From a virus: DNA of 64,000 nucleotides. The notes beneath the pieces are model-generated. The model did not search any database and was not told the origin of the DNA. It was given only the letters and a program-made list of their open reading frames with translations. Positions 1 to 64,000 of the stretch are shown here, in pieces (within the stretch, counting starts at the first letter, position 1; the number at the start of each line of letters is the position of its first letter). A program made the position numbers and the translations under genes. Location: IMG/VR virus record IMGVR_UViG_3300005747_000263, positions 10,012 to 74,011 of that record; one strand, given 5' to 3'.

Positions 1-16
1 TGAACCATATAATTAC

Positions 17-400
17 CTATACATTTGTTTTCTTAAGAGTTTTATTATTGAATGGAATAGTGTGAACGTCGCCATCTCCCCAAGAAATCATTACTGGTAT
101 AATTTCATTGGTCACTTGTTGTTGATACGGTACAACGGGGCCGTAAACATACCTATTATATTTCACGTTGCCGCCCATTAGTGAAATACTTTGAATCCAA
201 CCGATGCTTTCGCCATACTTAACTTCGCCCAGTTTATTATGAGTGAATGCTTCAGTATTAAAGTGTAATGGTACATTACTGGAGATATTCTTTAATAGAT
301 TGACTTTATCGTCTTTATGGTATTCGTGTAAATCGGCGAAGTATGTTTCTTCTTGAATGCGATTACTAATCAGGCGTGTTAATTCACTTTTTGTATACAA
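17..400 (-). CDS. hypothetical protein
   Basis: 127-aa ORF with GGAGG upstream, co-oriented with neighbours. Confidence 0.6.
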   Translation of the reverse strand: MYTKSELTRLISNRIQEETYFADLHEYHKDDKVNLLKNISSNVPLHFNTEAFTHNKLGEVKYGESIGWIQSISLMGGNVKYNRYVYGPVVPYQQQVTNEIIPVMISWGDGDVHTIPFNNKTLKKTNV

Positions 401-525
401 ATTATTTATCCTCCAACGTATTAAACGGGCATACTGCGATTTGAACGCAGGTGAATCGCTTAGAAGGCGATACGGATATCCGAACTACCTCATATGCCCA
501 AAAAGAGAGAAAAAGGTAGTATTGA

Positions 526-684
526 TTATCCTTTATAATCTTTACCGCAGACGGTACAACTTACTTGACCAACGCCCACGTTCATAACGCGATTACCGGA
601 CCCATAAGTTTTATCTTGGAATTCGTTTTTGCAAGTGCAAGTTTGAACAATTGTTCCGCCTCCACTAATTTTCTTAGTTGCCAT
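526..684 (-). CDS. small Zn-ribbon protein (CTC...CTVC)
   Basis: Likely start MATKK at 684 after GGAAG; two Cys pairs; pyrimidine tract downstream (~500-517). Confidence 0.6.
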   Translation of the reverse strand: MATKKISGGGTIVQTCTCKNEFQDKTYGSGNRVMNVGVGQVSCTVCGKDYKG

Positions 685-814
685 GTTATTCTTCCTTAAT
701 TGATTCTCGCAGCCCATTCATGGCTGCAATAGGAATGTCGAGGCCATACTTTTGTTCTAACTTCTCCATTCCCATTAGTAATTTAAATTCTTCTTCATTA
801 CTCATGTATATCAC

Positions 815-1012
815 TTAAAAGTTTTTATCGTAATACGTTTCAACGAGTACCATTACTTTATCGAGTTGAGGTTCACTCAAGAGTTTAATTACATCGGGGA
901 ATAATTCCCGATGCATATCGTTCATACCGTGTACATTGTAGCCGAAATCTACTGATTCGGTAATGATTGAAATCTTTTCTTCTCTTGATAAGTCGGGTGT
1001 TAGATTATCCAT
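815..1012 (-). CDS. hypothetical protein
   Basis: 65-aa ORF with GGAG upstream, in a packed minus-strand operon. Confidence 0.55.
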   Translation of the reverse strand: MDNLTPDLSREEKISIITESVDFGYNVHGMNDMHRELFPDVIKLLSEPQLDKVMVLVETYYDKNF

Positions 1013-1106
1013 GCACCAACTCCTTTATATACTAAGATTCCAAGGAATGTTGCTACAATTACTTTTAACAGGAATACCATTGATTGACCGATAATTTCTT
1101 GTTTAT

Positions 1107-1283
1107 TCATGGAAGATACCTGCTATTCTTAATAATTGATACGGATGCAATTATACCGATAGCACTAATTACTGCAACTCCAAACTGTTCCGTTACGATA
1201 TTTAATACTAAAAGTGTGGTATTGGCAATTAAAGATACTACACCAAGAGTTAGTAGACCGAAAGTTATTCCTTTTTTATTCAT
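1107..1283 (-). CDS. small membrane protein (58 aa, not in ORF track)
   Basis: Translated by hand: MNKKGITFGLLTLGVVSLIANTTLLVLNIVTEQFGVAVISAIGIIASVSIIKNSRYLP; ATGA overlap with upstream ORF; two hydrophobic segments. Confidence 0.55.
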   Translation of the reverse strand: MNKKGITFGLLTLGVVSLIANTTLLVLNIVTEQFGVAVISAIGIIASVSIIKNSRYLP

Positions 1284-1699
1284 TTAACTAGTCTCCTCCA
1301 GAATGATTTCTTTTCACTAATTGGTGGTAGGTCTTCTTTACACTCGTCTAGTGTTGTATTGATACTATACTGTGTCCAGAATTCATCAACGAATTTTAAC
1401 ATTATTAAGAAATTGCCGGTGGAAAGTTTTGCTCGCCGTTGGCCATCAAACGTTGAGAAATAAGGAGTACTATACCAAGTTTCGGGATATAATCCTTGCA
1501 TATAAAGGTGTTCATCCATGTAGTAATCATATCCCTTATCGAATAATATACCACACTTAGTGACAAGATAATCTTCACCAATGTCGGGCGTAAAACCTAA
1601 GACTTGTTCTACTTCTTTAGCAATTTCTTTGGCTTCGGTTAATTTACCTTCATTAATTTTATCGTGGACAAGTTTAATTGCTTCTTCGCAGGTTGTCAT
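1280..1699 (-). CDS. hypothetical protein
   Basis: 139-aa ORF, ATGA-coupled to neighbours. Confidence 0.6.
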   Translation of the reverse strand: MTTCEEAIKLVHDKINEGKLTEAKEIAKEVEQVLGFTPDIGEDYLVTKCGILFDKGYDYYMDEHLYMQGLYPETWYSTPYFSTFDGQRRAKLSTGNFLIMLKFVDEFWTQYSINTTLDECKEDLPPISEKKSFWRRLVK

Positions 1700-2064
1700 T
1701 CGACATACTCCTTAATAATTCCCATACTCTTTGCTTGCTTTACTGCGTCGAGGAGGAACTTTGTACCTACTATTGGGATACAAATTGGATTATAACCTGG
1801 GGTACAGAATTGTAATAAAGTTCCAGCCGTGCATTGTTTAACTAACGCTTCCCCATAATAAGTTCCGTCGTTATCCCAAGGTCCGGGTTCAACAACTGGA
1901 GTGAGAATTACTCTAACATCGTTTGGGCAATAATCGGCGCAAACTTCACTTACTAAGTCATTACCCATGTAGTCGTCATGTACAAGTACTAATTGACCCC
2001 TCTTAGGTGAACCGCTCCGGTGTGTATACTTTTTACCGTTGATTTCGATAATATCTTCTGTCAT
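1696..2064 (-). CDS. hypothetical protein
   Basis: 122-aa ORF, coupled stop/start overlaps. Confidence 0.6.
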   Translation of the reverse strand: MTEDIIEINGKKYTHRSGSPKRGQLVLVHDDYMGNDLVSEVCADYCPNDVRVILTPVVEPGPWDNDGTYYGEALVKQCTAGTLLQFCTPGYNPICIPIVGTKFLLDAVKQAKSMGIIKEYVE

Positions 2065-2432
2065 TAAATTAACTCCTTGATTCTCTTAAATAATTCACCC
2101 CAAGAACTCAAGTTCTTGTATTGTACGACGTTTGCGTCATCTTTTAATTCATCGCAATCATCAAAGAGTAAATCATATCGCACTTGTCGCTTAGAATACA
2201 TATTCTGTGCTTCAGGACTACTCAATACACTAATATTGTGTAATCGGTGTGCCTTAAGATTGTAATGAATACTTCTTAGATTAGTAATGGGTCGAGCAGT
2301 TAAAATAAAACAACTTACTTCTGGTGTATCATTTAATACTCTTAGCGCTTGTAATGCCCCATGCGTCCATTTAAACTCTGTGACGGAGTTATCTCTACAA
2401 GTATCATCCCAATCTATTGCAACTCTAATCAT
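2064..2432 (-). CDS. HAD-superfamily phosphatase/nucleotidase-like protein
   Basis: Motif I VAIDWDDT, motif II ILTAR, motif IV LLFDD. Confidence 0.7.
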   Translation of the reverse strand: MIRVAIDWDDTCRDNSVTEFKWTHGALQALRVLNDTPEVSCFILTARPITNLRSIHYNLKAHRLHNISVLSSPEAQNMYSKRQVRYDLLFDDCDELKDDANVVQYKNLSSWGELFKRIKELI

Positions 2433-2452
2433 ATTAAACTCTCAACTACTAG

Positions 2453-2534
2453 TGCCGGAAGTAGGATTCGAACCTACGAACCACTAAGGACAGGTTCTTA
2501 AGACCCGCGTCGTTGGCCACTTGACTATTCCGGC
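2453..2534 (-). tRNA. trnL: tRNA-Leu (anticodon UAA), no encoded CCA
   Basis: GCCGGAA/TTCCGGC acceptor stem, CGGGT-CTTAAGA-ACCTG anticodon arm, long variable arm, GTAGG-TTCGAAT-CCTAC T arm. Confidence 0.93.
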
Positions 2535-2642
2535 GAGTGGGTTAATTATTCCTCGTAATGAATACACTCTAACTGACATTCATCAGTAATAGTTCGCTTC
2601 CAGTACTCATAATAAGTGCGCTTGAAAAAACTCTTAATAAAG

Positions 2643-2876
2643 TTAATCATAGATAATTCCTGCAATGATTCCATTGCTAACAATTACTTTTCCGTAATTG
2701 CTGTCTGGAGTTGAAATGCAAATATATTGTCCATCGGGGATTCCAATCGGCGCAAGTTTACCAACTTTATAGTAATTACAATAGCAAACAATATACCCAT
2801 CAAAGTTCGTGTATGAATCATACCATTTAGTTTGCCAACTATATCCATCGTGCTCAATAGTGTCGTATAATCCCAT
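2643..2876 (-). CDS. hypothetical protein
   Basis: 77-aa ORF, TAATG-coupled. Confidence 0.55.
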   Translation of the reverse strand: MGLYDTIEHDGYSWQTKWYDSYTNFDGYIVCYCNYYKVGKLAPIGIPDGQYICISTPDSNYGKVIVSNGIIAGIIYD

Positions 2877-3106
2877 TAGTCATCCCATCCGGGCATAATC
2901 ATGTTAATCTCTGATGCAGCAATGCTAATAAGTTTAACTGCGCCGTCCTTACGTCGGTGCCTTACTTGCACCGGGCCATAATTCTTACCATCCATGGCGC
3001 AATTTACTTCATACTCATGGAACTCGCTTGACATATTCTCAGTAATATTGAGCATAGTCAGTCGTCCAATAGTAGTATAATTGATTCGAATATCGGCGTA
3101 CAACAT
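2876..3106 (-). CDS. hypothetical protein
   Basis: 76-aa ORF in operon. Confidence 0.55.
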   Translation of the reverse strand: MLYADIRINYTTIGRLTMLNITENMSSEFHEYEVNCAMDGKNYGPVQVRHRRKDGAVKLISIAASEINMIMPGWDD

Positions 3107-3107
3107 T

Positions 3108-3335
3108 TTACTTCACTTTCTTGTACGGATTAAAATAGCACCAAGTGTGAGTATTAAGTAAAGTTCTTAATGTTTCAATGCAGTCGTCCTTATCTTTATC
3201 GGTAGGACTAACTGCTCCACTAATTAACCAACTCTTGGTTAAGGATGAAATTAAGTGATAGGCGCGGCGTTGCCAAAAGCGAAACTTATACCCGCACCAT
3301 AAACAATGAGTATGTTTGGGCAATTCAATTTGCAT
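3108..3335 (-). CDS. hypothetical protein, possible Zn-binding (CLWC...HTWC)
   Basis: 75-aa ORF in operon. Confidence 0.5.
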   Translation of the reverse strand: MQIELPKHTHCLWCGYKFRFWQRRAYHLISSLTKSWLISGAVSPTDKDKDDCIETLRTLLNTHTWCYFNPYKKVK

Positions 3336-3422
3336 ATCTTAATCTTCCTCATCGCCTGTGATGAAAGGGATAATGTCAATGACTGGTACTTTATTCATAA
3401 TAAGTATACTCCTGATAATAAT

Positions 3423-3495
3423 TGGGGGCGTAGGGATTCCAACCCTAACTTAATTACAAGCGAAGTGCTATACCAAGCCGCGTTTGGTGGCCCCC
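3423..3495 (-). ncRNA. degenerate tRNA-like element (Thr/UGU-like loop)
   Basis: 73 nt; GGGGGC/GCCCCC-A acceptor-like stem, TAGGG-TTGGAAT-CCCTA T-like arm, GGTATAGCA and CTTGTAA resembling D-arm 3' side and anticodon loop; imperfect anticodon stem, almost no variable loop. Confidence 0.6.
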
Positions 3496-3499
3496 GTAA

Positions 3500-4030
3500 G
3501 GAAATGAAAATAGAGTTTTCTCTCAACTATTGTTATAGCGCTGTTGAGAATATAGGATTACTCTATAAACCTAAGTCAAATAATATACGTTGCATCTTCC
3601 CGATGCTAACTATACTGCATTTTGTGTACCATGTTAATAGTTTAATACCCTTTAACAATATAACGCTTTGCTATCTTTGGTAAAAAGATGCCACTCTTAA
3701 TACTTTATACTCGGTAGCCCCCGAGTCTCAAACACACTTAAATAGTGTGTGGAGAGTGAATAATTGGCGCAAGCGGCTAACTTGACTTAGGCTGATAACA
3801 AAGCGCCTAACTTTGTGTCCGTATCTCAATTAAATAACCCTAGCCAGGACTTTTAAATTTAATCAGACCAATCATTTCATTATATACTCTTTTATGAGCA
3901 ATTATCATCTCACTTAAAGAGTATAATACTTAACACGGTTTGACTCAATGTTAAGCAGAAAAGTGCCCCGACTCTAATCCAGTAATGGCGGTCGAGGACT
4001 TGGGTTTTTATTCGTAATACTTCACAGTAT
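3500..4030 (-). ncRNA. putative large structured ncRNA (B)
   Basis: No minus-strand ORF of 60 aa or more; about nine consecutive hairpins, with G-U pairs favouring the minus strand. Confidence 0.55.
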
Positions 4031-4037
4031 TCTTCTT

Positions 4038-4493
4038 TTAACTGTCGCGGACAGATTGAAGGGCACCCATGTATTCTTGGAACGAATCCATAGAATCAAA
4101 AGTGTCACCTCCGCTCATAAAGCCGAAAACTTCGCCCTTGACATCAATAGTCGCACCGGGCGTTCCATCGGCTTTAAGATACAATTCCGCCGGTAGGGGA
4201 ATTCCATCTTCCGTTGTTTCTTGACGCAATCGACGAATACTTACTTCCGTGTATTCACCTTTCGTTGGGTGCATGACCTGAGTCTTTTGCACCAAACGAA
4301 TGTGGTCGTTTCCGCGAATAAGGCGTTCGGAGAGAACATTACGTTCAATCTTTTGCCGTCCACGGGCTTTCTTTTCCAGATTAACCGCTTGGAATTTACT
4401 ATTATGAATAAATCCCAGAACGGTTCCGCTGGAATCACGGACGATAACATTGTTATCATCAATGATTGCGCCTTCGGGTAGGTTAGAAACCAT
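4038..4493 (-). CDS. hypothetical protein, possibly PC4-like single-stranded nucleic-acid-binding
   Basis: GGAGG RBS; beta-rich HIRLVQK...YTEVSIRRL...GFMSGG.TF then amphipathic C-terminal helix; fold call is pattern-based only. Confidence 0.6.
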   Translation of the reverse strand: MVSNLPEGAIIDDNNVIVRDSSGTVLGFIHNSKFQAVNLEKKARGRQKIERNVLSERLIRGNDHIRLVQKTQVMHPTKGEYTEVSIRRLRQETTEDGIPLPAELYLKADGTPGATIDVKGEVFGFMSGGDTFDSMDSFQEYMGALQSVRDS

Positions 4494-4499
4494 TTTAAT

Positions 4500-5365
4500 C
4501 CTCCATTATCCTTAATAAGAATACTCATGCCGTTAAATACCAAAACAACAACAAACCATGAACATCTACAAACAATACCTTTCCAGGTGACATGAGTAAA
4601 CTTATTAAGTAGGATAGAGGACATAAAGAGAACGATAAGTAGAAACTTACCGTTTAATCCCTTTATGCACGGATGAAGTCAGAGCAAAGACTGTTATTCT
4701 TAAACCCCATACGCCGGGTTTATCCGCTTACCTAAAGGTCCTTTTAATTAGGTAAGAAACGTTTTCAATTTTTATTCACTTAAAGCGCTACTCCTCGCTT
4801 GGTTATAATTAACAAGCAGAACTTTTAGTAAGCAAACGCCAATTTACTTTATTTCTTACCCTCATTAGTGTTATGTAAGGGGAATACATCCCTGCGGCCA
4901 AACTAACGGTACTTATTTACCTTATCGCCGTTGCGTATTTTACGCCTCTAAAATTATCTTCTTACTATACTGAAACATAAAATCCATAAAATGGTTAAGA
5001 TTTCGTAATCACTTTTATATTCCCGACAAGAGAGAATGTCACTTATCACGGAGGCGAATGTATCATTTTTATAGTCCACTACTTAAATGTAATGGACATA
5101 TGTGGCTGTCGATGCACACAATAAAACAAATACCGTACCTTAAGGTATAGTCCAGCAAGGCTGTCCAGATACTTGAATTACATATCGCGTGGCTTACACG
5201 CCTTAACCGAAATACACGGGAAGGGCGACACCTATCCCAAAAATGAACCCCGAGGGATGCATAAATGAAATAGTTATCGCGCCGCCCATCCCGCATATCG
5301 CAGATAAGACGCCACAAGACACCCTATTGGCCGGGATGCCGAAAGGTATATGAACCCCTACGTTA
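4500..5365 (-). ncRNA. putative large structured ncRNA (A)
   Basis: ORF-poor; nested long-range helices (4511-4531 with 4589-4609; 4621-4668; 4751-4760 with 4851-4860), GGAA tetraloop, many G-U pairs; TATA-like element upstream. Confidence 0.6.
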
Positions 5366-5368
5366 GGG

Positions 5369-5400
5369 TTATATAGGGGGCCGGGAACCTACATAAGGGT
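5369..5400 (-). promoter_or_regulatory. archaeal TATA-like promoter candidate for the ncRNA region
   Basis: Minus strand AACCCTTATGTA (5390-5401) and TATATAA (5369-5375); similar to AACCTTTATAC upstream of the 6918 gene. Confidence 0.45.
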
Positions 5401-5760
5401 TGCGCCACTAAATACCTTAACTCGGCCGCCATACATACAAGTAATACGCACTCAGTATCTATACAGTATAATCATAACACCATAATGATACCCTTAAACG
5501 CAACTCATGCTCACTTAAAGAGTAATTACTTCTACTCGGTACGAGTAAAGTAAGTATAATAAATCGAGGATGTAAAGTAAATACAATAAATTTTAGATTG
5601 TAAAGTAAATAACTTAAATGAATACTAATAAAAAAAGACACTCCCCGTATAATTATTCATGTTAGGTAAAGTGGGTAGAGGAGTAATTACCTTAGACTTT
5701 AGTCACAGGGAGTAATTACTATTGTTGGGATGAGGGTTTTTGGGTTAAACACCGAAAACC

Positions 5761-5870
5761 TCAGAATCGCTTTCTAAGGCACTTTCTTTACCCAAAAGGT
5801 AAGGATATACCACTATGTGCGGTAAAGTGTCTAAAAAGGCCGTTTCTGGGCTTCTGAGAGCATTTTAGAG
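5761..5870. repeat. phased ~100-bp element, copy A
   Basis: CAGAATCGCTTTCTAAGGC left arm with ~10.5-bp periodic right arm; related copies at 7851, 27522, 47311. Confidence 0.55.
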
Positions 5871-5907
5871 TAAGGGGGATAAGGTAAGATTGCACTAATG
5901 CGCTGTT

Positions 5908-6918
5908 TTAGTCCTTTTTGGCCGCGATTTGAACGTATTTTTGGACCGGAGCCTTCTTGGAAAGAAGTTTAGTCAAGTCTGTCTTAGGCAGACTAACACT
6001 TTCTCCTTCGGGAAGGTTTCCAATTGTTGGAATACGTCCATCAGCAGTCTTGAACACTTTACTGTTCTTCCGAGGACCATAAACATCATAACTCATGCGG
6101 TTGAAAAGAGACTTAACCTCTTTCTTGGCAAGATGACTAACAGCCTTACTGTTGTAATCATCTTCTTCAATGTGCTTAATCATATTATCAATGACCAAGC
6201 CATTAAAGACAGGTAGATTCGTTTGGACCCCGTTAATAACAGCATTACAGTACCGGAGTTTATTGGCATAATTCAAGAAGTCTGCCTTATCCATGTCTTT
6301 CAAGTTGGCAGGGAAATAACCATCTTTAATGGCTTTCTCCATTGTAAGTCCCAAAACATGATGGGCCACCAAGTCAAGAATCTTAGACACGAAGTAAGGC
6401 GAATAGTGACTTACACCGAGTCCGGCACCGTAAAGTTCTTTGTTCCCTGGAGCGTCTGTAAGAGAAGAAGCCCAGGTCACGCCGTGAATCGTATTAAAAC
6501 GAACGTTGGCGTGTAAATCGCGCTTAGCGACACGGACATTGGACTTAACAGACTTATAGCCGGTTTCATCCTTAAACTTAGACAAGAAGCGCTTCTTAGC
6601 GACATAATCGCTAACAGTCTCGATGACCATGTTTTTCTTATCCATGACACCCGCCTTGATTTCTTCAATAACTTTCAGGTTTTGAGCCATCAAGTAAGAA
6701 GCACAAAGGACCACAGCGTTTTCATACAACCTTTTCAGCGAGGCCGCACTTTGTTGCAGTTTTCCGGCGCTGGTGATTTTAATCTTAGGTTTGGATTGCT
6801 CCACCCAAAGATTAACATCTTTTTCGTGCGCCTTGTTCAGTTCAGCAAAAATGCGAGCATCGCGTGTGTTTTTGACATTAACCTTGTCGGTAATGTTCTT
6901 AAGTTTGTCGTTTTGCAT
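5908..6918 (-). CDS. Lys-rich hypothetical protein (336 aa)
   Basis: Long ORF with GGAG RBS and its own TATA-like element at 7037-7044; no recognised motif. Confidence 0.8.
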   Translation of the reverse strand: MQNDKLKNITDKVNVKNTRDARIFAELNKAHEKDVNLWVEQSKPKIKITSAGKLQQSAASLKRLYENAVVLCASYLMAQNLKVIEEIKAGVMDKKNMVIETVSDYVAKKRFLSKFKDETGYKSVKSNVRVAKRDLHANVRFNTIHGVTWASSLTDAPGNKELYGAGLGVSHYSPYFVSKILDLVAHHVLGLTMEKAIKDGYFPANLKDMDKADFLNYANKLRYCNAVINGVQTNLPVFNGLVIDNMIKHIEEDDYNSKAVSHLAKKEVKSLFNRMSYDVYGPRKNSKVFKTADGRIPTIGNLPEGESVSLPKTDLTKLLSKKAPVQKYVQIAAKKD

Positions 6919-7199
6919 AATCTAATCTCCTTATTTTTGGTAGAGATTTGAATTAAACTATACGGGGAGCGTATCAATCATAAGCACCTATTCGCGCCCA
7001 AAATGCGTTATTGTGCTTATGGTGGGGGAGGGTAAGGTATAAAGGTTAAGGTTGGGCCATCGCGTAAAGCGGAATACCTGCGGCGCGTCCTGCGCTTATT
7101 CGTCTTAATATGGAGTATACCTTGCAACTAGATAAGGCTGTCGATGTCTAATCCGCTTACCCAGAATCGCCGCCGATAACCCGAATAACCCAATTTCGC

Positions 7200-7840
7200 G
7201 GCCCATATGAGTAATTACTCCTGGTATATACTAATATAATACTATACACATACAGTATACACTAACATAATTACTCCCGTGTCCGTATACTAATCAATAT
7301 AATACTATACAATAAGTAATTATACATAATCAAAGTATACCTGTAATATATATAATTATACATAAGAAATAATTAACTTTGATTGGGGTAATTATACGCG
7401 AATCGACAGGTATAATTGACTTTTGAGGTAAATTTAGCACCACAAAGACATACTTATGTCCACCCCCCAAGACAATTACTCCTTACCCCCCAAGGTAATT
7501 TCTCCTTATCTGTCCCTCCAATCCAAGATAATTTATTCTTACTCGGAGTAAAGTTTAAAAAACTTTACGACTCGCAAAGATTTTTAATCTTTGCTCGATA
7601 CGAGTTAGGAGTAATTACCTTTGCTCGGCGACTCTATTGTATTAATAATAAATTTTGGGGCAAGAGTAATTACCTTTGCTCGGCAGGGTGTATTTAAGAT
7701 AAATAAGCGCTACTCGGCAGGAGGGTATTTAATTTAAATAATGAATCCCCAAGCAAAAGTAATTACCTTACCCCCCTAAGGGGGCAGGAAGTTTTATGAT
7801 TAAATGACCGAATTGGTCGGTCAGGAGGAATTACCTTTGG
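7200..7840. repeat. AT-rich region with many GTAATTAC boxes and a 21-bp direct repeat
   Basis: GAGTAATTACCTTTGCTCGGC at 7609-7629 and 7664-7684; further TAATTA(C) boxes near 7210, 7268, 7316, 7387, 7759. Confidence 0.75.
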
Positions 7841-7850
7841 TTCAGACGGT

Positions 7851-7945
7851 CAGAATCGCCGTCTAAGCCACTTCGAGCCTTCAACCCTCCACGGGATAGC
7901 CACCGTGCCGTCGAAGGCCACACGAGGCGCTTTAGGGCCTTTACG
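7851..7945. repeat. phased ~100-bp element, copy B
   Basis: CAGAATCGCCGTCTAAGCC left arm matches copy A. Confidence 0.5.
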
Positions 7946-8201
7946 TTGTACTCGCCCCGCAAGAGTTAATCGAAATACTCTCTACTCGCCGGGGATAAGG
8001 TATTTATAATATATCGGGCGGATTTTTTAAAAAAAATAAATTTAAAATTTATTATAAAAAAAATAAATTTTCACATCGTAAGTAAAATAAATAAATCCTG
8101 ATACCAAAAAAATTTAACCAATAAAATTTATTGGTTAAGAATAATAGATAGGGGGTCGGCCATGGGATCCCATGGGGAAAAGAAGAAGGGGGAAAATGGG
8201 C

Positions 8202-8447
8202 CTAAGATTCTTCAAAGGTCCCTTGGACCGACAGTTCCCCGCCACACCACTTGACGCCGTAGGCGAAGCGGTGGCGGTGGAACCGCCGGCCGCCGGGATT
8301 CTGAGCCGCGCCAGACAAGACGGGTACGGAAGGATGGAGGTTGCACGTTGCGACGGTTGTCATTTGGGCCGCCATTTTACACAACCCTTCCGTCGTCAAG
8401 AAGGAGCCCGCAACGGATAGAATCGGTAGGAACCGATACCCATCCAT
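8202..8447 (-). CDS. hypothetical protein (true start may be downstream)
   Basis: GC-rich ORF followed by a pyrimidine tract. Confidence 0.45.
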   Translation of the reverse strand: MDGYRFLPILSVAGSFLTTEGLCKMAAQMTTVATCNLHPSVPVLSGAAQNPGGRRFHRHRFAYGVKWCGGELSVQGTFEES

Positions 8448-8742
8448 CGGTCGTCACACTTCGCACTTCAACCCATCCCTTAACGAAAGATTCACCGGGA
8501 CGGATGAACCCATAATCGGGATGAACCAAGGAGCCGGTACGACCGACCACTTGGGACAATTCAACACCCAAGTTGGCCAGTTGGTCCGGCACTTTTGCCG
8601 CTTCTTCCTGTGCCCACTTGATTTCGTCGCGCATGAGGGCGTAAACCTCCTTTTGGGTCAAGCCTTCTTGACGGGCAACCCACTTCAATTCGTAGTGTTT
8701 GCGCAGTAGTTTGTAGATTTCGCGTTTGTGCATATTGTTCAA
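8377..8742 (-). CDS. hypothetical protein, possible N-terminal HTH
   Basis: LKWVARQEGLTQKEVYALM resembles helix-turn-helix; GGTGA upstream. Confidence 0.55.
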   Translation of the reverse strand: MNNMHKREIYKLLRKHYELKWVARQEGLTQKEVYALMRDEIKWAQEEAAKVPDQLANLGVELSQVVGRTGSLVHPDYGFIRPGESFVKGWVEVRSVTTDGWVSVPTDSIRCGLLLDDGRVV

Positions 8743-8817
8743 ATCCTGGTCACCGCGCCTTTCCGCGCCTGTCGCGACCGTATGGAGGGAAGAAGGGGAA
8801 AAGGGACCGGAGTCGGT

Positions 8818-9159
8818 CTAAGCGTCCAAGGACAGGCTAAGGAGTGCGTAAGCCTGTTCCTTAGTGTGTCCAGCGTCTTGAAGGGCCGCGATAGCCACTT
8901 CGTGCTGAGCCGCTTTGCGGCTTTCAATGGCCGCTTCTTGAGCGCGGACAAACCGGCCCGCTTCTTCAATCCCGGCACCGAACGCTTCTTGGGCCGCCAT
9001 GAGGAACACGTCTTGAGCCTGTTCCATCAAGTCGTTCGACTTGGAGTAGTCGGCCGCCTTGAAAGCGTCCGAAGCACGGCGAAGAAGGCCCTTGGCGGTT
9101 TCAACAGCCGTGTTTAGGCCGGAGGCGGTGGTTTGTTGTGGTGGTTGGTATTTTGCCAT
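8818..9159 (-). CDS. hypothetical alpha-helical protein
   Basis: 113 aa, Ala-rich; TATA element upstream; hairpin plus pyrimidine tract downstream (8787-8817). Confidence 0.65.
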   Translation of the reverse strand: MAKYQPPQQTTASGLNTAVETAKGLLRRASDAFKAADYSKSNDLMEQAQDVFLMAAQEAFGAGIEEAGRFVRAQEAAIESRKAAQHEVAIAALQDAGHTKEQAYALLSLSLDA

Positions 9160-9221
9160 TTTTGGTTATCCCGCCGGACCGGGTCCCGCCCAGTTCGACA
9201 AAGAAGCCATTATCGCCGATA

Positions 9222-9233
9222 GTATATAACCCT
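9222..9233 (-). promoter_or_regulatory. archaeal TATA box candidate
   Basis: AGGGTTATATAC on the minus strand ~60 nt upstream of the ATG at 9159. Confidence 0.5.
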
Positions 9234-9261
9234 ATACGGTAAGCCCAATACGTCCAGATTT

Positions 9262-9320
9262 CAGTATGGTGCAGTAAGAATCAGCACCATTCAGTACCAT
9301 GCAGAACCATGCAGTATGGG
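9262..9320. repeat. 10-bp tandem repeat (CAG at exact 10-bp spacing, six copies)
   Basis: CAG at 9262, 9272, 9282, 9292, 9302, 9312. Confidence 0.7.
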
Positions 9321-9409
9321 AACCCGTCACTCTGAATCGCCGGACCCGGCGCCGCCGTGGTAAGGTCCATATGCGCCGTCGGGAAAATTGGAATTTTTTT
9401 AGAATCAAA

Positions 9410-9557
9410 TAATTACTCCTGTATCTAAAGATAGAGATAATTACCCCTGTGTCCAGGGACTAAGATAATTACTCCTGTGTCTAAAGACTAAGTTAATTAC
9501 CCCTATGTCCTAGGACGAAGTTAATTACTTCTGTGTCCAGTGTTGGTGGTAATTTTT
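9410..9557. repeat. 28-bp tandem array TAATTACYCCTGT-[palindrome]-TAAG
   Basis: Units start at 9410, 9438, 9466, 9494, 9522 and a degenerate one at 9550. Confidence 0.9.
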
Positions 9558-9653
9558 CCCGCTCGATGGGTAATTATCTTTGCTTGGTGATGGGTTTAAC
9601 GTATTTAAGTGAAGGCTTGGTTTTTGATTCACGATTATTTTTATTGGTAATTT

Positions 9654-10013
9654 ATGGAACTTAAGAAGGTTAGTCTTGGGGGGCACATTTTGTGTCCGGC
9701 GTTTTCGTTTAGCGGGGAGGGTGCTTTGCGGTGCGCGGCGAATTTGGCGCGGTCGTATGGGATTGTTGTTCCTGAGTTTGTTTGTGCGGATGGTGCTGTC
9801 CTTGATTTGTTTTGTGATGGCGAGTTTTTGGTGTTGAATTTTTTGTCGGGGGAGCAATTAATTTTTGGTGACTTAATTTTTGGTCACGAGTTTAATGGTG
9901 ATTTGAATAGGAACATTGATGTTTACTCTTTACTTTTTGGGTCGGGTTTGGCTTTTTCTTTTCTTGATGAGTGTTATGTTTGCGGTGAGGTTAGGGGGAG
10001 GCATTTTAAGTGA
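9654..10013 (+). CDS. hypothetical protein
   Basis: 119 aa, GTGA-coupled to the next ORF; first gene of the plus-strand block. Confidence 0.45.
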   Translation: MELKKVSLGGHILCPAFSFSGEGALRCAANLARSYGIVVPEFVCADGAVLDLFCDGEFLVLNFLSGEQLIFGDLIFGHEFNGDLNRNIDVYSLLFGSGLAFSFLDECYVCGEVRGRHFK

Positions 10014-10339
10014 TACTGGATTATAAGCGTGAGTCTTTGATGGCTTTTATTACGTCGGCGATTGGTTCTGCTAAGGTGGAGCGGATGTGGCCGCGCGTGG
10101 ACCGGCTCGTGATTATGTGGCAGCAATGTAATGAGTTGTCGGGTTGGTTGGAGGAGAACGTGGATTTGATTGGTTCTAAGGAGTATAAGGAGAACGTGAC
10201 TTCTTTGAATGCGTTGCTTCAGAATACGCGGAACTTGGAGAATGACCTCGCGGTGTTTGAGGAGCGGCGCGCTGGGGTGGATGATTCGGCGGATTTACTT
10301 TCTTCGTTGGGTCTCGGTAGTGGTAAGAAGGAGGTTTAA
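10010..10339 (+). CDS. putative terminase small subunit
   Basis: Helical 109-aa protein shortly upstream of TerL; position-based call. Confidence 0.4.
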   Translation: MILDYKRESLMAFITSAIGSAKVERMWPRVDRLVIMWQQCNELSGWLEENVDLIGSKEYKENVTSLNALLQNTRNLENDLAVFEERRAGVDDSADLLSSLGLGSGKKEV

Positions 10340-10340
10340 T

Positions 10341-10613
10341 ATGGATAATAATGAGATTAGGTTTACATTGTCAGATAAGCAACGAGAATTGTTAGAAATG
10401 CATTTTGGTCCTGAGTATGGATTAATGCTTAGTGATAGAGTATTACATTTATTGACGGATATTCTTGTACAGAAGAGTAAGCAAGTTACTTATCCTTCGG
10501 ACCCACGGGTTTTTGATTTCGAGAAATCAAGGGATGGAACGAGCCCTATGGTTAATCCTTGGGATTGGACTATTACTTGCAATCAAGAAATTCCAATGAC
10601 TAGTATTTGTTAG
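10341..10613 (+). CDS. hypothetical protein
   Basis: Likely start MDNNEIRF at 10341 after GGAGG. Confidence 0.55.
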   Translation: MDNNEIRFTLSDKQRELLEMHFGPEYGLMLSDRVLHLLTDILVQKSKQVTYPSDPRVFDFEKSRDGTSPMVNPWDWTITCNQEIPMTSIC

Positions 10614-10622
10614 GTGCAATGA

Positions 10623-12458
10623 GTGGGTGGTAAGTTGTATGCGGCGGTTCATGATGGCTTCATGTTTGCGAGGCAAGTCAGCGATGCACTTCATAAACTG
10701 GATGCCGTTAATGATGTAACCATGAAGGGGCGCATTAATCGCCTCAAGTTTTTGAATGAGTTGCCCGTCGAAGTTAGGGAGGCGCTCCCTAGCGATGTGC
10801 AGCTTGGTTTGGAATTGAATCCTGACTTGGATACGATGTTCCTTCACCCGGAGGACCCCATGCGGGGCATTGTCGTGTCTTTTGTGGCGCGATACATTGG
10901 TAATCCGTGGAGTAACACGGAAGCGTTTGAACTGAATGACCTTCAATTAAAGATTCTTGTTTATGCACTTAGCAGTCGTTCCCTTGGTGTGCTTGCCCCC
11001 CGTGGTGTCGGAAAGTCAGTTGCTCTTGCACTCGCTGCCCTCATTTGGTGTTTCTTCTGTGCCATTGGGGAAGACGCGTTCATTATTGCTCCTACCACGA
11101 ATCAAACCGACAAAGTGTTTGCATACATTACCGACTTTATTAAAGTCGGAAAGAATAACTTCTTAATGGATGGGGACCCTAACATTGGGTACGAGGGCAT
11201 TGGTAGTATTCGTTTTGGTCAGAAACCCATGATTCACTGGCGACAGGGGTCGAGGTTGAGACCGGCGTGTGCTTCGCGCAACAATAAGGGTGAGACGATA
11301 CGGGGGCAGCAGCCTACGTTTGCGTTGCTGGATGAATCCAGTTACATTCTCGATGACATTTACACGAAGACGTTGAAGAGCGGTTTGGTTAGTAATCGGA
11401 GCGACCACGAGATTCCAATCATTGAATCTGGGACGCCTGACGCGAAGAATCACTTCTACGACTTGTTCCATAACCCGAAGATGTACAAGGAGTACATGAA
11501 GATTCACTTCGATTACGAGGACGGGATTAGGGCGGGGCGGTATACCCGCGAGAACATTGAGAAGATTATTAACGAGACTCCCGGCGGGAAGGAATCCATT
11601 GAGTTCCAATCGGAGTACATGTGTAAGTTCCCAGAGGGTGCCATGTCGTTCTTTAAGAATCTCGAATACACTTTTAGCGGGGAACACATTGAGTCGGCAC
11701 CCCTACCCGGGGTAACATACGTTGCTGGTCTCGACTTGGGTCAGAAGCAGGACAGTACCGTGTTAACTATTGGTCGGTATAGTATTGAGGATGATGGGGA
11801 CCACATTGATGTGGTTTATATTCTCGAATTGAATCCGGTTCAAGAATTGACGTATCCTCAACAGTATGCATTGATTTGTGATGAATTGAATCGGTGGCGG
11901 GTTCAGTCGTGCTGGGTTGACTTTACTGGACCCGGTATTCCCATTTATCAGTCATTGGAGACACTGGTTAGGTCTAGTTGTCCTACCGTGACGTTTATTC
12001 CTTTCAGTTTCCAGTCGAATACTAAGTATCCGAACTTCGAGAAACTGCGTTTGTACTTGCAGAATCGTCCTACGCCGCGCATCCGGTACCCGAAACTGGA
12101 TGATAATCGCGTGATGAATCACCCTAAGTTTAAGGAATTCCAGAAAGCGAAGGGTGAATTCGTGGATATTGTTCAGAAGCGCACGAATAGTGCGAATGAA
12201 AAGAACAAGTGGAAGGTTGAGCCGGCGCGTTCCCGTGGTCACGACGACTACGTAGCGAGTTGCATCTGCCTTTGTCAGGCGATTAATGAGTCGTATTCTG
12301 GTGGCGGAGTGGCAAATGCTGTCGAAAAACAGCGCAATGTTGCACAAAGAAAGGTTTCAAGTGCCTCTGCGACGACGGCCGGGCGCGCTTTAGGCATCCG
12401 AGGAGGCAATAGTATAAATAGGGGAAGAGGGCATAGTAATATATGGAGGAAAGTATAA
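10623..12458 (+). CDS. terL: terminase large subunit
   Basis: Walker A APRGVGKS, IIAPTTNQ, Walker B ALLDES, coupling motif SGTP, EYMCKF, nuclease GLDLG..QDST and HDD. Confidence 0.95.
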   Translation: MGGKLYAAVHDGFMFARQVSDALHKLDAVNDVTMKGRINRLKFLNELPVEVREALPSDVQLGLELNPDLDTMFLHPEDPMRGIVVSFVARYIGNPWSNTEAFELNDLQLKILVYALSSRSLGVLAPRGVGKSVALALAALIWCFFCAIGEDAFIIAPTTNQTDKVFAYITDFIKVGKNNFLMDGDPNIGYEGIGSIRFGQKPMIHWRQGSRLRPACASRNNKGETIRGQQPTFALLDESSYILDDIYTKTLKSGLVSNRSDHEIPIIESGTPDAKNHFYDLFHNPKMYKEYMKIHFDYEDGIRAGRYTRENIEKIINETPGGKESIEFQSEYMCKFPEGAMSFFKNLEYTFSGEHIESAPLPGVTYVAGLDLGQKQDSTVLTIGRYSIEDDGDHIDVVYILELNPVQELTYPQQYALICDELNRWRVQSCWVDFTGPGIPIYQSLETLVRSSCPTVTFIPFSFQSNTKYPNFEKLRLYLQNRPTPRIRYPKLDDNRVMNHPKFKEFQKAKGEFVDIVQKRTNSANEKNKWKVEPARSRGHDDYVASCICLCQAINESYSGGGVANAVEKQRNVAQRKVSSASATTAGRALGIRGGNSINRGRGHSNIWRKV

Positions 12459-12727
12459 TGCCCACTTACACTAAAACCCCGATGGACACTTCATTCTTAG
12501 ATGGAGTAGACCCAGAAGTTATCCACTTATATTACATCAACCGAGGCGTGTTCCTTGACGGAGCAATGGGACACATCCCATGGGCTTTGGTTGCAAACAT
12601 TTACGGACCAACAAAATCCGTAATGAATGAATCAGAGGATGGTAGTAAAACCATCCGATATACAATTGATATTGACTGCGTTATTCCTGCCGAGGAGCCA
12701 GAGAATGTACCAGAAAATAAAGATTAA
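12458..12727 (+). CDS. hypothetical protein
   Basis: Likely start MPTYTK at 12458 (TAATG overlap with TerL). Confidence 0.55.
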   Translation: MPTYTKTPMDTSFLDGVDPEVIHLYYINRGVFLDGAMGHIPWALVANIYGPTKSVMNESEDGSKTIRYTIDIDCVIPAEEPENVPENKD

Positions 12728-12728
12728 T

Positions 12729-13070
12729 ATGTCCGATAAAGTAGAACCCAAGAAGTTAAAACCGCGCCATAGTAAATTGGTGTGTAAAGATTGTAAAGAA
12801 GAATTCTATGGGTTTTGCAAGAGACATCGATGTAATGAATGCGATGTTGAATACAAGAAAGAATGGAGGCGGAATTATCACCGTAAAGACATGTTCAAGC
12901 GAAGACAAGAAAAATACAACGAAAGAAGTTTCAGCGACATTGAATACCTGAAAGACAATTACATGGTCGGATTGGGTACTATTAAGTTCAGTGAATTCGA
13001 CGGAGACTTCGAAAAAGAATGGCGTGTAATCCGTGCGATGGCACGGGGAATTATTACTCGGGACGAGTAG
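12729..13070 (+). CDS. Zn-finger protein
   Basis: CKDC...C...CNEC followed by a basic helix; likely start MSDKV at 12729. Confidence 0.6.
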   Translation: MSDKVEPKKLKPRHSKLVCKDCKEEFYGFCKRHRCNECDVEYKKEWRRNYHRKDMFKRRQEKYNERSFSDIEYLKDNYMVGLGTIKFSEFDGDFEKEWRVIRAMARGIITRDE

Positions 13071-13078
13071 TTATACAC

Positions 13079-13088
13079 GTTTAACATA
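13079..13088 (+). promoter_or_regulatory. putative late promoter motif GTTTAACATA
   Basis: Identical 10-mer upstream of the portal, the tail tube (26031) and the 38418 ORF (38342). Confidence 0.55.
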
Positions 13089-13110
13089 AAAATGTGAGGA
13101 TTAGGCATAG

Positions 13111-14334
13111 ATGGCTAAAGATGATTTAGGACAGGCGAAAGGTAAGGTATCTTTTGCCGCAAATGCCTTCTCTGGTGGACAGCGAACAGGCATCGCCGTT
13201 GAGCCTATTGGCGACCTCGACCAGTTTTTGAAACTGTACGTCACCACTAAGCAAATCCAGAAACTCATTGACTTCAAAACGAATTACATCGTCAAGGACG
13301 GGTACTTCATTAGTAGTCGAGACGAGGAAGGTAAGGCAAAGGCTGAAGAGTTCTTCAACACCCTGCCAATCCTAGATATCATTCGTAGCTGGTCTAAATT
13401 CTCAATGGTATATGGCGCCGGGTACTTGGAGTATACGGGGAACAATCTAGTCCCCCGTGACTCCCGTGCCATTGTCCCATATATCGATGAAGAGGGTAAT
13501 GGAGAAATTCTCCAGTACGTTCAAGAACTCGGTAATAACGAATCGGAATACCCCGAGTTTGACCCAGAAGACATGCTTGTTCTTCTAAACAATCCAATCG
13601 ACCATATTCGCGGCTTAAGTGAATTACTCGGTATCGAAGAGATTACTAATCTCGACTACCAAGCCATGGAAGATATCAGTGCTACCCTGAATAGGTCGGC
13701 GTATAACCGCACTATTTACAAGGTTGGCACACACGAACGCCCCGTTAGCTTAGAAAGCGATACGTTTATTAACACGCGAGACGCTATCGAGGGACTTCGC
13801 CCCGGTGAAGACTTAGTTGTCAACAGCGATGTTGAAGCTAAACCTCTCGACAATGCGCGTGTAGGAATGGATTACAAGGCATACATGGACCTCATTAATG
13901 AGCGCATGTGCATGTTCCTTGGCGTCCCCTTCGACGTATTCTTCGGTAGTGGTAGTGGAGATACCATTACTCAGCGTCGATTACTTTTCGAGGAGGCAGA
14001 AATCATGCCTCGTCGAAGACAACTCGAAGACTTAATCAATCGGGAGTTAATCCCACGCATTGTTACTGTCAACCCTGAAGAACCAGTTGAGTTTAAATTC
14101 GGAGACATTAACATTGAAATGGCATTCATCCAGTCCAAGAGAGACTTGGTTGAACTCCAAACCGGCTCTAAGACTGCGGACGAACACCGCATCGAAAAAG
14201 GTCGAGACCCCCTCGGTGATGCAGCCGTACCGGGCAACACTAATCAACAAATTCCAATCTCTTCAAGAGATGAAACCGCAACCAGCACTATTGGTGGAAA
14301 CCTAACTGGTCAACGTGATTCCCCTGAACAGTAA
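13111..14334 (+). CDS. portal protein
   Basis: Position after TerL; VYGAGYLE, RGLSEL, LGVP, I.PRRRQLEDLINRELI, TADEHR..G.DPL portal-like motifs. Confidence 0.88.
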   Translation: MAKDDLGQAKGKVSFAANAFSGGQRTGIAVEPIGDLDQFLKLYVTTKQIQKLIDFKTNYIVKDGYFISSRDEEGKAKAEEFFNTLPILDIIRSWSKFSMVYGAGYLEYTGNNLVPRDSRAIVPYIDEEGNGEILQYVQELGNNESEYPEFDPEDMLVLLNNPIDHIRGLSELLGIEEITNLDYQAMEDISATLNRSAYNRTIYKVGTHERPVSLESDTFINTRDAIEGLRPGEDLVVNSDVEAKPLDNARVGMDYKAYMDLINERMCMFLGVPFDVFFGSGSGDTITQRRLLFEEAEIMPRRRQLEDLINRELIPRIVTVNPEEPVEFKFGDINIEMAFIQSKRDLVELQTGSKTADEHRIEKGRDPLGDAAVPGNTNQQIPISSRDETATSTIGGNLTGQRDSPEQ

Positions 14335-14343
14335 GGAGACAAT

Positions 14344-15585
14344 ATGACAGAACATACAATTAACCCTGTTGTTGAGACCGTATTAGCTACGCTTCGGAAG
14401 GGCAATAAGAATGCCAGCGAGGAAGACTTAGTGTCTCTTGCTGAAATTATTATGGCTGACGCCGAAGGGCGACATCAAGAAGTAGCTGGCTTCTATAACA
14501 AACCCAGCAAAACTCTCTCTAGTAAAGACTTCGGTGAAATGATTACCGATGGCGGAGAGATTATTAACATTCCAGAGAAAAAGCTCAAGTGGAAGGTTGC
14601 CGACACAGATACTATTTTTCTGCCTAATTCCAACGGCGACGCTGAAGCTTTTGCTTTCGACCCCTTAACCCTTGAAAAGTTAGGGGCGAAACTAGAAGGT
14701 ATCCCCGTAGTGATTGGCGGTGAGGGACATGATTCCGAACTACCAATGGCTGCATTTACCGGCGACTACGAAGTTGTCGAAGAAACAACCGATACCGGTA
14801 AAAAGATTAAGGTGCTCTATCAGTGGTCCAAGCTTCGCTCTGACGAAGACAGTCCTATTGATTTTGAATCCTTAGTAAAAAATCCTGTATGGGATATTAA
14901 CGGGGGCGAGCATTCATTGAATGGTTCTCTTCGTTTTACTTCAAGAGACATTCCGTATTACTACGGCGATGGTTCTAAGGTTAATTACATGACGAGCCCA
15001 GTGCCAATCCATTATGCAGGAGTTGATTCTCCTGTTATTAGGGGTGCCGGTTTAGTCGAAAAGAATTTTGGTGAAATTATGACTAAAGAAGTTGAAACAC
15101 CCGAAGCTAAGGCTCCGGTAGTCGATGCTCCCGATGTTACTGCACAAGTGAAGGAAATGCTGGCCGAAAAGCTTGGCGCCCTCGATATCGCCGCCCTCGT
15201 TAAAGAAGGCGCCGTTGCCGAGATTACGGCCCAAGTCGTTAAGGCTGTCGCAAATCCCGAAGTTATTGCTCGCTCCGAGTATGAAGCAGTTCTCAAGGAA
15301 CGCGACGAATTAATTGAAGCTAGAGAGACTGCCGAACTTGACGGTCTTCGCAACGAGATTGTTGACAAATCCCTTGGTGCAGATGCATCCGAGGAAGATG
15401 TCGCAGCTTTCGTTGAAGACATTAAGAGTTTCGGTAAGACTGAACTCCAAGGCATTCTTCGCGGCCTAACTCTGGCCGCCGAGAAAACTGCAGACGCCCC
15501 CGCCGAAAAGAAAAACTTCGGCAAGGGCAAGGTGGATACCGCTAACCCTGAAAAGAAGCGTAAGTTCCCCCAAATCCAAATCTAA
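14344..15585 (+). CDS. prohead protease/scaffold fusion
   Basis: Between portal and capsid genes; N-terminal protease-like region (GH, GS, P...GA) and acidic coiled-coil C-terminus; possible internal start at 15079. Confidence 0.7.
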   Translation: MTEHTINPVVETVLATLRKGNKNASEEDLVSLAEIIMADAEGRHQEVAGFYNKPSKTLSSKDFGEMITDGGEIINIPEKKLKWKVADTDTIFLPNSNGDAEAFAFDPLTLEKLGAKLEGIPVVIGGEGHDSELPMAAFTGDYEVVEETTDTGKKIKVLYQWSKLRSDEDSPIDFESLVKNPVWDINGGEHSLNGSLRFTSRDIPYYYGDGSKVNYMTSPVPIHYAGVDSPVIRGAGLVEKNFGEIMTKEVETPEAKAPVVDAPDVTAQVKEMLAEKLGALDIAALVKEGAVAEITAQVVKAVANPEVIARSEYEAVLKERDELIEARETAELDGLRNEIVDKSLGADASEEDVAAFVEDIKSFGKTELQGILRGLTLAAEKTADAPAEKKNFGKGKVDTANPEKKRKFPQIQI

Positions 15586-15597
15586 AGGTGAATAAAT

Positions 15598-15981
15598 ATG
15601 GTTAGAACAAATGGACCCATTCTCCAAAACGGCGACATCGCGGGAACCGCTGGCGAAGCACTCGATGCTTACGACCACGTTTCCTACGAAGCTGTTACGG
15701 GAGACATTGTTAAAGCAACTGCTGGCTCTGTCGCTATCGGCTACGTCGATAAGGCTTACGCTGACGGTGAAGAAGAAGTTAGCGTTCTCCGCTTCCAAGA
15801 CCGCAAGCGCCCCGCTGTTGCCGGTGCCACCAACGTTGGTGTCATCGCTATCGGTGCCCCTGTCGCAGTTGACGCTGACGGCAAGGCTCGCGTCGGTGTT
15901 GTTGGAACTGATTACCTCGTCGGTGTTGCTGCTACGGCTTCCGCTGCAGAAGGCGACGAACTCGAAGTTGAGGCTCTCTGA
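15598..15981 (+). CDS. capsid cement/decoration protein (DUF2190-like)
   Basis: Small Ala/Gly/Val-rich protein before the MCP; IAIGAPVAVDADGKA...VGVA..A.AEGD pattern; GGTGA RBS. Confidence 0.8.
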   Translation: MVRTNGPILQNGDIAGTAGEALDAYDHVSYEAVTGDIVKATAGSVAIGYVDKAYADGEEEVSVLRFQDRKRPAVAGATNVGVIAIGAPVAVDADGKARVGVVGTDYLVGVAATASAAEGDELEVEAL

Positions 15982-15991
15982 GGCGATTTAA

Positions 15992-16948
15992 ATGGTTAAA
16001 GGTATGCACACAGAAGCAGATTACGATGAATTCCTTCAAGAAGTCATTGCCCCTGCTGTAGAAGATTTCAAAATTACGAACGCCGATGCTCTCATCGGCC
16101 TCATGACTTTCCGTCACCCCATCACTCCCGGTCGCGATGGCTTTAAGATTCCGGTCTTGAAGCGCGGCGATGACGTTGTTCAACGTCTCGGCGAGTTTGG
16201 TCGTGCCGCGTACATGAAGAGTGACCGCGATGAACTCGAATTCGCCGCTGAACGCTACGGTATTTCCGTCGCATTCACCGAAGATGCCCTAGCTCGCGCT
16301 CTCGATGAAGGCGTTGTGGACCCCATCCAGAACGAACTCCGCCATGCTCGTCTCTTAATGAGCGACAAGTACGGCGCAACCATCAAAACCCCCGTCATTT
16401 CTGGCTGGGGTGACGCCGAGGATGCTCCCAAGTACGCCGACCGCACGTTTGCCAACCACAGCCACCTGATTAACGACGGTGGCACTGGTGACGGTGACCT
16501 GCAAGGCGATGCCCAGCATTTCCCTGAGAATGCCGCCAACACTGACGAAGTTCTTCGTCTCTCCACGATTCGTGGAGCCAAGAGCCACGTTAGCGAACAC
16601 GGCCAAGCCCCTGACACCATGATTGTCAGCGACTTCGGTCTCAACGACATTCTTACCCTGCTCGAAACCCAAGGTGTCGGTAGCCCACTGCTCCCTGCCA
16701 CCATTGAGGGCAGTGTCGGTCGTCTCTACGGTATGAACATTTTCGTCACTCCCTGGATGAATGACAACACGTTCGTTATCGTTGACAGTCGTCAAAAACC
16801 CATTGTGTTCGGTGAACGCGAGTCCCTAGAACTCCGCACGGAACGCAACCTGCTTGAGCGCAAGTGGGATGGTCAAATGATGGCTGCGTGGGTGTTCGGT
16901 ATGGTCCACAAGTGGGCCGGTATCGCTGTCACCTACGACTCTCCGTAA
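15992..16948 (+). CDS. major capsid protein (HK97 fold)
   Basis: Position; RYG.SV.FT.DAL, PDTMIVS, GRLYGMNIFVTPWM; strong codon bias; terminator follows. Confidence 0.88.
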   Translation: MVKGMHTEADYDEFLQEVIAPAVEDFKITNADALIGLMTFRHPITPGRDGFKIPVLKRGDDVVQRLGEFGRAAYMKSDRDELEFAAERYGISVAFTEDALARALDEGVVDPIQNELRHARLLMSDKYGATIKTPVISGWGDAEDAPKYADRTFANHSHLINDGGTGDGDLQGDAQHFPENAANTDEVLRLSTIRGAKSHVSEHGQAPDTMIVSDFGLNDILTLLETQGVGSPLLPATIEGSVGRLYGMNIFVTPWMNDNTFVIVDSRQKPIVFGERESLELRTERNLLERKWDGQMMAAWVFGMVHKWAGIAVTYDSP

Positions 16949-16960
16949 GACTAAAAAATT

Positions 16961-17004
16961 AGGAGCTTAAAACACTCCTTTTCCTTTTCCCTTTCTCCCT
17001 TTTT
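16961..17004 (+). terminator. hairpin plus pyrimidine tract after the MCP
   Basis: AGGAG...CTCCT then TTTCCTTTTCCCTTTCTCCCTTTTT. Confidence 0.65.
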
Positions 17005-17032
17005 ATACCCCTTACGTTGAGAGTGACTTAGC

Positions 17033-17467
17033 ATGGCTTACGACTTTGATACCGATATCATTAATTTCACGCGCTACGATGACGTAGACGCACCAATTCT
17101 TGCTTGGGCTATTAGGTTAGCTAAGACTATTTATATCTGCGGTAATCCTGCGGATTACGACGAAGACGAAAGTGATGTCGATAATATCCTCGTCGCCATG
17201 TTGGCGAGCGGTTTTATTACGATGTATGCGAACGGTGTTTCCGTTGCAGTTGATTTCTCTCTTGACGAATTAAGCGTCAAGGAGGATGCCGGTGTTTCTC
17301 CCGAAGGTAAATTCTTCGATATGTTTTATCACTGGCTTAACATGTATAAGCGTCGTGGTTGCGCATTACAATATGCAGATGCTACAAGTTTACTTGCTGT
17401 TACTGCTTTCGTCCCAGTTGATTTCGTGAATGACATTATTGCTGTACCGGTTAACGGAGACCAGTAG
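17033..17467 (+). CDS. putative head-tail adaptor
   Basis: Position after the MCP; helical start with a DFSLDELSV beta hairpin. Confidence 0.55.
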   Translation: MAYDFDTDIINFTRYDDVDAPILAWAIRLAKTIYICGNPADYDEDESDVDNILVAMLASGFITMYANGVSVAVDFSLDELSVKEDAGVSPEGKFFDMFYHWLNMYKRRGCALQYADATSLLAVTAFVPVDFVNDIIAVPVNGDQ

Positions 17468-17469
17468 TC

Positions 17470-17850
17470 ATGAGTGAGATTGAGTCTCGTTTGAGAGAAT
17501 TAGATAATCGTATTAGTCTATACCAAGGGGACTTGACTTCTTTGAAAGCTACAGTTAGTCATATTGAAGGTAAAGCCGAAGCTATTAAGGACGACCACCA
17601 GAAGCATCTTATTGAGGCCATGGAAGACCGTACTAGAATGCGCGAACACATTCATGATTCGAGAGACCATGAATTAGATGTGCATAAAATTTTACATGGT
17701 AACGGTAAGCCGGGTCTAATGAGAGATGTTGAAACTAATAAGAATAATATTGATAAGTTATTCTTCCAGATGAAAGTTTCTCACGGAATGCTTTTTGGTA
17801 ATTTACTAGCTCTTACGGTTCTATTGATGAAATCATTTGGTGTACTATAG
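17470..17850 (+). CDS. coiled-coil protein with C-terminal transmembrane helix
   Basis: Heptad N-terminus, LHGNGKPGL, hydrophobic C-terminus. Confidence 0.6.
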   Translation: MSEIESRLRELDNRISLYQGDLTSLKATVSHIEGKAEAIKDDHQKHLIEAMEDRTRMREHIHDSRDHELDVHKILHGNGKPGLMRDVETNKNNIDKLFFQMKVSHGMLFGNLLALTVLLMKSFGVL

Positions 17851-18051
17851 ATGGCGTTAATCACTAATTTAACGTGGAAGAAATTAATTTTCGTTGTTCT
17901 ATTAGTGTGTCCCATGATTTTTGCTTTAATTGCGTATCCATTCTTTTACGTCGAAGCATTGCAACCTGCTATTAGTATTCTTAGTGGATTGTTAGGCTTT
18001 ACTATGCGGGAGTTGTTCGAGACGGCTAAAGACGGCAAGGGGGAGCTTTAG
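17851..18051 (+). CDS. small two-TM membrane protein (holin-like)
   Basis: Two hydrophobic helices and a charged C-terminus. Confidence 0.5.
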   Translation: MALITNLTWKKLIFVVLLVCPMIFALIAYPFFYVEALQPAISILSGLLGFTMRELFETAKDGKGEL

Positions 18052-19842
18052 ATGGGTGTTGACCACTTTGAGACTAATGAAGTCCATGTTTTAGATACTA
18101 CTTCTACGAGGGTTAATCCTGCCACGGAGGAGACTCTTCAGGCGGTAGTGGATGCTGTTGATGGTTTAGAACTTAGTGCTGACACCATTAATATCAACTT
18201 AGAGGACCTTGAGACTCTAGTCGCCGCCACAAATGCCGCCATAGCCTCCCTGGAGGCCGCTAACGACCTTTCTGGCGACGATGTGGTGTCTGCTATCCAA
18301 ACGGCACAAAGTGCCTTAGAAGCCGCCCTAGGGGCCCTACAAGCCAGTAACGAGACACATTCCGACGAGGAGCAAGCGGCTATTGCTTCTTTGGAAGCCG
18401 CAGTGGCCGCGTTCCACACTGCCTTCGATGTGCGGGACCTCGCCACGGAGACTACCCTCGCCGACCTCCTCGCATCCACGGGTGATGAAACCGATGCCGA
18501 AGCAACGGCTGACGGTTCAGTCATCGCTATCCTGAAGCGCATTCGAACGCGCCTCGACCAATCCATCACGGACTTCAACGCGGAAGACTTCGCGTCGGAG
18601 ACCACTCTCGGCGCATTCAAAGCTGCAAACAATGCAGACATTCAGGCCCTCATTGCGGCCAACGACATTTCAGGTGACGATATCGTCACTGCCATCCAAG
18701 CCCTCGAAGCGGCCAGCGATGCCTCGGGCGATGACATTGTCACGGCAATCAATGACTGTTGTGTCACCATCGAAGCAAGCCTCACTGCAATCGAGGCAAG
18801 CGTTGACGCATTCAAGGCCGCCTTTGATGCCCGTGACTTGGCAACTGAAACAACGTTGGCGGATGCACGTGATAACATTGAGGACATTCGTGCCCGGTGG
18901 GTGGGTGGCTACAGCACTTCGGTTGGTGATGGTCACAGTGGAGGCGGCGCTCTTCGAACTGAGGGGCACAACTACGGCTACAACGGCGCCGACTGGGACC
19001 GTTTGCGCTCAAGCATTGCGAACGGCCTTGAAGTGGATGCCACCATTCTTCGTAGCGCCCCAACGATTGAGAGTGGGTTGAGTGATGTCGAAACCTCTGT
19101 CGATGAACTCAAGGCCCAGAATCTCACCAAGCACGACTCCATCATCTCGGAGTTGCAGGACGTTGAAGCCGACATTGAGGCATTCAAGGCGGAGGCTCAC
19201 GCCGATTCGCTTGACACGCAAGCCGCAGTGGACGAACTTAAGGCAGTCAACCAAGCCGAATTCGACGCAACACAAACCCTGCTCCAGACGGAGTTCGATG
19301 AGACTCAAGCTGCAATTGTAGCAGCCTCTGCTCAGAACGGTTTGGACCTCCAAGATGTGGAGGATGCCGTTGATGAATTGAAGGCTGTGAATCAGGCAGA
19401 GTTTGATGCAACCCAGGCTCTACTGCAAGCAGAGTTCGATGCCACTCAAACCCTTCTACAAACTGAGTTTGACGAAACCCAGACTGCCATCTCTAACGCT
19501 TCCGCTCAAAACAGCGCCGACCTCCAATCCATCGAGGACAATCAGACGGATGGCTCGCAAATAACTCAAGTCATCCTCCCTACACTTGAAGAAGCAATGA
19601 AGGTCAAGTTGGACTTGACGTACAAGTGGAAGAGTGCCAAGACTATTGTTGGTACAACTAAGACAACTTACACGGCTTCCGCGCCGGTTGGGACCGCAAC
19701 GAGTGCCGCGTTGTGGGTAGTGGTTCGTATCATTGAAGACCTCGCCACAGGTGACTCCCAGATTGAAGGTCGCGCTAACATTGCTTATGATAATCGCGCC
19801 GACCCCACGATTGACGGTGAAGCGGCATGGGAGGCATTGTAG
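18052..19842 (+). CDS. coiled-coil fibre-like virion protein
   Basis: Repeated DLATETTLA, SGDDIVTAI and DELKAVNQAEFDATQ units; globular C-terminal domain. Confidence 0.65.
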   Translation: MGVDHFETNEVHVLDTTSTRVNPATEETLQAVVDAVDGLELSADTININLEDLETLVAATNAAIASLEAANDLSGDDVVSAIQTAQSALEAALGALQASNETHSDEEQAAIASLEAAVAAFHTAFDVRDLATETTLADLLASTGDETDAEATADGSVIAILKRIRTRLDQSITDFNAEDFASETTLGAFKAANNADIQALIAANDISGDDIVTAIQALEAASDASGDDIVTAINDCCVTIEASLTAIEASVDAFKAAFDARDLATETTLADARDNIEDIRARWVGGYSTSVGDGHSGGGALRTEGHNYGYNGADWDRLRSSIANGLEVDATILRSAPTIESGLSDVETSVDELKAQNLTKHDSIISELQDVEADIEAFKAEAHADSLDTQAAVDELKAVNQAEFDATQTLLQTEFDETQAAIVAASAQNGLDLQDVEDAVDELKAVNQAEFDATQALLQAEFDATQTLLQTEFDETQTAISNASAQNSADLQSIEDNQTDGSQITQVILPTLEEAMKVKLDLTYKWKSAKTIVGTTKTTYTASAPVGTATSAALWVVVRIIEDLATGDSQIEGRANIAYDNRADPTIDGEAAWEAL

Positions 19843-19997
19843 TGCCGCTCAAACTCGCCGCAGTCTGCGTGAATTGCTCCGATGGCGCAAGCCCACCCAT
19901 GGCTTTCTCTAGCAATTTGGATGCAACCCAACACCTCACGGATAACCCATACCACATCATTGTCAGTCGCGCACTTATTCATGAGGAGGAAGAATAG
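19842..19997 (+). CDS. 51-aa C2H2-like mini protein (not in ORF track)
   Basis: GTG overlapping the upstream TAG; MPLKLAAVCVNC...QHLTDNPYH...EEEE; stop abuts the next ATG. Confidence 0.55.
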   Translation: MPLKLAAVCVNCSDGASPPMAFSSNLDATQHLTDNPYHIIVSRALIHEEEE

Positions 19998-22900
19998 ATG
20001 GCGAACTACAAGGGTGAAGCCTACTGCACTTCCACAAACCTGACAGGAGCGGTTCACTTCAAACTCACCACGGACTCGGGTGGCACTTTCAGCGGTACTC
20101 GTGCCGACCGAAGCACTTGGGAACTGAACGCAGGGGCATCCGTCACGCTCTACTTCTACCGTGGAACCACGGGGACTCTCCCTCCCGCTCTACCGGATGG
20201 TGACGGCGGGGACTTGGTGAGACTCCGAGTCTATCATGAAACGGGCACGGGCACGCTCGTCCGTGAATTATTCACGGGGACTTCACCACCAGCGAACGGT
20301 ACGTCATACACATTCTATGCAACCAGCAATGGTCTTATAGGTGGCTCCCCTCGAGCCGGTACCCTTCGGCTACGCATTGAAGCCATCCAATCCGGTGAAT
20401 TGCTGGACAACTACAACATCGACAGTGACACGCAAGACCAAGGTGTCCTTCGATGCAATCAAGTCACTCCAGACACCAAACTCGTCCACGACGGCTACCC
20501 CAGCGGTTCCACTTACGCCATCGGTCCAGCCAGCACTGAGAGCGTCGGCATCACATTCACCCACGACCCACCCTTCGGCACTGGCGCGCATCAAGACATG
20601 CGCATTGATGTCCTTGATGCGGGGGCGGTTCAATTCGCGGGAACCCAACAAGACTTGGTGGGTACATCATCCACGCTGTCTGTCCCCGTGAACACCGCGA
20701 ACTTCGACGACACCAGTAAAGCATACGGCCTCCGAGTCACGCCCATTGGTGCGGCGCTACTGCAACCAACCAGTGAAGGCTCCATGCTGTGGTGTCGCTT
20801 CGGGTCAGGCACGGGTACGACGCAGAACGGCAACTCCGTTGAACGCGCAAGTGGTGTATTCAACGTTGACCCCCGCGTCACCGTCCCGTCCCCGACCCTG
20901 TCTAAGTCCCTCCACAACCGAGGCGACAGCACGACAATTGATTACAACGTCAGGAACGCTCGGAATGAAAACCTCACTCGCTCCCTGAACTACGTCCTCA
21001 AGGACAGCGGTGGAACTACACGCAAGAGTGGCTCCGACAGCGGCGCGAACTACGACATTGACTACACCATTGGCTCCGCAGATGCGGCGGCCTTTGACTT
21101 TGTCGGCTCCCAATGGACGTTCGAGACGAGCAACTCTGAATTCACTACTGTCACCTCTAACGCCTACAGGGTCAGCCGCAAGGTGATGATTGGTTCCGGT
21201 GTTGGCTCCAATAATCTTTCAATTAATACGAACTTCGAGGTATACAATCGCGGTGAGACCGTCACCTATGACTTCTACGTCAGCGCCGCCGATGGCACTG
21301 CCTACACGCGCACCGTTACCGCCGAAGTCCACAACACAGCACACGGCGTCGAGAACCAACGCAGTGAATCCAACGGCGACGGGCACTTCCAAGATTCCTA
21401 TGTTGTTGCCAGCGGTGATACTGCGACGGGTGACCAAACGGGCTCATTAAAGCACATTGAGATTGACCCCAACGGCACGGGCGGTAACAGTGCCGACGCG
21501 TCTGCCGCAGAGTGGGGCGTAAGCACCCTTCGCGTCATTCACAGCACAGCAACACTTCCCAGTGGCAACCCCGCCAACGCAGACAACACGGTGTCAATCG
21601 TTACCACGACGAGTGACGACGGTGGGGGTGGCGACCGTTCGCTACTGAATGTCCTTGAGACGGCACAGATTGACTACTACCTTTATGGGGTTCGAGGACA
21701 GGCGTGGCCCTTCAGTTTTAACAGTCGCATCATCGCAGCCGATGGCAGCACCGACTTTACGGATGTCCGCACTCCCAGTGGTGCTGGTCTCGTGTCCTAC
21801 ACGCGCACGATGGCGAACGGTGTTGAATCCGCATTCGACCTCGTTGGTGATGCCAAGCACATTCGCGCCGACAGCAGTGACTCTAACGACACCGTGAACA
21901 GCGCCGATGCCGCCGCCGTATCAAGCAAGATTCTCATTGGCTCCGCCGCTGGCCTTGATGACGGGGACCTCGTCATTGAAGTCGGCTCCGTTGGCAGTGG
22001 CGACGATGCAACAATGAGTGGCGTCTACCCCACCGCCATCTTCAACCGTGACAGTGGCGAAGCAGACGTTGCCATCAGCACCTACCTATCCTACGCCCGT
22101 CTCACCAAGTATGCCAATCAAACAGTGAGCAGTGCAGTCCACTCCGATGTTCACGGTGTGGAAGATTCGCAGACACCCACGACGGATGCCAACGGTCTGC
22201 TTGCTTACACTTACACCATTGCCAACACCGACAAGGCCACCGCGCACGTTGAGAAATCCACGGGTGGCTACAGTACCCTGCCGACTGGCTCGCCCAAACA
22301 CCTCACCATCACGGACGGCGACAACACTACCATTGACAGCGACGAAGCGTGGGGTGTCACGAAGCACCTATGGGTGGATGTTCACGACGAGCGTGAGGAA
22401 CCTCTCAATAGGGACACATGGAACCCCGCTGACCCCAGTGATGGCTCCGAGAACGCAGAGGAAGAACCGTTCCAATACGTTATTCTTGGTGATACTCTCA
22501 AGGTATGGGCTCATGTCATGTCGGTTCGCCTCGACCGCGAAATCGAGACATGGGATGGGGACACAGGCTCCTATCCAGCGAATCGCGCAGTGCGTCTCCG
22601 CACAATCAAACCCAGTGGTTCCGTCAACGCCACCATGCTCACGGACACGGGCATTGATGGCTGGACGAGTGGCGTGGACGAAGCCGAGACCGGTGAACTC
22701 AATGGCGCCACAGACCCAATGGTTGTTGAGGAAACCTACGAGACATTCTCTAGCGGTACCGACCAAATCACATTGACTGGCGTGGATGCCGTGAAGGGCA
22801 ACCGCTACATCATCTTCTCCAGCAACGGCTCCGCACCCGTAGACATCACGGGCATCACTGGCATGGGATTCACTTGGGTCCAAGTCGATGCCCAAGAATC

Positions 22901-23921
22901 TACTAATAACAGTGGTCGCTTGGAGGCTTGGATTTCCGAAGGCGCATTCACTGGTGCTGAGAACATCGTCATCGACTACAGTGGCGTGTTCCAAGACTGC
23001 GCCGTCACCCTCGTCCGTGTTAGTGGCGGTGACGTAAGTGAACCCGTCCTTGACTTCACGGGTGATTCACAGAACGGTAGCTCTTGGAGCCTCCCCACCT
23101 TGACTGGTGACACTGGCACGGGCATCGTCGTCGTGGGTGTGAACGGCAACGACAAAGATACCGTCACGATGTCCGCCCCACTCGCTAAGGAATCCGACAA
23201 CCCCGGAGCAGGTAGTGAAACCGCTCTCGGTGTCGGCGCATTCACGGCGCAAGCTGACAACAGCACCAGTGGTTCATTCAGTGCACCCGGTAGCACTCGC
23301 TGGCAAGCTATCGCCGTCAGCCTACGAGCAGGAGACAGCGACGACCCCAACAGTGGTCTCAACTTCAACCGACCATGGAATCAGGAAACGGGCAGCATGA
23401 CTCCCGCTTCAAGCAACTGGCAGGTATGCGCCGAAGTGGATTTCGACGGCAACTCGGGTAGAGCGTGTGACCTCATCACGATTGCGTCTCCTCTCATCAC
23501 CAGCAAGGCTCGCATCTTCGCACCGGCAACGGTGTCGCCAGCCGAGACATTCAAGGTCTACGTCGAAGTGCTGGACAAAGCCATCGCCAGCGGTGAGGTA
23601 TTCGCCACATTCCAACCCGCCACCCCCGAGAAGCCCCCTGAACTTGGCGGTTTAGTGGTCGAGGAAGACAGTCCAGACTACGTCGATGACAGTGTTATTG
23701 CTCGTGAGGTGGACAAGAACGGAGAATCCATGAAGAACGTAATCGACGACACAGCCACAGTGAATGGCTCCCTCTACTACCTCGAAGTGACGGCTCCCGC
23801 GATTCCGGGAACTGTCATTAACTGGTTCGCCGTCGTAGCCCTTGGTGGCGACGCTTTCACGAATGGACAAACCCGCGTGACTGCACCAGAGTTCAACCCA
23901 CTAGGAGAGATTTTCGCATGA
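19998..23921 (+). CDS. large beta-rich virion protein with Ig/MG-like repeats
   Basis: 1307 aa, Thr/Gly/Ser/Asp-rich; repeats such as HNRGDSTTIDY and YNRGETVTYDF. Confidence 0.7.
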   Translation: MANYKGEAYCTSTNLTGAVHFKLTTDSGGTFSGTRADRSTWELNAGASVTLYFYRGTTGTLPPALPDGDGGDLVRLRVYHETGTGTLVRELFTGTSPPANGTSYTFYATSNGLIGGSPRAGTLRLRIEAIQSGELLDNYNIDSDTQDQGVLRCNQVTPDTKLVHDGYPSGSTYAIGPASTESVGITFTHDPPFGTGAHQDMRIDVLDAGAVQFAGTQQDLVGTSSTLSVPVNTANFDDTSKAYGLRVTPIGAALLQPTSEGSMLWCRFGSGTGTTQNGNSVERASGVFNVDPRVTVPSPTLSKSLHNRGDSTTIDYNVRNARNENLTRSLNYVLKDSGGTTRKSGSDSGANYDIDYTIGSADAAAFDFVGSQWTFETSNSEFTTVTSNAYRVSRKVMIGSGVGSNNLSINTNFEVYNRGETVTYDFYVSAADGTAYTRTVTAEVHNTAHGVENQRSESNGDGHFQDSYVVASGDTATGDQTGSLKHIEIDPNGTGGNSADASAAEWGVSTLRVIHSTATLPSGNPANADNTVSIVTTTSDDGGGGDRSLLNVLETAQIDYYLYGVRGQAWPFSFNSRIIAADGSTDFTDVRTPSGAGLVSYTRTMANGVESAFDLVGDAKHIRADSSDSNDTVNSADAAAVSSKILIGSAAGLDDGDLVIEVGSVGSGDDATMSGVYPTAIFNRDSGEADVAISTYLSYARLTKYANQTVSSAVHSDVHGVEDSQTPTTDANGLLAYTYTIANTDKATAHVEKSTGGYSTLPTGSPKHLTITDGDNTTIDSDEAWGVTKHLWVDVHDEREEPLNRDTWNPADPSDGSENAEEEPFQYVILGDTLKVWAHVMSVRLDREIETWDGDTGSYPANRAVRLRTIKPSGSVNATMLTDTGIDGWTSGVDEAETGELNGATDPMVVEETYETFSSGTDQITLTGVDAVKGNRYIIFSSNGSAPVDITGITGMGFTWVQVDAQESTNNSGRLEAWISEGAFTGAENIVIDYSGVFQDCAVTLVRVSGGDVSEPVLDFTGDSQNGSSWSLPTLTGDTGTGIVVVGVNGNDKDTVTMSAPLAKESDNPGAGSETALGVGAFTAQADNSTSGSFSAPGSTRWQAIAVSLRAGDSDDPNSGLNFNRPWNQETGSMTPASSNWQVCAEVDFDGNSGRACDLITIASPLITSKARIFAPATVSPAETFKVYVEVLDKAIASGEVFATFQPATPEKPPELGGLVVEEDSPDYVDDSVIAREVDKNGESMKNVIDDTATVNGSLYYLEVTAPAIPGTVINWFAVVALGGDAFTNGQTRVTAPEFNPLGEIFA

Positions 23922-24454
23922 TTAGTAACGATGAATACCCATTCTGGGCACGATGGTACGTCAATCGCACACTAGAGTCGGATATCACCGATGTTGACTA
24001 CGTTATCCAAGAGTACGACCCCGATACAGATGCATTCGTTACTGTTGATTCCGGTAATATCGCTACACGCGATGCGCGTGGACGATGGATTGCTCCATTT
24101 ACATTCCCTACAGATACAGTTAATATCGTATACTACGCAGAGTACACGCCGAACGGTGGGGACCATCCCGTTTTAAGTGAAGAAGTTACGACAGACGATG
24201 GTGTAGTATTTGCAACACAAGGTGGCGCGGGTACGGAAGAATATTCTGGATGCGTTAAAGATAAATCCGGAGCACCCATTGAGGGTGCATTAGTTAAAGC
24301 TGTGTTTTACGGTACGGTTAATACTGCCGCGAGTGATTTAACAGATATTAATGGGGACTTTACTTTAACGGGTTTGTATGATGGTGTTGCGTACACTATT
24401 ACTGCTAACGCGGATGGGTTTACCGGTAAGATTGCGGATAAGGTGGTTATTTAA
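23918..24454 (+). CDS. Ig-like protein with carboxypeptidase-regulatory-like domain
   Basis: SGCVKDKSGAPIEGALV...TDINGDFTLTGL...YTITANADGF. Confidence 0.7.
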   Translation: MISNDEYPFWARWYVNRTLESDITDVDYVIQEYDPDTDAFVTVDSGNIATRDARGRWIAPFTFPTDTVNIVYYAEYTPNGGDHPVLSEEVTTDDGVVFATQGGAGTEEYSGCVKDKSGAPIEGALVKAVFYGTVNTAASDLTDINGDFTLTGLYDGVAYTITANADGFTGKIADKVVI

Positions 24455-24922
24455 ATGGTTTGTATTATTCTTGACCCAGTAGGTAATATTACTCTTTCGA
24501 ATCAAGGTGATTCGGTTAGTTGTACTAGAGTTCGTAATATTCTACGCAAGCATATTGTTCGCAATTCTACTTGTCTAACTCGTTCCCGCAATGATATCAC
24601 TAAGGATGCTATCGGTAATGTTACTGATATCAGTAAGGATACTTTATTAATTGATTGTATTCCTTTTGACATTTTCTCTTCGTATAATTTGAGGTCTAGC
24701 GGTGTTAGTCGCAAGACTGATACTGGTACGAGTAAGAAGGAGACTCCTCGGTGTTATATCATGTATGATACGGATGTTTTACCGGGGGATTATATCTTAG
24801 TCGATTACGACACAGACCTCGATACTTGGTCTGCTAAGTATTTGGTTGAGGAAGTTGAGCAGCACCACTTTAAGAAGTGTGTTGTGTTTAACACTATTTA
24901 TTTGAAGAAGGTTGAGAATTAA
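24455..24922 (+). CDS. putative head-closure protein
   Basis: KDAIGN, TDVLPGDYI, YLVEEV pattern; position before neck and terminator genes. Confidence 0.6.
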   Translation: MVCIILDPVGNITLSNQGDSVSCTRVRNILRKHIVRNSTCLTRSRNDITKDAIGNVTDISKDTLLIDCIPFDIFSSYNLRSSGVSRKTDTGTSKKETPRCYIMYDTDVLPGDYILVDYDTDLDTWSAKYLVEEVEQHHFKKCVVFNTIYLKKVEN

Positions 24923-25596
24923 TGCCGTCATTCACTAGTGGTTCCGAAATTACTAAGCCTACTGAGGAGAAGCGTCCTTTCTTCGTATTCGGTAGACCCG
25001 GTAAGTCGCCCCCTAGTGGTATGCGCGGCGCTGGCATGTTCTGGGAGAAGGGTATGCAAGCGGGTATGCAGGGTGCTAGTCGGTTCTTTGCTAATAAGAT
25101 TAGTGTTGCGAATCGTCGATTGGAGTCTGTCCAGTACGCGATGAATACGAAGGGTAACGCATCTATTAAGGCTGGTATTGATATTCGGGCTGTTCAGAAT
25201 CTTGATATTGAGTTGACTAAGTATTCCCGTCAAATTCCTAAGTTCCTTATGGAATCGTTTGCGGCTTCCACTAGCGTTGCGCACGCGGAGTTTAGTAAGG
25301 CATTGGATGCTAAGGCGTATAAGTTTGCAAACGATGGTGTTAGAAGTTCTGATAAACAGATTCGTAGCACTTCTGATTGGAAGAATGTTACTAGTTATGT
25401 TGTGTCTCGCGGTGGACGCGGGAGTAATGAAGTGTCAATGAGTATTAATGTTCGCGCAAATGCTACTACTTTATCATTGATGCGCGGTGCCAACTTTGGC
25501 TTAAGGGCCGCAGGTGATGGTGAACAGCCTCGCTTTAGTTACGATGCTGCTGGCAACCCTGTCGCATGGAAGGGTCTTACGGAGAAGAATAAATGA
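24922..25596 (+). CDS. putative neck/tail-completion protein
   Basis: Basic protein at the HK97-gp10-like position; position-based call. Confidence 0.45.
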   Translation: MPSFTSGSEITKPTEEKRPFFVFGRPGKSPPSGMRGAGMFWEKGMQAGMQGASRFFANKISVANRRLESVQYAMNTKGNASIKAGIDIRAVQNLDIELTKYSRQIPKFLMESFAASTSVAHAEFSKALDAKAYKFANDGVRSSDKQIRSTSDWKNVTSYVVSRGGRGSNEVSMSINVRANATTLSLMRGANFGLRAAGDGEQPRFSYDAAGNPVAWKGLTEKNK

Positions 25597-26036
25597 CGAT
25601 TAAAGAAGATTTCCTTGAAAACTTCAGGGCGGAATTACAGACGGAACTCGACACATTGCTTAGCGGCGAGTCTACCGTTGTTCAAGAATTTAACGATGCG
25701 GCAGAAGTTTTCCCTACTACTATTGTTAACTTCCAGACCGGTAACAGTCCTTACAGATACGTAGGCGGTCGCAGACGCGCAGTTGTTAACATCTTAATTA
25801 GCAATTTAGCTATTCGTCCTACGGACTCAAGTCATATCATTACTTGTTCCGATGCAGTTGTTCGTAGCGGTAGAACTCTCGTGGAGTATCTCTGCGTTAA
25901 GATTTTTAATCATTTAGAGAGATATCAACCGTCTTTCTCGTATGTCGATAATAATGTCGATATGCGTATTAATATGGACTTTGAGGAGCGCGATGACGTT
26001 TACAAGTCCGAAGTCGAATATCAGTTACTAGTTTAA
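25593..26036 (+). CDS. putative tail terminator
   Basis: FPTTIV motif; directly before the tail tube genes. Confidence 0.55.
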   Translation: MTIKEDFLENFRAELQTELDTLLSGESTVVQEFNDAAEVFPTTIVNFQTGNSPYRYVGGRRRAVVNILISNLAIRPTDSSHIITCSDAVVRSGRTLVEYLCVKIFNHLERYQPSFSYVDNNVDMRINMDFEERDDVYKSEVEYQLLV

Positions 26037-26073
26037 CATAAATTAATGATATTCGGCACTAGGGAGAATATAC

Positions 26074-26904
26074 ATGGCTAATAAGAAATACATTCATGGT
26101 AGCGAACTCCGCATTTACAAGAATGGGGAATATCTCGGTACGTTAACTAGTGCTAGTTTGAATGCAACACAGAATACTATCGACCGTCAATATATTGGCG
26201 ATTACGATACTACCACGATTGCTACTAATAAATCATACGAGGGTACCCTGGACCGGGACATGTTCGATGAATCATTCGTCGAATTAGTCATTGGTAATCA
26301 AGTTACTTCCTTGTCTACTGTAAGCAATTACACTCTGGACCCCGATACGGTCAAGGCGACCGTTAATTCCGGGTCCGATGAGGATATCTCGTTCACTACT
26401 CCTAATGTTACTGGCTTAACTGTTCAGGCTGTAGTGTTTAACGCCGTGAAAGTTGGTTCTTTTGCTGGCGGCTTGGACATTGAGATTTGGGAGGGGCTGG
26501 CTGGTTCCGGCACTTTGAAGGCTACCTTCAGTTGCGAGGCTGGTGAATTACCGGTTCTGGATAATGAGTTCCTTACGACAACCCTCGATGAAGCCGATGA
26601 AGTTGCATTGACGGCTAATACCGCTCACACTATTCGATTCACACCTGCTGGCGCTCCCACGGGAGACGTTAACCTTTACGGCAACTCTACTGAGACGGAG
26701 CCTTATTTCGCTATTCAATACGAAATGGCTACTACGGAGCCAGCCGATTACACTATTGATATTGTATTACCACTGGCTGACGGTTCGGAAACTATTTTCC
26801 GCGCTACGAATATTACTTTCACTTCCAATGGTATCAATATGTCTTCAGGAGAATTAATCACTGAAGCAATGGCTTTCAAGGCCAAGAACGTAACTGTTCT
26901 ATAA
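26074..26904 (+). CDS. tail tube protein 1 (with inserted domain)
   Basis: SASLNATQNT...IG...YEGTL tube pattern, GELITEAMAF C-terminus, ~140-aa insertion. Confidence 0.7.
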   Translation: MANKKYIHGSELRIYKNGEYLGTLTSASLNATQNTIDRQYIGDYDTTTIATNKSYEGTLDRDMFDESFVELVIGNQVTSLSTVSNYTLDPDTVKATVNSGSDEDISFTTPNVTGLTVQAVVFNAVKVGSFAGGLDIEIWEGLAGSGTLKATFSCEAGELPVLDNEFLTTTLDEADEVALTANTAHTIRFTPAGAPTGDVNLYGNSTETEPYFAIQYEMATTEPADYTIDIVLPLADGSETIFRATNITFTSNGINMSSGELITEAMAFKAKNVTVL

Positions 26905-26922
26905 TTTGTTGGAGATAAATAA

Positions 26923-27486
26923 ATGGCGAATAAGACTTACTACAAGGCAGACAATGTTGTTCTGACCATTGAAGATGCCGCTGTTACGGGCAAAGCTTAT
27001 CAGTTGGCGGATTTCGCCGCTACTGAGATTGGCTCCGGTAACCTTGGTTTTTTCTGGAACGTGAACAGCATCAGTTTCACTGCCACACAAAACACTGTTG
27101 ATAAAGGACATGTCGGTACCGATGAAATGGACCACATTGCCACGAACAAGACCTACGAAGCATCTATTGACATGGACTTCTACAGCGCTGACGCTGACGT
27201 TACCCTTGTCGATGGCGGTACGACCTACCACGCTGTTGACCCAGTTAGTATTGCTAAGCAAGTCATTGACGGCTTGGGCGAAAAGTACACTGGCGTCCTT
27301 TACATTGGTTGCGACCTCGGTACTGATAACGCTAACAGCGAGGAAGACTATGCTCTCCCCAGCACTGCGGCTCTTAGTATTCAACTCGATGAAGTAATGT
27401 TCACGAGTCTGCCCACGACTTACACGGCTGGCGAAATCACTACGATTAGCATTCCCTTGAAGGTCAAGAGCAGCGCAATCCTATAA
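26923..27486 (+). CDS. tail tube protein 2 (major tail protein)
   Basis: Paralogue of 26074 (ATQNTVD, IATNKTYE, AGEITT); terminator follows. Confidence 0.7.
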   Translation: MANKTYYKADNVVLTIEDAAVTGKAYQLADFAATEIGSGNLGFFWNVNSISFTATQNTVDKGHVGTDEMDHIATNKTYEASIDMDFYSADADVTLVDGGTTYHAVDPVSIAKQVIDGLGEKYTGVLYIGCDLGTDNANSEEDYALPSTAALSIQLDEVMFTSLPTTYTAGEITTISIPLKVKSSAIL

Positions 27487-27524
27487 TACTGGTCATCCAG
27501 TATTCCCTTTTCCCTTCCTTCTCT
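27485..27524 (+). terminator. hairpin plus pyrimidine tract
   Basis: AATACTGG-TCAT-CCAGTATT then CCCTTTTCCCTTCCTTCTCT. Confidence 0.65.
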
Positions 27525-27640
27525 CAGAAGGCGTTTAAACGCCGTCTAACGGGATATCTTTTTTTCCCTACCCACGGGGTCCCGTGTGGGTATTAATGCG
27601 CTTAGACGCAGGATATGGGGCCTTAGAATCGATTAAAACG
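27522..27640. repeat. phased ~100-bp element, copy C
   Basis: AAACGCCGTCTAAC ... CTTAGAC ... GGGGCCTTAGAATCGATT. Confidence 0.55.
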
Positions 27641-27653
27641 CAGAGGAACTAAT

Positions 27654-28037
27654 ATGAGTGAACTAATTGAAGACTTTGGCGACTTTATTTCCAAAGTTAA
27701 TGAAAAAAATAAGTTCGAAGTTGAATTTGAAGTCAACGGCGAATTAAACACTATTGCTTATTCTGAACTAAGTAGCTCGGAAGAGATTTCTGTTCAGAAA
27801 GAATTCGGACGATGGTACAAGGATAACTACAAGGATACCACGTTCGATAAAGATGTGAGCCTTCAGCAATTCCGTTTCTTTAAAATGATTCAGAAAGCTG
27901 GTGGCATGGGTAAAACTACGTTCGATGAATTCATGGCTATGCCTCGACTAATCACTAGTGCCCTCGCGGTTTCCATTGAGAAAGACCTCTTTGACCGCTA
28001 CCCTCACATTAAGGACCAAATTAACGCCCTACGTTAA
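27654..28037 (+). CDS. tail assembly chaperone (G-like)
   Basis: Between tail tube and tape measure genes. Confidence 0.6.
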   Translation: MSELIEDFGDFISKVNEKNKFEVEFEVNGELNTIAYSELSSSEEISVQKEFGRWYKDNYKDTTFDKDVSLQQFRFFKMIQKAGGMGKTTFDEFMAMPRLITSALAVSIEKDLFDRYPHIKDQINALR

Positions 28038-28040
28038 TAC

Positions 28041-28607
28041 ATGCTTCAAGTAAATACTCTTAAAGAAGAAACTCCAGTAGATTTACTGAGAGGATTATTC
28101 TCTTACAAGAGTATTTACTGGGTTAGTGTTACGATTAGAGACGTTGACTACAGGTTTAAATTTACCCCCTTATCCCTCCTTGACCAATTAAATATCTCCA
28201 ATAAGTATAGTAACATTGATGATATTAAAGTGCGACAAGAATGTATTGTTAAAGATTCTTGTTTATTAATGTTACAGAAAGCAGGTAATAATACTAGTAC
28301 TATCGAAACACTTAGTAGTATTCACTTGCTTAGTATTTATCAAGCAATGCTTGTCGAATTACAAGAGTTTAAAGAAAGTATTCAGAAGTTCTGCGATGCT
28401 AATAAGACTATCCCGTTAAAGCGTAGTACTAATCCTACTACTAAACTAGATAGTCTTGTTAATATTACAATGGTTGTTAAGGAGTTAAACATGTCTCTCG
28501 ACGATGTGTTACTTCTCGATGATGTTTCATTATTCTGTTTATTATCTGGTATGAACGAAATCGGTGTTCGCGAGAGTAATTCTTACGAACAATCTAAGAG
28601 TAACTAA
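28041..28607 (+). CDS. tail assembly chaperone paralogue with extension (GT-like)
   Basis: MLQKAG matches MIQKAG of the upstream ORF; C-terminal ELNMSLDDVLLLD. Confidence 0.55.
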   Translation: MLQVNTLKEETPVDLLRGLFSYKSIYWVSVTIRDVDYRFKFTPLSLLDQLNISNKYSNIDDIKVRQECIVKDSCLLMLQKAGNNTSTIETLSSIHLLSIYQAMLVELQEFKESIQKFCDANKTIPLKRSTNPTTKLDSLVNITMVVKELNMSLDDVLLLDDVSLFCLLSGMNEIGVRESNSYEQSKSN

Positions 28608-28608
28608 T

Positions 28609-31600
28609 ATGTCCCTCGCCGCAACTCCTGGTTTATCTGGTGGCACCTTCGGTTCTGGTCGCGGTATTCTCGCTGGCCGCTTGGGTGGTAATCAAATTGG
28701 TATCGTCGCCATCGGTATCGATGCTGGTGCCGGAGCAATGCTTCGTAATCTAGCAGTAATGAGTAAAGTTACGGAGGGCAATATTAATCGTGCGGGTAAA
28801 TCCATTATTGGGTTTAACGTTGCAGCTAGTGGCATGATTAATTCCTTGGCAGTTATGACTGCCGGTATTGGCATTGCCGCCGTCGTGGTTAAGGACTTTA
28901 ATACTTCCATCGCCGAGATTAGTAGTATTACCGGTGCCGATACCGAAGAAGTTATGCGTAGCATTGGCGACACTGCAATTGAAATGTCTCAGAAGTGGGG
29001 TTTCAGTGCGGCGAAGATTGCCGATGCTGGTCGTATTATTGCTCAGGCTGGCTTTGACCTTGAAACTACTAAATCTATTCTCGTTGAGTTAACTGAATTC
29101 GTCCGCGCTACACCTGGGGCGGGTTTCGAGGACGCGGCTAAGTTTGCTACGGAAGCGTTCGCTGTATTTAATTTAACCGTTGAAGATTCGGAGCGTTTAT
29201 TCAATTCACTCACTTTCACTATTAATAACGCCAAGGTTGCCATTGTCGATTTAAGACAAGGTTTTAATCAGTTGGCGCCGGTTGCGTCTGCATTGGGTAT
29301 TAGTTTAGAGTCTACTCTTGCTACACTTGGCGCATTGGGTACTGCCGGTCTCGGCGGTAGCGCCGGTGGTACTGGTACTAAGACTGGTTTGCTGGAGTCA
29401 TTATCTCCTACCGGCGAGCGACTTGAGAAGTACGGCGAAACGCTAAATGCGTTCAAGTTCGCTGTGTCTGAGACTGGCGACTTCGCTGTCGCATTCGATT
29501 TACTTCTTCGCGGTTTAGATACTAACTTAGTAGACTTTAGTCAATCCTTGGAAAAGTTGCGTATCGACGAACAAATTGAAAGTATCGAAGATATTAGTGA
29601 TGTGAAACTTACCGAGTTTGGCACCAAGATTGATACTGTCTCCAAGTTAACTGAAATCTTTGGTATTCGCGCCGTGCGCGCATGGCTTGCGTACAGCACT
29701 GGTGCGGTGAAGGCTAAGCAAGATACTATTGCGATGGAACTTCAGTTGGAAGATACCACCGATGCCGCTAATAGAGCGATGGAGCAAATGGGTGCTCAAG
29801 CGGGTCGCTTAGGCGCTCAACTTGCGGCGGCTCTATTACAAGGCGATTTCGGTAGTAACTTAACTGGTATGCTACAAGGGCTCGCAGATAGCGGTGCGTT
29901 CGTAGAAATTGGTGAAGAAATCAATGATGGTATCAACGATGCATTGCTATCGTTAGCCGAGAATGCGGATAGTATCGCAGAATTGATGGTCACACTGTCT
30001 AAGAGTCTTAGTACTTTTGCAGACTCTGCTGTTATTGCGTTTGATGCTTTGAGCGGTGTGCTTAAGGTTCTTAATAGTCTCGGTCCGGTTGCTGATTTAT
30101 TGGTTGCGAGAATGGCTATTGGTGCCCTCTTTGGTGGGGCAGCACGTCGCGGTGTAGACCAGTTTAGAGAGTTAACTAAATCTAACGCAATTACTCGGTT
30201 AAATAAGCAATTACAAGATAATGTTAAATTTGCAGCTAACTCGAAGCTTGCAAACATGTCTTTGACTGCCACGTTTAACGAGGAACTTTTTTCTATTCAA
30301 CAGTTAACGAGGGCAAACACTAACCGGATTGCCTCTATTAATTTATTAAACGCACAAGAAAAAGAGCAAGGTATCCTCACAAAGGAAAACTTCTTGGCTC
30401 GACAAACTGAAATTGCAACTCTAAAGAAAGAAATTGCACACGAAAATCTTTTAAGTAACGCCATTCGAGAAGAAATGGCGGCGATGAAGGCTAACTCAGT
30501 TCAGACTACCGTCAACATGAGGGCGCATCAATCTAGGACTGCCGCACTAAAGGCGGAAATCCTTGCTTCTGAAAAAGCAATTACTGCCAACAGCGCTCTC
30601 GGTGCTTCAACCGCTAAAACTCTTTCGAGGGGCACTATGGCTGCGGGTGGAGTTGCCGCAGGGGCGGCAGGTAAAGCCGCTCTTCGGGGCACTGCGGGTA
30701 GGGCGGCCGGAGCCGCGTTAGGATTGAGTAATCCCGTAGGATGGCTCATTATGGGGTTGACGATTGTTCTCCCATTAATTTCTTCGTTTAGTCGCAAGTC
30801 CCGAGAAGCCAGCGATATTACTTCCAGTTGGGCTGAAGAAATTCGCAATGGTGCCGGTGCATTTAATGAATTAGACCAATCTATTCTTGGCGTCAATGAA
30901 GCGATTGAGGCACAAGAGAAACTAGGTAAGAGTAAACTCCTAAGTAGTACGTTTGTACCCGGTACAGACGGTAGTGTTGACAAATTAACCGATGTATACG
31001 CGGTAGATTTATCGGGAATGAGCGAAGAGAATCGTGAGCGCACTATGCAGTTAGCGATTGAGCAGAACAAGCGCATTGTTACTCTCGGCGAACTTCTTAA
31101 CAGCGACTTATCTGACCTAGACCGTCAACGGTACACTGAGTTTCGTAATGCTAAATTACAAGAGTACGAGGCTCAACGACAAACCGAAATTGGTAAAGTA
31201 ACTCTGGTTCAAAAGACCGGTAATGCCGTCACCGATTGGTTCAAGACCAGTTTCGTTAATGCAATGAAGATTACCGTAGGTACTATCGGCGGGTTCCTTT
31301 ACACCCTTGGCGGGAACGTTGTAGCATTCGTGTCGGAAGCTCTCGCTGCAATTCTAAGAGTGTTCGATAAGTTACCGGACTGGATGACACCCTCTTATTT
31401 GGGAGATGCAATTGCCAGCCTAGAAGACTATGCTAAACAGTCGAGAGAAAGAGTAGAGGGCGGAATCGATGCTGCTCGCGACGATTTCCTTGATAATGTT
31501 GGCGGCCTTAATACTTTCATTGACACTATCGATAGTACTATTCCTACTATTGATGACTTCGTAATAATTATTGACGAAAACACTAGTCGTCTCGGTCAAT

Positions 31601-32121
31601 TGGCCGACACCATTACTGGTTTCAAGGATAACATCGGCGACTTCGAATCTATCTTTAAGAGATTAGATAGTGCAGTATATGATACCGTAGACGGTGTCCA
31701 AGTGATGAATGGCACTTTCTTCGAAATTGCAAATACTGGATTCGAACTGTCTCAGGCAATGTCTAAGTTTAAGACTTTCCTTATCACTAAGGAAATGACT
31801 ACTATTGCCGGGGAAATTAGTGGCGTGTTTACCTCCCTCGGCCGCGATGTTCCTGCTGGATTCCAGAGCATTATTGATATGCTCAATACTCAATTACTCG
31901 GCGAGGCTACGGCTCTCGCTAACTTATTCGACCCCAACACTTTTAATGCAGAGTCTTTCATCGAGATTCTCGCTAAAGCAATGGACAGTCCTCGATTTGA
32001 ACAGAACAACAACATTGTCATTCGTGTCAGTACTAGCGGCAATCCACAACAAGCTGTTGAGGCCGCAGACATTGTTGCTCGCAGACTGACTGGACAAGGT
32101 ATCCCCGTGAGGGACGTTTAA
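28609..32121 (+). CDS. tape measure protein
   Basis: TP901-type core (FSAAKIADAG..IAQAG, LAPVASALGISLE, GGSAGGTG, EIFG.RA), Ala/Leu helical; likely start MSLAA at 28609. Confidence 0.92.
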   Translation: MSLAATPGLSGGTFGSGRGILAGRLGGNQIGIVAIGIDAGAGAMLRNLAVMSKVTEGNINRAGKSIIGFNVAASGMINSLAVMTAGIGIAAVVVKDFNTSIAEISSITGADTEEVMRSIGDTAIEMSQKWGFSAAKIADAGRIIAQAGFDLETTKSILVELTEFVRATPGAGFEDAAKFATEAFAVFNLTVEDSERLFNSLTFTINNAKVAIVDLRQGFNQLAPVASALGISLESTLATLGALGTAGLGGSAGGTGTKTGLLESLSPTGERLEKYGETLNAFKFAVSETGDFAVAFDLLLRGLDTNLVDFSQSLEKLRIDEQIESIEDISDVKLTEFGTKIDTVSKLTEIFGIRAVRAWLAYSTGAVKAKQDTIAMELQLEDTTDAANRAMEQMGAQAGRLGAQLAAALLQGDFGSNLTGMLQGLADSGAFVEIGEEINDGINDALLSLAENADSIAELMVTLSKSLSTFADSAVIAFDALSGVLKVLNSLGPVADLLVARMAIGALFGGAARRGVDQFRELTKSNAITRLNKQLQDNVKFAANSKLANMSLTATFNEELFSIQQLTRANTNRIASINLLNAQEKEQGILTKENFLARQTEIATLKKEIAHENLLSNAIREEMAAMKANSVQTTVNMRAHQSRTAALKAEILASEKAITANSALGASTAKTLSRGTMAAGGVAAGAAGKAALRGTAGRAAGAALGLSNPVGWLIMGLTIVLPLISSFSRKSREASDITSSWAEEIRNGAGAFNELDQSILGVNEAIEAQEKLGKSKLLSSTFVPGTDGSVDKLTDVYAVDLSGMSEENRERTMQLAIEQNKRIVTLGELLNSDLSDLDRQRYTEFRNAKLQEYEAQRQTEIGKVTLVQKTGNAVTDWFKTSFVNAMKITVGTIGGFLYTLGGNVVAFVSEALAAILRVFDKLPDWMTPSYLGDAIASLEDYAKQSRERVEGGIDAARDDFLDNVGGLNTFIDTIDSTIPTIDDFVIIIDENTSRLGQLADTITGFKDNIGDFESIFKRLDSAVYDTVDGVQVMNGTFFEIANTGFELSQAMSKFKTFLITKEMTTIAGEISGVFTSLGRDVPAGFQSIIDMLNTQLLGEATALANLFDPNTFNAESFIEILAKAMDSPRFEQNNNIVIRVSTSGNPQQAVEAADIVARRLTGQGIPVRDV

Positions 32122-34961
32122 TGACGTTCATTTACTACGATGTATATCTAGCAGGGAGTCTTGTCGAACACTCTGATTTACAGTTCTCTACGCCACCAAA
32201 GAATCCTAAAGATATACCTGTTGCATCCTTTAAGATTCCTAATCGAGTAACTAGCTCCGGCAGTGTGTATTCGGGGTTGAGTTCTGGGTCTTCAGTATTA
32301 ATTTATGATGACCAAGGGACTCTTGTGTTTGACGGAGTAGTTGATTCCCGTAAATTCCTATTGGGGGAGCGAGACTCGACTGTAAAAATTACTGCTGTTA
32401 ATCGTCAATATAAAAAGCTGTCTAACTTTATTTGCGATTCATATGATTTCTTAGAGAGCAATGATGATTACGGTGTCACTATTAATCCTTGGGAGTATAA
32501 AATTCTTAGGTCCACAGACCCTTCGCACCCCGTTGAGAATTTAACGCTCATTGGACCGCCTGTATTTGGATTCAATCAGGCCGATGTTGCCAAAGCTATT
32601 ATTGGTGAGAAACTATTATTTTCTCACGATTTTACTAGCAACGAGTATTTATTGCCAGTCACAACTGCTACTGAGACTTCGTATTTAAATACCGCTAGGA
32701 ATCCCGCAATCGACGGTGGAGCCCAAACTACTCCTCGTTTACAATTGATGCCGAACGGGAATGGTGTATACCGCACAAGCGGTAGTGTAGAGTCTGTTCC
32801 GTTTATGAACGGAGACCCGCACATTGACGCAATGGGTAATATTACTTCTGCCACGATTCGCGTGTATGGTGTAGTTCCTTCTGGCTGTAGTTTTACTGTC
32901 GATGTATGTCGCAATGGTGGAACAACTTTTGGTGACGATAATGAGGACTTTATTGGCGGAGATTATGCATCGAGAGACTATTCCACTGGCGTAATTAGCG
33001 CGACGAGCGGTAATGGTGTAGAACAAATTCTCGTATACGACGACGTATACGGCAATTCTCACGACACCGGACTTAACGAGGTAAGCTATACTTACTGGGA
33101 AGGCACCACTAGCTTTAGTGGCAAAGCTGCCGGTAATAGTTTGGCATACAAGATTAACATGACGGGGAATGGTAGTACTACTGCCTATCTCGAATACGTT
33201 GTGATTGATGCAGTAACTGTTAGCGACACCGGCATTAACGCTGGTACGGTTGATGTCTACGACGGAGACCCCGCACTATCTACTAGTACTTTCTTTGAAG
33301 GAGACTTTGTTTCTAAGAATCGACTAGAAGCTCTCGGGGATTTACGACTCAGTACATTGAAAGACGATGTGCTAGAGCACTTCTGGAATGTGTGGATTGA
33401 CATTGATGGTGATTTACATTTCAAGGAAACTCGGGGTTCAGTAATTGGTACTACGTTTTCTTTTGCCAACATGAATCTCGATGATTTAGATTATCAGTTC
33501 GACGACAATGATATCTGGCATAAATGTGTTGCATATGGCGCCGGTAGTGGTAAGTATCGAACTCGTATCGTTAGTAGTGCCGAATTTACCAATGGCGGGT
33601 TGAGTTCTGCTAGCACTAAGGCTACTTACGGAGACCTCGCGAAAGTGGGTAAGTATGAGGACGGAAATGCTAGCACTGCTAGTCAGTTACTGAGGAAGGC
33701 GCGAGCCGTCTTTAAGTTACATCAAACTCCGTTCGAGACTCTTTCCGTTAAAAAAGGTATTGTTATTACGGATAGTATTCCCTTTGATATTGGAGATACT
33801 ATTACCGTTAATGTTCCCCAGTTAGGGATTAATAAGTCATTCCCGGTTGAGGATTTAGTTATTAGTGAATCTGGAGACGGGGGTGTGACCGTGGCTCCCG
33901 TCCTCGGAGAGCCCCTTGGTTCACTCGCCAACGCCATTGCTAGCATTGGGGGTAGTACGCAGAACATTCACGTTGTTAGACAGGCTAGCGGCTCCCAGAC
34001 GGGTGCTACTGGGTCTGGTACGTATTTCACTAATCAGATTAATGGTGTGTATACTTTTGGACTGAGTGATACATACAATATCGATAAAGTATTCCTAAAG
34101 GCTATCACCGTTCCTTATGACATTACTTCTACGGGTGCCGGTGCTGCCGTAGCATTAGATGCTTCTGGTGCAAATGATACGTCAGAAACAGTTGCTACTA
34201 GTTCCAAATTTTATGAGCCGGGTTATTTTATTGATGCGGATACATTGCCCGAATCATGGTTCCTCGATGTACCCGCAGCAGTTAATGGCGACTTTGCGGG
34301 AGCAGTTGTATCTTTTACAATCGCTAACCACTCGGGCGCATCCCGCAACTATACTTACACCATTACTAATGATACGCAAGCAACTACATTAGAAACGGGG
34401 TCTACCGGCGGTATTGCGAATTTAGAGACTGAAGTATTCAATTTTAACTACGTATATCCCGATGTTGAAGAAGGAGACCGAGTAAGGATTACTCTTGGTG
34501 GTCCACTTATCGGTACGAGCATGGATTCTAGAGACAATTGGACGAATTGTCAAATGACTATTCAATCTTCATCTAGTCACTTTCACGAGGGGGGGACGCA
34601 TGAGCATCCGCCTCGCTTTGGTATTTGGGCGTTTAATGGTGACGACGGAGACGGAGACATTAGTCCCGGCACGGGAACGCCCCCTGTCTTTGCGTCCAAC
34701 ATCAATATCTACGTAGACCCCGATGACGATATTACACCAAATGTCGGGTCACAATTACCTATAACATTCGGGGACCCCAGTCAATCTAGTGAAATGGATG
34801 AAATTGATATTACTGCATTTTTGAGCAGACAAGATAACGGTAAAATTGTAGATGGTATGCATAAAATCATCGTTAACAGTTCTACTGTTTCGGGGAATAA
34901 TACGAGCGGTTTAGGTAAAGTACAGTTTGTTGTGTACGATAAAAGGAGGACTAGTGAATAA
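32121..34961 (+). CDS. baseplate hub/tail-tip protein
   Basis: After the TMP; VFDGVV, WIDIDGDLHF, FDIGDTITV hub-like motifs. Confidence 0.7.
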   Translation: MTFIYYDVYLAGSLVEHSDLQFSTPPKNPKDIPVASFKIPNRVTSSGSVYSGLSSGSSVLIYDDQGTLVFDGVVDSRKFLLGERDSTVKITAVNRQYKKLSNFICDSYDFLESNDDYGVTINPWEYKILRSTDPSHPVENLTLIGPPVFGFNQADVAKAIIGEKLLFSHDFTSNEYLLPVTTATETSYLNTARNPAIDGGAQTTPRLQLMPNGNGVYRTSGSVESVPFMNGDPHIDAMGNITSATIRVYGVVPSGCSFTVDVCRNGGTTFGDDNEDFIGGDYASRDYSTGVISATSGNGVEQILVYDDVYGNSHDTGLNEVSYTYWEGTTSFSGKAAGNSLAYKINMTGNGSTTAYLEYVVIDAVTVSDTGINAGTVDVYDGDPALSTSTFFEGDFVSKNRLEALGDLRLSTLKDDVLEHFWNVWIDIDGDLHFKETRGSVIGTTFSFANMNLDDLDYQFDDNDIWHKCVAYGAGSGKYRTRIVSSAEFTNGGLSSASTKATYGDLAKVGKYEDGNASTASQLLRKARAVFKLHQTPFETLSVKKGIVITDSIPFDIGDTITVNVPQLGINKSFPVEDLVISESGDGGVTVAPVLGEPLGSLANAIASIGGSTQNIHVVRQASGSQTGATGSGTYFTNQINGVYTFGLSDTYNIDKVFLKAITVPYDITSTGAGAAVALDASGANDTSETVATSSKFYEPGYFIDADTLPESWFLDVPAAVNGDFAGAVVSFTIANHSGASRNYTYTITNDTQATTLETGSTGGIANLETEVFNFNYVYPDVEEGDRVRITLGGPLIGTSMDSRDNWTNCQMTIQSSSSHFHEGGTHEHPPRFGIWAFNGDDGDGDISPGTGTPPVFASNINIYVDPDDDITPNVGSQLPITFGDPSQSSEMDEIDITAFLSRQDNGKIVDGMHKIIVNSSTVSGNNTSGLGKVQFVVYDKRRTSE

Positions 34962-37900
34962 TGGGTAATGGACTAAATGATACGTTAACTATTAACGGTA
35001 TTACATACGGCGGATTAGATTCCAGGTATTCTCCTCGGATTCGAAATGCAGCAGACACTAATATGTGGGGTCACAGAATCCCAGTTAATGACGGTGCGGT
35101 TGACCATTTTGCAACACTGAATGGTGAGGGTTTCATCTATGATAAAGATGGTATTTTATACTACGCCAGAACTAAGGATAGTGATTACCAAGTTTATGAT
35201 TTAACCGCCAGCGGGGGCGGGGGTGGTTCCAATACCCTCGACATCGATGCAGACATTGGTTCTGGAGAAATTGATTTATCTAGCGAGACGCTACTGGTGC
35301 AGGGGGGTACCGGCATTGACACCCAAATGTCGGGCAACACTTTAACTATTACTGCAACCGGGGGAGGTGGTGGCGGTTCCATGAATTCGTTCTTTATGAG
35401 AGACGACGGGACCCCCACTACTCTAGAAATCGACAATGCAAAATATGTCCAATTCCTCGGTGCATTCGATATCGACGTAAACTGGACAGATACCGACAAT
35501 GGCACCACAGGAGACCCGTACAAGTTAACATTTAGCGGTGTCGGTTTGCTACCCAGAGATGGCGTTCGCCCCATGACGGGCACTTTAGACATGGATGGTA
35601 ATGCTATCTCGGACATTCATTACTTACAAACCGAGGATAGAATTAGCGACTTGGTTGGAGTGGGCACTGGGGGTCGTTTATACACTATCGATTTAGACGG
35701 AAGGCTGCGATATGTACATAATACATATGATTCGGGCACACAGCAGTTAGTAGCGTTTGTGGATGAACTCATTACAGACCATGGAGCATTGGACGGATTA
35801 ACCGATGACGACCACACGCAATACTTACTAGCCACTGGAACTAGAGCATTAACTGGCGACTTACAATTAGGCGATAACGATATCATCGATGTCGCAAGAA
35901 TCTCTTCATCTACATCATTTACTGCTTCCGACGAATACATTGACTTTGCCGGACCCGGTAGTTACATGGTAATTAATGCCGGTAACAACACGGGTCTTAA
36001 GTTAATTCATAACAATGTAACACAACTTACGCTTGATACGGATTCAATCATTATTGCCCCTGATATTTTCCCAAGCACGAATAAAATCGAGATAGGTGCT
36101 AATACACTCGAATTAGTCGCGGCCAACACTAAGATTGATATGTTGGGTAATGATATCTTAAACACTGTTGACGGCGGCGGTTATTATCAAGTTAAGTTCG
36201 GTTCGACGGACGCCATTAAGTTTACTCATTCTATCACTACTACCACAGTGAGCACTGATTCGGCCGACATTAAGTATGAAGATGCTCAACACTTAATGTT
36301 TATCGAGCAGGGTGGCGACCCGACTAACGGGGCCGATACGGGGTATATGTACACTAAACAGGCTGGTAGTGGGTACACTGAACTCTATTACATGAATAGT
36401 AATGGAGATTCATTCCAGCTTACACCAAATACTACTTCGACCGGAATTAACATCGAAGACAATAACAGTCTTGAAACTGGATTGTTTAGTACATTGGATT
36501 TCACTTCTAGTACTGGCGTAGTTATGCAGGTTAACCCTTCGGGGTCTGAAGCAGTTGTTCTCGCTAGTCTGGACCTCACACACAGTCGTAATAAAGACCA
36601 CGATGCACTTCACGTGTATTCTGGAGCAGGATTAACTAATGGTGGTAATGAAACTATAAACGCAGATATTACTCTTAACGTAGGTGCAGGTGAGGGTATT
36701 GTTGTAAATGCAGACGATGTTGCTCTTGACCCGGATATAGCGGGAAATGCGCTTATTTACACTGCAGGGACTTTGGATGTTAACCCCGATACAACTACCA
36801 TTGAGATAAATGGTAATGCGTTAAGAGTTAAGGATTTAGGCATTTCTACAGCTAAACTTGCCGACGTTTCCGTGACAACCGGTAAACTGGCGAATTTAGC
36901 AGTTAACGAAAGTAAGATTGCGGGTGGTGCAGTTACTGGCATTAAGATTGCAACTAACACTATTACTGCTAATAATATTGCCACAAACGCGGTCGGCGCA
37001 TCAGAATTAGCAGACAATGCTGTAGATACTAATGCAATCGTTGATGTTGCAGTAACTAGCGGTAAACTCGCTAACGGCTCGGTGCTGAATACTAAACTAA
37101 GTGACATGGCTACCTCTACCCTAAAGGGTAGAGTTACTGCCGGTACTGGGGACCCTGAAGATTTAACTGGCACACAAGCAACTACACTCCTCGACACGTT
37201 TACTAGTTCTTTAAAAGGTCTTGTACCCGGGTCTGGTGGCGGTACTACTAATTTCCTACGAGCAGATGGTTCTTGGGCGGCTCCTTCCGGTGGCGGTGGC
37301 GGCGGTACGATGGATGACTGGGTGGTACAAGACTCTGGTGCAGACACTCGAACAATTGGCGATGGCGCAACTCTTATCTTTACCGGCACTGGCGATGGAA
37401 ACACTGTAACCACAGACTTAACTGGTGCAGGACCATTCACTCTCACCGTTGACGTAGACAACACGGATAAGGGTTCTTCCCAGAACATTTTCAAAACCAT
37501 TGACCCTTCTTCGGGAACCAATATTACTGCGTCGAGTAACTCCGACACGGTGTTCATTAACGGTAGTGGTGGTATCACTGTTACCGGTTCTGGCAGTACA
37601 CTCACCATTGATGGTACTGGTGCTGGCGGCGGTGCAGACAACTTGGGTAATCACACTGCTACTCAAGAACTCAACATGGCCACTTACAACATTTATTTCT
37701 CCGACGACACAGGTGTTAAGTACATTAGTGATGGCTCCACTGGAACACCGCTAGGTACAGACAACTATATTAAGTTCGATAAAGGGGCTTCCGACCACAT
37801 ACGGATTAACGGGGACGGTTACATTACTTTCTCTGCCGGTGGTAATAGTGTAATGAATCTAGATGCTAATGCGTTAACACTTTTGAATGGACTATATGTT

Positions 37901-38335
37901 AACTTGAATAGTGGAACCTTGTATAACACAGGATACATAACTAATAAAGTTCCGGCTCTTACCCCTGGTAACAGTGATGAATACATCCAGTTCTCGGGCA
38001 ACGACATCAAATACAACGCTTCCGGTAGTCATCTTTTCTATGACACTGGTACATTAATGTTACATTTACAGGATAACTCTGGTGTCACTGAACAAATTAC
38101 AACGAAGAATCGTGAAGCTGCTCTTGACTGGTGGGAGATTCAAATTAAGGCTTCTACAGCGTTCCGGTGTGAAACTACCGGTACTGCACCAGAAATTTCT
38201 TTCTTTGGTGTTACACCTGTGGCTAAACAGGCCGCCATTAGCGACCCGAGTGGCGGGGTGACTATTGATTCTCAAGCCAGAACTGCAATCAATGCAATTA
38301 TTGACGCATTGCAAGCATACGGATTACTTGCATGA
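34961..38335 (+). CDS. tail fibre protein
   Basis: Gly/Thr-rich; DHGALDGLTDDDHTQY, 10-aa VT.KLA repeats, C-terminal DSQARTAINAIIDALQAYGLLA. Confidence 0.8.
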   Translation: MGNGLNDTLTINGITYGGLDSRYSPRIRNAADTNMWGHRIPVNDGAVDHFATLNGEGFIYDKDGILYYARTKDSDYQVYDLTASGGGGGSNTLDIDADIGSGEIDLSSETLLVQGGTGIDTQMSGNTLTITATGGGGGGSMNSFFMRDDGTPTTLEIDNAKYVQFLGAFDIDVNWTDTDNGTTGDPYKLTFSGVGLLPRDGVRPMTGTLDMDGNAISDIHYLQTEDRISDLVGVGTGGRLYTIDLDGRLRYVHNTYDSGTQQLVAFVDELITDHGALDGLTDDDHTQYLLATGTRALTGDLQLGDNDIIDVARISSSTSFTASDEYIDFAGPGSYMVINAGNNTGLKLIHNNVTQLTLDTDSIIIAPDIFPSTNKIEIGANTLELVAANTKIDMLGNDILNTVDGGGYYQVKFGSTDAIKFTHSITTTTVSTDSADIKYEDAQHLMFIEQGGDPTNGADTGYMYTKQAGSGYTELYYMNSNGDSFQLTPNTTSTGINIEDNNSLETGLFSTLDFTSSTGVVMQVNPSGSEAVVLASLDLTHSRNKDHDALHVYSGAGLTNGGNETINADITLNVGAGEGIVVNADDVALDPDIAGNALIYTAGTLDVNPDTTTIEINGNALRVKDLGISTAKLADVSVTTGKLANLAVNESKIAGGAVTGIKIATNTITANNIATNAVGASELADNAVDTNAIVDVAVTSGKLANGSVLNTKLSDMATSTLKGRVTAGTGDPEDLTGTQATTLLDTFTSSLKGLVPGSGGGTTNFLRADGSWAAPSGGGGGGTMDDWVVQDSGADTRTIGDGATLIFTGTGDGNTVTTDLTGAGPFTLTVDVDNTDKGSSQNIFKTIDPSSGTNITASSNSDTVFINGSGGITVTGSGSTLTIDGTGAGGGADNLGNHTATQELNMATYNIYFSDDTGVKYISDGSTGTPLGTDNYIKFDKGASDHIRINGDGYITFSAGGNSVMNLDANALTLLNGLYVNLNSGTLYNTGYITNKVPALTPGNSDEYIQFSGNDIKYNASGSHLFYDTGTLMLHLQDNSGVTEQITTKNREAALDWWEIQIKASTAFRCETTGTAPEISFFGVTPVAKQAAISDPSGGVTIDSQARTAINAIIDALQAYGLLA

Positions 38336-38417
38336 TAAATAGTTTAACATATAATATTGAAGAAGGTAATACTTCTTCCGTCAACAATGTTGACGGCTAT
38401 TTTTCGGAGGAACAAAT

Positions 38418-38597
38418 ATGACTAAAGAAAAGCTTTTACAAGATTTTGCCCAAGAATTGATTACGATTATCAATGCGTCCCACAGAGACATGAATGTTCA
38501 GTATGAACTACTCATGCGCCGTCTGAAAGACTTGGACGAAGAATCTGAGCCCGAAGAGGCTGCTGCTAAAGTTACTAAACCAAAAACTACTAAGTGA
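38418..38597 (+). CDS. 59-aa hypothetical protein (not in ORF track)
   Basis: GGAGG RBS; MTKEKLLQDFAQEL...KPKTTK; late motif upstream. Confidence 0.6.
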   Translation: MTKEKLLQDFAQELITIINASHRDMNVQYELLMRRLKDLDEESEPEEAAAKVTKPKTTK

Positions 38598-38607
38598 GTG
38601 AGTATTC

Positions 38608-39063
38608 GTGACGGACTTCTTTATTGAATCTTTGCAAATTAATGACGCCAACGTCGGCGTCGTAATTACTGAGACATCTCAGGTGCAATCATTCGTTAAC
38701 AGTTCGACCACGAGAAATAGACAGACCAGACAAGTAGTCCATCCGCTGGGTATGGAAGCTCCAAGCGTGAGTATTAAATTCACTTTGTATGCAGATTCAT
38801 ACGCCAACTTAGTATCTAAGGATAACGACATGGAGACTGTACTGTTAACTCAGGTATCGTCTGGTATTCCATTGCGAGTAAGAACTAGTGACGTTCCAAT
38901 TTACTTATCTCATAAAGATATCTTCCTCGTTCTGGAGTCTCCTTCATTTATGAGTAAAAGTGACTTTGGGGGTCACGCGGTTGAATACACTTTAACGGGT
39001 AAACTTCACGGTATCAGTAATGTTGATGGCGGAGATATTGACCCGTTAGACCCGTGGGCGTAA
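38608..39063 (+). CDS. distal-tail-like protein 1
   Basis: Tube/Dit-like pattern; paralogue of the next ORF. Confidence 0.5.
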   Translation: MTDFFIESLQINDANVGVVITETSQVQSFVNSSTTRNRQTRQVVHPLGMEAPSVSIKFTLYADSYANLVSKDNDMETVLLTQVSSGIPLRVRTSDVPIYLSHKDIFLVLESPSFMSKSDFGGHAVEYTLTGKLHGISNVDGGDIDPLDPWA

Positions 39064-39066
39064 TAC

Positions 39067-39594
39067 ATGGTTGACGTTTACTTTAATGATTTACAATTGA
39101 ATGCTGCTGGCATAGAATGTAATATCCCCGATGTTAAGCGTAGTAAATCATTTAGTAATCGTTCACACGTATTTGTAGACAGTAGTAATTACAGAACATA
39201 TCCCATTAGCGCTGAGTCTACAAGTATTGACTTAGAAATTGTTCTACGAACTACTAGTGGTGTATGGACTGATTTACTCGACATGGAGAAATTAATTTTC
39301 GATGAATGTACGCGTCAAGCGTCAGAGAAAATTCCTATTCGTATTAGAACTACAACTAATACGTATTTAAATAAGAATGACTATTTTGTCTTCTTAGAAG
39401 ACGTTAATTACCGACGCGTCGGTACTGACGGCGTACACCATTTAGTTATTAAACTGAATGGTTTAGTTTACGGTATCAGCACCGCCAACGGCGGTACAAT
39501 TGACCCGACGAATCCTTGGAATGAAGTTGCACCGACACCGGCTTTCGGTATCGGCACTAACATTATTGGTTCCACACTCATAGGCGGAGATTAA
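39067..39594 (+). CDS. distal-tail-like protein 2
   Basis: Shares LQ.N, IP.R.RT and GIS...GG.IDP..PW with 38608. Confidence 0.5.
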   Translation: MVDVYFNDLQLNAAGIECNIPDVKRSKSFSNRSHVFVDSSNYRTYPISAESTSIDLEIVLRTTSGVWTDLLDMEKLIFDECTRQASEKIPIRIRTTTNTYLNKNDYFVFLEDVNYRRVGTDGVHHLVIKLNGLVYGISTANGGTIDPTNPWNEVAPTPAFGIGTNIIGSTLIGGD

Positions 39595-39595
39595 A

Positions 39596-41974
39596 ATGGC
39601 ATATCCCACCACTATTGCATCGTTTTCCCAAACGGAATTTAAGAAAGCCAGTAACCTAGCATCTAGCACTGCCGCTGCTAACTACAGTAGTAGCGCAACT
39701 GCTATTGCGGTAAATAACGCTTCAAACCTTACGGTTTGGCCGAGTGATAACTTTGTTATTTATAACCAAGATACTGATGAATTAATTTTCTGCTCTAGTC
39801 GGTCTGGTAATAACTTAACTGTTGTTCGTAACCATGGTGGCAATGGTGCCGCCGCAATTACATCTGGCGATACGTTAAGTGTGGTTTGGGATGCCGCTAC
39901 TTATGAGCACATGTGTAATGAAATCATTAACATTGAAACTGCTCTGGGAACCAATTTCGATGCAACCGATTTCTTTGATAAAACCGTCGATGATACCGAC
40001 GATATTACCGAGAGTGCCACTCGGTTATTCTTTACTACCGCAGAGCAAGCTAAATTAGCTGGCATTGAAGCCGGTGCGACCGCCGACCAGACGGCGGCAG
40101 ACATTAGGGGATTGGGATTCTTCGATGTAACGAACGACGGCACGGGTAGTGGCTTAGATGCCGATACAGTCGATGGCATTGAGGCTGCAGCATTCCTTCG
40201 TTCCGATACGGCGGATAATGCGGCAGGAATCATTACTTTCGATAACGGTTTAAAAACAGATACTATCAGTGAAGATACTCCCGACACGGGAGTTACGATT
40301 GACGGCTTACTCATTAAAGATGGAGAAGCGGATTTATCGACGGTTGCTAAGCAACTTAAGAGTGCAACTACAGATGTGGACATTAGCGCTTCTGCCGCAC
40401 CGACGGTTGGTCAAGTTTTAACTGCAATCAATAGTACTAGTGCTAGTTGGCAAACTTTCGGAGCCACTAGTCAGAGTGTTACACCTAATAGTCAGACTGG
40501 TACTACATACACTGTTGTCAACGATGACAACGGTAAATTAATCTCGTTTAATAATGCGTCTGACATTGCGGTCACATTGCCCGACGCTGCAGGTACGGGA
40601 TTCGATAACGGATGGTATGCTTTCGTTCAAAATACTGGCGTGGGAACTGTAACTATTACTCCTACGACTAGCACCATTGATGGTGCGGCAACGCTAGTAT
40701 TAACTACCGACCAAGGTGCATTGATTGCATCGGACGGGACTAATTACTTTAGTGAAAGGGGAACTGGTGGTCTAGACATTGATGGTTTAGACCTGGATGC
40801 TTCTCCCGGTTCCGACGACTTCATTGTATTTTACGATACTACAGAGGGAGTTAATAATAAAGCTGCTCCCGGAGATATTTCGCCACTAATTGACCACGAT
40901 GTCACTACGAACTTTGTAGCAGACGAACACATTGCTCACAGTGGCGTGGATATTACTGCCGGTGCAGGATTAACTGGTGGCGGTGACATTACTGCTACGC
41001 GCACTCTTGATGTGGGAGCCGGAACTGGTATTACAGTTAATGCCAATGATGTAGCCGTAGACCAATCGTTTAGTCCAACTTGGACTGGAACTCACGACTT
41101 TACGGGCGCAACGATTACTGTCCCAACTCCTACCGCATCTTCACAGGCTACTACTAAAGATTACGTAGACGGTTTAGTCGAAGGTCTCAAGGGTAAGGGT
41201 CTTGTCGTTGCAGTTAGCGATTCAAACATTGCTTCATTAAGTGGTACAACTACTATTGATTCTGTTTCTGTCGTCGCCGAAGATGTTGTTTTATTGACTG
41301 GTCAAACTACGGCTAGCGAGAATGGTTCTTGGGTTGTTAAGGCTGGCGCTTGGGTTAGACCCGATAACTTTGATGTGGGGGTGAGTGCTTCTACTGCATT
41401 CTGGCTGTGTGACGAGGGTACTAATTACGCAGATACTCGCTGGTGGTGTACTAACAATGTCGGTAGCGATGTTGTTGATACCGATAACTTAACGATTGTT
41501 CGATTTAGTGGTGCTGCCGAGATTACTGCGGGTTCGGGGTTAAGTAAGAGCGGTAACACTGTTGACTTGGATTTCCCCGGCTTAACTGCTGAAACTACTC
41601 CCGTCACGGGGGATTTACTCGCAATTTATGATACCGTGGGGACGGCGCATAAGAAACTCGACTGGGAGGACGCCACCACTCCTGCGGTTCCCGCCGAAGA
41701 GACTGGTGCTTTCACAATTGGCGACGCTGAACATAACAGTGTCATTCGCGCTTCTGGTACATTTACAATCACATTAGACCATTCCGCAGGGAGCGACCCA
41801 CCCAGGACGGGTTTCAACTGTGTCATCATTAACACGGGCACTGGTACCCTAACGTTCTCTTCTACTGATACCATTAACAGTGTGGATGCGGCTGTGACTC
41901 ACTTGACGCAGTACGGCCAAATCGGTGCCTTCTACGATGGTGCTGAATGGTACATTAGCGGCCAATTGGAGTAA
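39596..41974 (+). CDS. tail fibre protein
   Basis: GSGLDADTVDG, AGAGLTGGG, ATTKDYVD, VLL.GQT...ENG.W fibre motifs. Confidence 0.8.
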   Translation: MAYPTTIASFSQTEFKKASNLASSTAAANYSSSATAIAVNNASNLTVWPSDNFVIYNQDTDELIFCSSRSGNNLTVVRNHGGNGAAAITSGDTLSVVWDAATYEHMCNEIINIETALGTNFDATDFFDKTVDDTDDITESATRLFFTTAEQAKLAGIEAGATADQTAADIRGLGFFDVTNDGTGSGLDADTVDGIEAAAFLRSDTADNAAGIITFDNGLKTDTISEDTPDTGVTIDGLLIKDGEADLSTVAKQLKSATTDVDISASAAPTVGQVLTAINSTSASWQTFGATSQSVTPNSQTGTTYTVVNDDNGKLISFNNASDIAVTLPDAAGTGFDNGWYAFVQNTGVGTVTITPTTSTIDGAATLVLTTDQGALIASDGTNYFSERGTGGLDIDGLDLDASPGSDDFIVFYDTTEGVNNKAAPGDISPLIDHDVTTNFVADEHIAHSGVDITAGAGLTGGGDITATRTLDVGAGTGITVNANDVAVDQSFSPTWTGTHDFTGATITVPTPTASSQATTKDYVDGLVEGLKGKGLVVAVSDSNIASLSGTTTIDSVSVVAEDVVLLTGQTTASENGSWVVKAGAWVRPDNFDVGVSASTAFWLCDEGTNYADTRWWCTNNVGSDVVDTDNLTIVRFSGAAEITAGSGLSKSGNTVDLDFPGLTAETTPVTGDLLAIYDTVGTAHKKLDWEDATTPAVPAEETGAFTIGDAEHNSVIRASGTFTITLDHSAGSDPPRTGFNCVIINTGTGTLTFSSTDTINSVDAAVTHLTQYGQIGAFYDGAEWYISGQLE

Positions 41975-41979
41975 TCATT

Positions 41980-44900
41980 ATGGTTGGCGTTCTCGGTGGC
42001 ACGATGCTCGTGTATTTCGCGCAATTGTCGCGCACGTTTGGCGTGTTCGCTCCGCAGGGTATGCGCGTGGAAACCACTTTGTCGCCGTTCGACCATTCTG
42101 GTAATGGTTATGATTTGACGGTGACGGGCGCGACGGCTCGTTCGACTTCGGACTCGGAGATTCTGGCGCGGTGGGGCCGAGGATACGACTTCGATGGGGC
42201 AAGTGACTATCTTCGCTCAACGAATTCCGCACTACAAATCACGGGCGACTTCTCTGCCACTTGTGTATTTCATGCAGATAGCGTATCTGCCAAACAAACA
42301 ATATTCGGTTACTTGGGGGATTCGTCAGCAGAAACGGAAGCGACGAATATCCTATACCGCCTGACTATTGAATCGGATGGGACGATTGACTACCTACACG
42401 AATACAGCACGGGAAGCAACGAAATCTTGTCGTCAACGGAGACCATTTCGACAGGCATCCACGAACTAACTATCACGAGGGATGTTTCCACCAACACTGT
42501 TGTAGTATATGTCGATGGCGTGGAATTCATCAATGATACGTACACGAATGACCCCACGGGAGGGACGGATACGACTGATGGGTTTTTGATTGGTTCCAGC
42601 GATGTTGGCTCCACTGAAAACTTGAATGGTGCAGTATATGAACTCCGCATCTGGGATTCACTCGTTGACCAAGAACTCCTTGACCAAATCGTGGACCCCG
42701 ACGACCTTACATATCGGAATACACCAGAAGGCAATGAACTAGCGTGTTGGTTCATGGAGAAACCAGTCGATTCCTTTGTTGATTTATCTGGCAACAATAA
42801 TCATTTAACAGAGACGGGCACGATTGATACGCGCTTCGGTCCAGAACAAAAGTTTGGCGGCGGTGTTGGTGGATTCACGACGAGTGATTACCTCTCAGTC
42901 GCGTCTGGTCAGGTCGCCGACATTGAGGGAGATTTAACAGTTGCCGTTAGGGGTCGATGGGGGGACTTGTCAGCAAGTGAAGTATTGTTTGACGCCTCCG
43001 AGACTGGGTTCGGAACTAGCGCATACATGATTCAGGCGCTAACGGACGGTACTATCAGATTTGAGCAAGCAAGTTCTAGTAATTCTGTTAATACATACGA
43101 CTCTTCTTCTGGGGTAGCCAGCGCAGGCGATGAATTCTTCATGAAAATTAGGCGCGACGCGGGAGCCTCGTTGATTGTTGAATACAACGGCACTGAAGTA
43201 ATCAATACGACGCCTGCTACGGTGTTTAGCAACACTTTTACGAGCCTGTGGCTTGGAGTTAATCGTACATCTTCTAGTTACGACAGGCCGTTAGGTGGTG
43301 CGATTTACGCTCTCGCAGTTTGGGACAAACTCGCCGACGAATCGTTAGTCAACAAGTGGCTGAATGCCTCGACCCCTGACTATCGCCGCGCCGCCCCCGA
43401 CAATCCCATTGCTCACTATGAATTTAACAGGTTGGAACCGACTATTGATTCATCCGAGAACGGCTTTGACCTCACGGAAGTGAGTGGGCCATTCACTGCC
43501 GTCTACAAGAACGGTTTAGCGGTCGCTCCAATCGATTACAGTGGTAACGGTTACAATTTAACAGTTACTGGCGCTACTGACCGTGGTTCGCCTGACGGTC
43601 GATGGGGTAAAGGATACAACTTCGATGGTACGAATGACGAACTCGAAACCACGACTGGTGGTATCGATTTCATGGATGATTTGTCTCTAACCATTACATT
43701 TGTTCAAGATACAGATGCTGGAACATCCACAAACACTCACTCTATTATCGGTAATCATACCAGTGGTGGTGCGGACCTTGGATTCCTCCTTCGCGTTGAA
43801 TCGGATTCTGGACAGAAACTGAAATTCTACCAAGAAACCAATGGAACTGGACAGGACAGTTGGGACGTTGGTACAGTAGTTAATGGTACGATACACACTG
43901 TGACGGTTCGACGCAGTGATTCTGCCAAGACTCTAGTCATTTACTTTGACGGTGTCAAAACGGTCGATACGACTTACACGGACATTCAGGACGATGCCGT
44001 CACTCGTGAGATTTATCTGGGTCACTCCCCGTCTGGTTCCAGTCGATTTTTGGATGGTGCAATCTATGAGTGTCGTGTCTGGGACTCACTCGTCTCGCAA
44101 GCCACTCTAGATGCAATCGTTGACCCCAACGACGACACTTACAAATTCACACCCGAAGGGACAGAGGTTGCTTGCTGGTTCATGCAGAAAGACCTAAAGG
44201 GTTTCGCGGAGGGGCAGACTTTGGATGGCTCGGCGGATTACTGGGACGTACCGAACGATGCGTCCTTGGCGCACACAGGTGACCAAACAATTTTACTTCG
44301 TGCAAGTCTTGACTCACTTACTTCTGGGTCGGGTGCGCTGTTCTCACTCGGTGAGTCGGCAGGGGCAGATGCCAACGACGTAAACATGGACTTGGTTTTC
44401 AGCACCGCGACGGATGAATACATTTTCCAAGTTGGGAATGGCACTACTCGGGATGACATTGTCGTCCCGGCTACGGCAGGGGAACATACATTCGTTTGTA
44501 TTCGGGATGTGACCAATAATACGATTAAGTTACGAATTGACGGTTCTGAAACCACTGAAACTTTGACCGTTATCCCGACTACAACATCCCCGCGCTTCAG
44601 GATAGGGTCTAGACCGTTTGCGGCGGCAAGTGTATTCTGGGATGGGGTCTTTCACGACCTTCGCATCCTCAACCGCGTCCCAACCGCCGATGAAATCACC
44701 GCTTACGAGAACGGTGAAATTGACAACTTGAATCCATTTGGGGATGAAGTCGCGGCGTGGGGCTTTGGAACTCCCTCTACACAAAAGGTACGCAAAAACA
44801 GCACGACTGATTACACTCACAGCGGCCACGATTTGACGGAAGTCAGTGGTCCGTTTACCCCTGTTTATGCCACGGGTTACGCATTGACGCCGAATGATTT

Positions 44901-46167
44901 CTCTGGTAATGGTCACCACTTGACCGTGACTGGGGCGACTCAGCGGCCCGGTGTTGATGACCGTTGGGGGTTGGCTTACGACTTTGATGGAACAAATGAT
45001 GATTTGAATTCGTCCAACTCCAACTTGAACATTACTGGGGACTTATGCATCACTTGGGTCGGAACGATTGACACGCTAGAGTCTGGTAATCAGTTAATCG
45101 GCTGGTCCGATGCAGGGGAGACAGAAGCGACGAATGTCACATACCTGATTCAAAATGCATCTAACCAGTGGAGATATGTTCACGAATATAGTGCAGGTTC
45201 TAATGAACTTGTTGACACGGGAACCGTTACGACGGGTTTGCATCGGATAACGCTGAGACGAGACGATTCCACTAAGAATGTTACCATGAAAGTCGATGGG
45301 GTGACTGTCATAGACTTCGATTATACCAATTCACCCACGGGCGGTACGACAGGGGCGTTCTCGATTGCTCACCAGTTAGACGGTGGCAATACCTATATGG
45401 ATGGGTCTGTTTACGAATGTCGCATCTGGGACAGCCTCGTCTCCCAAGCCACGCTGGACGCCATCGTTGACCCAAACGACACTACATACAAAGGAGTCGC
45501 CGAAGGCACCGAAGTAGGTTACTGGTCCATGAATAAGGACTTGACAGGATTCGGGCACGGGCAGGAATTGGATGGTAGCGCGGATTACTATACCGTGTCT
45601 AACGATGCGGATTTCGCTACGTCTGGCGACATGACTGTGATGACTCGCTACAAGAACGACTCGGTCGATTTTAGTAGTGGTGCTGATTTCATATTCAGTA
45701 TATGTGAATCTGGAGGAACGTTGCTTGAAGATGCCGCGCTTGCGCTTTATTATTCTAGCGCAGACGACCATCTTCGTGCCTCGACGGGCAACGGTACGAC
45801 TGTAGTAATAGCAGACTCCAATATCACTACGACAGCGTCAGAACATACAGTGATTGTAATCAGAGATAAGAGTGATGCTGATGAATTGAAGCTGAGACTG
45901 GATGGTTCAGAAGTCGATAATTCAGATATTTCTTCCATTACACCGACCACGTCGAGTATTGAGTTTAATATCGGACAAAGAGTCTACGATGGTGGCGGGA
46001 ATTATTTCAACGGTAGATTATATGATATCATCGTCCTAGACCGCTTACCAACCGCCGACGAGATTGCAGACTACGAAGCGGGAACCTTGACTGCGGCTAA
46101 CCCGCCAAGTGATGCCCTCGCCGCGTATGCGTTCGGGGACCCATTATTCGTAGACGAGGAATCATAA
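41980..46167 (+). CDS. multi-LamG/concanavalin-like adhesin (about six domains)
   Basis: Repeated D.SGNG...FDG..DY, YFDG and DG.IYE.RIWD motifs. Confidence 0.85.
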   Translation: MVGVLGGTMLVYFAQLSRTFGVFAPQGMRVETTLSPFDHSGNGYDLTVTGATARSTSDSEILARWGRGYDFDGASDYLRSTNSALQITGDFSATCVFHADSVSAKQTIFGYLGDSSAETEATNILYRLTIESDGTIDYLHEYSTGSNEILSSTETISTGIHELTITRDVSTNTVVVYVDGVEFINDTYTNDPTGGTDTTDGFLIGSSDVGSTENLNGAVYELRIWDSLVDQELLDQIVDPDDLTYRNTPEGNELACWFMEKPVDSFVDLSGNNNHLTETGTIDTRFGPEQKFGGGVGGFTTSDYLSVASGQVADIEGDLTVAVRGRWGDLSASEVLFDASETGFGTSAYMIQALTDGTIRFEQASSSNSVNTYDSSSGVASAGDEFFMKIRRDAGASLIVEYNGTEVINTTPATVFSNTFTSLWLGVNRTSSSYDRPLGGAIYALAVWDKLADESLVNKWLNASTPDYRRAAPDNPIAHYEFNRLEPTIDSSENGFDLTEVSGPFTAVYKNGLAVAPIDYSGNGYNLTVTGATDRGSPDGRWGKGYNFDGTNDELETTTGGIDFMDDLSLTITFVQDTDAGTSTNTHSIIGNHTSGGADLGFLLRVESDSGQKLKFYQETNGTGQDSWDVGTVVNGTIHTVTVRRSDSAKTLVIYFDGVKTVDTTYTDIQDDAVTREIYLGHSPSGSSRFLDGAIYECRVWDSLVSQATLDAIVDPNDDTYKFTPEGTEVACWFMQKDLKGFAEGQTLDGSADYWDVPNDASLAHTGDQTILLRASLDSLTSGSGALFSLGESAGADANDVNMDLVFSTATDEYIFQVGNGTTRDDIVVPATAGEHTFVCIRDVTNNTIKLRIDGSETTETLTVIPTTTSPRFRIGSRPFAAASVFWDGVFHDLRILNRVPTADEITAYENGEIDNLNPFGDEVAAWGFGTPSTQKVRKNSTTDYTHSGHDLTEVSGPFTPVYATGYALTPNDFSGNGHHLTVTGATQRPGVDDRWGLAYDFDGTNDDLNSSNSNLNITGDLCITWVGTIDTLESGNQLIGWSDAGETEATNVTYLIQNASNQWRYVHEYSAGSNELVDTGTVTTGLHRITLRRDDSTKNVTMKVDGVTVIDFDYTNSPTGGTTGAFSIAHQLDGGNTYMDGSVYECRIWDSLVSQATLDAIVDPNDTTYKGVAEGTEVGYWSMNKDLTGFGHGQELDGSADYYTVSNDADFATSGDMTVMTRYKNDSVDFSSGADFIFSICESGGTLLEDAALALYYSSADDHLRASTGNGTTVVIADSNITTTASEHTVIVIRDKSDADELKLRLDGSEVDNSDISSITPTTSSIEFNIGQRVYDGGGNYFNGRLYDIIVLDRLPTADEIADYEAGTLTAANPPSDALAAYAFGDPLFVDEES

Positions 46168-46601
46168 TGAACGCACCAATACCACACCCAATACCAGATA
46201 ACGAATGGATAGAGCACTTAACTTCCCGTGGCAAGTCAAAAAACGTCATGGCATACACATGGGGCAATGATGATGGCTCCCCTAATGGGGAAGACCATAT
46301 TGTTCTCAAGGAGTCTGATTTCAAAGCTGTTCTTGCGGGTAATCCATCAAGGGCCATTAAGCGACGAATCGTCCATGAATTGGGTCACAACTTCGATAAG
46401 GACCGGAACAGCTTCGACCGTGTATACGACCATCCACATATTGATACGGAGGGATTGTGGGCTGCGATTAAGGACGCTGTATTAGTGAAGAAGTTTGGTA
46501 CGATGTCCGCCATTGAGCAACTTCAATGGTTTGCTAAACCTAAGCACATTTGGGCTATATATGATGATGTTGTAACTGAATGGCGCAATTACACTTATTA
46601 G
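46167..46601 (+). CDS. zincin-like metallopeptidase
   Basis: IVHELGH...DH motif. Confidence 0.65.
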   Translation: MNAPIPHPIPDNEWIEHLTSRGKSKNVMAYTWGNDDGSPNGEDHIVLKESDFKAVLAGNPSRAIKRRIVHELGHNFDKDRNSFDRVYDHPHIDTEGLWAAIKDAVLVKKFGTMSAIEQLQWFAKPKHIWAIYDDVVTEWRNYTY

Positions 46602-46610
46602 GAGTTATTT

Positions 46611-47312
46611 ATGATTAAGAAAATTTTGTTAGCCATTTTTATTTTAATGCTTGCCGTTTTGGGTATGCCGTTCGGTGTGGGTCAGTATGACCCGGCGGAC
46701 CCTAGTACTGGTAGTAGTGATTACGACCATGATATGTTGACGGCTGCCGAGGAGTACCAAATCTCCACGGACCCCCGCATCTTCGACACCGACGGTGACG
46801 GGATGTACGACGGCTGGGAAGCGTTCTTTGATGTTGGTCCCGCTCTTTATAATCCTGAAGCCGACCCCGACATGGATGGGTGTAGTAATCTACTCGAATT
46901 CGAGATGGCTACGCATCCACGTAAGGCAGACACCGACGGCGATGGCTTGAGCGACTGCAACGACAGTGACCCCTTGTTCAACCCCTACGAGGGTGGAGCG
47001 GCTGGCGGCGACTTCGTAGGCGACCGTGGCCCCAGTGGCACTCCTGAAGAAGGCGGCGGTACTGGCGGCGAATCTGGTTCCAGCGAAGGTGAATCCGGTG
47101 AAGGCCAGGGTGGTGAAGGCCAGGGCGAAGGCGGTAATGGCGAAGGTCAAGGTCAGGGTAATGGTGGAGAAGGCAATGGTGATGGGGGAGAAGGTCAACC
47201 CGGCGAGGGTGGCGAAGGTGAAGCTACTCCCGGTGAAGGTTCCGGCAACGGAAATGGTGGCGGAGATGGCGGACCAAGTGGTCCAGTGTCTCCACCCATC
47301 GGAAGTCCATAA
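46611..47312 (+). CDS. secreted protein with TSP3-like Ca-binding repeats and Gly/Glu-rich tail
   Basis: Signal peptide; DTDGDGMYDGWE, DPDMDG, DTDGDGLSD; low-complexity GEG tail. Confidence 0.75.
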   Translation: MIKKILLAIFILMLAVLGMPFGVGQYDPADPSTGSSDYDHDMLTAAEEYQISTDPRIFDTDGDGMYDGWEAFFDVGPALYNPEADPDMDGCSNLLEFEMATHPRKADTDGDGLSDCNDSDPLFNPYEGGAAGGDFVGDRGPSGTPEEGGGTGGESGSSEGESGEGQGGEGQGEGGNGEGQGQGNGGEGNGDGGEGQPGEGGEGEATPGEGSGNGNGGGDGGPSGPVSPPIGSP

Positions 47313-47414
47313 ACGCTTTCTAAGCGCATTTCTCGGGCCAAGTGGACCCGATGTACCTCTACCCCCATCAATCGCTCTTAGAAACCGTTCTAGGGGCCTT
47401 AGAATTGATTCTGG
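47311..47414. repeat. phased ~100-bp element, copy D
   Basis: AAACGCTTTCTAAGC ... CTTAGAA ... GGGGCCTTAGAATTGATT. Confidence 0.55.
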
Positions 47415-47569
47415 CACAATAGTTGTGCCCCAGTTTCGGCTGTAAACCGATTTAGGGCGGAATTGGCCGCCACATTCACACTCAGGCCCAAGGGAGGAGT
47501 TCCTCCGCACTCCCTTGGGTCCCCAGTGTGCGCGCCCCTAGTATACTATACACTATACTACGTATAGTA

Positions 47570-47812
47570 TTACTTCATAAGTTTCCTTGCTTTAGTTACT
47601 AGTCGAGGAGTAATTACTCTTATCAACCTATCATAATGATACCTTGATATGGTTCCTTGTTCTAATTGTTTATCTAATGCAGGTAAATAACTCTTACTTA
47701 ACCACTTAATGATTTCTTTTTCTCGTTCAACGCTAAGTTTCTTATGAGTAATTACTTCTCCCTCCGTAGGAGACTGGTTAGTATTACTCTTGTTTACTGT
47801 TTTCTTTGGCAT
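47570..47812 (-). CDS. small basic hypothetical protein
   Basis: 80 aa; last gene of the minus-strand block. Confidence 0.5.
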   Translation of the reverse strand: MPKKTVNKSNTNQSPTEGEVITHKKLSVEREKEIIKWLSKSYLPALDKQLEQGTISRYHYDRLIRVITPRLVTKARKLMK

Positions 47813-48917
47813 TTCTAATATTCCTCACGTGTTTGAGTAGTAATTCTTTCTTACGGGCGGCACTATAATTATAGTGCGGGTAATTTAATTCATGGTTTCC
47901 CTTACAGTATCCCTTTGCTTGGAGGGTTTCACAGGATGGTGCCCATAATTTCTTTTTAAGCATGTTGCTTAATTGCATGTGGCTGATTTTGTAGTCGAAC
48001 TTTTCTGGGCCGCGAATTTGCCGGAATATTTCTAACATATCTTTAAGGTCGTACTCGCAACGCATTAATTCGAGGGCAATGTATGTGCTTTCTTCAAAGT
48101 TTGGATTGCTCTTCGTCATCATGTCTAGGATACAGGCACGGATTGGTTTGTGTCCGTAAGCTGTATTGGTGAGTTTGCGGAGCAATTGGTCTTTAATGGT
48201 TCGCTCTTGATAGTATTCTGTATCGACGCGGCGCAGCCTTTTATCTCGCAAGTGTTTGAGTACTGCTGGGATAATGTAATCGAAGTAACTACTTGGTTCT
48301 GGAGTGTTGTTTAACTTTCTCTTCTTCTTGGCGAGATGCATGACTGCTTCTGGCGTGTAATTGTATGCTTCCTCAATTGTGAGTGGGATGCAGTACAGGC
48401 CGCTCTTGTGGTTAATGGTGTTGGGGATGCGGCGCATTTGGGCGAAGCCATTGTTTGCTTGCATGTCGAAATCGACGCCGGATAGTTTAGCCATTTGGCG
48501 AATAATGTATTGGATAACATTTTTATCCTTCATTACGTCGAAGTCGCGGCTCAACTTGATTAAAATGTGATAGCCACTGCGACCGCTGAAAAAGATTTGT
48601 AAATTGATTTGCTTATCGGGCGTGGATTCTTTATTGCACCAATCAATGAAGTGGCGCAATTGATGCCAAGTCTTAGTATTTAACAGTTCGTGTCCCTCGC
48701 TGTCAATTTCGAGGAAGAACTTATCCATTCTGGCAGTATCATAAATGGGTGCCCCCTGTACATTGAGTTCAGTAAACTTGTACACACTCATGTACAGGGA
48801 GTCGGTGGGGTTGGCTTTGACGAATGACTGGATATCCTTTAAGTATTGTGCATCACGAACAACTCTGATACAACCTTGTCCGTTAACGCTTTTTCCTAAT
48901 TCAAAATATTCAGTCAT
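47784..48917 (-). CDS. archaeo-eukaryotic primase, PriS catalytic domain fused to a PriL-like C-terminal domain
   Basis: LEID, SGRSGYH, RRIPNTIN; C-terminal ACI...PSCETL...GYC. Confidence 0.85.
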   Translation of the reverse strand: MTEYFELGKSVNGQGCIRVVRDAQYLKDIQSFVKANPTDSLYMSVYKFTELNVQGAPIYDTARMDKFFLEIDSEGHELLNTKTWHQLRHFIDWCNKESTPDKQINLQIFFSGRSGYHILIKLSRDFDVMKDKNVIQYIIRQMAKLSGVDFDMQANNGFAQMRRIPNTINHKSGLYCIPLTIEEAYNYTPEAVMHLAKKKRKLNNTPEPSSYFDYIIPAVLKHLRDKRLRRVDTEYYQERTIKDQLLRKLTNTAYGHKPIRACILDMMTKSNPNFEESTYIALELMRCEYDLKDMLEIFRQIRGPEKFDYKISHMQLSNMLKKKLWAPSCETLQAKGYCKGNHELNYPHYNYSAARKKELLLKHVRNIRNAKENSKQE

Positions 48918-48923
48918 TTTATC

Positions 48924-49184
48924 TCACTTGTATGGTTTCAAACCATTGACTAAGTGTGTAACATAGAATGTTACTTTCCTAGTCTTCCATGCTCGACGAT
49001 TCTTTAAATAATTACCGTCGTCATCTGTTACGTACTGTAAGTAGTACCCTACTAAACCATTAGTATCACTACCGATATGGAGCCATACGTCACATATATC
49101 TTCGATATAGTTACCTCCGTCGTCTAAGACGATGAATGATTCCGTACTACTCCCTACCTGTAGTGATACCGGTACTCTGGACAT
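48924..49184 (-). CDS. hypothetical protein
   Basis: 86-aa ORF in operon. Confidence 0.5.
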   Translation of the reverse strand: MSRVPVSLQVGSSTESFIVLDDGGNYIEDICDVWLHIGSDTNGLVGYYLQYVTDDDGNYLKNRRAWKTRKVTFYVTHLVNGLKPYK

Positions 49185-49478
49185 TTACACCAGTTTATTT
49201 AGCATTGCATTCACAACTGGTTCGTACTCGATGTACTTGCCGAAGTCGTGGATGAATACGTTATCGATACCGCTCTCCTTGATGTGGTCTTCTAGGAAGC
49301 GTGGTTCCCCATTCCAGTCAATGTTATGACTGCTTAGTTTGTTTTGGGGGTCGTCCACCGCTTTAATACCAATGTCGTAGTGGTACGATACTTTCTTTCC
49401 TTTACGGATTCCTACGGTTAATCGTAAGTTGCTTTTAATGTGTCCGAACTGTTCCATGTATTTATTTTGATTTACCAT
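49185..49478 (-). CDS. hypothetical protein
   Basis: 97 aa, GGAG RBS. Confidence 0.55.
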   Translation of the reverse strand: MVNQNKYMEQFGHIKSNLRLTVGIRKGKKVSYHYDIGIKAVDDPQNKLSSHNIDWNGEPRFLEDHIKESGIDNVFIHDFGKYIEYEPVVNAMLNKLV

Positions 49479-49604
49479 TATAATCTCTCCTCTACGATGT
49501 CGATGACATCCTTAATTGCGTCATTGTAACCCAGTACATATAATGGGTCGCCTAATGAACTATGTTCTCTCTTCATTGAATGTAGAAACTTGATAATACT
49601 TTGC

Positions 49605-50178
49605 TTATTCATCGATTAACTCCAATACTAAATTGTATACATCCCTAAAGTTGTATACTCTATGCAAGTTTGCGCCCAGTTCTAAGTCTACATTGTATGG
49701 CTGATGATAAATCGCTAATCTGCGTCCATCGTTATTCCAGTCAGTCATTCTGTATGCTTGCGGACTGTCGTCGATTAATAAATCAAACCAGTGGTCGCGC
49801 TTATCCTCAATAGAGTTAGTACAAATAATTGGTAATTCTAAACCAAATTCACTCAACCAGTAATGAATATTTTCTTGCATCCATTCCGGGTTACTAGTTA
49901 AAATGAATAACTCGTGACCCTCCTCGATGAGTTTATTAATCCATACCCAACAATTACTATCCATTGGGGATGCATACTTAATTGCTTTGCGACGGAAAAT
50001 GTTAAAGAGCAATTCTTTTTCCCATGGTTCAACGTTCCATTTATCTTCAAGTGACCAATCTGTTAAGTCACTAATCTTAGGGATGGGACGCTTCTCGGGG
50101 AATAATCCGGCATATAAATTATGCCATACTTGTAGTGAATCGCATAGGGTGTTATCGAAAGTCAATTGCAATTTTCAT
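49605..50178 (-). CDS. 5'(3')-deoxyribonucleotidase (HAD), split by a +1 frame change after codon 7
   Basis: ATG at 50178 gives MKIAIDF then CGA TAA; the +1 frame continues DNTL...FILTS...LLIDDSP...QPYN. Confidence 0.75.
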
Positions 50179-50550
50179 GCAGAATCCTCCTGAGAACACT
50201 TCCATTCTCCATTAATAATGGCACATTCTACGAATAGTAAGTTTGCCTTACACATTGGGCACCATTTACTCATTGTTCTTTACTCCATTTACTCATGCAC
50301 TTATACGAACACATGTGATATCGGTCCGACATACCCATACCAATATATTCAGGGGTAATGGTGTACAATGCTGAATCGAAATACTTCTTACATCCATCGC
50401 ATTGATACTTCTTCGTCACACTACCCTCGCTAGCAGTACCGTCGCAGCAATAAGGGCTGCAATAGTACGAACCACTTCCATGTATAGGCGCGGTTTACTT
50501 TGTTTATTGAACGACATGTTCATGTTTACTACGTTATGTTCTTCAGTCAT

Positions 50551-50742
50551 TTATAATCTCTCCGCATATTTAAGTAATTCTTCCTCGATTTGATTATCGG
50601 TAAGAAGTGTAAGTAAGACATCGAACTCTCCCATGTAATCCAAGTTGCGAGCCTTTTGTCCTAAACCGAACGCAATGAGTTTACCGAAACTTAAGTCGGG
50701 CCTCTTGCGTTGAATGCTGGCAATGGTGTTAAGAAGAGTCAT
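50551..50742 (-). CDS. hypothetical protein
   Basis: 63 aa; PDLSFGKLI motif. Confidence 0.55.
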   Translation of the reverse strand: MTLLNTIASIQRKRPDLSFGKLIAFGLGQKARNLDYMGEFDVLLTLLTDNQIEEELLKYAERL

Positions 50743-50977
50743 TTGGGATTCCTCCCGAAATTCTAACTACTATATTATTATTACTTGGAACTTGTCTCTC
50801 TAAATACCAAATAGCTTTCCTGATATCTTCCTCGAAGTTACCCTTGTGTTCTGCTCTTGCAATATACTTTAATGCATTACCAAGGCAGAAGTTAAGATTC
50901 CAATCTTCGATTACATCGATGACTTCAAACTTGCCCGTATTATAGTGAGCCGGGTGGTTAACGTTTTCTTCACTCAT
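50729..50977 (-). CDS. DUF3310-like protein
   Basis: VNHPAHY, EVID, GNALKY..RA..K, EDIRKA.WYL. Confidence 0.85.
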   Translation of the reverse strand: MSEENVNHPAHYNTGKFEVIDVIEDWNLNFCLGNALKYIARAEHKGNFEEDIRKAIWYLERQVPSNNNIVVRISGGIPNDSS

Positions 50978-51549
50978 TGCACCACTTCTAACTCAGGACT
51001 TGATTCCAAGATGTGAGTAAGAATCTCCATCGCAACAATAGCTTGATGCTTAGCATCGTCCAAGCCATTGTGATGCGTTCCTTCACGAGTAATACTCTTC
51101 TCGATAGATGGGTACAAGTTCTTCAGTGTACGGTAGCACCGTTCCTGATAGAATCTCCATGGTGTAGGAGTATTCGTACCGGTTGCGGCACTAACTAATT
51201 TATATGAATGATTTAGGATAGCACAATCGAATGTCGGAGCATTACCCCATACATGCTTGATGCCTTTACCCAGACAGAACTTTCTAAACTCAAGCATTGC
51301 ATCGGTAAAGTCTTCTTTACCTTTCAATTCTTCTTGCGCTTCCGTAGACTGATTTATCCACCACAATACCGTATCGGCACCAACAGTTGCTCCGGCGGCT
51401 TGAGCCGACCGAGGATTGATTCGCACATGGAATTCATCCGTAACACCGTCTTTCAGGTTGAATACGACAGCACCAATTGCAGTAACTACTGCGGTGCTAA
51501 CATTATCCATAGTTTCAATATCAATCATTAAATGATTATCGTTATACAT
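50974..51549 (-). CDS. DEDDh 3'-5' exonuclease (DUF5051-like)
   Basis: MIDIET, WGNAPTFD..IL, HNGLDDA. Confidence 0.85.
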   Translation of the reverse strand: MYNDNHLMIDIETMDNVSTAVVTAIGAVVFNLKDGVTDEFHVRINPRSAQAAGATVGADTVLWWINQSTEAQEELKGKEDFTDAMLEFRKFCLGKGIKHVWGNAPTFDCAILNHSYKLVSAATGTNTPTPWRFYQERCYRTLKNLYPSIEKSITREGTHHNGLDDAKHQAIVAMEILTHILESSPELEVVQ

Positions 51550-51828
51550 TTTTATTCCTCACTCTTAATATGTTCTATCACCATAAATACACCTTTTACA
51601 AGTCTTCATTTCCCGAGATTTTCGAGAGTGTTCTAAATCGAAGTGGGGAATAGGCTTCTTACATTCGACGCAAATAATTTCAGCCACGGTAATCCATTGC
51701 CTCCTGTACGAAGTGTCTGAGCATTTCACAATTATTCATAATTGCGTCAACATCTTCTTCTCGAATTTGAGGTATACACGCCATCATGTGGATTCGCGTT
51801 TCAATATCTTTGATAAATTGTTCTGGGT

Positions 51829-52209
51829 TCATACTATAACCTCGTGAAATTCCTTACCATACTTACTTAGGCTCTCTTTGTATTTAGAATGTTCTTCCTC
51901 ATTCGTAGACAGAATGATTGCATTAGTACATTCGTGTACAACTTTAGCCCTCATGGCGTCATGTTTTCGGTCGCCCCACAAAGACTCAATGGGCCAGTAA
52001 GGAATAGTTCTTAAACTATTCTTATTACAATAGTTAATGACAGTAACCATCTGTACGTCTTTATTGAACATCACTGTTCGGGTTTTAGAAAAAGGGGGAA
52101 GAGAAAAAACAGTAGTCAAGGATGGGATAATCTTTAAACTGTTAATCGTAGGACTAATAACCAGGAGTGTCTTCAAATTCATACCCCAAGTATTGTCGTA
52201 GCTCCTCAT
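51829..52209 (-). CDS. hypothetical protein (start uncertain)
   Basis: 126-aa ORF overlapping the upstream gene; contains a terminator-like tract. Confidence 0.5.
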   Translation of the reverse strand: MRSYDNTWGMNLKTLLVISPTINSLKIIPSLTTVFSLPPFSKTRTVMFNKDVQMVTVINYCNKNSLRTIPYWPIESLWGDRKHDAMRAKVVHECTNAIILSTNEEEHSKYKESLSKYGKEFHEVIV

Positions 52210-52360
52210 AAATTTTCATGATTACGCTACCAATAACTTCAATTTCGAATTGGTCCTTAGATTCCGCTTTCAAAACGATATCCTTCTTGTCAAGAATCAT
52301 TTCAAGGCGCGGCAGTGTTCTAGATTGATTTTCAGATTTGTGGTAAATAATTGTACTCAT
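52154..52360 (-). CDS. hypothetical protein
   Basis: 68 aa directly after PolB. Confidence 0.55.
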   Translation of the reverse strand: MSTIIYHKSENQSRTLPRLEMILDKKDIVLKAESKDQFEIEVIGSVIMKIYEELRQYLGYEFEDTPGY

Positions 52361-52361
52361 T

Positions 52362-54767
52362 TTAAAATAGTCCCCATTTTTCGAGACTATCCTGGTTAGG
52401 ATTCCTAGTCATGTAAATGAATTCATTATCACTAATCACTTCGCACAGATTCATTCTTTCCAATGCATCCATAACGATACCAAGATAATACTTTTTGTCA
52501 AGATTCTTAAGTGCAGATTCGCTGGGAATATCGTACCCGTCAAACGTTTTAATGTAATCCAGAGTCATTCCCGACTTTAACTTTGCACCCGTCTTGTCGC
52601 TAACCATTCTAGCAACACTCGGAACGAGTGAGTTAGGGTTGGCGTACTTATGTAATGGTTGACCAATACGAACGGTCATAATGTAATCTTCTACATCGTA
52701 CCCTTCGAGGTCAATCATTTCCCTCGCTACTTGTCTGGCGGCATCCTCGCCTTCTTTAAGGAACACTGGTGCCACCCTATCAATAATCTTGTTAAAAATA
52801 GAAGTGTACTTGGTTCCCTTAAAGGCGCCACCTTTCTTTACTAACGCACCATCTTCGTTAAAGAAGAGGTATGTTTTAGGTTGCTTAAAGAACGCATTCC
52901 CGAGTTCTTCGCGCTCCCATTTAATCATTGGTTTTGCCTTCAATACTTCCGGCATCCATACTTCAAAGTGAGCATTTAGTTCGGCCAATGGTTTCGCCAA
53001 ATGCGGCTCATACTTCATGGAATCCGTATCAACGAATAGTACAATATCTTCTCCCATGAACTTCATGCCTTCCGTCAGCACCATGCGTCCACTTAATGCA
53101 GTCATTACTGCCACACCAAGTTCTCCGAATGGTGAAAACTTCTCACCGCCCAATCCATAAGCACTGTTCAATACAACTTTGAGTGCATACGCAATGCCGA
53201 ATAATGCAAGACTATGTTCAACTTTAGCTCGGTGTTTAACTTCCAAGCGTTCAACTAAGTACTCTTCAATTTTATCGGCAACAGGTGAACGACCAACAAC
53301 TTCAATAACCCAAGTCCATTTACGAACATCGTCGGGCATATAATAAGTTTTAGTGTCGCCGTTAACTTCAACTTTGAATTCTTGTGCAGGTCGGCCACCT
53401 TTATAAACAATACTTTTCTCACCTTTATTATTCACTCGGTCAACGAATTCAACATCAACGAATGGAATAGTATCGACGATTTGAGTATTGTCAGGACCAA
53501 TGCCCAGTGCCGCCATTAAAGTTGGATACAATGACCCAACGTCGTCTTCAATTGCGGCCTCGTATCGACCCGGCTTAAAGCAATCACTAATGGCACCCTG
53601 GAAGGGGCCACGGTTTTTACGCTCATTAGTTCTCAAGTCGAAGTATTCAGTCCCTTCAAGGTCTGCATAGTAATTCTCGTAACGAGTAATATTATTACTG
53701 TCGGCAATAATGTTATTCGATTCAAGAATACCAGCAAGAAGAATCTTAAACGCATACGTTGTACTGAGCGGAACAACACGATGGAGCGGAGCCCCAACGA
53801 AGTTAGCCACCGAAACACTGTTAGCAATGTAATGGTTGAATAACTTCCACGTTAATGTAACGTCACTGTTATTGTATGCCTTTAGTTTCTCAGGTTCTTC
53901 CAGAAGCCATGCAGTGCCCTTACGAGCGATATCTTCCTCTACAATGAGGTCTATCCCCAAGTCGTCTTTAAAATGCTCTGAGACGGCCTTTAAACCGCGC
54001 TTCTGACCATTTAATGACTGGTCGGTGAGAGTGTAATGGAACACATCGAACATGATGCGCCCATCAACACTACACCCTTGCAAGTCCATGGGGCCAATCT
54101 GTTTATCGTAATAGAATGGCTCTCGACTTAAATCCTTAGACCAAATCTCAGCGGGGACACCGAACTCATCGAACTTATAATCCATTACTTTATTATCGTA
54201 CTGGATATGATTAAAGCCCACAATGATTTTGGGGTCCCTGTTGTAAATTTCACTCGCGAAATTTTTAACCACGAACGCTTCATCCTTATCGACAACATTG
54301 TTGTGTTGAACGTCTTCATCATTAAATGCATGACTGACACTGATAACAGGATTACTAGCCGGAGGGAACCCGTCCCATGGCTCTGTATACTGTTCAATAT
54401 CATAAGTCAAGATTGTAGTATCTCTTGATGGATACTGTTTAAAGAAATCTGGACAATTCATTACAACCATATCAATGAAGTTAAGTAACGGTTGAGTCCA
54501 CTTATCAGGATTACCCGATTTGAATTCATCCATTTCTTGTAACGTATTAAACTCCACTCTGTAAATAACAGAGTGTTTACGAGTACTTAATAGTTTACCA
54601 AGAAACTGTGTATATACTTGTCCTTCAAGGATAGACTTGTCTGTAACGAATAAGTATGGTTTAATGGGAGCTTCGACTAAGTAGTCTTCTTGTTCCGTAT
54701 AGATTTTCAGAAATTGTTTCCCGTCCTTAGTGACTGGTTTTGCTTGAATTGGAACGTCGAAATCCAT
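52362..54767 (-). CDS. polB: family B DNA polymerase with proofreading domain
   Basis: ExoI YDIE, ExoII GFN...YD, ExoIII YN..D; motif A DVGSLYP, motif B KVVLNSAYG, motif C VDTDS. Confidence 0.96.
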   Translation of the reverse strand: MDFDVPIQAKPVTKDGKQFLKIYTEQEDYLVEAPIKPYLFVTDKSILEGQVYTQFLGKLLSTRKHSVIYRVEFNTLQEMDEFKSGNPDKWTQPLLNFIDMVVMNCPDFFKQYPSRDTTILTYDIEQYTEPWDGFPPASNPVISVSHAFNDEDVQHNNVVDKDEAFVVKNFASEIYNRDPKIIVGFNHIQYDNKVMDYKFDEFGVPAEIWSKDLSREPFYYDKQIGPMDLQGCSVDGRIMFDVFHYTLTDQSLNGQKRGLKAVSEHFKDDLGIDLIVEEDIARKGTAWLLEEPEKLKAYNNSDVTLTWKLFNHYIANSVSVANFVGAPLHRVVPLSTTYAFKILLAGILESNNIIADSNNITRYENYYADLEGTEYFDLRTNERKNRGPFQGAISDCFKPGRYEAAIEDDVGSLYPTLMAALGIGPDNTQIVDTIPFVDVEFVDRVNNKGEKSIVYKGGRPAQEFKVEVNGDTKTYYMPDDVRKWTWVIEVVGRSPVADKIEEYLVERLEVKHRAKVEHSLALFGIAYALKVVLNSAYGLGGEKFSPFGELGVAVMTALSGRMVLTEGMKFMGEDIVLFVDTDSMKYEPHLAKPLAELNAHFEVWMPEVLKAKPMIKWEREELGNAFFKQPKTYLFFNEDGALVKKGGAFKGTKYTSIFNKIIDRVAPVFLKEGEDAARQVAREMIDLEGYDVEDYIMTVRIGQPLHKYANPNSLVPSVARMVSDKTGAKLKSGMTLDYIKTFDGYDIPSESALKNLDKKYYLGIVMDALERMNLCEVISDNEFIYMTRNPNQDSLEKWGLF

Positions 54768-55048
54768 TAACTTAACTCCCTATAATCGATGTACTTAACA
54801 CCTTTTCTACTATTACATGGTCTGCAAAGCACTTGTAAGTTGTCGAGACTGTCGTCTCCTCCAAGTACTAATGCTAAAATGTGGTCAACTGTTAAATCAT
54901 GCGTAGTGCCGCAAGATAAACAGAAAGTATAAAAAGAGAAAAGGGTAAGACGGTCTTGAGTTGAAACCCGAGACCTGAATCGATTATTACTTCGTCTCCA
55001 CTTAGTATTGAAAGGGAAACGAATTACGGTGCATACCCGGCAATGCAG
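54767..55048 (-). CDS. HNH endonuclease domain with no in-frame ATG/GTG/TTG (not in ORF track)
   Basis: Hand translation FCLSCG...LTVDHILAL..GG.DSLDNLQVLCRPCNSRKG; stop overlaps the polB ATG (TAATG). Confidence 0.75.
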   Translation of the reverse strand: MHCRVCTVIRFPFNTKWRRSNNRFRSRVSTQDRLTLFSFYTFCLSCGTTHDLTVDHILALVLGGDDSLDNLQVLCRPCNSRKGVKYIDYRELS

Positions 55049-55295
55049 TTAAGCGTAGACGGGTACCATCTTCGTTGCGGTCGATTTGATAACCTTCGCT
55101 ACGAAGTTCAGCGAGACGGGCACGGTAATTACCCATTCTGTCGGCAAATTGATTCGCGTTAACCCATTCGCCAGACATCAAACGAGAAAGCATAAACTGC
55201 TTACTAGTCAATACGGTGCGACGGCGGCTACCATCGGGGGTTCTCGGGTAAGTCGTAATGTGACTTTGCGGGTGTGTAATAATTGTTCTACTCAT
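55002..55295 (-). CDS. winged HTH protein
   Basis: RLMSGEWV.A..F......RARLAELRSEGY.I pattern. Confidence 0.7.
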   Translation of the reverse strand: MSRTIITHPQSHITTYPRTPDGSRRRTVLTSKQFMLSRLMSGEWVNANQFADRMGNYRARLAELRSEGYQIDRNEDGTRLRLTALPGMHRNSFPFQY

Positions 55296-55642
55296 TTAGT
55301 TTCCTCCAGTTTTTCCTTGAAATAATCTTCCAAAGCTTCACTCAGCTTTGGCATATTATTCTTGATTCGTTTAATGTGGTCCGCCAAGGACTTAAGATTG
55401 GAATCCATAATGTCAATGTTATCCCATACCTTAAGGAAGAACTCTGCAATTACAGAGGGGTCTTCTTGGTCAGTGATTGCTTTATTCATTACACCTAGAT
55501 GCGTTTCAATCGCATACAAGGCTTGAACTCCTTCATCTACAGATTCCTGCAGGACCATTGTTAGTGCTCCCGTTTTATTTCTAACGGTATCCACTACGTC
55601 AACTTTATTTTCTGTCATGTTATTTCCTCTCTTAGAAATCAT
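55292..55642 (-). CDS. coiled-coil hypothetical protein
   Basis: Helical ORF in operon; start may be MTENK. Confidence 0.55.
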   Translation of the reverse strand: MISKRGNNMTENKVDVVDTVRNKTGALTMVLQESVDEGVQALYAIETHLGVMNKAITDQEDPSVIAEFFLKVWDNIDIMDSNLKSLADHIKRIKNNMPKLSEALEDYFKEKLEETK

Positions 55643-56558
55643 CCATTGTTAAATCCAACTCTTTAAGTTTGTCGGAGTAACACTTACCAAAGTAATCGCA
55701 GGTCTTAAGCTTTTTAGTGTTGGCATCTTGCCACACACACGGGAATTTAAAGATGCCTTCATCCTTATTCATCTTATCAAGCTTAGGGTCGCCAATCTCA
55801 TTCAAAGCGGTGTTACGCTTATAAAGCGTCAACGGGACATCGTTAATGTCAACAACTTCGAAATCATCCGTAATAGTAGTGGCACGGGGAATATATGATT
55901 CATCCTCCCGAACTTTCATTACTTCCGATTCAACTTCCGCCAAGTAATTAATAATGAAGTCATAGAACTCTTGACTGAAATCAATCTTGTAAATCATGAT
56001 TTCACTACTGTTCTTATTGGCGTAACACATTAGTCCCCAATCAACATTCATCTTCTTAAGATAGATAGTCAACTGAGCAACGTGGTATAGTTTCGGTTTA
56101 CTAGATGCGCCAGCAAACTTCATTGGACCATACTCTTTATCTTCCCATTGATTACTATTCATAGTCTTCAATTCAACGGGACGCATCAATTGTTCCTTAT
56201 CCAATTCAGGGGGCAACTTAACAATAATGTCAACGCGCCCATTAATGGGGTACTTCAGTCGTTCATCCTTCAGTGTGAAGGATTCTTCTTCCCCAAGGAA
56301 TGCTTGAACACCCTTGAATCGTTTAACAATTACTTCTTCAAAGGCGTGACCAATAGCGAAAGTGAAATCATCATTAAGGGATGGATTCCATTCGCTACCA
56401 ATTGTAAAGTCCCAAGCTTGTTTGCGAATACAATTCGTTAAACCGCTGGGCCAGTGGGCCGCTTTCTGATAAGGTGTATCATCGATGATGGACCTTGGTC
56501 GTTTTTCTGCCGTTCGTAGAAACTCTACTACCGGGTCAAATTTAGTATATTCAAACAT
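55632..56558 (-). CDS. Cas4-like PD-(D/E)XK exonuclease
   Basis: PS.L..C.RK, GH..E, GRVD, ELKT, QL..Y and three C-terminal Cys. Confidence 0.85.
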   Translation of the reverse strand: MFEYTKFDPVVEFLRTAEKRPRSIIDDTPYQKAAHWPSGLTNCIRKQAWDFTIGSEWNPSLNDDFTFAIGHAFEEVIVKRFKGVQAFLGEEESFTLKDERLKYPINGRVDIIVKLPPELDKEQLMRPVELKTMNSNQWEDKEYGPMKFAGASSKPKLYHVAQLTIYLKKMNVDWGLMCYANKNSSEIMIYKIDFSQEFYDFIINYLAEVESEVMKVREDESYIPRATTITDDFEVVDINDVPLTLYKRNTALNEIGDPKLDKMNKDEGIFKFPCVWQDANTKKLKTCDYFGKCYSDKLKELDLTMDDF

Positions 56559-56916
56559 TTACAATATCTCCAACTGCTGAACTAGTCCAATGCATAATAC
56601 TGAACACGTATTGAATATCATTTGGCATGTCTGCCGCAACATACCCCAGTAAAGCAAATTCTTTACCAAGATATTGAGCGGGTATATACTCTACGATTTC
56701 GTAGGGTTCATCTTCTATAATAATAAAGTTAGCCACATCAGTCATGAGGTTAATACCGTCAACTAGGATAGTGTCTTTAATGTTACGAATATGAAGCGAA
56801 CCTGTCAAATCATATGTTATATTATCATACTCATTAATGCCTTCTTGCATGTAATGTTCTAGTAAACGACTCACTTCCAATAGGCTACCATTGTATTTAA
56901 ATTTATTTTGAGTCAT
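56551..56916 (-). CDS. hypothetical protein
   Basis: 121 aa, coupled overlaps. Confidence 0.55.
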   Translation of the reverse strand: MTQNKFKYNGSLLEVSRLLEHYMQEGINEYDNITYDLTGSLHIRNIKDTILVDGINLMTDVANFIIIEDEPYEIVEYIPAQYLGKEFALLGYVAADMPNDIQYVFSIMHWTSSAVGDIVNV

Positions 56917-57314
56917 TCTTTTACCTCCGATAAATCAACTCTGTGATTATCGTCTTTTATTAACTTCCAATCTTCTTCCCAGTAATAGATTTGAAAGTAC
57001 ATTTTACCTCGGCCTCCGAACCACAACCAGTACTCGGGGGAATCATAATTCTCATCCCAAGGTACAACGGAGTACTTCTTAACTACTTCTCCTTTCTTAT
57101 TCGTGGATTTCACTTGAATCCAACGAGTTCGTTCGCCCTTCTTTTTAGCAATGATATCGACACAGTTAAATACGTCGTTATCACCACTACCAAAACTACC
57201 TTTACCGTAGTTTCGCATTGTCCTCTGGGTCTTATGGATAACGTATCCCTGTGCCTCTAATATTTTAGCGGCATAATTTTCTATCCGATTACCTTTGGCG
57301 GTAGTATTCACCAT
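56913..57314 (-). CDS. hjc: archaeal-type Holliday junction resolvase
   Basis: KG.R.E......LE..GY, VDIIA.K, IQVKS. Confidence 0.85.
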   Translation of the reverse strand: MVNTTAKGNRIENYAAKILEAQGYVIHKTQRTMRNYGKGSFGSGDNDVFNCVDIIAKKKGERTRWIQVKSTNKKGEVVKKYSVVPWDENYDSPEYWLWFGGRGKMYFQIYYWEEDWKLIKDDNHRVDLSEVKE

Positions 57315-57340
57315 ACTATACTATATGTCTCCCGGACTAC

Positions 57341-57673
57341 TTATACATACTGGTCGGAATGAGGGTCGCCGGTAACGTCAGGGGCAACAATCTTATTCGA
57401 CCTCATAAAGTTAACTAAATGAAGAACGTTACTCATGAGTTCATTCTGAGTGGCATCGGGCCCATGAGCTTCCACGGTACCAATGCCTCGTAGTTCAACT
57501 TTTAAGTAATTAACCGGCTTAGGCGATTGAGCACCGCTTACAATTTTAGCGAATTCTTCTGGAGTAAACTCCATGAATTCTTCTTCATCTTCACTAATGC
57601 TCTCTTCGTTGCTCCCATTAATTAGGAATTCTTCGTTACTAAGTTCGTCGTCCATTATTATGTCACCAACCAA
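57341..57673 (-). CDS. acidic hypothetical protein
   Basis: 110 aa, Glu-rich N-terminus. Confidence 0.5.
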   Translation of the reverse strand: MVGDIIMDDELSNEEFLINGSNEESISEDEEEFMEFTPEEFAKIVSGAQSPKPVNYLKVELRGIGTVEAHGPDATQNELMSNVLHLVNFMRSNKIVAPDVTGDPHSDQYV

Positions 57674-59124
57674 TCGTCTCGGTTATCTAATTCTTGTTCG
57701 ATTGTATCAGTAGTCTTCGGTGTCGCATCTGGTGGAGATACACTTGCTACCAATAACATGTTATGTTCTTCACCCGTCCACGGGTCAGTTGCGGACGGAG
57801 TGTTGCAGTACAAGTCAATGTATTCTTCTGCAATATCAGGGAATTCATTCATGATGTTCTTCTTAGCAACATCAATTGCTTTCTTCCAGTTAATTTCATC
57901 TTGGAAATCACTAATGTCTTCGTTGAGAATGTACTTATCTACTTTCTTAGAGCCACTAGTGTCGGTCTCCATTTGAACGTAACCACTCATCATTAATCCA
58001 ATAAGGATTTTGTGTACGACTGGTTCTTTTAAATGGAAACCCGTAGCTTTGAGCGCCGCCATGATTTCATTCACAGTCATGCGGGGCTTACCGTCGCCAC
58101 TTGCGAACAGAAGCCCCTTATTCATGTCCTTAGCCTCTTTGCCGGACTTCTTGGCCCGGAGTACCTCTAAAACATTAATGCCGTTAGGAGGGATGTTAAG
58201 AACGTCTTGCAAGAACTGTTCACTATAGATTTGGTGAAGTTGCCAGCAATCTTCCGGTGTAACGAAAATCATTTGCTTCTCGACACCATCGATTTCAACT
58301 TTTCTAATGATGCGATTCCTCTTATTAAAGAATGCAACACCTTCCATTAAATCCAAGTAGTGGTCCGTGTAAGTACGAGCTACTGCAAAAGTTGACGGAA
58401 TAAAACTACTTAAGTAATCTGCCAACGGGTTAATGAATACGTACTGACTAGCATCATCTTTCAAAAGTGTTTGTAAGTGATACACTAGTGCATTAGTTTG
58501 AGTATCGTTTAGAATGTGTTTCCGTAATGGATTCACGCGGCGGTCCGCTTTACTATTAATAACTCTGCGATTTTGAACCTCGCTCATATCAGTAGTTAGA
58601 CGAGGGAAGCGACGGTCTAATTCGGCATCGGATTCATACTTATTCTCCAACGCCTTAGTGTATACAATCGCCTTACCCTTCTTGATAACGTACCGACTCG
58701 TACCTTGACCGCCATTTTCTGTACGGTCATATAAGAAGTCTTTACCTTCACCAAGGTTTTTAAGTAACTCAATGGCGAAATCTCCGGTACCAATCTTTTG
58801 TAGTTCAGGAATCATGATTAAATCGCAGTTATTGATTTGTTCAAACTTATAAATTTGAGACTTATCAGAACCACTACCCATGTCATAGATTTGTCGGTCA
58901 GTGAATACACTTTTGAATGCATCAACAATTGCCGTCTTACCACTACCTGCACCGGATACTACACCGACACACTTGCGTCGAATAATCATGAGAGCCAGCG
59001 CCATGCGAGCCTTGTAATCTCCCACGAATGATTGGTCGTCGTAATACTTACTGATATCTGCAAGGACCGGTGAATAATTATCGTAATCCAACATTAATTT
59101 TAATTTATCGTTTTTATTTACCAT
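57658..59124 (-). CDS. MCM-like AAA+ ATPase (putative replicative helicase) with C-terminal wHTH
   Basis: Walker A GAGSGKT, Walker B-like IMIPE, ELDRRF arginine finger, AR and VTPED sensor-2 region; start MVNKN after GGAGG. Confidence 0.7.
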   Translation of the reverse strand: MVNKNDKLKLMLDYDNYSPVLADISKYYDDQSFVGDYKARMALALMIIRRKCVGVVSGAGSGKTAIVDAFKSVFTDRQIYDMGSGSDKSQIYKFEQINNCDLIMIPELQKIGTGDFAIELLKNLGEGKDFLYDRTENGGQGTSRYVIKKGKAIVYTKALENKYESDAELDRRFPRLTTDMSEVQNRRVINSKADRRVNPLRKHILNDTQTNALVYHLQTLLKDDASQYVFINPLADYLSSFIPSTFAVARTYTDHYLDLMEGVAFFNKRNRIIRKVEIDGVEKQMIFVTPEDCWQLHQIYSEQFLQDVLNIPPNGINVLEVLRAKKSGKEAKDMNKGLLFASGDGKPRMTVNEIMAALKATGFHLKEPVVHKILIGLMMSGYVQMETDTSGSKKVDKYILNEDISDFQDEINWKKAIDVAKKNIMNEFPDIAEEYIDLYCNTPSATDPWTGEEHNMLLVASVSPPDATPKTTDTIEQELDNRDDWLVT

Positions 59125-59234
59125 GTGTCCTCCAATGAAAAATGATAACGAGCCCCCAACCCTGCTCGTTTGAGTAAAACAAAAACGCATCCCCTAAATC
59201 AATAGGGTCTGCTTCTTACTCCCATGTAACTGTT

Positions 59235-59450
59235 TTATTCTGTGACTTTAGCGCCCCGAAGAGCGTTAATAATTCTACGAATAAAGTTACTTAATCGCAC
59301 ACATAGTCGAGATTGAAGTTCTTCAACCATCAACATGTGTCCCTCTGCTCTACTAACCCATTCGCCGAGTAATTCGTGGGATTCCACGAGCAGTGCTTCT
59401 AGTTCTTTTTTAGTCGCCATTTTCTTCTTCCTGAATTTTCTTATCAGCAA
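59235..59450 (-). CDS. hypothetical protein
   Basis: Helical ORF; start probably MATKK. Confidence 0.5.
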   Translation of the reverse strand: MLIRKFRKKKMATKKELEALLVESHELLGEWVSRAEGHMLMVEELQSRLCVRLSNFIRRIINALRGAKVTE

Positions 59451-59685
59451 TTAATTGTTGACGATAAGAGTGAATCTTCATGAACAAATCATTCTTAGTG
59501 CTAGGCACCCAATCTTGTCCAACGCGCTCCTTATAGTCCTCAAGACCACAATCGGCGCAGTATCCTTTATGTTTCCGGGGCCAATACATACTGCCAAACA
59601 TTCCTGGCGGATATGAAATTGACTTATCGCATTTTTTACAGTTACTCATTGTTCCTCCTAAATTGTACAAGTATCGTTCGTACAA
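59410..59685 (-). CDS. Zn-finger protein
   Basis: CKKC...CADC; start probably MSNCK after GGAGG. Confidence 0.55.
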   Translation of the reverse strand: MYERYLYNLGGTMSNCKKCDKSISYPPGMFGSMYWPRKHKGYCADCGLEDYKERVGQDWVPSTKNDLFMKIHSYRQQLIADKKIQEEENGD

Positions 59686-61631
59686 AACTTCTCTTGTTCG
59701 GCATCTCCATCAAAGATAATTGGACCATCAATAATTTTACTTAGACGGTCTTCATATTCTTCCTTGGTAATTGCTTCTTCTGGCATTTGCGGGTACGCCG
59801 TACCATCAAGCGGTAAGAAAGATACTCCCTTCAAATGGTATTGGTAAAACTCTAATGCTTTAGCAATATCTTTACCTTCGCGTTCGGGGTCGAACGTGAC
59901 GGTTACACTTACTGCGTTATCACTCCAATGCTTTTGTAGCACCATTGCGAGATTTAATTGTTCCCACATGGATACATCGGCTCGACCCTTACTTACATTC
60001 TCGACATGTACGGGGAATTCAACTACTGCATCGAATTCAGCGTTCATAACGTCATCTTCGACGGGGTAATTCTTTCGCTTCAATTCTTGAAGCAAGGGGT
60101 CGGCTTTATTGATTCGCATTCTCTTAACGTAGTATTCTCCAATGGGGTAGTGAATACCTGCCGTAACACCACTAACTAAGCTGACTGAGCCAGAAGGTTT
60201 GACGGTAGTTGTTTTCTTACTGCGAGGAATAGCCATCCAGTTAGAATAAATTTCATCCCATCGTTGAATTTCATTGTATCCGAGTTCGAACCATTTAATT
60301 GAATTATTTAAACCAATCTTATCGGTCAATTGAACAATTCCACTTAAGCCTACACCGATGCGGCGATTCTTTTGCATCACTCGATTAGTTTCAATATCTT
60401 GAGTTTTTAATAGAGTAACCGTTTTACCGTAAAGGTATGCATACTTTAGTGTGCGAAGGAAGTCTTCTAGGGAATCGTGCTTGGCCGGATATACTTCGAC
60501 GAGGGTGCAGAGTTCTTTATGTTCTAAGGTTTGCTCATTGCAGGGATTCTGTCCCTTGGCGTCTTTATCCTTCCAGTCTGGGATACCATTCATGCGGCTA
60601 AACATTTTACTGTTCTCTAACCACAAGTACCCCGGTTCTCCCGTGGCGGCGGTTTGTTCTGCAACTTTAGTGTAATCGTCTCCTACGTTTACGAATACAC
60701 TATTGTTACTATAGTTACCCCATCCACCGGGACCCATACGTTCCACGTTTTCTTCCATATTCCAATTCTTAAGTGAAGTGTAATCGGTGTCGGTTAATTC
60801 GCCGAATGCAATTTCTGCAATGCGACGTTGTCCGCCACTAACAACCGCTTTACCTACAATGTTTGAAATATCAACGATTAATCTACTACTAATTGGTTCG
60901 CCAATATTTTTATTTAATTGTTGGCGAAGCGTAGTGTGTGCTTGCTCAAGGGGTCTTGGTCCGGGGGCAATTCCTCCGAACGATTTAATTGGAGCGCCGG
61001 ATGGACGAATCTTACTGTAGTCAAAGTTGACAGTGTAATGATTGGGTTTGAAGTACGAGTTAAGTAATACTTCTACGGATTCCGCCCAACCTTCTCTGGT
61101 ATCTGGGACTACAAATGTTCTAATGTCGTCTCTGGGTTTATGAATAATAATTTTACCGGCACCCTTAGTGTCGAAGCCGGGTCCAACTCCGAACATTCCC
61201 ATTTCCATTAACCAGCGGAACGGTCCGCCAAATTCTTTATCAATATCTTCAGTGCTTACGAAGCCACAATTATTGAGGGCGGCGGCTCCTTGTTTAGAAT
61301 GTACTAATGGAGTGCCCATTGCGAACAATCCACGACCCGGAGGGGTCCACTTTAAAGTGAATAGTCGGTCGAAGAATTCTTCTGCGGATTTGTGCGCCTG
61401 ATTATCGTCCCAACCCAAATGATTCTTTTCAACGTGGTCTTTTTGAATGCTGTAAACACCCTCGGTGACACGCTTAACAGTTTGCCACCATTGTTCTTTA
61501 ACGCCGTCTTCTCCCCTCAGAGAATAGGACCTTAAATATACTACTTCTCCTAATCCATTAAACCCGAATTCGGGTTTGCGGTCTTTATATTGTTCTACGA
61601 ATTCTTCTTTTAAATTGAAACTTAATGTCAT
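59658..61631 (-). CDS. nrdJ: class II (adenosylcobalamin-dependent) ribonucleotide reductase, monomeric RTPR type
   Basis: PPGRGL, NNC, GVGPGF, NPCNEQ, LCTLVE, TTVKPSG, DNAVSVT, C-terminal CxxxxC. Confidence 0.93.
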   Translation of the reverse strand: MTLSFNLKEEFVEQYKDRKPEFGFNGLGEVVYLRSYSLRGEDGVKEQWWQTVKRVTEGVYSIQKDHVEKNHLGWDDNQAHKSAEEFFDRLFTLKWTPPGRGLFAMGTPLVHSKQGAAALNNCGFVSTEDIDKEFGGPFRWLMEMGMFGVGPGFDTKGAGKIIIHKPRDDIRTFVVPDTREGWAESVEVLLNSYFKPNHYTVNFDYSKIRPSGAPIKSFGGIAPGPRPLEQAHTTLRQQLNKNIGEPISSRLIVDISNIVGKAVVSGGQRRIAEIAFGELTDTDYTSLKNWNMEENVERMGPGGWGNYSNNSVFVNVGDDYTKVAEQTAATGEPGYLWLENSKMFSRMNGIPDWKDKDAKGQNPCNEQTLEHKELCTLVEVYPAKHDSLEDFLRTLKYAYLYGKTVTLLKTQDIETNRVMQKNRRIGVGLSGIVQLTDKIGLNNSIKWFELGYNEIQRWDEIYSNWMAIPRSKKTTTVKPSGSVSLVSGVTAGIHYPIGEYYVKRMRINKADPLLQELKRKNYPVEDDVMNAEFDAVVEFPVHVENVSKGRADVSMWEQLNLAMVLQKHWSDNAVSVTVTFDPEREGKDIAKALEFYQYHLKGVSFLPLDGTAYPQMPEEAITKEEYEDRLSKIIDGPIIFDGDAEQEKFCTNDTCTI

Positions 61632-61971
61632 TTTTTTGGTCTCTCCTACCATTGGTCGTGGCAATACTTACTGTTAAAGCCATTAGTTATATGGTGTTAC
61701 TTATTAGTTTTAAACCAATGCTTAACGTCGTGTAATGCATTGCTTATTTTACTATTGGTGTTGTGTAGTCGCCCGTTAATGCAGTATTTGCAGTGTCCGT
61801 GGCGTCTATTTAGTCTTGGTTTTGGTTTACGGCCCATTATTTGTACCACACATGGGGCATACATTTGTTTCGTGCCATACTCCGCACTTACATTTACGAC
61901 TCATTCATCCTCCGGCGTCATGAGTCGAATGATTGCGCCAATGATGAGCAGTAAGGCAATGAATTCGAAAA

Positions 61972-62157
61972 TCATTCCCGTGCCTCCCCGCATATATGAC
62001 ATGGGTCGGTGTCCACTTTGACAGTGCAGTTTTGGCACACCTTGAGAGGTTTTGGTGATGCGGCCAGCAATGCGGCTTGCACCTTCGGGTAGAGGTCACG
62101 GAATTCGATGGTTCCGTGCATGTAGGCACCAACTACGTCGTCGGGTTGCCAAGTCAT
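61972..62157 (-). CDS. small Zn-ribbon protein
   Basis: CQNC...CHIC; ATGA-coupled. Confidence 0.55.
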   Translation of the reverse strand: MTWQPDDVVGAYMHGTIEFRDLYPKVQAALLAASPKPLKVCQNCTVKVDTDPCHICGEARE

Positions 62158-62489
62158 TCCCTTGCCTCCGCAACGTCGGGTTTCAGTCCTCTACGTCCAG
62201 CCTCGTATAGCAATCTGCCCCACGCAGGGGTGAAGATTTTCTTTCGGTCAATCATGTGAATTGTGTTGAGCAGATGGGCGTCAGTCATGTCTTTGATGTT
62301 GATGCAACCACCTCCTTTGATGCGCCAAGTGCAACGGTCTTCCTCATTGAATGATTTGCGGCGCTTCGGGGCGCTATCGTATTGGCCGCAGTCTCCGTCG
62401 AATTGGAGGTTGTCCCCACGTTCGTAGTGGTCTTCCTCGTAGTTATGTGGGGATGCATCCCATGCACCAAGCGTTTCAGCGGCACTCAT
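62154..62489 (-). CDS. hypothetical phage protein
   Basis: W....G..I.IKDMTD.HL.N.I.M pattern common in phage ORFs. Confidence 0.6.
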   Translation of the reverse strand: MSAAETLGAWDASPHNYEEDHYERGDNLQFDGDCGQYDSAPKRRKSFNEEDRCTWRIKGGGCINIKDMTDAHLLNTIHMIDRKKIFTPAWGRLLYEAGRRGLKPDVAEARE

Positions 62490-62746
62490 CCCCGTGGCCT
62501 CCCACCAAAGATACTAATACGCGACAAGTGCCGCAATGCTTTACGACGCATTCGTTGATTCCATTTCCCTTTTGGTTCCCAAGCAAGGATGGCTTTGTAG
62601 GCTTCGTAGACGGGTCCGGGTAAGTCGTAGCGTTCCAAGTCAGTCATTGTCATCGCTCCCAGATTATTTCCTGTATGTCGTGTCCAATGCAACTCGGGCG
62701 GTGTGCCCCACCCTCGCGACTGAAGTGGTTGCCGCATCGACTGCAT
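62486..62746 (-). CDS. hypothetical protein (start uncertain)
   Basis: Coupled to the downstream ORF. Confidence 0.4.
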   Translation of the reverse strand: MQSMRQPLQSRGWGTPPELHWTRHTGNNLGAMTMTDLERYDLPGPVYEAYKAILAWEPKGKWNQRMRRKALRHLSRISIFGGRPRG

Positions 62747-62810
62747 TTGCCGGGGATTCCCCCGATTAGTCCATGATGGATGTCATTGAGTGCTTCAATT
62801 ACCCAGTCAG

Positions 62811-63233
62811 TCATTCTTCTTCACCGCCAGCGAGGAAGTTACCCATCGGACACTTGTCTTCATGCGGCACCCCTTGATTATCGCCGTCGCAGTGGTCGCA
62901 ACCCCGCCATGCGCCTTCCGCCGAGTTTGTTGGGTGTTCATGCCAGAGTGGGTATTCAACAATCAAGGAGGAGGCTTCTGCGAGTCGAGCCTCTGCCTTC
63001 TCGGCGCGTTTCTCTTGTGCGTATGCTTCACCACTGAGGTTATCAATGACCTTCCGTAAGGTTTCTTCAACCTCGATTGCCGCTTGCTTCTCTTGGATGA
63101 GTTGCTTGATGGTGGCATGGCCCCTGCATCCATTGCACTGGCCGCAGGGCGGACCATCATACCAGCCGGGGCCCTCCTGCGTTATGCACGGTCCCGCTTT
63201 CTCGGCCAGCGCCAAGAGTTCATCGTCGTTCAT
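62811..63233 (-). CDS. coiled-coil protein with Cys/His clusters
   Basis: CGQCNGC and CDHC...H...CP flanking a coiled coil. Confidence 0.6.
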   Translation of the reverse strand: MNDDELLALAEKAGPCITQEGPGWYDGPPCGQCNGCRGHATIKQLIQEKQAAIEVEETLRKVIDNLSGEAYAQEKRAEKAEARLAEASSLIVEYPLWHEHPTNSAEGAWRGCDHCDGDNQGVPHEDKCPMGNFLAGGEEE

Positions 63234-63454
63234 TTTAGGTTCTCCTTTGCCGTGTCGAGTTTGGCGAGGACATGGTAGTGCGTTTCAGCTGATAATGACC
63301 TGCCGTTCTCATCGGTCTGGCGCATGGACTCAACTGCTTCTTCGAGTGCTTCGACGTAGGCACGAAACTCTGGGTTCAGGTTATCCCAACAAACCGGGGC
63401 TCCTGAACCACATGGTCCACAAGGGTCGCAACCAACCTCTGTATTGTCGTTCAT
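63230..63454 (-). CDS. hypothetical protein
   Basis: 74 aa, ATGA-coupled. Confidence 0.5.
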   Translation of the reverse strand: MNDNTEVGCDPCGPCGSGAPVCWDNLNPEFRAYVEALEEAVESMRQTDENGRSLSAETHYHVLAKLDTAKENLK

Positions 63455-63633
63455 TCTTCTTCCTCCGGTTCACTCGTGAAATCGAACGTGATATGAGCCA
63501 ACTCATCCAACTCGAACGTTGTACCAGATTCATCCAAGTGCCTCAAGTGGAAGCGCGGCGGCAAGATGCCATCGAATCCTCCGTCGAAGCCCGTGAATGT
63601 TTCCCCGTTGCGCGTCGTGACTGTGATGTTCAT
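63451..63633 (-). CDS. hypothetical protein
   Basis: 60 aa, ATGA-coupled. Confidence 0.5.
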   Translation of the reverse strand: MNITVTTRNGETFTGFDGGFDGILPPRFHLRHLDESGTTFELDELAHITFDFTSEPEEEE

Positions 63634-63986
63634 GGTTCCTCCCTGTCAATGAATACTTTGAGCCAGTAGCTAGCAATGTCTTTGTCAATATCGTCACAAT
63701 CTACGAAATCAATCATTTCAATGCCGCTACGCACTAGGTCAGCGATTCGTGCGCCAGTCAATGACTTCTCCATAAGGAAATACGTTAAGGCAAGTTCCCA
63801 TGTTGGATTGGGAGATTCGACTTGTTTTCCTCCGTGGTAATTCCATATGCCTTTATCATCTAAGACGTAACCGTGCCGTTGTAGTGCTTCTTTGATGCGT
63901 TCAATGCGAGTGGTCATGTCACAACCCCACGGGCAATAAATCCAACCAAAAATCCCATTGCCAGGAATATGAAGGGGATGGGCCAC
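63630..63986 (-). CDS. hypothetical protein (start uncertain)
   Basis: Probably starts MTTRIE; coupled to the downstream ORF. Confidence 0.45.
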   Translation of the reverse strand: MAHPLHIPGNGIFGWIYCPWGCDMTTRIERIKEALQRHGYVLDDKGIWNYHGGKQVESPNPTWELALTYFLMEKSLTGARIADLVRSGIEMIDFVDCDDIDKDIASYWLKVFIDREEP

Positions 63987-64000
63987 GGGGCTTCTGGCAG

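Follow-up and report, generated by a model that had tools for sequence, protein, structure and literature searches.

ORF151 is an orphan protein gene in a 74-kb tailed-virus genome with terminal repeats. The 900 nt or so that precede it are non-coding, their thermodynamic structure is strand-specific, and the Shine-Dalgarno sequence of ORF151 is paired in the predicted fold. We tentatively take this segment for a long, structured 5' leader of the ORF151 mRNA or a region where that mRNA is processed, a reading to which we give somewhat less than an even chance. The virus belongs to an orphan lineage, and all coordinates refer to the window, the whole 64,000-nt stretch of its DNA that was analyzed.

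A gene-poor zone at the head of a leftward gene block

Between 3336 and 5907, the sequence is non-coding except for ORF151 (4038-4493, minus strand). Frames of at least 90 amino acids in this stretch are limited to ORF151, an out-of-frame shadow of it, and a junk-like frame on the plus strand. A 3-periodic Markov model built from the long genes of the virus itself puts coding potential below zero in all six frames at 3481-3960 and 4561-5880 and above zero for ORF151, which bears out the earlier description of the locus as ORF-poor. Stop-codon recoding was rejected, as reading TAG, TGA or TAA as sense leaves the stretch closed. We also rejected tiling by small ORFs or pseudogene frames, given that all six frames are negative in the Markov model and their translations look like junk.

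The gene-poor zone is larger than first described. It spans 3336-9650 (6.3 kb), contains ORF151, ORF336, a GC-rich island with three ORFs and nothing more, and forms the head of a leftward (minus-strand) gene block; from 9159 down to 1, every neighbor is coded on the minus strand. The rest of the genome is tightly packed with genes. The zone is orphan sequence, for which the phage GenBank collection gave no DNA match. The tRNA genes of the virus adjoin the locus (425-500 and 2452-2534), and ARAGORN with default settings calls only tRNA-Arg and tRNA-Leu. From right to left, we distinguish the following features:

5369-5376, minus strand: TATA-like box CTATATAA, read from the sequence; possible promoter element
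5190-5321, minus strand: rod-like hairpin of 132 nt and 52 bp, MFE -64.8 kcal/mol, z -7.15
5074-5097, minus strand: 9-bp hairpin with an AUUUAA loop and one copy of the TTTAAGT motif, from the MFE helix list
4743-4869, minus strand: interrupted hairpin of about 40 bp, rich in A-U and G-U pairs, z -3.2 on minus versus -1.35 on plus
4621-4668, minus strand: 20-bp hairpin (11 + 9 bp), z -8.2 on minus versus -3.8 on plus
4497-4623, minus strand: long-range helix (7 + 9 + 10 bp) with a G/U-rich loop, z -5.9 on minus and -4.7 on plus
4038-4493, minus strand: ORF151, orphan protein gene of 151 aa with positive coding potential
3951-4001, minus strand: terminator-like hairpin of about 11 bp (3961-4001), then UUUUCUGCUU; from the MFE fold and a reading of the sequence, function putative
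3496-3950, minus strand: spacer (part of the proposed "RNA B") with several small hairpins, negative coding potential and a fold no better than controls
3423-3495, minus strand: tRNA-derived element of 73 nt, from its predicted fold and a match to archaeal tRNA-Trp
3339-3398, minus strand: putative mini-ORF of 19 codons with an AGGAG ribosome-binding site, read from the sequence

The mini-ORF directly follows the tRNA-like element and abuts the start of a 75-aa gene at 3108-3335. An integrative element with attP in a tRNA gene finds no support: a search for tyrosine integrase (PF00589, E<=1) returned nothing in the six frames of the virus and a match in 14 of 14 control genomes. A pattern scan of the window for C/D-box sRNAs, defined by C (RUGAUGA), D (CUGA) and C'/D' at sRNA spacing, found no full C/D/C'/D' arrangement.

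Excess folding is confined to the minus strand upstream of ORF151

All structures described here are thermodynamic predictions at 37 °C. The segment upstream of ORF151 (4494-5400), which the earlier note took for a large "RNA A", folds with z -6.8 on the minus strand versus -3.2 on the plus strand, and coding controls of equal length reach z -2.6 to -3.0. These values support minus-strand-specific RNA structure upstream of ORF151; the two strands differ because of G-U pairs. By contrast, the segment downstream of ORF151 (3400-4037, "RNA B") has z -3.4 on minus and -4.8 on plus, unexceptional beside the coding controls. The proposal of a second large structured RNA is not supported, as "RNA B" folds like coding sequence on both strands and a terminator-like hairpin lies between it and ORF151.

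The claim that the locus is almost continuously base-paired proved overstated: coding controls already fold well below zero, and a 120-nt sliding scan resolves the structure into discrete islands, with most of the region at background level. The excess folding of 4494-5400 is concentrated in discrete hairpins, each of them stronger on the minus strand. Elsewhere in the genome, some windows within genes attain z -4 to -5.4, and hairpins of moderate strength are therefore no rarity here. As much of the apparent pairing does not exceed what coding controls show, folding energies by themselves are insufficient to demonstrate a new large RNA. The GC-rich segments at 7056-7203 and 7845-7994 were ruled out as structured RNAs (z about 0), and paralogy between the upstream regions of ORF151 and ORF336 was likewise rejected.

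A predicted 52-bp rod of the minus-strand RNA

The hairpin at 5190-5321 was matched by none of 200 shuffles on the minus strand, has z -1.8 on the plus strand, and ranked second among 4,222 genome-wide windows by composition-adjusted energy. Helices of 8-11 bp are separated by single pyrimidine-pyrimidine mismatches, and the pairs comprise 23 G-C, 17 A-U and 12 G-U. With 12 G-U pairs and no A-C mismatch, this rod can pair only in RNA of the minus strand. CTATATAA lies some 50 nt upstream of it, confirming that a TATA-like sequence is present where one had been noted within 5369-5400. CTATATA occurs only five times in the 74-kb genome, and three of these copies are intergenic. The other intergenic regions of the virus yielded no promoter consensus, and sigma-70 and terminator consensus scans gave nothing informative.

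The rod is about 700 nt from the ORF151 start codon and hence need not act in cis. This distance, too great for simple translational control, is one reason to consider a stand-alone, trans-acting structured RNA or RNAs, with the 132-nt rod or an RNA of about 0.85 kb as the stable product. Such an RNA would either partner ORF151 or, as a decoy, divert a host nuclease or sensor, and its 3' processing handle would be the tRNA-like element. The stability and strand specificity of the rod, called the most extreme in the genome (though second by composition-adjusted energy), speak for it, as do the adjoining viral tRNA genes, the occurrence of GOLLD and ROOL in phages, and the orphan protein gene embedded in the region. 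The predicted fold, however, is a set of simple rods and not a multi-branched ornate architecture, and "RNA B" lacks excess structure. We regard a trans-acting product as possible, if doubtful.

The Shine-Dalgarno sequence of ORF151 is buried in a predicted helix

Closer to the gene, the window around the 9-bp hairpin (5025-5174) has z -2.4 on minus and -1.1 on plus, and the interrupted hairpin at 4743-4869 contains nine G-U pairs. The 20-bp hairpin at 4621-4668 precedes the ORF151 start by about 130 nt; its full stem is not followed by a U-tract, and a terminator scan flagged the inner stem alone. In the adjacent long-range helix, the ORF151 Shine-Dalgarno sequence GGAGG (4500-4504) is predicted to pair with CCUCU (4616-4620), about 115 nt upstream. 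Minus-specific structure continues into the 5' coding part of ORF151 (4341-4490; z -4.3 on minus versus -1.7 on plus). Just past the stop codon, the terminator-like hairpin at 3951-4001 ends in a U-run.

The Shine-Dalgarno helix corresponds to inverted repeat I2 (31 nt, 81% complementary) and, because its plus-strand z of -4.7 is almost as good, could be an inverted repeat acting at the DNA level. Alternatively, the locus might be a DNA control region whose repeats and motifs, as double-stranded or extruded DNA, are operator, origin, partition or packaging sites, with the RNA folds as by-products. Arrays of GGAGTAATTAC-core motifs at 5400-5730 and 7200-7850, AT-rich tandem repeats of 27-28 bp at 5545-5619, and five 28-bp tandem units at 9402-9541 beside a divergent gene switch all fit this explanation, and both the inverted repeat (4499-4621) and 3400-4037 fold about equally on the two strands. 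However, the motif arrays lie mostly outside 3423-5400, and the strongest elements, the hairpins at 5190-5321, 4621-4668 and 4743-4869, rely on G-U pairing and lose most of their structure on the plus strand, unlike a DNA palindrome. We consider a DNA-level control region improbable.

ORF151 sits in the gene-poor head of a leftward transcription block, framed by non-coding DNA, and for the limits of the transcript, its regulatory role and any processing we infer the following. The main parts of its leader would be the 52-bp rod (5190-5321), the 20-bp hairpin (4621-4668) and the helix that buries the Shine-Dalgarno sequence (4500-4620). Translation of ORF151 would then occur only once that helix is opened or cut, whether by a nuclease specific for double strands, by a protein or through a competing fold of the RNA. 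The U-run hairpin at 3951-4001 would end the ORF151 message, and the approximately 450 nt beyond it are ordinary non-coding spacer. At the end of the unit, a decayed tRNA gene appears to keep only its acceptor/T-arm minihelix, and this remnant may be a pseudogene or a retained RNase P/tRNase Z cutting signal ahead of the next gene cluster.

A structured leader is consistent with the minus-specific excess folding, the discrete hairpins, the buried Shine-Dalgarno sequence and the terminator-like hairpin past the stop codon. The folded strand is also the coding strand of the neighboring genes, ORF151 is conserved, and Rfam yields no large-RNA match. Several observations stand against it: a length of 700-900 nt is unusual for a 151-aa gene, the rod is remote from the start codon, and the Shine-Dalgarno helix has its near-equal on the plus strand. 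Between the two arrangements offered by the earlier note, the evidence favors one long RNA with an embedded ORF, equivalent to a long structured leader, over two stand-alone ornate RNAs.

ORF151 has a single known relative and no recognizable family

ORF151 is, judging from its one full-length relative, a real gene. That relative, P0002 (153 aa, 41% identity over the full length, E 1.7e-20), was the only one among 1.84 billion representatives and lies on a 948-nt Logan contig. Together with positive coding potential and a GGAGG ribosome-binding site, it upholds the proposal of an embedded 151-aa gene with a good ribosome-binding site. The label "PC4-like" finds no support. ORF151 matches no Pfam (E<=0.01) or PHROG family, neither PF02229 (PC4) nor the related profile PF11680 (DUF3276) matches any of the six frames across the virus at E<=10, and a PDB sequence search with ORF151 at E<=10 returned no PC4-type chain. 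PC4/Whirly/PUR-like ssDNA- and RNA-binding proteins have a beta-beta-beta-beta-alpha fold; the AlphaFold model of ORF151, at pLDDT 46 too poor for fold matching, contains two beta-rich segments, each followed by a helix. With this model, Foldseek and VIA-align found nothing above noise (best Z 3.9), and the ESM Atlas listed a DUF3276 cluster at a TM of only 0.37/0.54. The model of ORF336 (pLDDT 34) is too poor for annotation. An internal repeat within ORF151 was considered and rejected.

Collecting homologues with ORF151 as an anchor yielded P0002 and nothing from viral contigs. Single queries with ORF151, ORF336, TerL and P0002 found no relatives among viral contigs, and a TerL alignment query matched there at no more than 33% identity. 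Metagenome contigs gave a single relative (L082, 2 kb, TerL 52% identical), which spans just the DNA upstream of TerL and lacks the GTAATTA motif. Genome contigs contained none, and TerL relatives at 49-56% identity came only from Logan contigs, the longest of 19.8 kb.

We scanned the whole window against Rfam 15, which covers GOLLD, ROOL, HEARO, OLE, raiA, group I/II introns, 6S and others. At gathering thresholds, cmscan reported only tRNA-Leu, and at E<=5 on 2400-9700 it reported only chance-level snoRNA and miRNA matches. The proposal of a novel RNP locus thus found no large-RNA family match even at the relaxed threshold, a result that counts against a trans-acting RNA, as does ORF151's having no sign of a nucleic-acid-binding family. 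The fullest form of that explanation is that an apparently archaeal, possibly DPANN-infecting, virus makes a trans RNA from 4494-5400 (the rod or about 0.85 kb), uses the tRNA-derived minihelix as its processing handle, and employs the product with ORF151 or as a decoy. We consider this combination unlikely. If true, the RNA and ORF151 would form a viral RNA-protein module without a described counterpart.

The tRNA-like element derives from a tRNA gene

The element at 3423-3495 is, by its sequence, tRNA-derived. Its acceptor stem pairs positions 1-6 with 67-72, all six as G-C or C-G, followed by discriminator A73, and its T stem (49-53/61-65) is a perfect 5 bp closing a 7-nt loop, UUGGAAU, at canonical spacing. 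A D-like arm is present, the anticodon arm is degenerate, and T-loop position 56 is G in place of the conserved C56. Read by hand, positions 27-43 contain no 5-bp/7-nt anticodon arm; the nearest approach to one, CUUCG/UUAAG around the loop CUUGUAA, lies 4 nt out of place and contains a mismatch. The element folds with z -0.9, is not called by default ARAGORN, and gives no match to the Rfam tRNA model RF00005 at E<=10 on 3380-3540 (161 nt). Relaxed ARAGORN calls with giant introns were judged implausible and spurious.

Its 3' 35 nt, comprising the T arm, the 3' acceptor strand and the trailer, are 89% identical to an intron-containing tRNA-Trp(CCA) gene of a Ca. Woesearchaeota MAG, and it is this match of T arm and 3' acceptor that points to tRNA ancestry. 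The exact T-arm pattern has that gene as its sole match in 185,579 species genomes and no match among viral contigs. Searching 401 genomes of the MAG's phylum gave TerL matches at only 25-34% identity. Of the tRNA mimic claimed for the end of the locus, the derivation from a tRNA therefore stands, and a recognizable tRNA fold does not.

Its broken anticodon arm and G56 make the element pseudogene-like and raise the question of whether the region is simply decaying or neutral DNA, composed of lost-gene remnants and a dead tRNA gene, with hairpins of no function. Junk-like translations, background folding over most of the region and the orphan nature of the whole zone agree with such decay. Kilobases of neutral DNA are, however, rare in tailed-virus genomes, and the rest of this one is tightly packed; decay would not be expected to leave z values of -7 to -8 with G-U pairs favoring one strand so strongly, and no pseudogene-like frame retains coding potential. 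We therefore find it quite unlikely that the locus is decay alone.

Comparison with known systems

Tailed phages use structured early-mRNA leaders and RNase III hairpins, for example the R sites of the T7 early region and the lambda N leader. Similarly, a structured ORF151 leader would place long imperfect hairpins (20-50 bp) on the transcribed strand, in front of early genes or in the gaps separating them, with one helix occluding a Shine-Dalgarno sequence such that cleavage or unfolding could switch translation on. Unlike those leaders, it is far longer, shares no sequence similarity with them, is a predicted structure only, and may function in an archaeal host; most archaea lack RNase III. 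If functional, the hairpins would give this orphan virus lineage a region for RNA control or processing whose length and stability are unusual.

GOLLD and ROOL are large ornate RNAs of bacteria and phages, often near tRNA genes (PMC5737381; 10.1101/2024.12.08.627333). The locus resembles them in having several hundred nucleotides of non-coding, structured, strand-specific viral sequence beside tRNA genes, and differs in matching no Rfam model and in its few predicted rods in place of a conserved multi-branch architecture, which sets it outside these families. In the tRNA cluster of phage T4, small stable RNAs of 120-140 nt (species 1 and 2) are cut out by tRNA-processing enzymes; here, too, predicted non-tRNA structured RNAs would share a transcription unit with the viral tRNAs and with processing signals that resemble tRNAs.

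RNase P and tRNase Z recognize the acceptor/T-arm minihelix of a tRNA, and tRNA-like 3' processing handles occur as mascRNA-type elements and in mitochondrial tRNA punctuation, as do tRNA pseudogenes. Unlike such handles, the element at 3423-3495 fails the tRNA covariance model and has G for the conserved C56; like them, it lies at a gene boundary with its minihelix intact (6 + 5 bp). To our knowledge, hardly any work has addressed the biology of non-coding RNA in tailed viruses of archaea, and the sequence of this tRNA remnant hints at an archaeal host.

A gene-poor zone surrounds ORF151

The ORF-poor stretch in which the earlier note placed a candidate viral RNP locus (3423-5400, with large RNAs, a PC4-like gene and a tRNA mimic) is non-coding by ORF content, a recoding check and a Markov coding score, and the zone is larger than claimed. 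Across 3336-9650 the only convincing genes, all on the minus strand, are ORF151 (a 151-aa gene, 4038-4493), ORF336 (5908-6918) and three small ORFs (8202-9159); the rest stays closed when any single stop codon is read as sense, and its translations from stop to stop resemble junk. Trained on 28 long genes of the same virus, a 3-periodic Markov model scores 3481-3960, 4561-5880, 6901-8160 and 9181-9720 negative in six frames, and the five ORFs clearly positive. A plus-strand frame of 125 aa (3306-3683) has no support past its first ~100 nt. The 8202-9159 island is GC-rich (55-59% versus ~38% for the genome), holds three minus-strand orphan ORFs with positive coding potential (81, 121 and 113 aa) and is probably a foreign insertion; a search of 5.8 billion proteins returned no relative of its 121-aa member.

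ORF151 is a real gene, though an orphan. In 5.8 billion clustered proteins it retrieves only itself, and HMMER, run exhaustively on 1.84 billion representatives, returned one relative, P0002, a 153-aa protein on a 948-nt Logan contig (41% identical over the full length, E 1.7e-20). The label "PC4-like" is unsupported, because ORF151 has no Pfam or PHROG family, PF02229 (PC4) and PF11680 match in none of six frames at E<=10, a PDB sequence search gave noise and fold searches gave nothing above noise; at the level of fold, the likeness is not strictly excluded. The AlphaFold model (pLDDT 46) shows two beta-rich segments, each with a helix after it. From the ESM Atlas comes only a weak lead, to DUF3276.

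Predicted structure is concentrated upstream of ORF151

Read along the minus strand, the locus is arranged as follows.

Features of the ORF151 locus (coordinates, strand, feature)
5630-5636, minus: T7 run, ahead of the tandem repeats
5545-5619, minus: three AT-rich tandem repeats of 27-28 bp (GTAAAGTAARTAYAATAAAT), directly after the T7 run
after these repeats, minus: GGAGTAATTAC-type motif
5369-5376, minus: CTATATAA
5190-5321, minus: long hairpin (the rod), then several smaller hairpins
4621-4668, minus: 20-bp hairpin
4589-4620 with 4500-4531, minus: interrupted 26-bp helix (predicted fold and inverted repeat)
4038-4493, minus: ORF151
3961-4001, minus: 11-bp hairpin, then UUUUCU
between this hairpin and the tRNA-like element, minus: unremarkable spacer of ~450 nt
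3423-3495, minus: tRNA-like element
3339-3398, minus: 19-codon mini-ORF with an AGGAG ribosome-binding site, abutting the next gene

At the start of the ORF151 unit, the 5545-5636 segment may comprise a terminator and, after it, a promoter or UP-like region. TTTAAGT(G), a candidate for a promoter element or for an RNA motif that recurs, has six minus-strand copies in 1.9 kb of non-coding DNA (3736-5618) versus 18 in the 74-kb genome on both strands, several of them in or beside small hairpin loops (AUUUAA).

Every structure was predicted thermodynamically at 37 C, scored as z against dinucleotide shuffles (200 for targeted folds) and combined with a 120-nt sliding scan; three 907-nt coding segments folded as sense RNA set the genome baseline at z -2.6 to -3.0. 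The stretch had been described as almost continuously base-paired, which holds only in part. Excess minus-strand structure is present in 4494-5400, upstream of ORF151 (z -6.8 minus versus -3.2 plus), but both the scan and the targeted folds confine it to discrete elements. The proposed second large RNA (3400-4037; z -3.4 minus, -4.8 plus) lies near the coding baseline, shows no strand preference and does not stand out as a structured RNA.

Discrete structured elements (coordinates, z minus strand, z plus strand)
5190-5321 (rod): -7.15, -1.8
4619-4670: -8.2, -3.8
4497-4623: -5.9, -4.7
4743-4869: -3.2, -1.35
4341-4490, within ORF151: -4.3, -1.7

Windows elsewhere in the genome, coding ones included, attain z -4 to -5.4; at the locus, the exceptional structures are the top elements only. 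Two coding segments, 15400-15529 and 13405-13534, serve as a caution for this baseline: their local structures (z -4.2 to -5.4, both strands) are as stable as many elements of the locus.

The rod contains 52 bp (-64.8 kcal/mol; ensemble frequency of the MFE structure 0.23): 23 G-C, 17 A-U and 12 G-U. Pyrimidines face each other in all five of its single mismatches. With 12 G-U pairs and no A-C mismatch, it therefore pairs only as minus-strand RNA, and this predicted pairing pattern is the best evidence at the locus for RNA-level selection. Scanned against Rfam 15, as the earlier note had proposed for the locus, the window yields no family besides tRNA-Leu and contains no C/D-box arrangement; the locus does not qualify as GOLLD or ROOL.

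Tentatively, the evidence fits best with an early leftward transcript that would carry a long, structured leader or a processing region for ORF151. RNA structure would mask the ORF151 ribosome-binding site, whose GGAGG is paired with CCUCU in the predicted 4589-4620/4500-4531 helix, and the very stable rod would lie further upstream in the same leader. Because the rod is distant from the start codon and among the genome's most extreme structures (by composition-adjusted energy it ranks second among 4,222 windows), a stand-alone, trans-acting RNA retains some probability, unlikely as we consider it.

A tRNA-derived element downstream of ORF151

In the 73-nt tRNA-like element the acceptor stem (6 bp, all G-C), a D-like arm and the discriminator A73 are intact, as is the T stem, which pairs perfectly at the canonical positions 49-53/61-65. 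The element's defects are a degenerate anticodon arm and a G at T-loop position 56. The pattern of its T arm and 3' acceptor occurs at exactly one locus in 185,579 species genomes, an intron-containing tRNA-Trp(CCA) gene of a Candidatus Woesearchaeota MAG (89% over 35 nt, AATT trailer included), to which the 5' two-thirds does not align; one more genome of that phylum gives a weaker match (84% over 32 nt). We conclude that the element is a decayed gene of tRNA origin in which the acceptor/T minihelix persists; it may still serve as a processing signal. The "tRNA mimic" claimed earlier finds no support as a tRNA fold: ARAGORN passes the element over, and so does the Rfam tRNA model (161-nt search, E up to 10). 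Its fold is no better than that of shuffles (z -0.9).

Neutral decay of the locus would suit this remnant and the adjoining spacer, yet it sits badly with the top hairpins, and we regard it as distinctly improbable. An attP reading of the element is unlikely, because the virus encodes no integrase. The archaeal tRNA-Trp(CCA) gene (JAWBMQ010000004.1, 5193-5309) carries an intron of ~42 nt in the anticodon loop region, escapes ARAGORN defaults and lies just upstream of a called tRNA-Val.

Motif arrays flank ORF336

Arrays of a GGAGTAATTAC-core motif lie at 5400-5730, 7200-7850 and 9402-9591, and hold most copies of GTAATTA (48 in the window versus 12 expected). One class, next to the divergent early-to-late gene switch, consists of five tandem units of 28 bp (TAATTACYCCTGTGTC...) at 9402-9541; to the other belong imperfect palindromes of the GAGTAATTACCTTTGCTCGG type, found at 5518-5543 and 7577-7848. 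These arrays look like iterons or operator sites of a putative DNA-binding protein. A DNA-level role for the locus would suit them better than the hairpins that depend on G-U pairs; we consider it distinctly improbable.

ORF336 is an orphan with no Pfam or PHROG match and a predicted all-helical fold (AlphaFold pLDDT 34). Because GTAATTAC arrays flank it on both sides, it is a candidate binding protein for them. The strongest global fold score is that of non-coding 7561-8200 (z -8.4); it stems from inverted GTAATTAC copies that pair with one another and from perfect 9-bp palindromes (GCAAAGATT/AATCTTTGC and GTAAAGTTT/AAACTTTAC), each with a CCGAG motif beside it.

The virus and its genome layout

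The virus is a tailed virus of an orphan lineage, with an IMG/VR record of 74,011 bp (the window being bases 10012-74011) and 52-bp direct terminal repeats.

Structural genes (coordinates, strand where assigned, product)
10623-12458, plus: terminase large subunit
13111-14334: portal protein
15992-16948: major head protein

It further encodes a family-B DNA polymerase, a class II ribonucleotide reductase and a primase-like protein. Late genes occupy the plus strand from 9654 on, and everything from 9159 leftwards is on the minus strand. The phage GenBank collection holds no DNA similarity to the virus, and terminase relatives at 49-56% identity occur on Logan contigs only. The tRNA-Trp match hints weakly at an archaeal host; the PolB and primase set agrees with this, as does a distant terminase match to an Altiarchaeum virus.

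Where the late module (plus) and the replication module (minus) converge, the gap between them contains a GC-rich hairpin (47425-47554; z -4.0, minus), probably a terminator for both directions. At 16949-17010, 27487-27530, 8170-8200 and 8790-8810, tracts rich in pyrimidines, TTTTCCTTTTCCCTTTCTCCC for example, follow gene ends and may be a termination signal of the virus or its host.

Follow-up and report, generated by a model that had tools for sequence, protein, structure and literature searches.

Genomic context of stretch B

The DNA analysed here (64,000 nt, hereafter the window) comprises bases 10012-74011 of a 74,011 bp IMG/VR virus record, the ends of which repeat each other over 52 bp. 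The gene content is that of a phage of the tailed type: genes for the large terminase, the portal and the major head protein lie on the plus strand, and the minus strand encodes a family B DNA polymerase, a class II ribonucleotide reductase and a Cas4-like nuclease. The minus strand also carries an Rv2179c-like 3'-5' exoribonuclease (50974-51549; PF16473, E 5.5e-48), possibly an enzyme that trims the 3' ends of RNAs or tRNAs. From approximately position 9160 down to 17 every credible gene is on the minus strand. This leftward arm contains two tRNA genes found by ARAGORN, a tRNA-Arg (425-500) and a tRNA-Leu (2452-2534), and three long ORF-free stretches, located at 3399-4037, at 4494-5907 (stretch A) and at approximately 6919-8200 (stretch C).

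The first of these stretches, a gap of 639 nt, consists of stretch B and a tRNA-like element (3423-3496). Stretch B (3498-4037, minus strand) is 540 nt long, ORF-free and rich in hairpins, and it extends from the stop codon of an orphan gene of 151 aa to the tRNA-like element. B has the same orientation as all its neighbouring genes, and the genes that flank it carry strong ribosome sites.

The 151-aa gene (4038-4493, minus strand) lies upstream of B, is preceded by a GGAGGA ribosome site and has a 3-base periodicity of 6.3. An exhaustive HMMER search among 1.84 billion representatives returned one homologue, P0009, a protein of 153 aa encoded on a 948-nt Logan contig, approximately 480 nt of which is flanking sequence. 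Since the two proteins are approximately 40% identical over their full length, with conserved blocks that include RLRQE, PLPA and GEVFGF, we consider the 151-aa gene to be real. No Pfam or PHROG family and no RNA-binding family matched the 151-aa protein. Its AlphaFold model was unusable (pLDDT 37), and in the ESM Atlas it had weak structural neighbours only, among them a weak match to DUF3276 (PUR-like). Just upstream of the gene, at 4499-4621 on the minus strand, an interrupted inverted repeat with 31-nt arms that are 81% complementary pairs the GGAGGA of the gene with upstream sequence. Further upstream lies another orphan, a gene of 336 aa (5908-6918) with a strong codon periodicity (20.5). 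Part of this gene (6100-6740) has a shuffle z of -6.5, a value not surpassed by any of the ORF-free stretches tested.

On the other side, the downstream end of the gap is marked by an ORF of 19 aa (3339-3398, minus strand; MNKVPVIDIIPFITGDEED) with an AGGAG ribosome site. Its stop codon lies 3 nt before the ATG of a 75-aa ORF (3108-3335), and it could represent either a small gene or a leader peptide.

Stretch B is non-coding

The non-coding status of B is firm. Each minus-strand frame contains all three stop codons. The genome median for 3-base periodicity is 7.4; at 1.8, B falls under the 10th percentile of the window. Stop-codon recoding was tried and rejected: when TGA, TAG or TAA alone is treated as a sense codon, the longest minus-strand frame that results has no more than 71 codons. 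Ribosome sites precede just two starts, one of a frame within the 151-aa gene and the other of the 19-aa ORF, and the true gap is therefore 3399-4037.

It is very improbable that any small protein gene is concealed in B, or that a plus-strand ORF at 3306-3683 is real. The candidates would be minus-strand ORFs of 31-43 aa with TTG starts and the plus-strand ORF itself, which has an ATG start and spans 125 aa. However, all of these are without a ribosome site, neither the small TTG ORFs nor the 125-aa ORF matched a Pfam or PHROGs family even at E <= 1, and the absence of 3-base periodicity and the failure of stop-codon reassignment to open a longer minus-strand frame speak against hidden genes in general. 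The 125-aa ORF is moreover antisense to all its neighbours and crosses the tRNA-like element. On the strength of the ribosome-site, periodicity and family searches, we ruled out both the small ORFs and the plus-strand ORF.

Predicted fold of stretch B

The initial annotation had described this stretch as a structured RNA made of a string of hairpins, and all the hairpins that it listed were found in the sequence as well as in the minus-strand minimum free energy (MFE) and centroid folds. In the 5' to 3' direction the fold runs from a GNRA-capped hairpin through H1, H2, H3, a linker, a multi-branch domain and a two-tier hairpin to the tRNA-like element, which follows after 13 nt. The GNRA-capped hairpin (H0, 4016-4031, minus strand) begins 6 nt past the stop codon of the 151-aa gene and consists of 6 A/U base pairs closed by a GUGA loop. 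H1 (3955-4001, minus strand; hairpin 3961-4001, core 3965-3999) has an 11-bp G+C-rich stem, with one G.U pair and one bulged C, and an 18-nt loop, and is followed by UUUUCUGCUU. In H2 (3927-3957, minus strand) GCUUAACA pairs with UGUUAAGU. H3 (3883-3925, minus strand) combines a perfect 10-bp stem with an inner 5-bp stem (GUGAG/CUCAU), and its loop, AUAAUUG, is complementary to positions 3760-3766.

The linker between H3 and the core domain folds loosely. It contains a 7-bp hairpin, H4 (3798-3816, minus strand), the UAGGC loop of which can alternatively pair with GCCUA at 3788-3792. This alternative gives a hairpin of 6 bp listed in the initial annotation (3788-3809; UUAGGC/GCCUAA), which is possible but competes with two stronger pairings, the local hairpin H4 and a long-range helix of 18 bp. 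The latter, absent from the original list, closes the core domain.

This core domain (3560-3800, minus strand) is a multi-branch fold of 240 nt with five inner hairpins, including those at 3731-3749, 3709-3726, 3670-3691 and 3592-3606 (GCAUC-GGGAA-GAUGC). The closing helix pairs 3562-3580 with 3780-3798 over 18 bp, with three G.U pairs and one bulge. The MFE and centroid folds of the domain are nearly equal, and the domain is thus well defined. The last hairpin of B, at 3510-3566 on the minus strand, has two tiers, AUAGAGU/ACUCUAU around UCUCAAC/GUUGAGA. Its loop contains the palindrome AGCGCU; approximately 0.8 loop palindromes are expected by chance.

Contacts between these elements, and between A and B, had been put forward as a means of testing the structure. 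Within B the longest complementarity between unpaired segments is one of 7 nt, between the H3 loop AUAAUUG and CAAUUAU in the junction of the core; however, 7 of 300 shuffled sequences matched that length, and the count of complementarities of at least 5 nt within B was not above that of the shuffles. Between A and B no excess was found: in a crude global test the duplex energy was -213.1, against -212.5 +/- 6.8 for shuffled B. In the single-sequence fold of B one multistem junction is clear and one loop-to-junction pairing is a candidate; hallmarks of tertiary motifs are few, namely the one GNRA loop and the 7-nt complementarity.

Strength of the fold signal

Compared with its own shuffled sequence, B is the more stably folded. 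The minus strand of the whole stretch has an MFE of -144.6 kcal/mol (z -4.74), and none of 100 dinucleotide shuffles was as stable; the same held for none of 200 shuffles of the core domain (z -4.70) and none of 200 shuffles of the 5' hairpin trio (z -4.20), both on the minus strand. Perfect hairpins of at least 7 bp occur at 5.6 per kb in B and at 1.6 per kb genome-wide, a 3.5-fold difference that places B in the top 5% of 540-nt windows. The description of B as hairpin-rich and structured is therefore borne out against shuffles, at a z of -4.74 that lies within the range of coding controls. Thirteen such controls from the same genome had shuffle z values from -0.4 to -6.5: those of 641 nt gave -1.4, -6.5, -2.0 and -3.7, and those of 540 nt ranged from -0.4 to -4.7, with B at -3.4 in the same run.

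We also scanned the genome in 300-nt windows on the transcribed strand, correcting the folding energy for G and C content. After this correction the windows of B fell between the 8th and the 20th percentile of genome windows, and B was approximately 1 SD off the genome mean. The G+C content of B, 37%, equals that of its flanks. In the same scan windows in A (4390-4789 and 4990-5489) and C (7490-7889) were within the top 0.1-2.4%. B consequently folds beyond chance when measured against shuffles, yet its fold is not exceptional for its genome and its signal is the weakest among the three ORF-free stretches; A and C hold a much stronger one. On the transcribed strand the strongest folding of the genome is found in A and C, and the entire locus is therefore rich in RNA structure.

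The initial annotation had also held that wobble pairs favour the minus strand. This is weakly supported for B as a whole, which has 15 G.U pairs on the minus strand and 13 on the plus strand, with MFE values of -144.6 and -130.4 kcal/mol, respectively. The 5' trio prefers the minus strand (z -4.2 vs -2.0 on the plus strand), and the long-range clamp helix gains its three G.U pairs on the minus strand only. The claim does not extend to the core domain, which is without strand preference (z -4.70 on the minus and -5.32 on the plus strand).

Other structured or unusual regions

Both of the other ORF-free stretches have features of their own. When the genome is ranked by composition-corrected folding energy, the A windows 4390-4789 and 4990-5489 (minus strand) fall within the first 0.5-2.4%. 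Their preference for this strand is strong (z -2.1 to -2.8 on the minus strand and -0.6 to +1.4 on the plus strand), and a 1027-nt fold of -333 kcal/mol has a centroid near the MFE structure; the RNA signal of A is far above that of B. The strongest folding of the whole genome is found in C at 7490-7889 (ranks 1 and 3 of 738), on both strands, and coincides with a cluster of repeats of approximately 26 nt (AAGAGTAATTACCTTTGCTCGGCAGG).

The motif AGTAATTAC occurs in 17 copies, where 0.68 are expected. The copies are concentrated in ORF-free stretches, with none in B, and fall in the regions 5521-5720, 7210-7766 and 47609-47756. At 9402-9541 there is a 28-bp tandem array of TAATTACYCCTGT units. 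Together, the AGTAATTAC copies and the TAATTACYCCTGT array are candidates for phage-specific promoters or operators. At 8160-9400 lies an island of 55-59% G+C in a genome of approximately 38% G+C; it contains two orphan minus-strand ORFs (8377-8742 and 8818-9159) with no Pfam matches. An assembly join or the insertion of foreign DNA may account for it. Finally, at the start of the rightward late genes (9600-10400), the GC skew reaches approximately +0.5 and the minus strand is almost unfoldable, with an MFE of -16 to -34 kcal/mol per 300 nt and z up to +4.7.

A tRNA-like element at the 3' end of stretch B

Another claim of the initial annotation, that the 3' end of the RNA abuts a tRNA mimic, agrees with our results: the structured part of B stops 13 nt short of an acceptor/T-arm minihelix on the same strand (3423-3496, minus strand). 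The element has a 6-bp G/C acceptor stem, a discriminator A, a 5-bp T stem and the loop UUGGAAU, is without a proper anticodon arm, and has a G instead of C56 in the T loop. A genome scan for acceptor/T-arm minihelices returned only three weak A+T-rich matches, all within genes, in addition to the two true tRNAs and this element; besides the two tRNAs, it is the only minihelix in the genome with a G+C-rich acceptor. ARAGORN, which finds only the two true tRNAs, missed it, as did the Rfam tRNA model (RF00005) even at E <= 10, and with an acceptor stem and a T arm in the absence of an anticodon arm it does not qualify as a member of that family. A search for decayed tRNA genes within B itself gave no tRNA-model match at E <= 10.

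An acceptor/T-arm minihelix is what RNase P recognises. For this reason we infer that the element may be an RNase P substrate, a candidate cleavage site that would set the 3' end of B. As the element falls below every tRNA detector and its own fold is not above that of shuffles (z -0.59), cleavage there is best regarded as putative.

An exact scan of IMG/VR for the T arm of the element gave four matches, all unrelated. The unusual T loop UUGGAAU also occurs in an uncalled element that precedes ACTCCGCACCACCACCACCA in an unrelated IMG/VR phage of 86 kb (locus L165, 5121-5160), which has a tRNA island of five tRNAs and a tmRNA.

Promoter-like and terminator-like signals

Several sigma-70-like sites were found on the minus strand of B, directly downstream of H1 and further on in the core. 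One (3609-3637), TTAACA-17-TATAGT, matches 10 of 12 consensus positions and lies within the core domain. Two others overlap each other at 3879-3948, TTGAGT-17-TATACT (9 of 12) and ATGATA-18-TATAAT (10 of 12). The loop of H2 carries TTGAGT, the first hexamer of one of these sites, and H3 overlaps two promoter-like -10 hexamers. A scan of the minus strand from 5900 to 2400 for intrinsic terminators of standard form returned none except a weak one at 4631-4654.

Comparison with known RNA families and search for relatives

No Rfam family matched B on either strand at gathering scores, and none at E <= 10 when 7.1 kb was searched; a search of 711 nt with the most permissive filters, again at E <= 10, was equally negative. 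This includes group I and group II introns, RNase P RNA, tmRNA, 6S and other large RNAs, and ARAGORN found no tmRNA in the window. B matched neither the covariance model of ROOL (RF03087) nor that of GOLLD (RF01998), notably with respect to the conserved 3' domain of the latter.

The initial annotation had proposed an RNA of ROOL-like size. ROOL and GOLLD are large phage RNAs of several hundred nt that are located beside tRNA islands (PMC5737381; 10.1101/2024.12.08.627333), and ROOL has a mean length of 581 nt (PMC5737381). The comparison holds only in length, B having 540 nt and ROOL 581 nt on average (PMC5737381), and in the position of B on the side of the tRNAs; it does not extend to the ROOL and GOLLD models, which remained unmatched at E <= 10. 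With 540 nt in a phage record, near tRNAs, B agrees with what accompanies ROOL, namely a length of approximately 580 nt, an origin in phages or prophages and a frequent proximity to tRNA genes; these are features of context and do not define the family. Like ROOL and GOLLD, B is phage-borne, several hundred nt long, ORF-free, built of many helices and located beside tRNAs; unlike them, it matches neither covariance model, is not enriched in G+C and folds with a signal that does not exceed the background of the genome.

Two processing systems also invite comparison. In tRNA-punctuated processing, RNase P cuts on the 5' side of a tRNA or tRNA-like element and so creates the 3' end of the RNA that precedes it; examples are MALAT1/mascRNA and tRNA-containing operons of bacteria and phages, among them the T4 tRNA region, which includes the stable RNAs C and D. 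B resembles MALAT1/mascRNA and the T4 tRNA region in that a structured RNA is followed, on the same strand, by an acceptor/T-arm minihelix, in an arm that also carries true tRNAs. The element differs from those systems in having no anticodon arm and a G at C56, in failing all tRNA detectors and in that its cleavage is putative. Long near-perfect duplexes, for their part, are the kind of structure that is cut by RNase III, as in phage early transcripts and rRNA leader-trailer stems. In B a near-perfect 18-bp helix clamps a folded insert, and hairpins with internal loops lie between the genes of a polycistronic unit, as in units processed by RNase III; unlike in those systems, no further copy of the clamp was found in the rest of the genome or among the fetched loci.

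Relatives of the locus were sought in several collections. B had no homologue by megablast and blastn among 50,697 phage records, and the locus had none in GTDB genomes. IMG/VR, searched with the 151-aa protein, P0009, their alignment, TerL and a TerL alignment, yielded only relatives of at most 31% identity. In JGI metagenomes the TerL alignment retrieved a sole close match, L082, a 2-kb sequence with the 5' end of TerL that lies outside the B region. A word-indexed set of 5.8 billion proteins contained no relatives of the 151-aa or the 336-aa neighbour. Searching 1.45 Mb of fetched loci with nhmmer gave no match to B, and a single-sequence covariance model of the core, run against the window and the fetched loci, found only itself and hence no paralogue. 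For TerL, six relatives with 49-56% identity (P0002-P0007) were found, all on Logan contigs, which measure up to 19.8 kb. Judged from these sequence comparisons, relatives exist, among the collections searched, only on Logan contigs.

No close cultured relative of the phage was found: its best TerL matches among the 50,697 phage records are 25-27% identical. As one of these matches is an Altiarchaeum virus, the host may even be archaeal.

Interpretation

The reading that we favour, although we give it somewhat less than an even chance, is that B is a transcribed structured spacer or a processed RNA with a 3' end set at the tRNA-like element by RNase P. In its favour are the lack of coding capacity, the gene arm with all its genes on one strand, a well-defined fold that beats its shuffles, the hairpin density, the minus-strand G.U pairs of the clamp, the adjacent minihelix, the scarcity of standard terminators between 5900 and 2400, and the strong folding of A and C nearby; it is weakened by a z within the range of coding controls, a G+C content like that of the flanks, a core that prefers neither strand, the poor scores of the tRNA-like element and the few tertiary hallmarks. 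Its transcript could arise by read-through from the 151-aa gene, from the promoter-like sites in the 5' third of B, or from both. RNase P would cut at the 5' boundary of the tRNA-like element (G at 3495), thereby creating the 3' end of B and detaching it from the small genes that follow. RNase III might act on the 18-bp clamp and on H3, and the stacked 3' hairpins would shield the released piece, or the mRNA of the 151-aa gene, from 3' exonucleases. The released piece would measure approximately 200-540 nt and may have a role of its own. If the promoter and terminator signals are real, the order could be a terminator, a promoter and an RNA of 375-415 nt ending at the tRNA-like element, or else B could be a regulatory spacer.

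The last possibility can be carried further and B be read at the level of DNA, in which case H1 with its U-run would terminate transcription of the 151-aa gene, host-type promoters within B would restart it to cover the tRNA-like element and the downstream small genes, and the palindromes H2 and H3 would serve as repressor operators rather than as RNA helices. H1 does resemble a terminator, with its 11-bp G+C-rich stem followed by UUUUCUGCUU at 37 nt past the stop codon, yet its 18-nt loop is oversized for a classical terminator and the terminator scan did not report it. Eight of the 13 minus-strand sigma-70-like sites in 2400-6000 fall inside the 639-nt gap, seven of them in B, and B holds two of only 18 sites genome-wide (both strands, 74 kb) that match 10 of 12 positions, both in the direction of transcription. 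However, the remaining 16 strong sites are scattered in coding sequence and on the wrong strands, the consensus may not be that of the phage or of its host, which is possibly archaeal, and the over-represented motif of the phage itself, AGTAATTAC, marks other ORF-free stretches and is absent from B. H2 and H3 overlap promoter-like hexamers and are perfectly palindromic by Watson-Crick pairing, and the core folds equally well on both strands, which speaks for a DNA-level element; the geometry is nevertheless atypical for operators, with arms 13-23 bp apart and an 18-bp helix that spans 200 nt. We regard this explanation as possible but doubtful. A trans-acting large RNA that stands alone and belongs to a new class, functionally analogous to ROOL or GOLLD and possibly acting together with the 151-aa protein and RNA A, seems unlikely to us. 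The length of 540 nt, the origin in a phage and the location on the margin of an arm that bears tRNAs agree with the known setting of ROOL and GOLLD (PMC5737381; 10.1101/2024.12.08.627333), the multi-branch core is well defined, the 7-nt loop-to-junction complementarity could form a pseudoknot, the palindrome AGCGCU in the terminal loop could form a kissing dimer, and the flanking 151-aa gene is conserved in one relative. These points have to be set against a structure signal that is not above that of coding sequence, a G+C content that is not enriched, the failure to find an Rfam match or, by nhmmer or covariance model, a homologue or paralogue, the approximately 0.8 loop palindromes expected by chance, a complementarity to A that is not in excess, and a 151-aa protein with a pLDDT of 37 and no match to an RNA-binding family. 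We rate just as low the chance of the more specific scenario in which RNase P releases B, as a large RNA of an undescribed class, at a degenerate tRNA-like element, and A and B form a module around the 151-aa protein, in a phage of a possibly archaeal host.

Finally, B could be functionless filler, derived from decayed genes or a drifted spacer, in which the hairpins reflect the general folding tendency of an A+T-rich genome. Coding controls that reach z -4.7 and -6.5, the position of B approximately 1 SD from the genome mean after composition correction, and the absence of a conserved relative from every collection searched would all be compatible with this. Nonetheless, phage genomes are compact and a gap of 639 nt is costly; B is without the residual codon periodicity of a decayed gene, its hairpin density is that of the top 5% of windows, its core has a centroid nearly equal to the MFE fold, and it sits exactly between the stop codon of a gene and the tRNA-like element. 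We therefore consider filler improbable.

The inference of the initial annotation, a discrete ncRNA of ROOL-like size, is thus supported in part: B is non-coding, rich in hairpins, on the transcribed strand and next to the tRNA-like element, and its release as a discrete RNA is putative. At present B is one orphan sequence with a fold that is unexceptional for its genome. Its value for now is as a pointer to the locus, since the region between 3.3 and 8.2 kb of the window holds an unusual wealth of ORF-free, folding sequence. If B were a conserved stand-alone RNA, it would represent a further class of large phage RNA, of which very few, such as ROOL and GOLLD, are known. Were that so, the tRNA-like 3' processing signal would offer a clue to the maturation of B, and the 151-aa protein would be a candidate partner.

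Follow-up and report, generated by a model that had tools for sequence, protein, structure and literature searches.

A candidate kilobase-long structured leader predicted to occlude the ribosome-binding site of an orphan gene in an isolated tailed virus

Hairpins that sequester a ribosome-binding site (RBS) are familiar from phage. They act in the early transcripts of the T4 lysozyme gene e and of I-TevI, and the lambda N leader is one that is opened by RNase III. Messages can also be closed over a long distance from their 5' end, as in the fold-back inhibition of hok mRNA and at the start of the MS2 maturation gene. Stems processed by RNase III enclose the rRNAs and are found as well at the T7 early-mRNA sites. 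At a larger scale, GOLLD and ROOL, RNAs of phages and prophages, often lie near tRNA islands (bioRxiv 10.1101/2024.12.08.627333).

The locus described here lies immediately upstream of a small gene of an uncultivated tailed virus, and mechanistically it would be an exceptionally large version of the RBS-sequestering phage leaders. The source is a 74,011-bp IMG/VR record (IMGVR_UViG_3300005747_000263), classed with direct terminal repeats; the window that was analyzed is the 64,000-nt stretch comprising bases 10012-74011 of that record. The virus encodes a T4-type large terminase (10623-12458), a portal, a major head protein, and a tape-measure-like protein, together with a family B DNA polymerase, a class II ribonucleotide reductase, and an Rv2179c-like 3'-5' exoribonuclease. 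When compared to 50,697 GenBank phage records, the terminase had at most 27% identity to any entry, the closest relatives (25-27% identity) including an archaeal virus, and the head protein had no match. The small proteins are mostly without a family and the majority of the proteome is orphan. By these sequence comparisons, the virus is very isolated.

Genes to the left of approximately position 9600 are oriented on the minus strand, and coding density in this left arm is unusually low. The structure falls between two complete and separate genes of the arm:

6918-5908, minus strand: ORF of 336 aa with its own stop codon, forming the upstream flank of the gene-free stretch.
4494-5907: gene-free stretch between the 336-aa and 151-aa ORFs, both of which are on the minus strand.
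4493-4038, minus strand: orphan gene of 151 aa, downstream of the structure, with a GGAGG Shine-Dalgarno (SD) sequence 6 nt before its ATG.

Genes for tRNA-Arg (425-500) and tRNA-Leu (2452-2534) were located by ARAGORN on the strand of the structure, 2-4 kb downstream of it. Elsewhere in this arm, the intergenic stretches 7990-6919 and 4037-3336 carry hairpins and repeated boxes as well.

Examination of the gene-free stretch revealed that it has no coding capacity in any frame or under any stop-codon reassignment. The longest internal ORF encodes 82 aa from a TTG start, and its codon log-odds of -0.20 is non-coding-like when compared to the +0.34 and +0.35 of the flanking genes. A sliding codon score over six frames peaked at 0.18 within the stretch versus 0.47-0.54 in true genes. 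Reading TAG as Q, TGA as W, or TAA as Q opened no long frame in the stretch, and coding under an alternative genetic code was ruled out by these reassignment translations and the codon score. Phage genomes are normally gene-packed, and therefore a kilobase that is coding-free yet strand-specifically structured is probably under selection.

The downstream 151-aa ORF is, by codon usage, a real gene (log-odds +0.35 in frame versus -0.24 and -0.67 out of frame), and its SD is strong. The protein matched only itself among 5.8 billion proteins, had no Pfam or PHROG match, and gave no usable match in the ESM Atlas; its AlphaFold2 model, with a pLDDT of 37, was too poor for a structure search. The protein is acidic (pI 5.6), and is therefore not an obvious RNA binder.

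The initial annotation of this DNA had proposed a single structured RNA of about 860 nt on the minus strand at 4500-5365, and had suggested that the fold z-scores of the two strands be compared against shuffles. The scores proved unequal. The minus strand of 4500-5365 folded at -282 kcal/mol, as compared to -221 +/- 5.4 kcal/mol for its shuffles (z -11.2), whereas the plus strand folded at -201 kcal/mol with a z of -3.8 against its own shuffles. Over 5511-4440, the minus strand had a z of -8.0 (40 dinucleotide shuffles). A 627-nt target window scored z -8.4 on the minus strand and -2.4 on the plus strand, while 18 other 627-nt windows of the genome ranged from +1.2 to -6.4 on both strands, so that the target was the extreme case among the 19 windows sampled on 2 strands each. 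G-U pairs made up 52 of the 354 minimum-energy pairs, and 32 of the 238 pairs with p >= 0.8, versus a single A.C 1x1 mismatch in the fold, that is, a mismatch that would be G-U on the opposite strand. Asymmetry is tested fairly by folding either strand against shuffles of that strand, and this test gave the same answer as the count. The strand-specific energies and z-scores, together with the G-U and A.C counts, support a predicted structure at the level of minus-strand RNA rather than a DNA cruciform, in keeping with the G-U asymmetry from which the annotation had argued.

The proposed minus-strand structure was thus borne out, but not its ends or its unity. In our folds, the predicted structure extends from about 5504 to about 4465, or approximately 1 kb. 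With the pair span capped at 250 nt, the z over 5511-4440 was still -6.4 versus -8.0 uncapped, and longer-range pairs added -25.9 kcal/mol, as compared to -18.6 +/- 4.2 kcal/mol in shuffles (z -1.7), a gain not beyond the controls. Most of the excess stability resides in five local elements, namely Ib, Id, II, IIIb, and IV. An RNAduplex test of entire segments was uninformative, as it bridged with very large loops, and the span-limited fold and arm shuffles were used instead. Folds were computed for 5511-4440, 5546-4400, and 5511-4038, and the z of each element was obtained from 200 shuffles. The elements of the predicted fold are as follows:

5504-5489, minus strand: 5' arm of helix H1 (9 bp, a 2x2 loop, and 5 bp), whose partner is 4480-4465.
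4480-4465, minus strand: 3' arm of H1, which covers codons 5-10 of the 151-aa gene (nt +14 to +29, counted from the first base of the AUG).
5488-5485/4865-4862 and 5482-5473/4875-4866, minus strand: helix H2, of 4 + 10 bp.
5429-5417/4906-4894 (13 bp, 3 G-U), a 1-nt bulge, and 5416-5409/4915-4908 (8 bp), minus strand: helix H3.
5401-5353, 5175-5127, and 5057-4925, minus strand: weak predicted sub-elements Ia, Ic, and Ie, inside H3.
5312-5198, minus strand: Ib, a 115-nt irregular hairpin of 46 bp with about 11 G-U pairs, three 1x1 pyrimidine mismatches, and a CUCG loop.
5097-5074, minus strand: Id, a 9-bp hairpin (5097-5089/5082-5074, p 1.00) with an AUUUAA loop.
4861-4750, minus strand: Domain II, a 112-nt branched hairpin with an 11-bp closing helix (p 0.97).
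4727-4669, minus strand: IIIa, a predicted sub-element outside H3.
4668-4621, minus strand: IIIb, a 20-bp hairpin (11 + 9 bp) with a UUCU loop.
4620-4500, minus strand: Domain IV, an interrupted hairpin (7 + 9 + 10 bp) with a 57-nt G/U-rich apical loop.

All of the helices named in the initial annotation were recovered on the minus strand by RNAfold. Within 4620-4500 these are 4609-4601/4519-4511 (9 bp, p 0.99) and 4598-4589/4531-4522 (10 bp, p 0.99). Further along are 4668-4658/4631-4621 (11 bp) around 4653-4645/4640-4632 with the UUCU loop (p 0.99), the UAAACCC/GGGUUUA stem in the form of 4721-4716/4707-4702, the closing helix of Domain II at 4861-4851/4760-4750 (previously given as 4751-4760/4851-4860), and the stem near 5075-5097, which is Id. 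Two smaller features were only partly as described. The string ACCU-GGAA-AGGU is present at 4588-4577, but the GNRA hairpin it was thought to make does not form in the minimum-energy fold, and the GC-rich region at 5190-5340 is indeed structured, but mostly as one long irregular hairpin (5312-5198) rather than as a multi-stem domain.

Ib carries the strongest strand-specific signal, and is the sole element that is overwhelmingly strand-specific. Its energy was -61.8 kcal/mol on the minus strand (z -8.0, reached in 0 of 200 shuffles) versus -29.0 kcal/mol on the plus strand (z -2.2), and the hairpin makes up 56% of the ensemble, with pair probabilities of 0.92-1.00. IIIb scored z -8.6 on the minus strand (-21.1 kcal/mol) and -5.3 on the plus strand (-11.8 kcal/mol), Id -6.9 and -4.3, and Domain II -3.5 and -2.1, respectively. 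Domain IV, at -37.9 kcal/mol, is alike on both strands (z -4.7 minus, -4.8 plus), and its arms alone gave -38.7 kcal/mol, which was reached in 0 of 2000 shuffles. The remaining four of the nine sub-elements, Ia, Ic, Ie, and IIIa, were not above shuffles on the minus strand (z -1.2 to -1.6), nor significant on the plus strand.

Three long-range helices were predicted to join these elements. H1 is composed of 5504-5496/4473-4465 and 5493-5489/4480-4476 across a span of approximately 1,040 nt, and had an ensemble probability of 0.61-0.96 with either assumed 5' end (arm shuffle 12/2000, post hoc). H2 had a probability of 0.89-0.92 (arm shuffle 24/2000, post hoc). H3, with arms 535 nt apart, had a probability of 0.92-0.93 and an energy of -27.5 kcal/mol (arm shuffle 1/2000, post hoc). 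The 5' arm of H3 overlaps a degenerate copy of the CCGAG box (5406-5426). The arm-shuffle tests were made post hoc in restricted target windows, and another segment, at approximately 5244-5218, pairs with the initiation region no worse than the 5' end of the leader does; the predicted helices H1-H3 are therefore plausible but unproven, and we treat the picture of one closed fold as a hypothesis.

The structure adjoins the translation start of the 151-aa gene and takes in part of it. The base of Domain IV is formed by 7 bp between CCUCUAU (4620-4614) and AUGGAGG (4506-4500), in which the GGAGG SD (4504-4500) is fully paired with 4620-4616, at a probability of 0.97 with each of three assumed transcript ends. 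As in the RBS-sequestering leaders, the SD is in this way paired within a stable predicted fold. Just downstream of the AUG, the predicted clamp is H1; in constructs whose end at 4470 cuts into the 3' arm of H1, 4738-4729 takes its place.

Upstream of the structure, we located the following on the same strand:

5581-5553, minus strand: candidate promoter 1, a sigma-70-like TTTACT-17-TATACT with 9 of 12 consensus matches and putative function.
5543-5510, minus strand: a CCGAG-N-GTAATTAC box followed by the 15-mer TACTCTTTAAGTGAG (5524-5510), both of them repeat families.

Candidate promoter 1 sits within three AT-rich tandem repeats of 27-28 bp (5545-5619), and would have its start near 5546. 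The 15-mer is present in two exact copies. The second, at 3923-3909, is the start region of a better sigma-70-like match, TTGAGT-17-TATACT (3948-3920), which it follows directly, and alignment of the two 15-mer regions gives an alternative putative RNA start near 5512. H1 and the SD hairpin were predicted for both putative starts. The second copy also heads another gene-free stretch of the same strand, 3910-3336, which is followed by the next small genes. As the shared 15-mer start box heads both long leaders, their sequences suggest a repeated design of promoter, long leader, and small gene. The promoter assignments are matches to the sigma-70 consensus only, and we regard them as candidates. 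Palindromic GTAATTAC boxes crowd the approximately 4 kb around the structure (48 versus 12 expected), where there is an AT-rich tract too. No significant terminator was found between the structure and the 151-aa gene, and as terminators the hairpins after the 336-aa and 151-aa genes were no better than shuffles. No internal promoter that would bypass the SD lock was found, and no late-promoter motif common to 25 upstream regions was seen by eye inside the SD hairpin.

The reading that we favor, with a probability of roughly 0.5, is that of a cis-acting 5' leader of approximately 1.0 kb that locks translation initiation of the 151-aa gene, and that is probably opened by processing. Leftward (minus-strand) transcription from a promoter at about 5580-5512 would produce the leader of this orphan gene, which would then fold into the very stable series of hairpins Ib, Id, II, IIIb, and IV. 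Hairpin IV would pair the entire SD with an anti-SD 110 nt upstream, and the extreme 5' end of the leader could also pair with codons 5-10. With the SD and these codons paired, the mRNA as made would therefore be translationally locked. For the gene to be unlocked, the anti-SD strand would have to be removed or melted, most likely through endonucleolytic processing of the long and nearly perfect duplexes. With 26 bp in IV, 46 bp in Ib, and 21 bp in H3, these would be RNase III-like substrates, and cleavage within IV would leave a short and unstable SD helix. We infer the RNase III step from the behavior of the T7 and lambda leaders, and likewise we infer the transcript ends, the operation of the lock in vivo, and its opener.

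In favor of a locked leader are the non-coding status of the stretch, its strand-specific excess of structure, the pairing of the SD and the predicted pairing of the 5' end with codons 5-10, the presence downstream of a real gene with a strong SD and no significant terminator before it, and the sharing of the 15-mer start box with a second long leader. Against it, an SD lock needs far less RNA than a kilobase, and the host may have no RNase III. The support for the lock comes from one sequence and thermodynamic prediction, in which the long-range gain is at the shuffle level and the segment at about 5244-5218 is an alternative partner for the initiation region; Domain IV, as stable on one strand as on the other, could be an inverted repeat at the level of DNA.

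That the leader is so large argues for a further role, and for this reason the principal rival is a large non-coding RNA, either autonomous or excised, a reading that is not exclusive of the locked leader. Such an RNA would be approximately 0.6-0.9 kb in length, either the core closed by H2 and H3 (5488-4862) or 5510-4621 ending at IIIb, and would have its own function as a scaffold, decoy, or multimeric particle, with occlusion of the SD incidental or secondary. We consider this unlikely, though it has several points in its favor: the size is GOLLD/ROOL-like, the setting is a phage genome in which two tRNA genes lie 2-4 kb downstream on the strand of the structure, the nested closing helices H2 and H3 are predicted at p of about 0.9 (1/2000 for H3, post hoc), and the structure goes far beyond what an SD lock needs. 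IIIb would supply an end for such an RNA, as its inner stem and U-rich 3' strand (4654-4631) were flagged as terminator-like, but the flag was weak and the number of such sites was at chance level. Half of the interior sub-elements are also at shuffle level, the long-range gain is not significant, and the fold contains only one possible GNRA loop and no candidate for a loop-loop pseudoknot.

The family searches likewise stand against an autonomous RNA of a described kind. A cmscan of the whole window with 4227 Rfam 15 models at gathering thresholds identified only tRNA, elsewhere in the window, and a cmscan of 4300-6100 at E <= 10 with permissive filters returned five noise matches to snoRNA, miRNA, and leader models (13-20 bits, E 1.2-8.1). 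The annotation had recommended checking ROOL, GOLLD, OLE, HEARO, and intron models, and none matched. GOLLD, OLE, and HEARO were without match in the all-family Rfam 15 cmscan, by which alone GOLLD was covered, and ROOL (RF03087; 574 positions, gathering threshold 99.1 bits) had no match at E <= 10 in the 74-kb genome, in a search whose control genomes contain no ROOL. No tRNA, tmRNA, RNase P, SRP, or 6S RNA was identified within 4465-5510 by cmscan and ARAGORN; the covariance models found no group II domain V, RNase P, or SRP signature, as the annotation had also noted. These sequence searches support the assignment of the structure to no curated Rfam 15 family.

We also searched for relatives of the region. 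The DNA of the structure had no blastn match in GenBank phages, and has no paralog in its own genome. The 336-aa protein has only one relative (P0009, 27% identity), through which no homolog of the region was reached. Nor were any reached with the 336-aa, 151-aa, and terminase proteins and a terminase alignment in IMG/VR, JGI metagenomes, and GTDB genomes; the scans with the alignment yielded distant terminases and one close 2-kb fragment (L083) that stops short of the structured region. Terminases of 49-56% identity were found only on Logan contigs, and those that carry the nearest ones (P0002, P0007, P0006, and P0003) measure 19.8, 14.3, 10.5, and 8.7 kb. A search of sequencing runs listed none, RNA runs included. 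Motif scans for homologs of the structure were empty. Four matches on genome contigs were at chance level and were rejected, the best of them (L164; 45 nt, 87% identity) lying inside a 532-aa ORF that by eye resembles an aminoacyl-tRNA synthetase gene. The predictions, made on a single sequence, give a strong candidate for an RNA gene but do not demonstrate one.

A more specific proposal is that the core at approximately 5488-4862 (or 5510-4621) is the first member of a class of large, autonomously folding phage RNA, which would be excised at the closing duplexes and act in trans, its excision unlocking the downstream orphan gene. The role in trans might be, for example, that of a scaffold, of a GOLLD/ROOL-like multimeric particle, or of a decoy aimed at a host nuclease or defense system. 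We regard this proposal as rather doubtful.

It is less probable again that there is no global fold, and that independent hairpins serve RNA processing, stabilization, pausing, or antitermination in an early leftward transcript, with neither translation control nor a free-standing RNA function. The T7 RNase III sites and the HK022 put RNAs are models for an arrangement of this type. The local nature of the excess is what such hairpins would give (z -6.4 at a 250-nt span versus -8.0 unlimited), as is its residence in five elements, and hairpins with repeated boxes recur in 7990-6919 and 4037-3336. The pairing of the SD, however, is specific and complete, and no curated cis-element was matched. 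Five strong hairpins before one small gene is also denser than known processing sites such as those of T7 and lambda.

A DNA-level element is very improbable. It would consist of inverted repeats for replication, packaging, or protein binding, or of the remnant of a small inverted-repeat mobile element, with the RNA fold as a by-product. Domain IV and IIIb do make good inverted repeats, with plus-strand z of -4.8 and -5.3, and a 31-nt inverted match of 81% identity, the excess of palindromic GTAATTAC boxes in the surrounding 4 kb, and the AT-rich tract could be taken in the same sense. Nonetheless, Ib loses over half of its energy on the plus strand, the 52 G-U pairs stand against one A.C mismatch, the plus-strand z of the whole region is merely -3.8, and neither terminal duplications nor a second copy in the genome were found.

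The last reading, a self-splicing intron (degenerate or novel) or other mobile ribozyme that carries the 151-aa ORF, is close to excluded. Structured RNA before and after this small orphan ORF might point to it, as might a sequestered SD reminiscent of the control of T4 intron-encoded endonucleases. However, Intron_gpI (RF00028, for which control genomes were matched), Intron_gpII (RF00029, domain V/VI), and group-II-D1D4-1 (RF01998) had no match at E <= 10 in the 74-kb genome, no host gene is split, the 336-aa ORF has its own stop with promoter-like and AT-rich DNA between, and neither an endonuclease nor a maturase domain was identified in the 151-aa ORF.

As a leader, the locus would be a translational lock of unusual size and a way into the regulation of an uncharacterized viral lineage. 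As an autonomous RNA, it would be a new class among the large structured phage RNAs, of which very few are known, with functions yet to be established. Under either reading, it is a well-delimited target for chemical probing and reporter assays, and a reason to recover related contigs from public assemblies.

When compared to the described systems, the locus shares with GOLLD and ROOL a size of several hundred nt, encoding by a phage with same-strand tRNA genes nearby, many predicted helices, and the lack of an associated protein family. It differs in having no covariance-model match and no recognized set of multiple pseudoknots or conserved core, in being known from a single sequence, and in being fused directly to a gene whose RBS it is predicted to occlude. 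The 21-bp H3, with arms 535 nt apart enclosing a structured core, resembles the RNase III stems around rRNA, as do the other long, irregular, and G-U-rich helices; the region enclosed here, however, contains no rRNA or known stable RNA, and the helices are predicted substrates only. As in hok and MS2, the predicted H1 joins the very 5' end to the start of the coding region, although here across approximately 1,040 nt, by thermodynamic prediction (p 0.6-0.96; 12/2000, post hoc), and in neither a toxin-like nor an RNA-phage context. With the RBS-sequestering phage hairpins, the locus has in common a complete SD paired upstream within a long hairpin, a transcript predicted to be silent, and duplexes that are possible RNase III targets. 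The hairpins of T4 e, I-TevI, and lambda N are tens of nt in size, in leaders of at most 200 nt, whereas here the predicted lock would end a leader of approximately 1 kb that carries four further strong hairpins, and possibly a second lock from its 5' end.

A second gene-free stretch lies in the leftward arm, the block of minus-strand genes that is poor in coding sequence.
3336-4037, minus strand: gene-free stretch headed by the 15-mer start-box repeat, which follows a TTGAGT-17-TATACT promoter match
Folding of this stretch gave z-scores of -4.0 on the minus strand and -4.1 on the plus strand, and its strand specificity is thus far weaker than that of the structured leader RNA (~5504-4465). 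Closing helices were predicted for it, in which 3882-3867 would pair with 3387-3371. The gap at 48918-49604, which probably contains small genes, had z-scores of -4.3 (minus strand) and -3.7 (plus strand); the minus strand of 48800-49426 folded 36 kcal/mol lower than its own shuffles. The virus also encodes an exoribonuclease that may have a bearing on how its RNA is processed.
50974-51549, minus strand: Rv2179c-like DEDD 3'-5' exoribonuclease (Pfam E 5.5e-48)

Examination of base composition revealed an island of 52-59% GC at 8100-9300, compared to 35-47% for the genome. The island looks like foreign DNA, and it includes two small coding-like ORFs, both without a Pfam match.
8818-9159, minus strand: coding-like ORF of 113 aa
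8377-8742, minus strand: coding-like ORF of 121 aa
Although the virus record is assigned to the class with direct terminal repeats, its two ends are not identical when 50-800 bases from each are compared, and the terminal repeat may be shorter than this or have been trimmed.

The palindrome GTAATTA(C) was found in 48 copies where 12 +/- 3.5 were expected, most of them in the non-coding portions of the leftward arm.
5518-5543, 5683-5719, 7211-7848 and 9402-9591: GTAATTA(C) palindrome sites
47610-47755, 38662, 39185 and 55125: further GTAATTA(C) palindrome sites
9402-9541: five tandem 28-bp units (repeat families D2/D3)
On the minus strand, one subclass of the palindrome (repeat families D1/D4) reads CCGAG(C/T)A(A/G)AGGTAATTACTCYT and, when inspected by eye, was located ~15-16 nt downstream of a TTTATTATA-like AT box. 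Each 28-bp unit of the tandem array contains a TAATTAC box along with a short dyad, the arms of which vary from unit to unit, and the array is situated where the leftward and rightward gene blocks diverge. The GTAATTA(C) boxes may serve as promoters specific to the phage, as operators or as iterons. An extremely AT-rich tract, at 7990-8130 and ~7400-7700, adjoins the minimum of the cumulative GC skew, and together with the repeated boxes around it constitutes a candidate replication origin.

The sole close relative of the terminase that was found, with 52% identity, is encoded on a 2-kb metagenome contig (L083). At 85-190 of that contig, 5' of its rightward gene block, the palindromic motif CATTGAnTCAATG together with AAAGG is repeated three times with a spacing of ~40 bp. 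This array is analogous to the palindromic boxes of the present virus, but differs from them in sequence.
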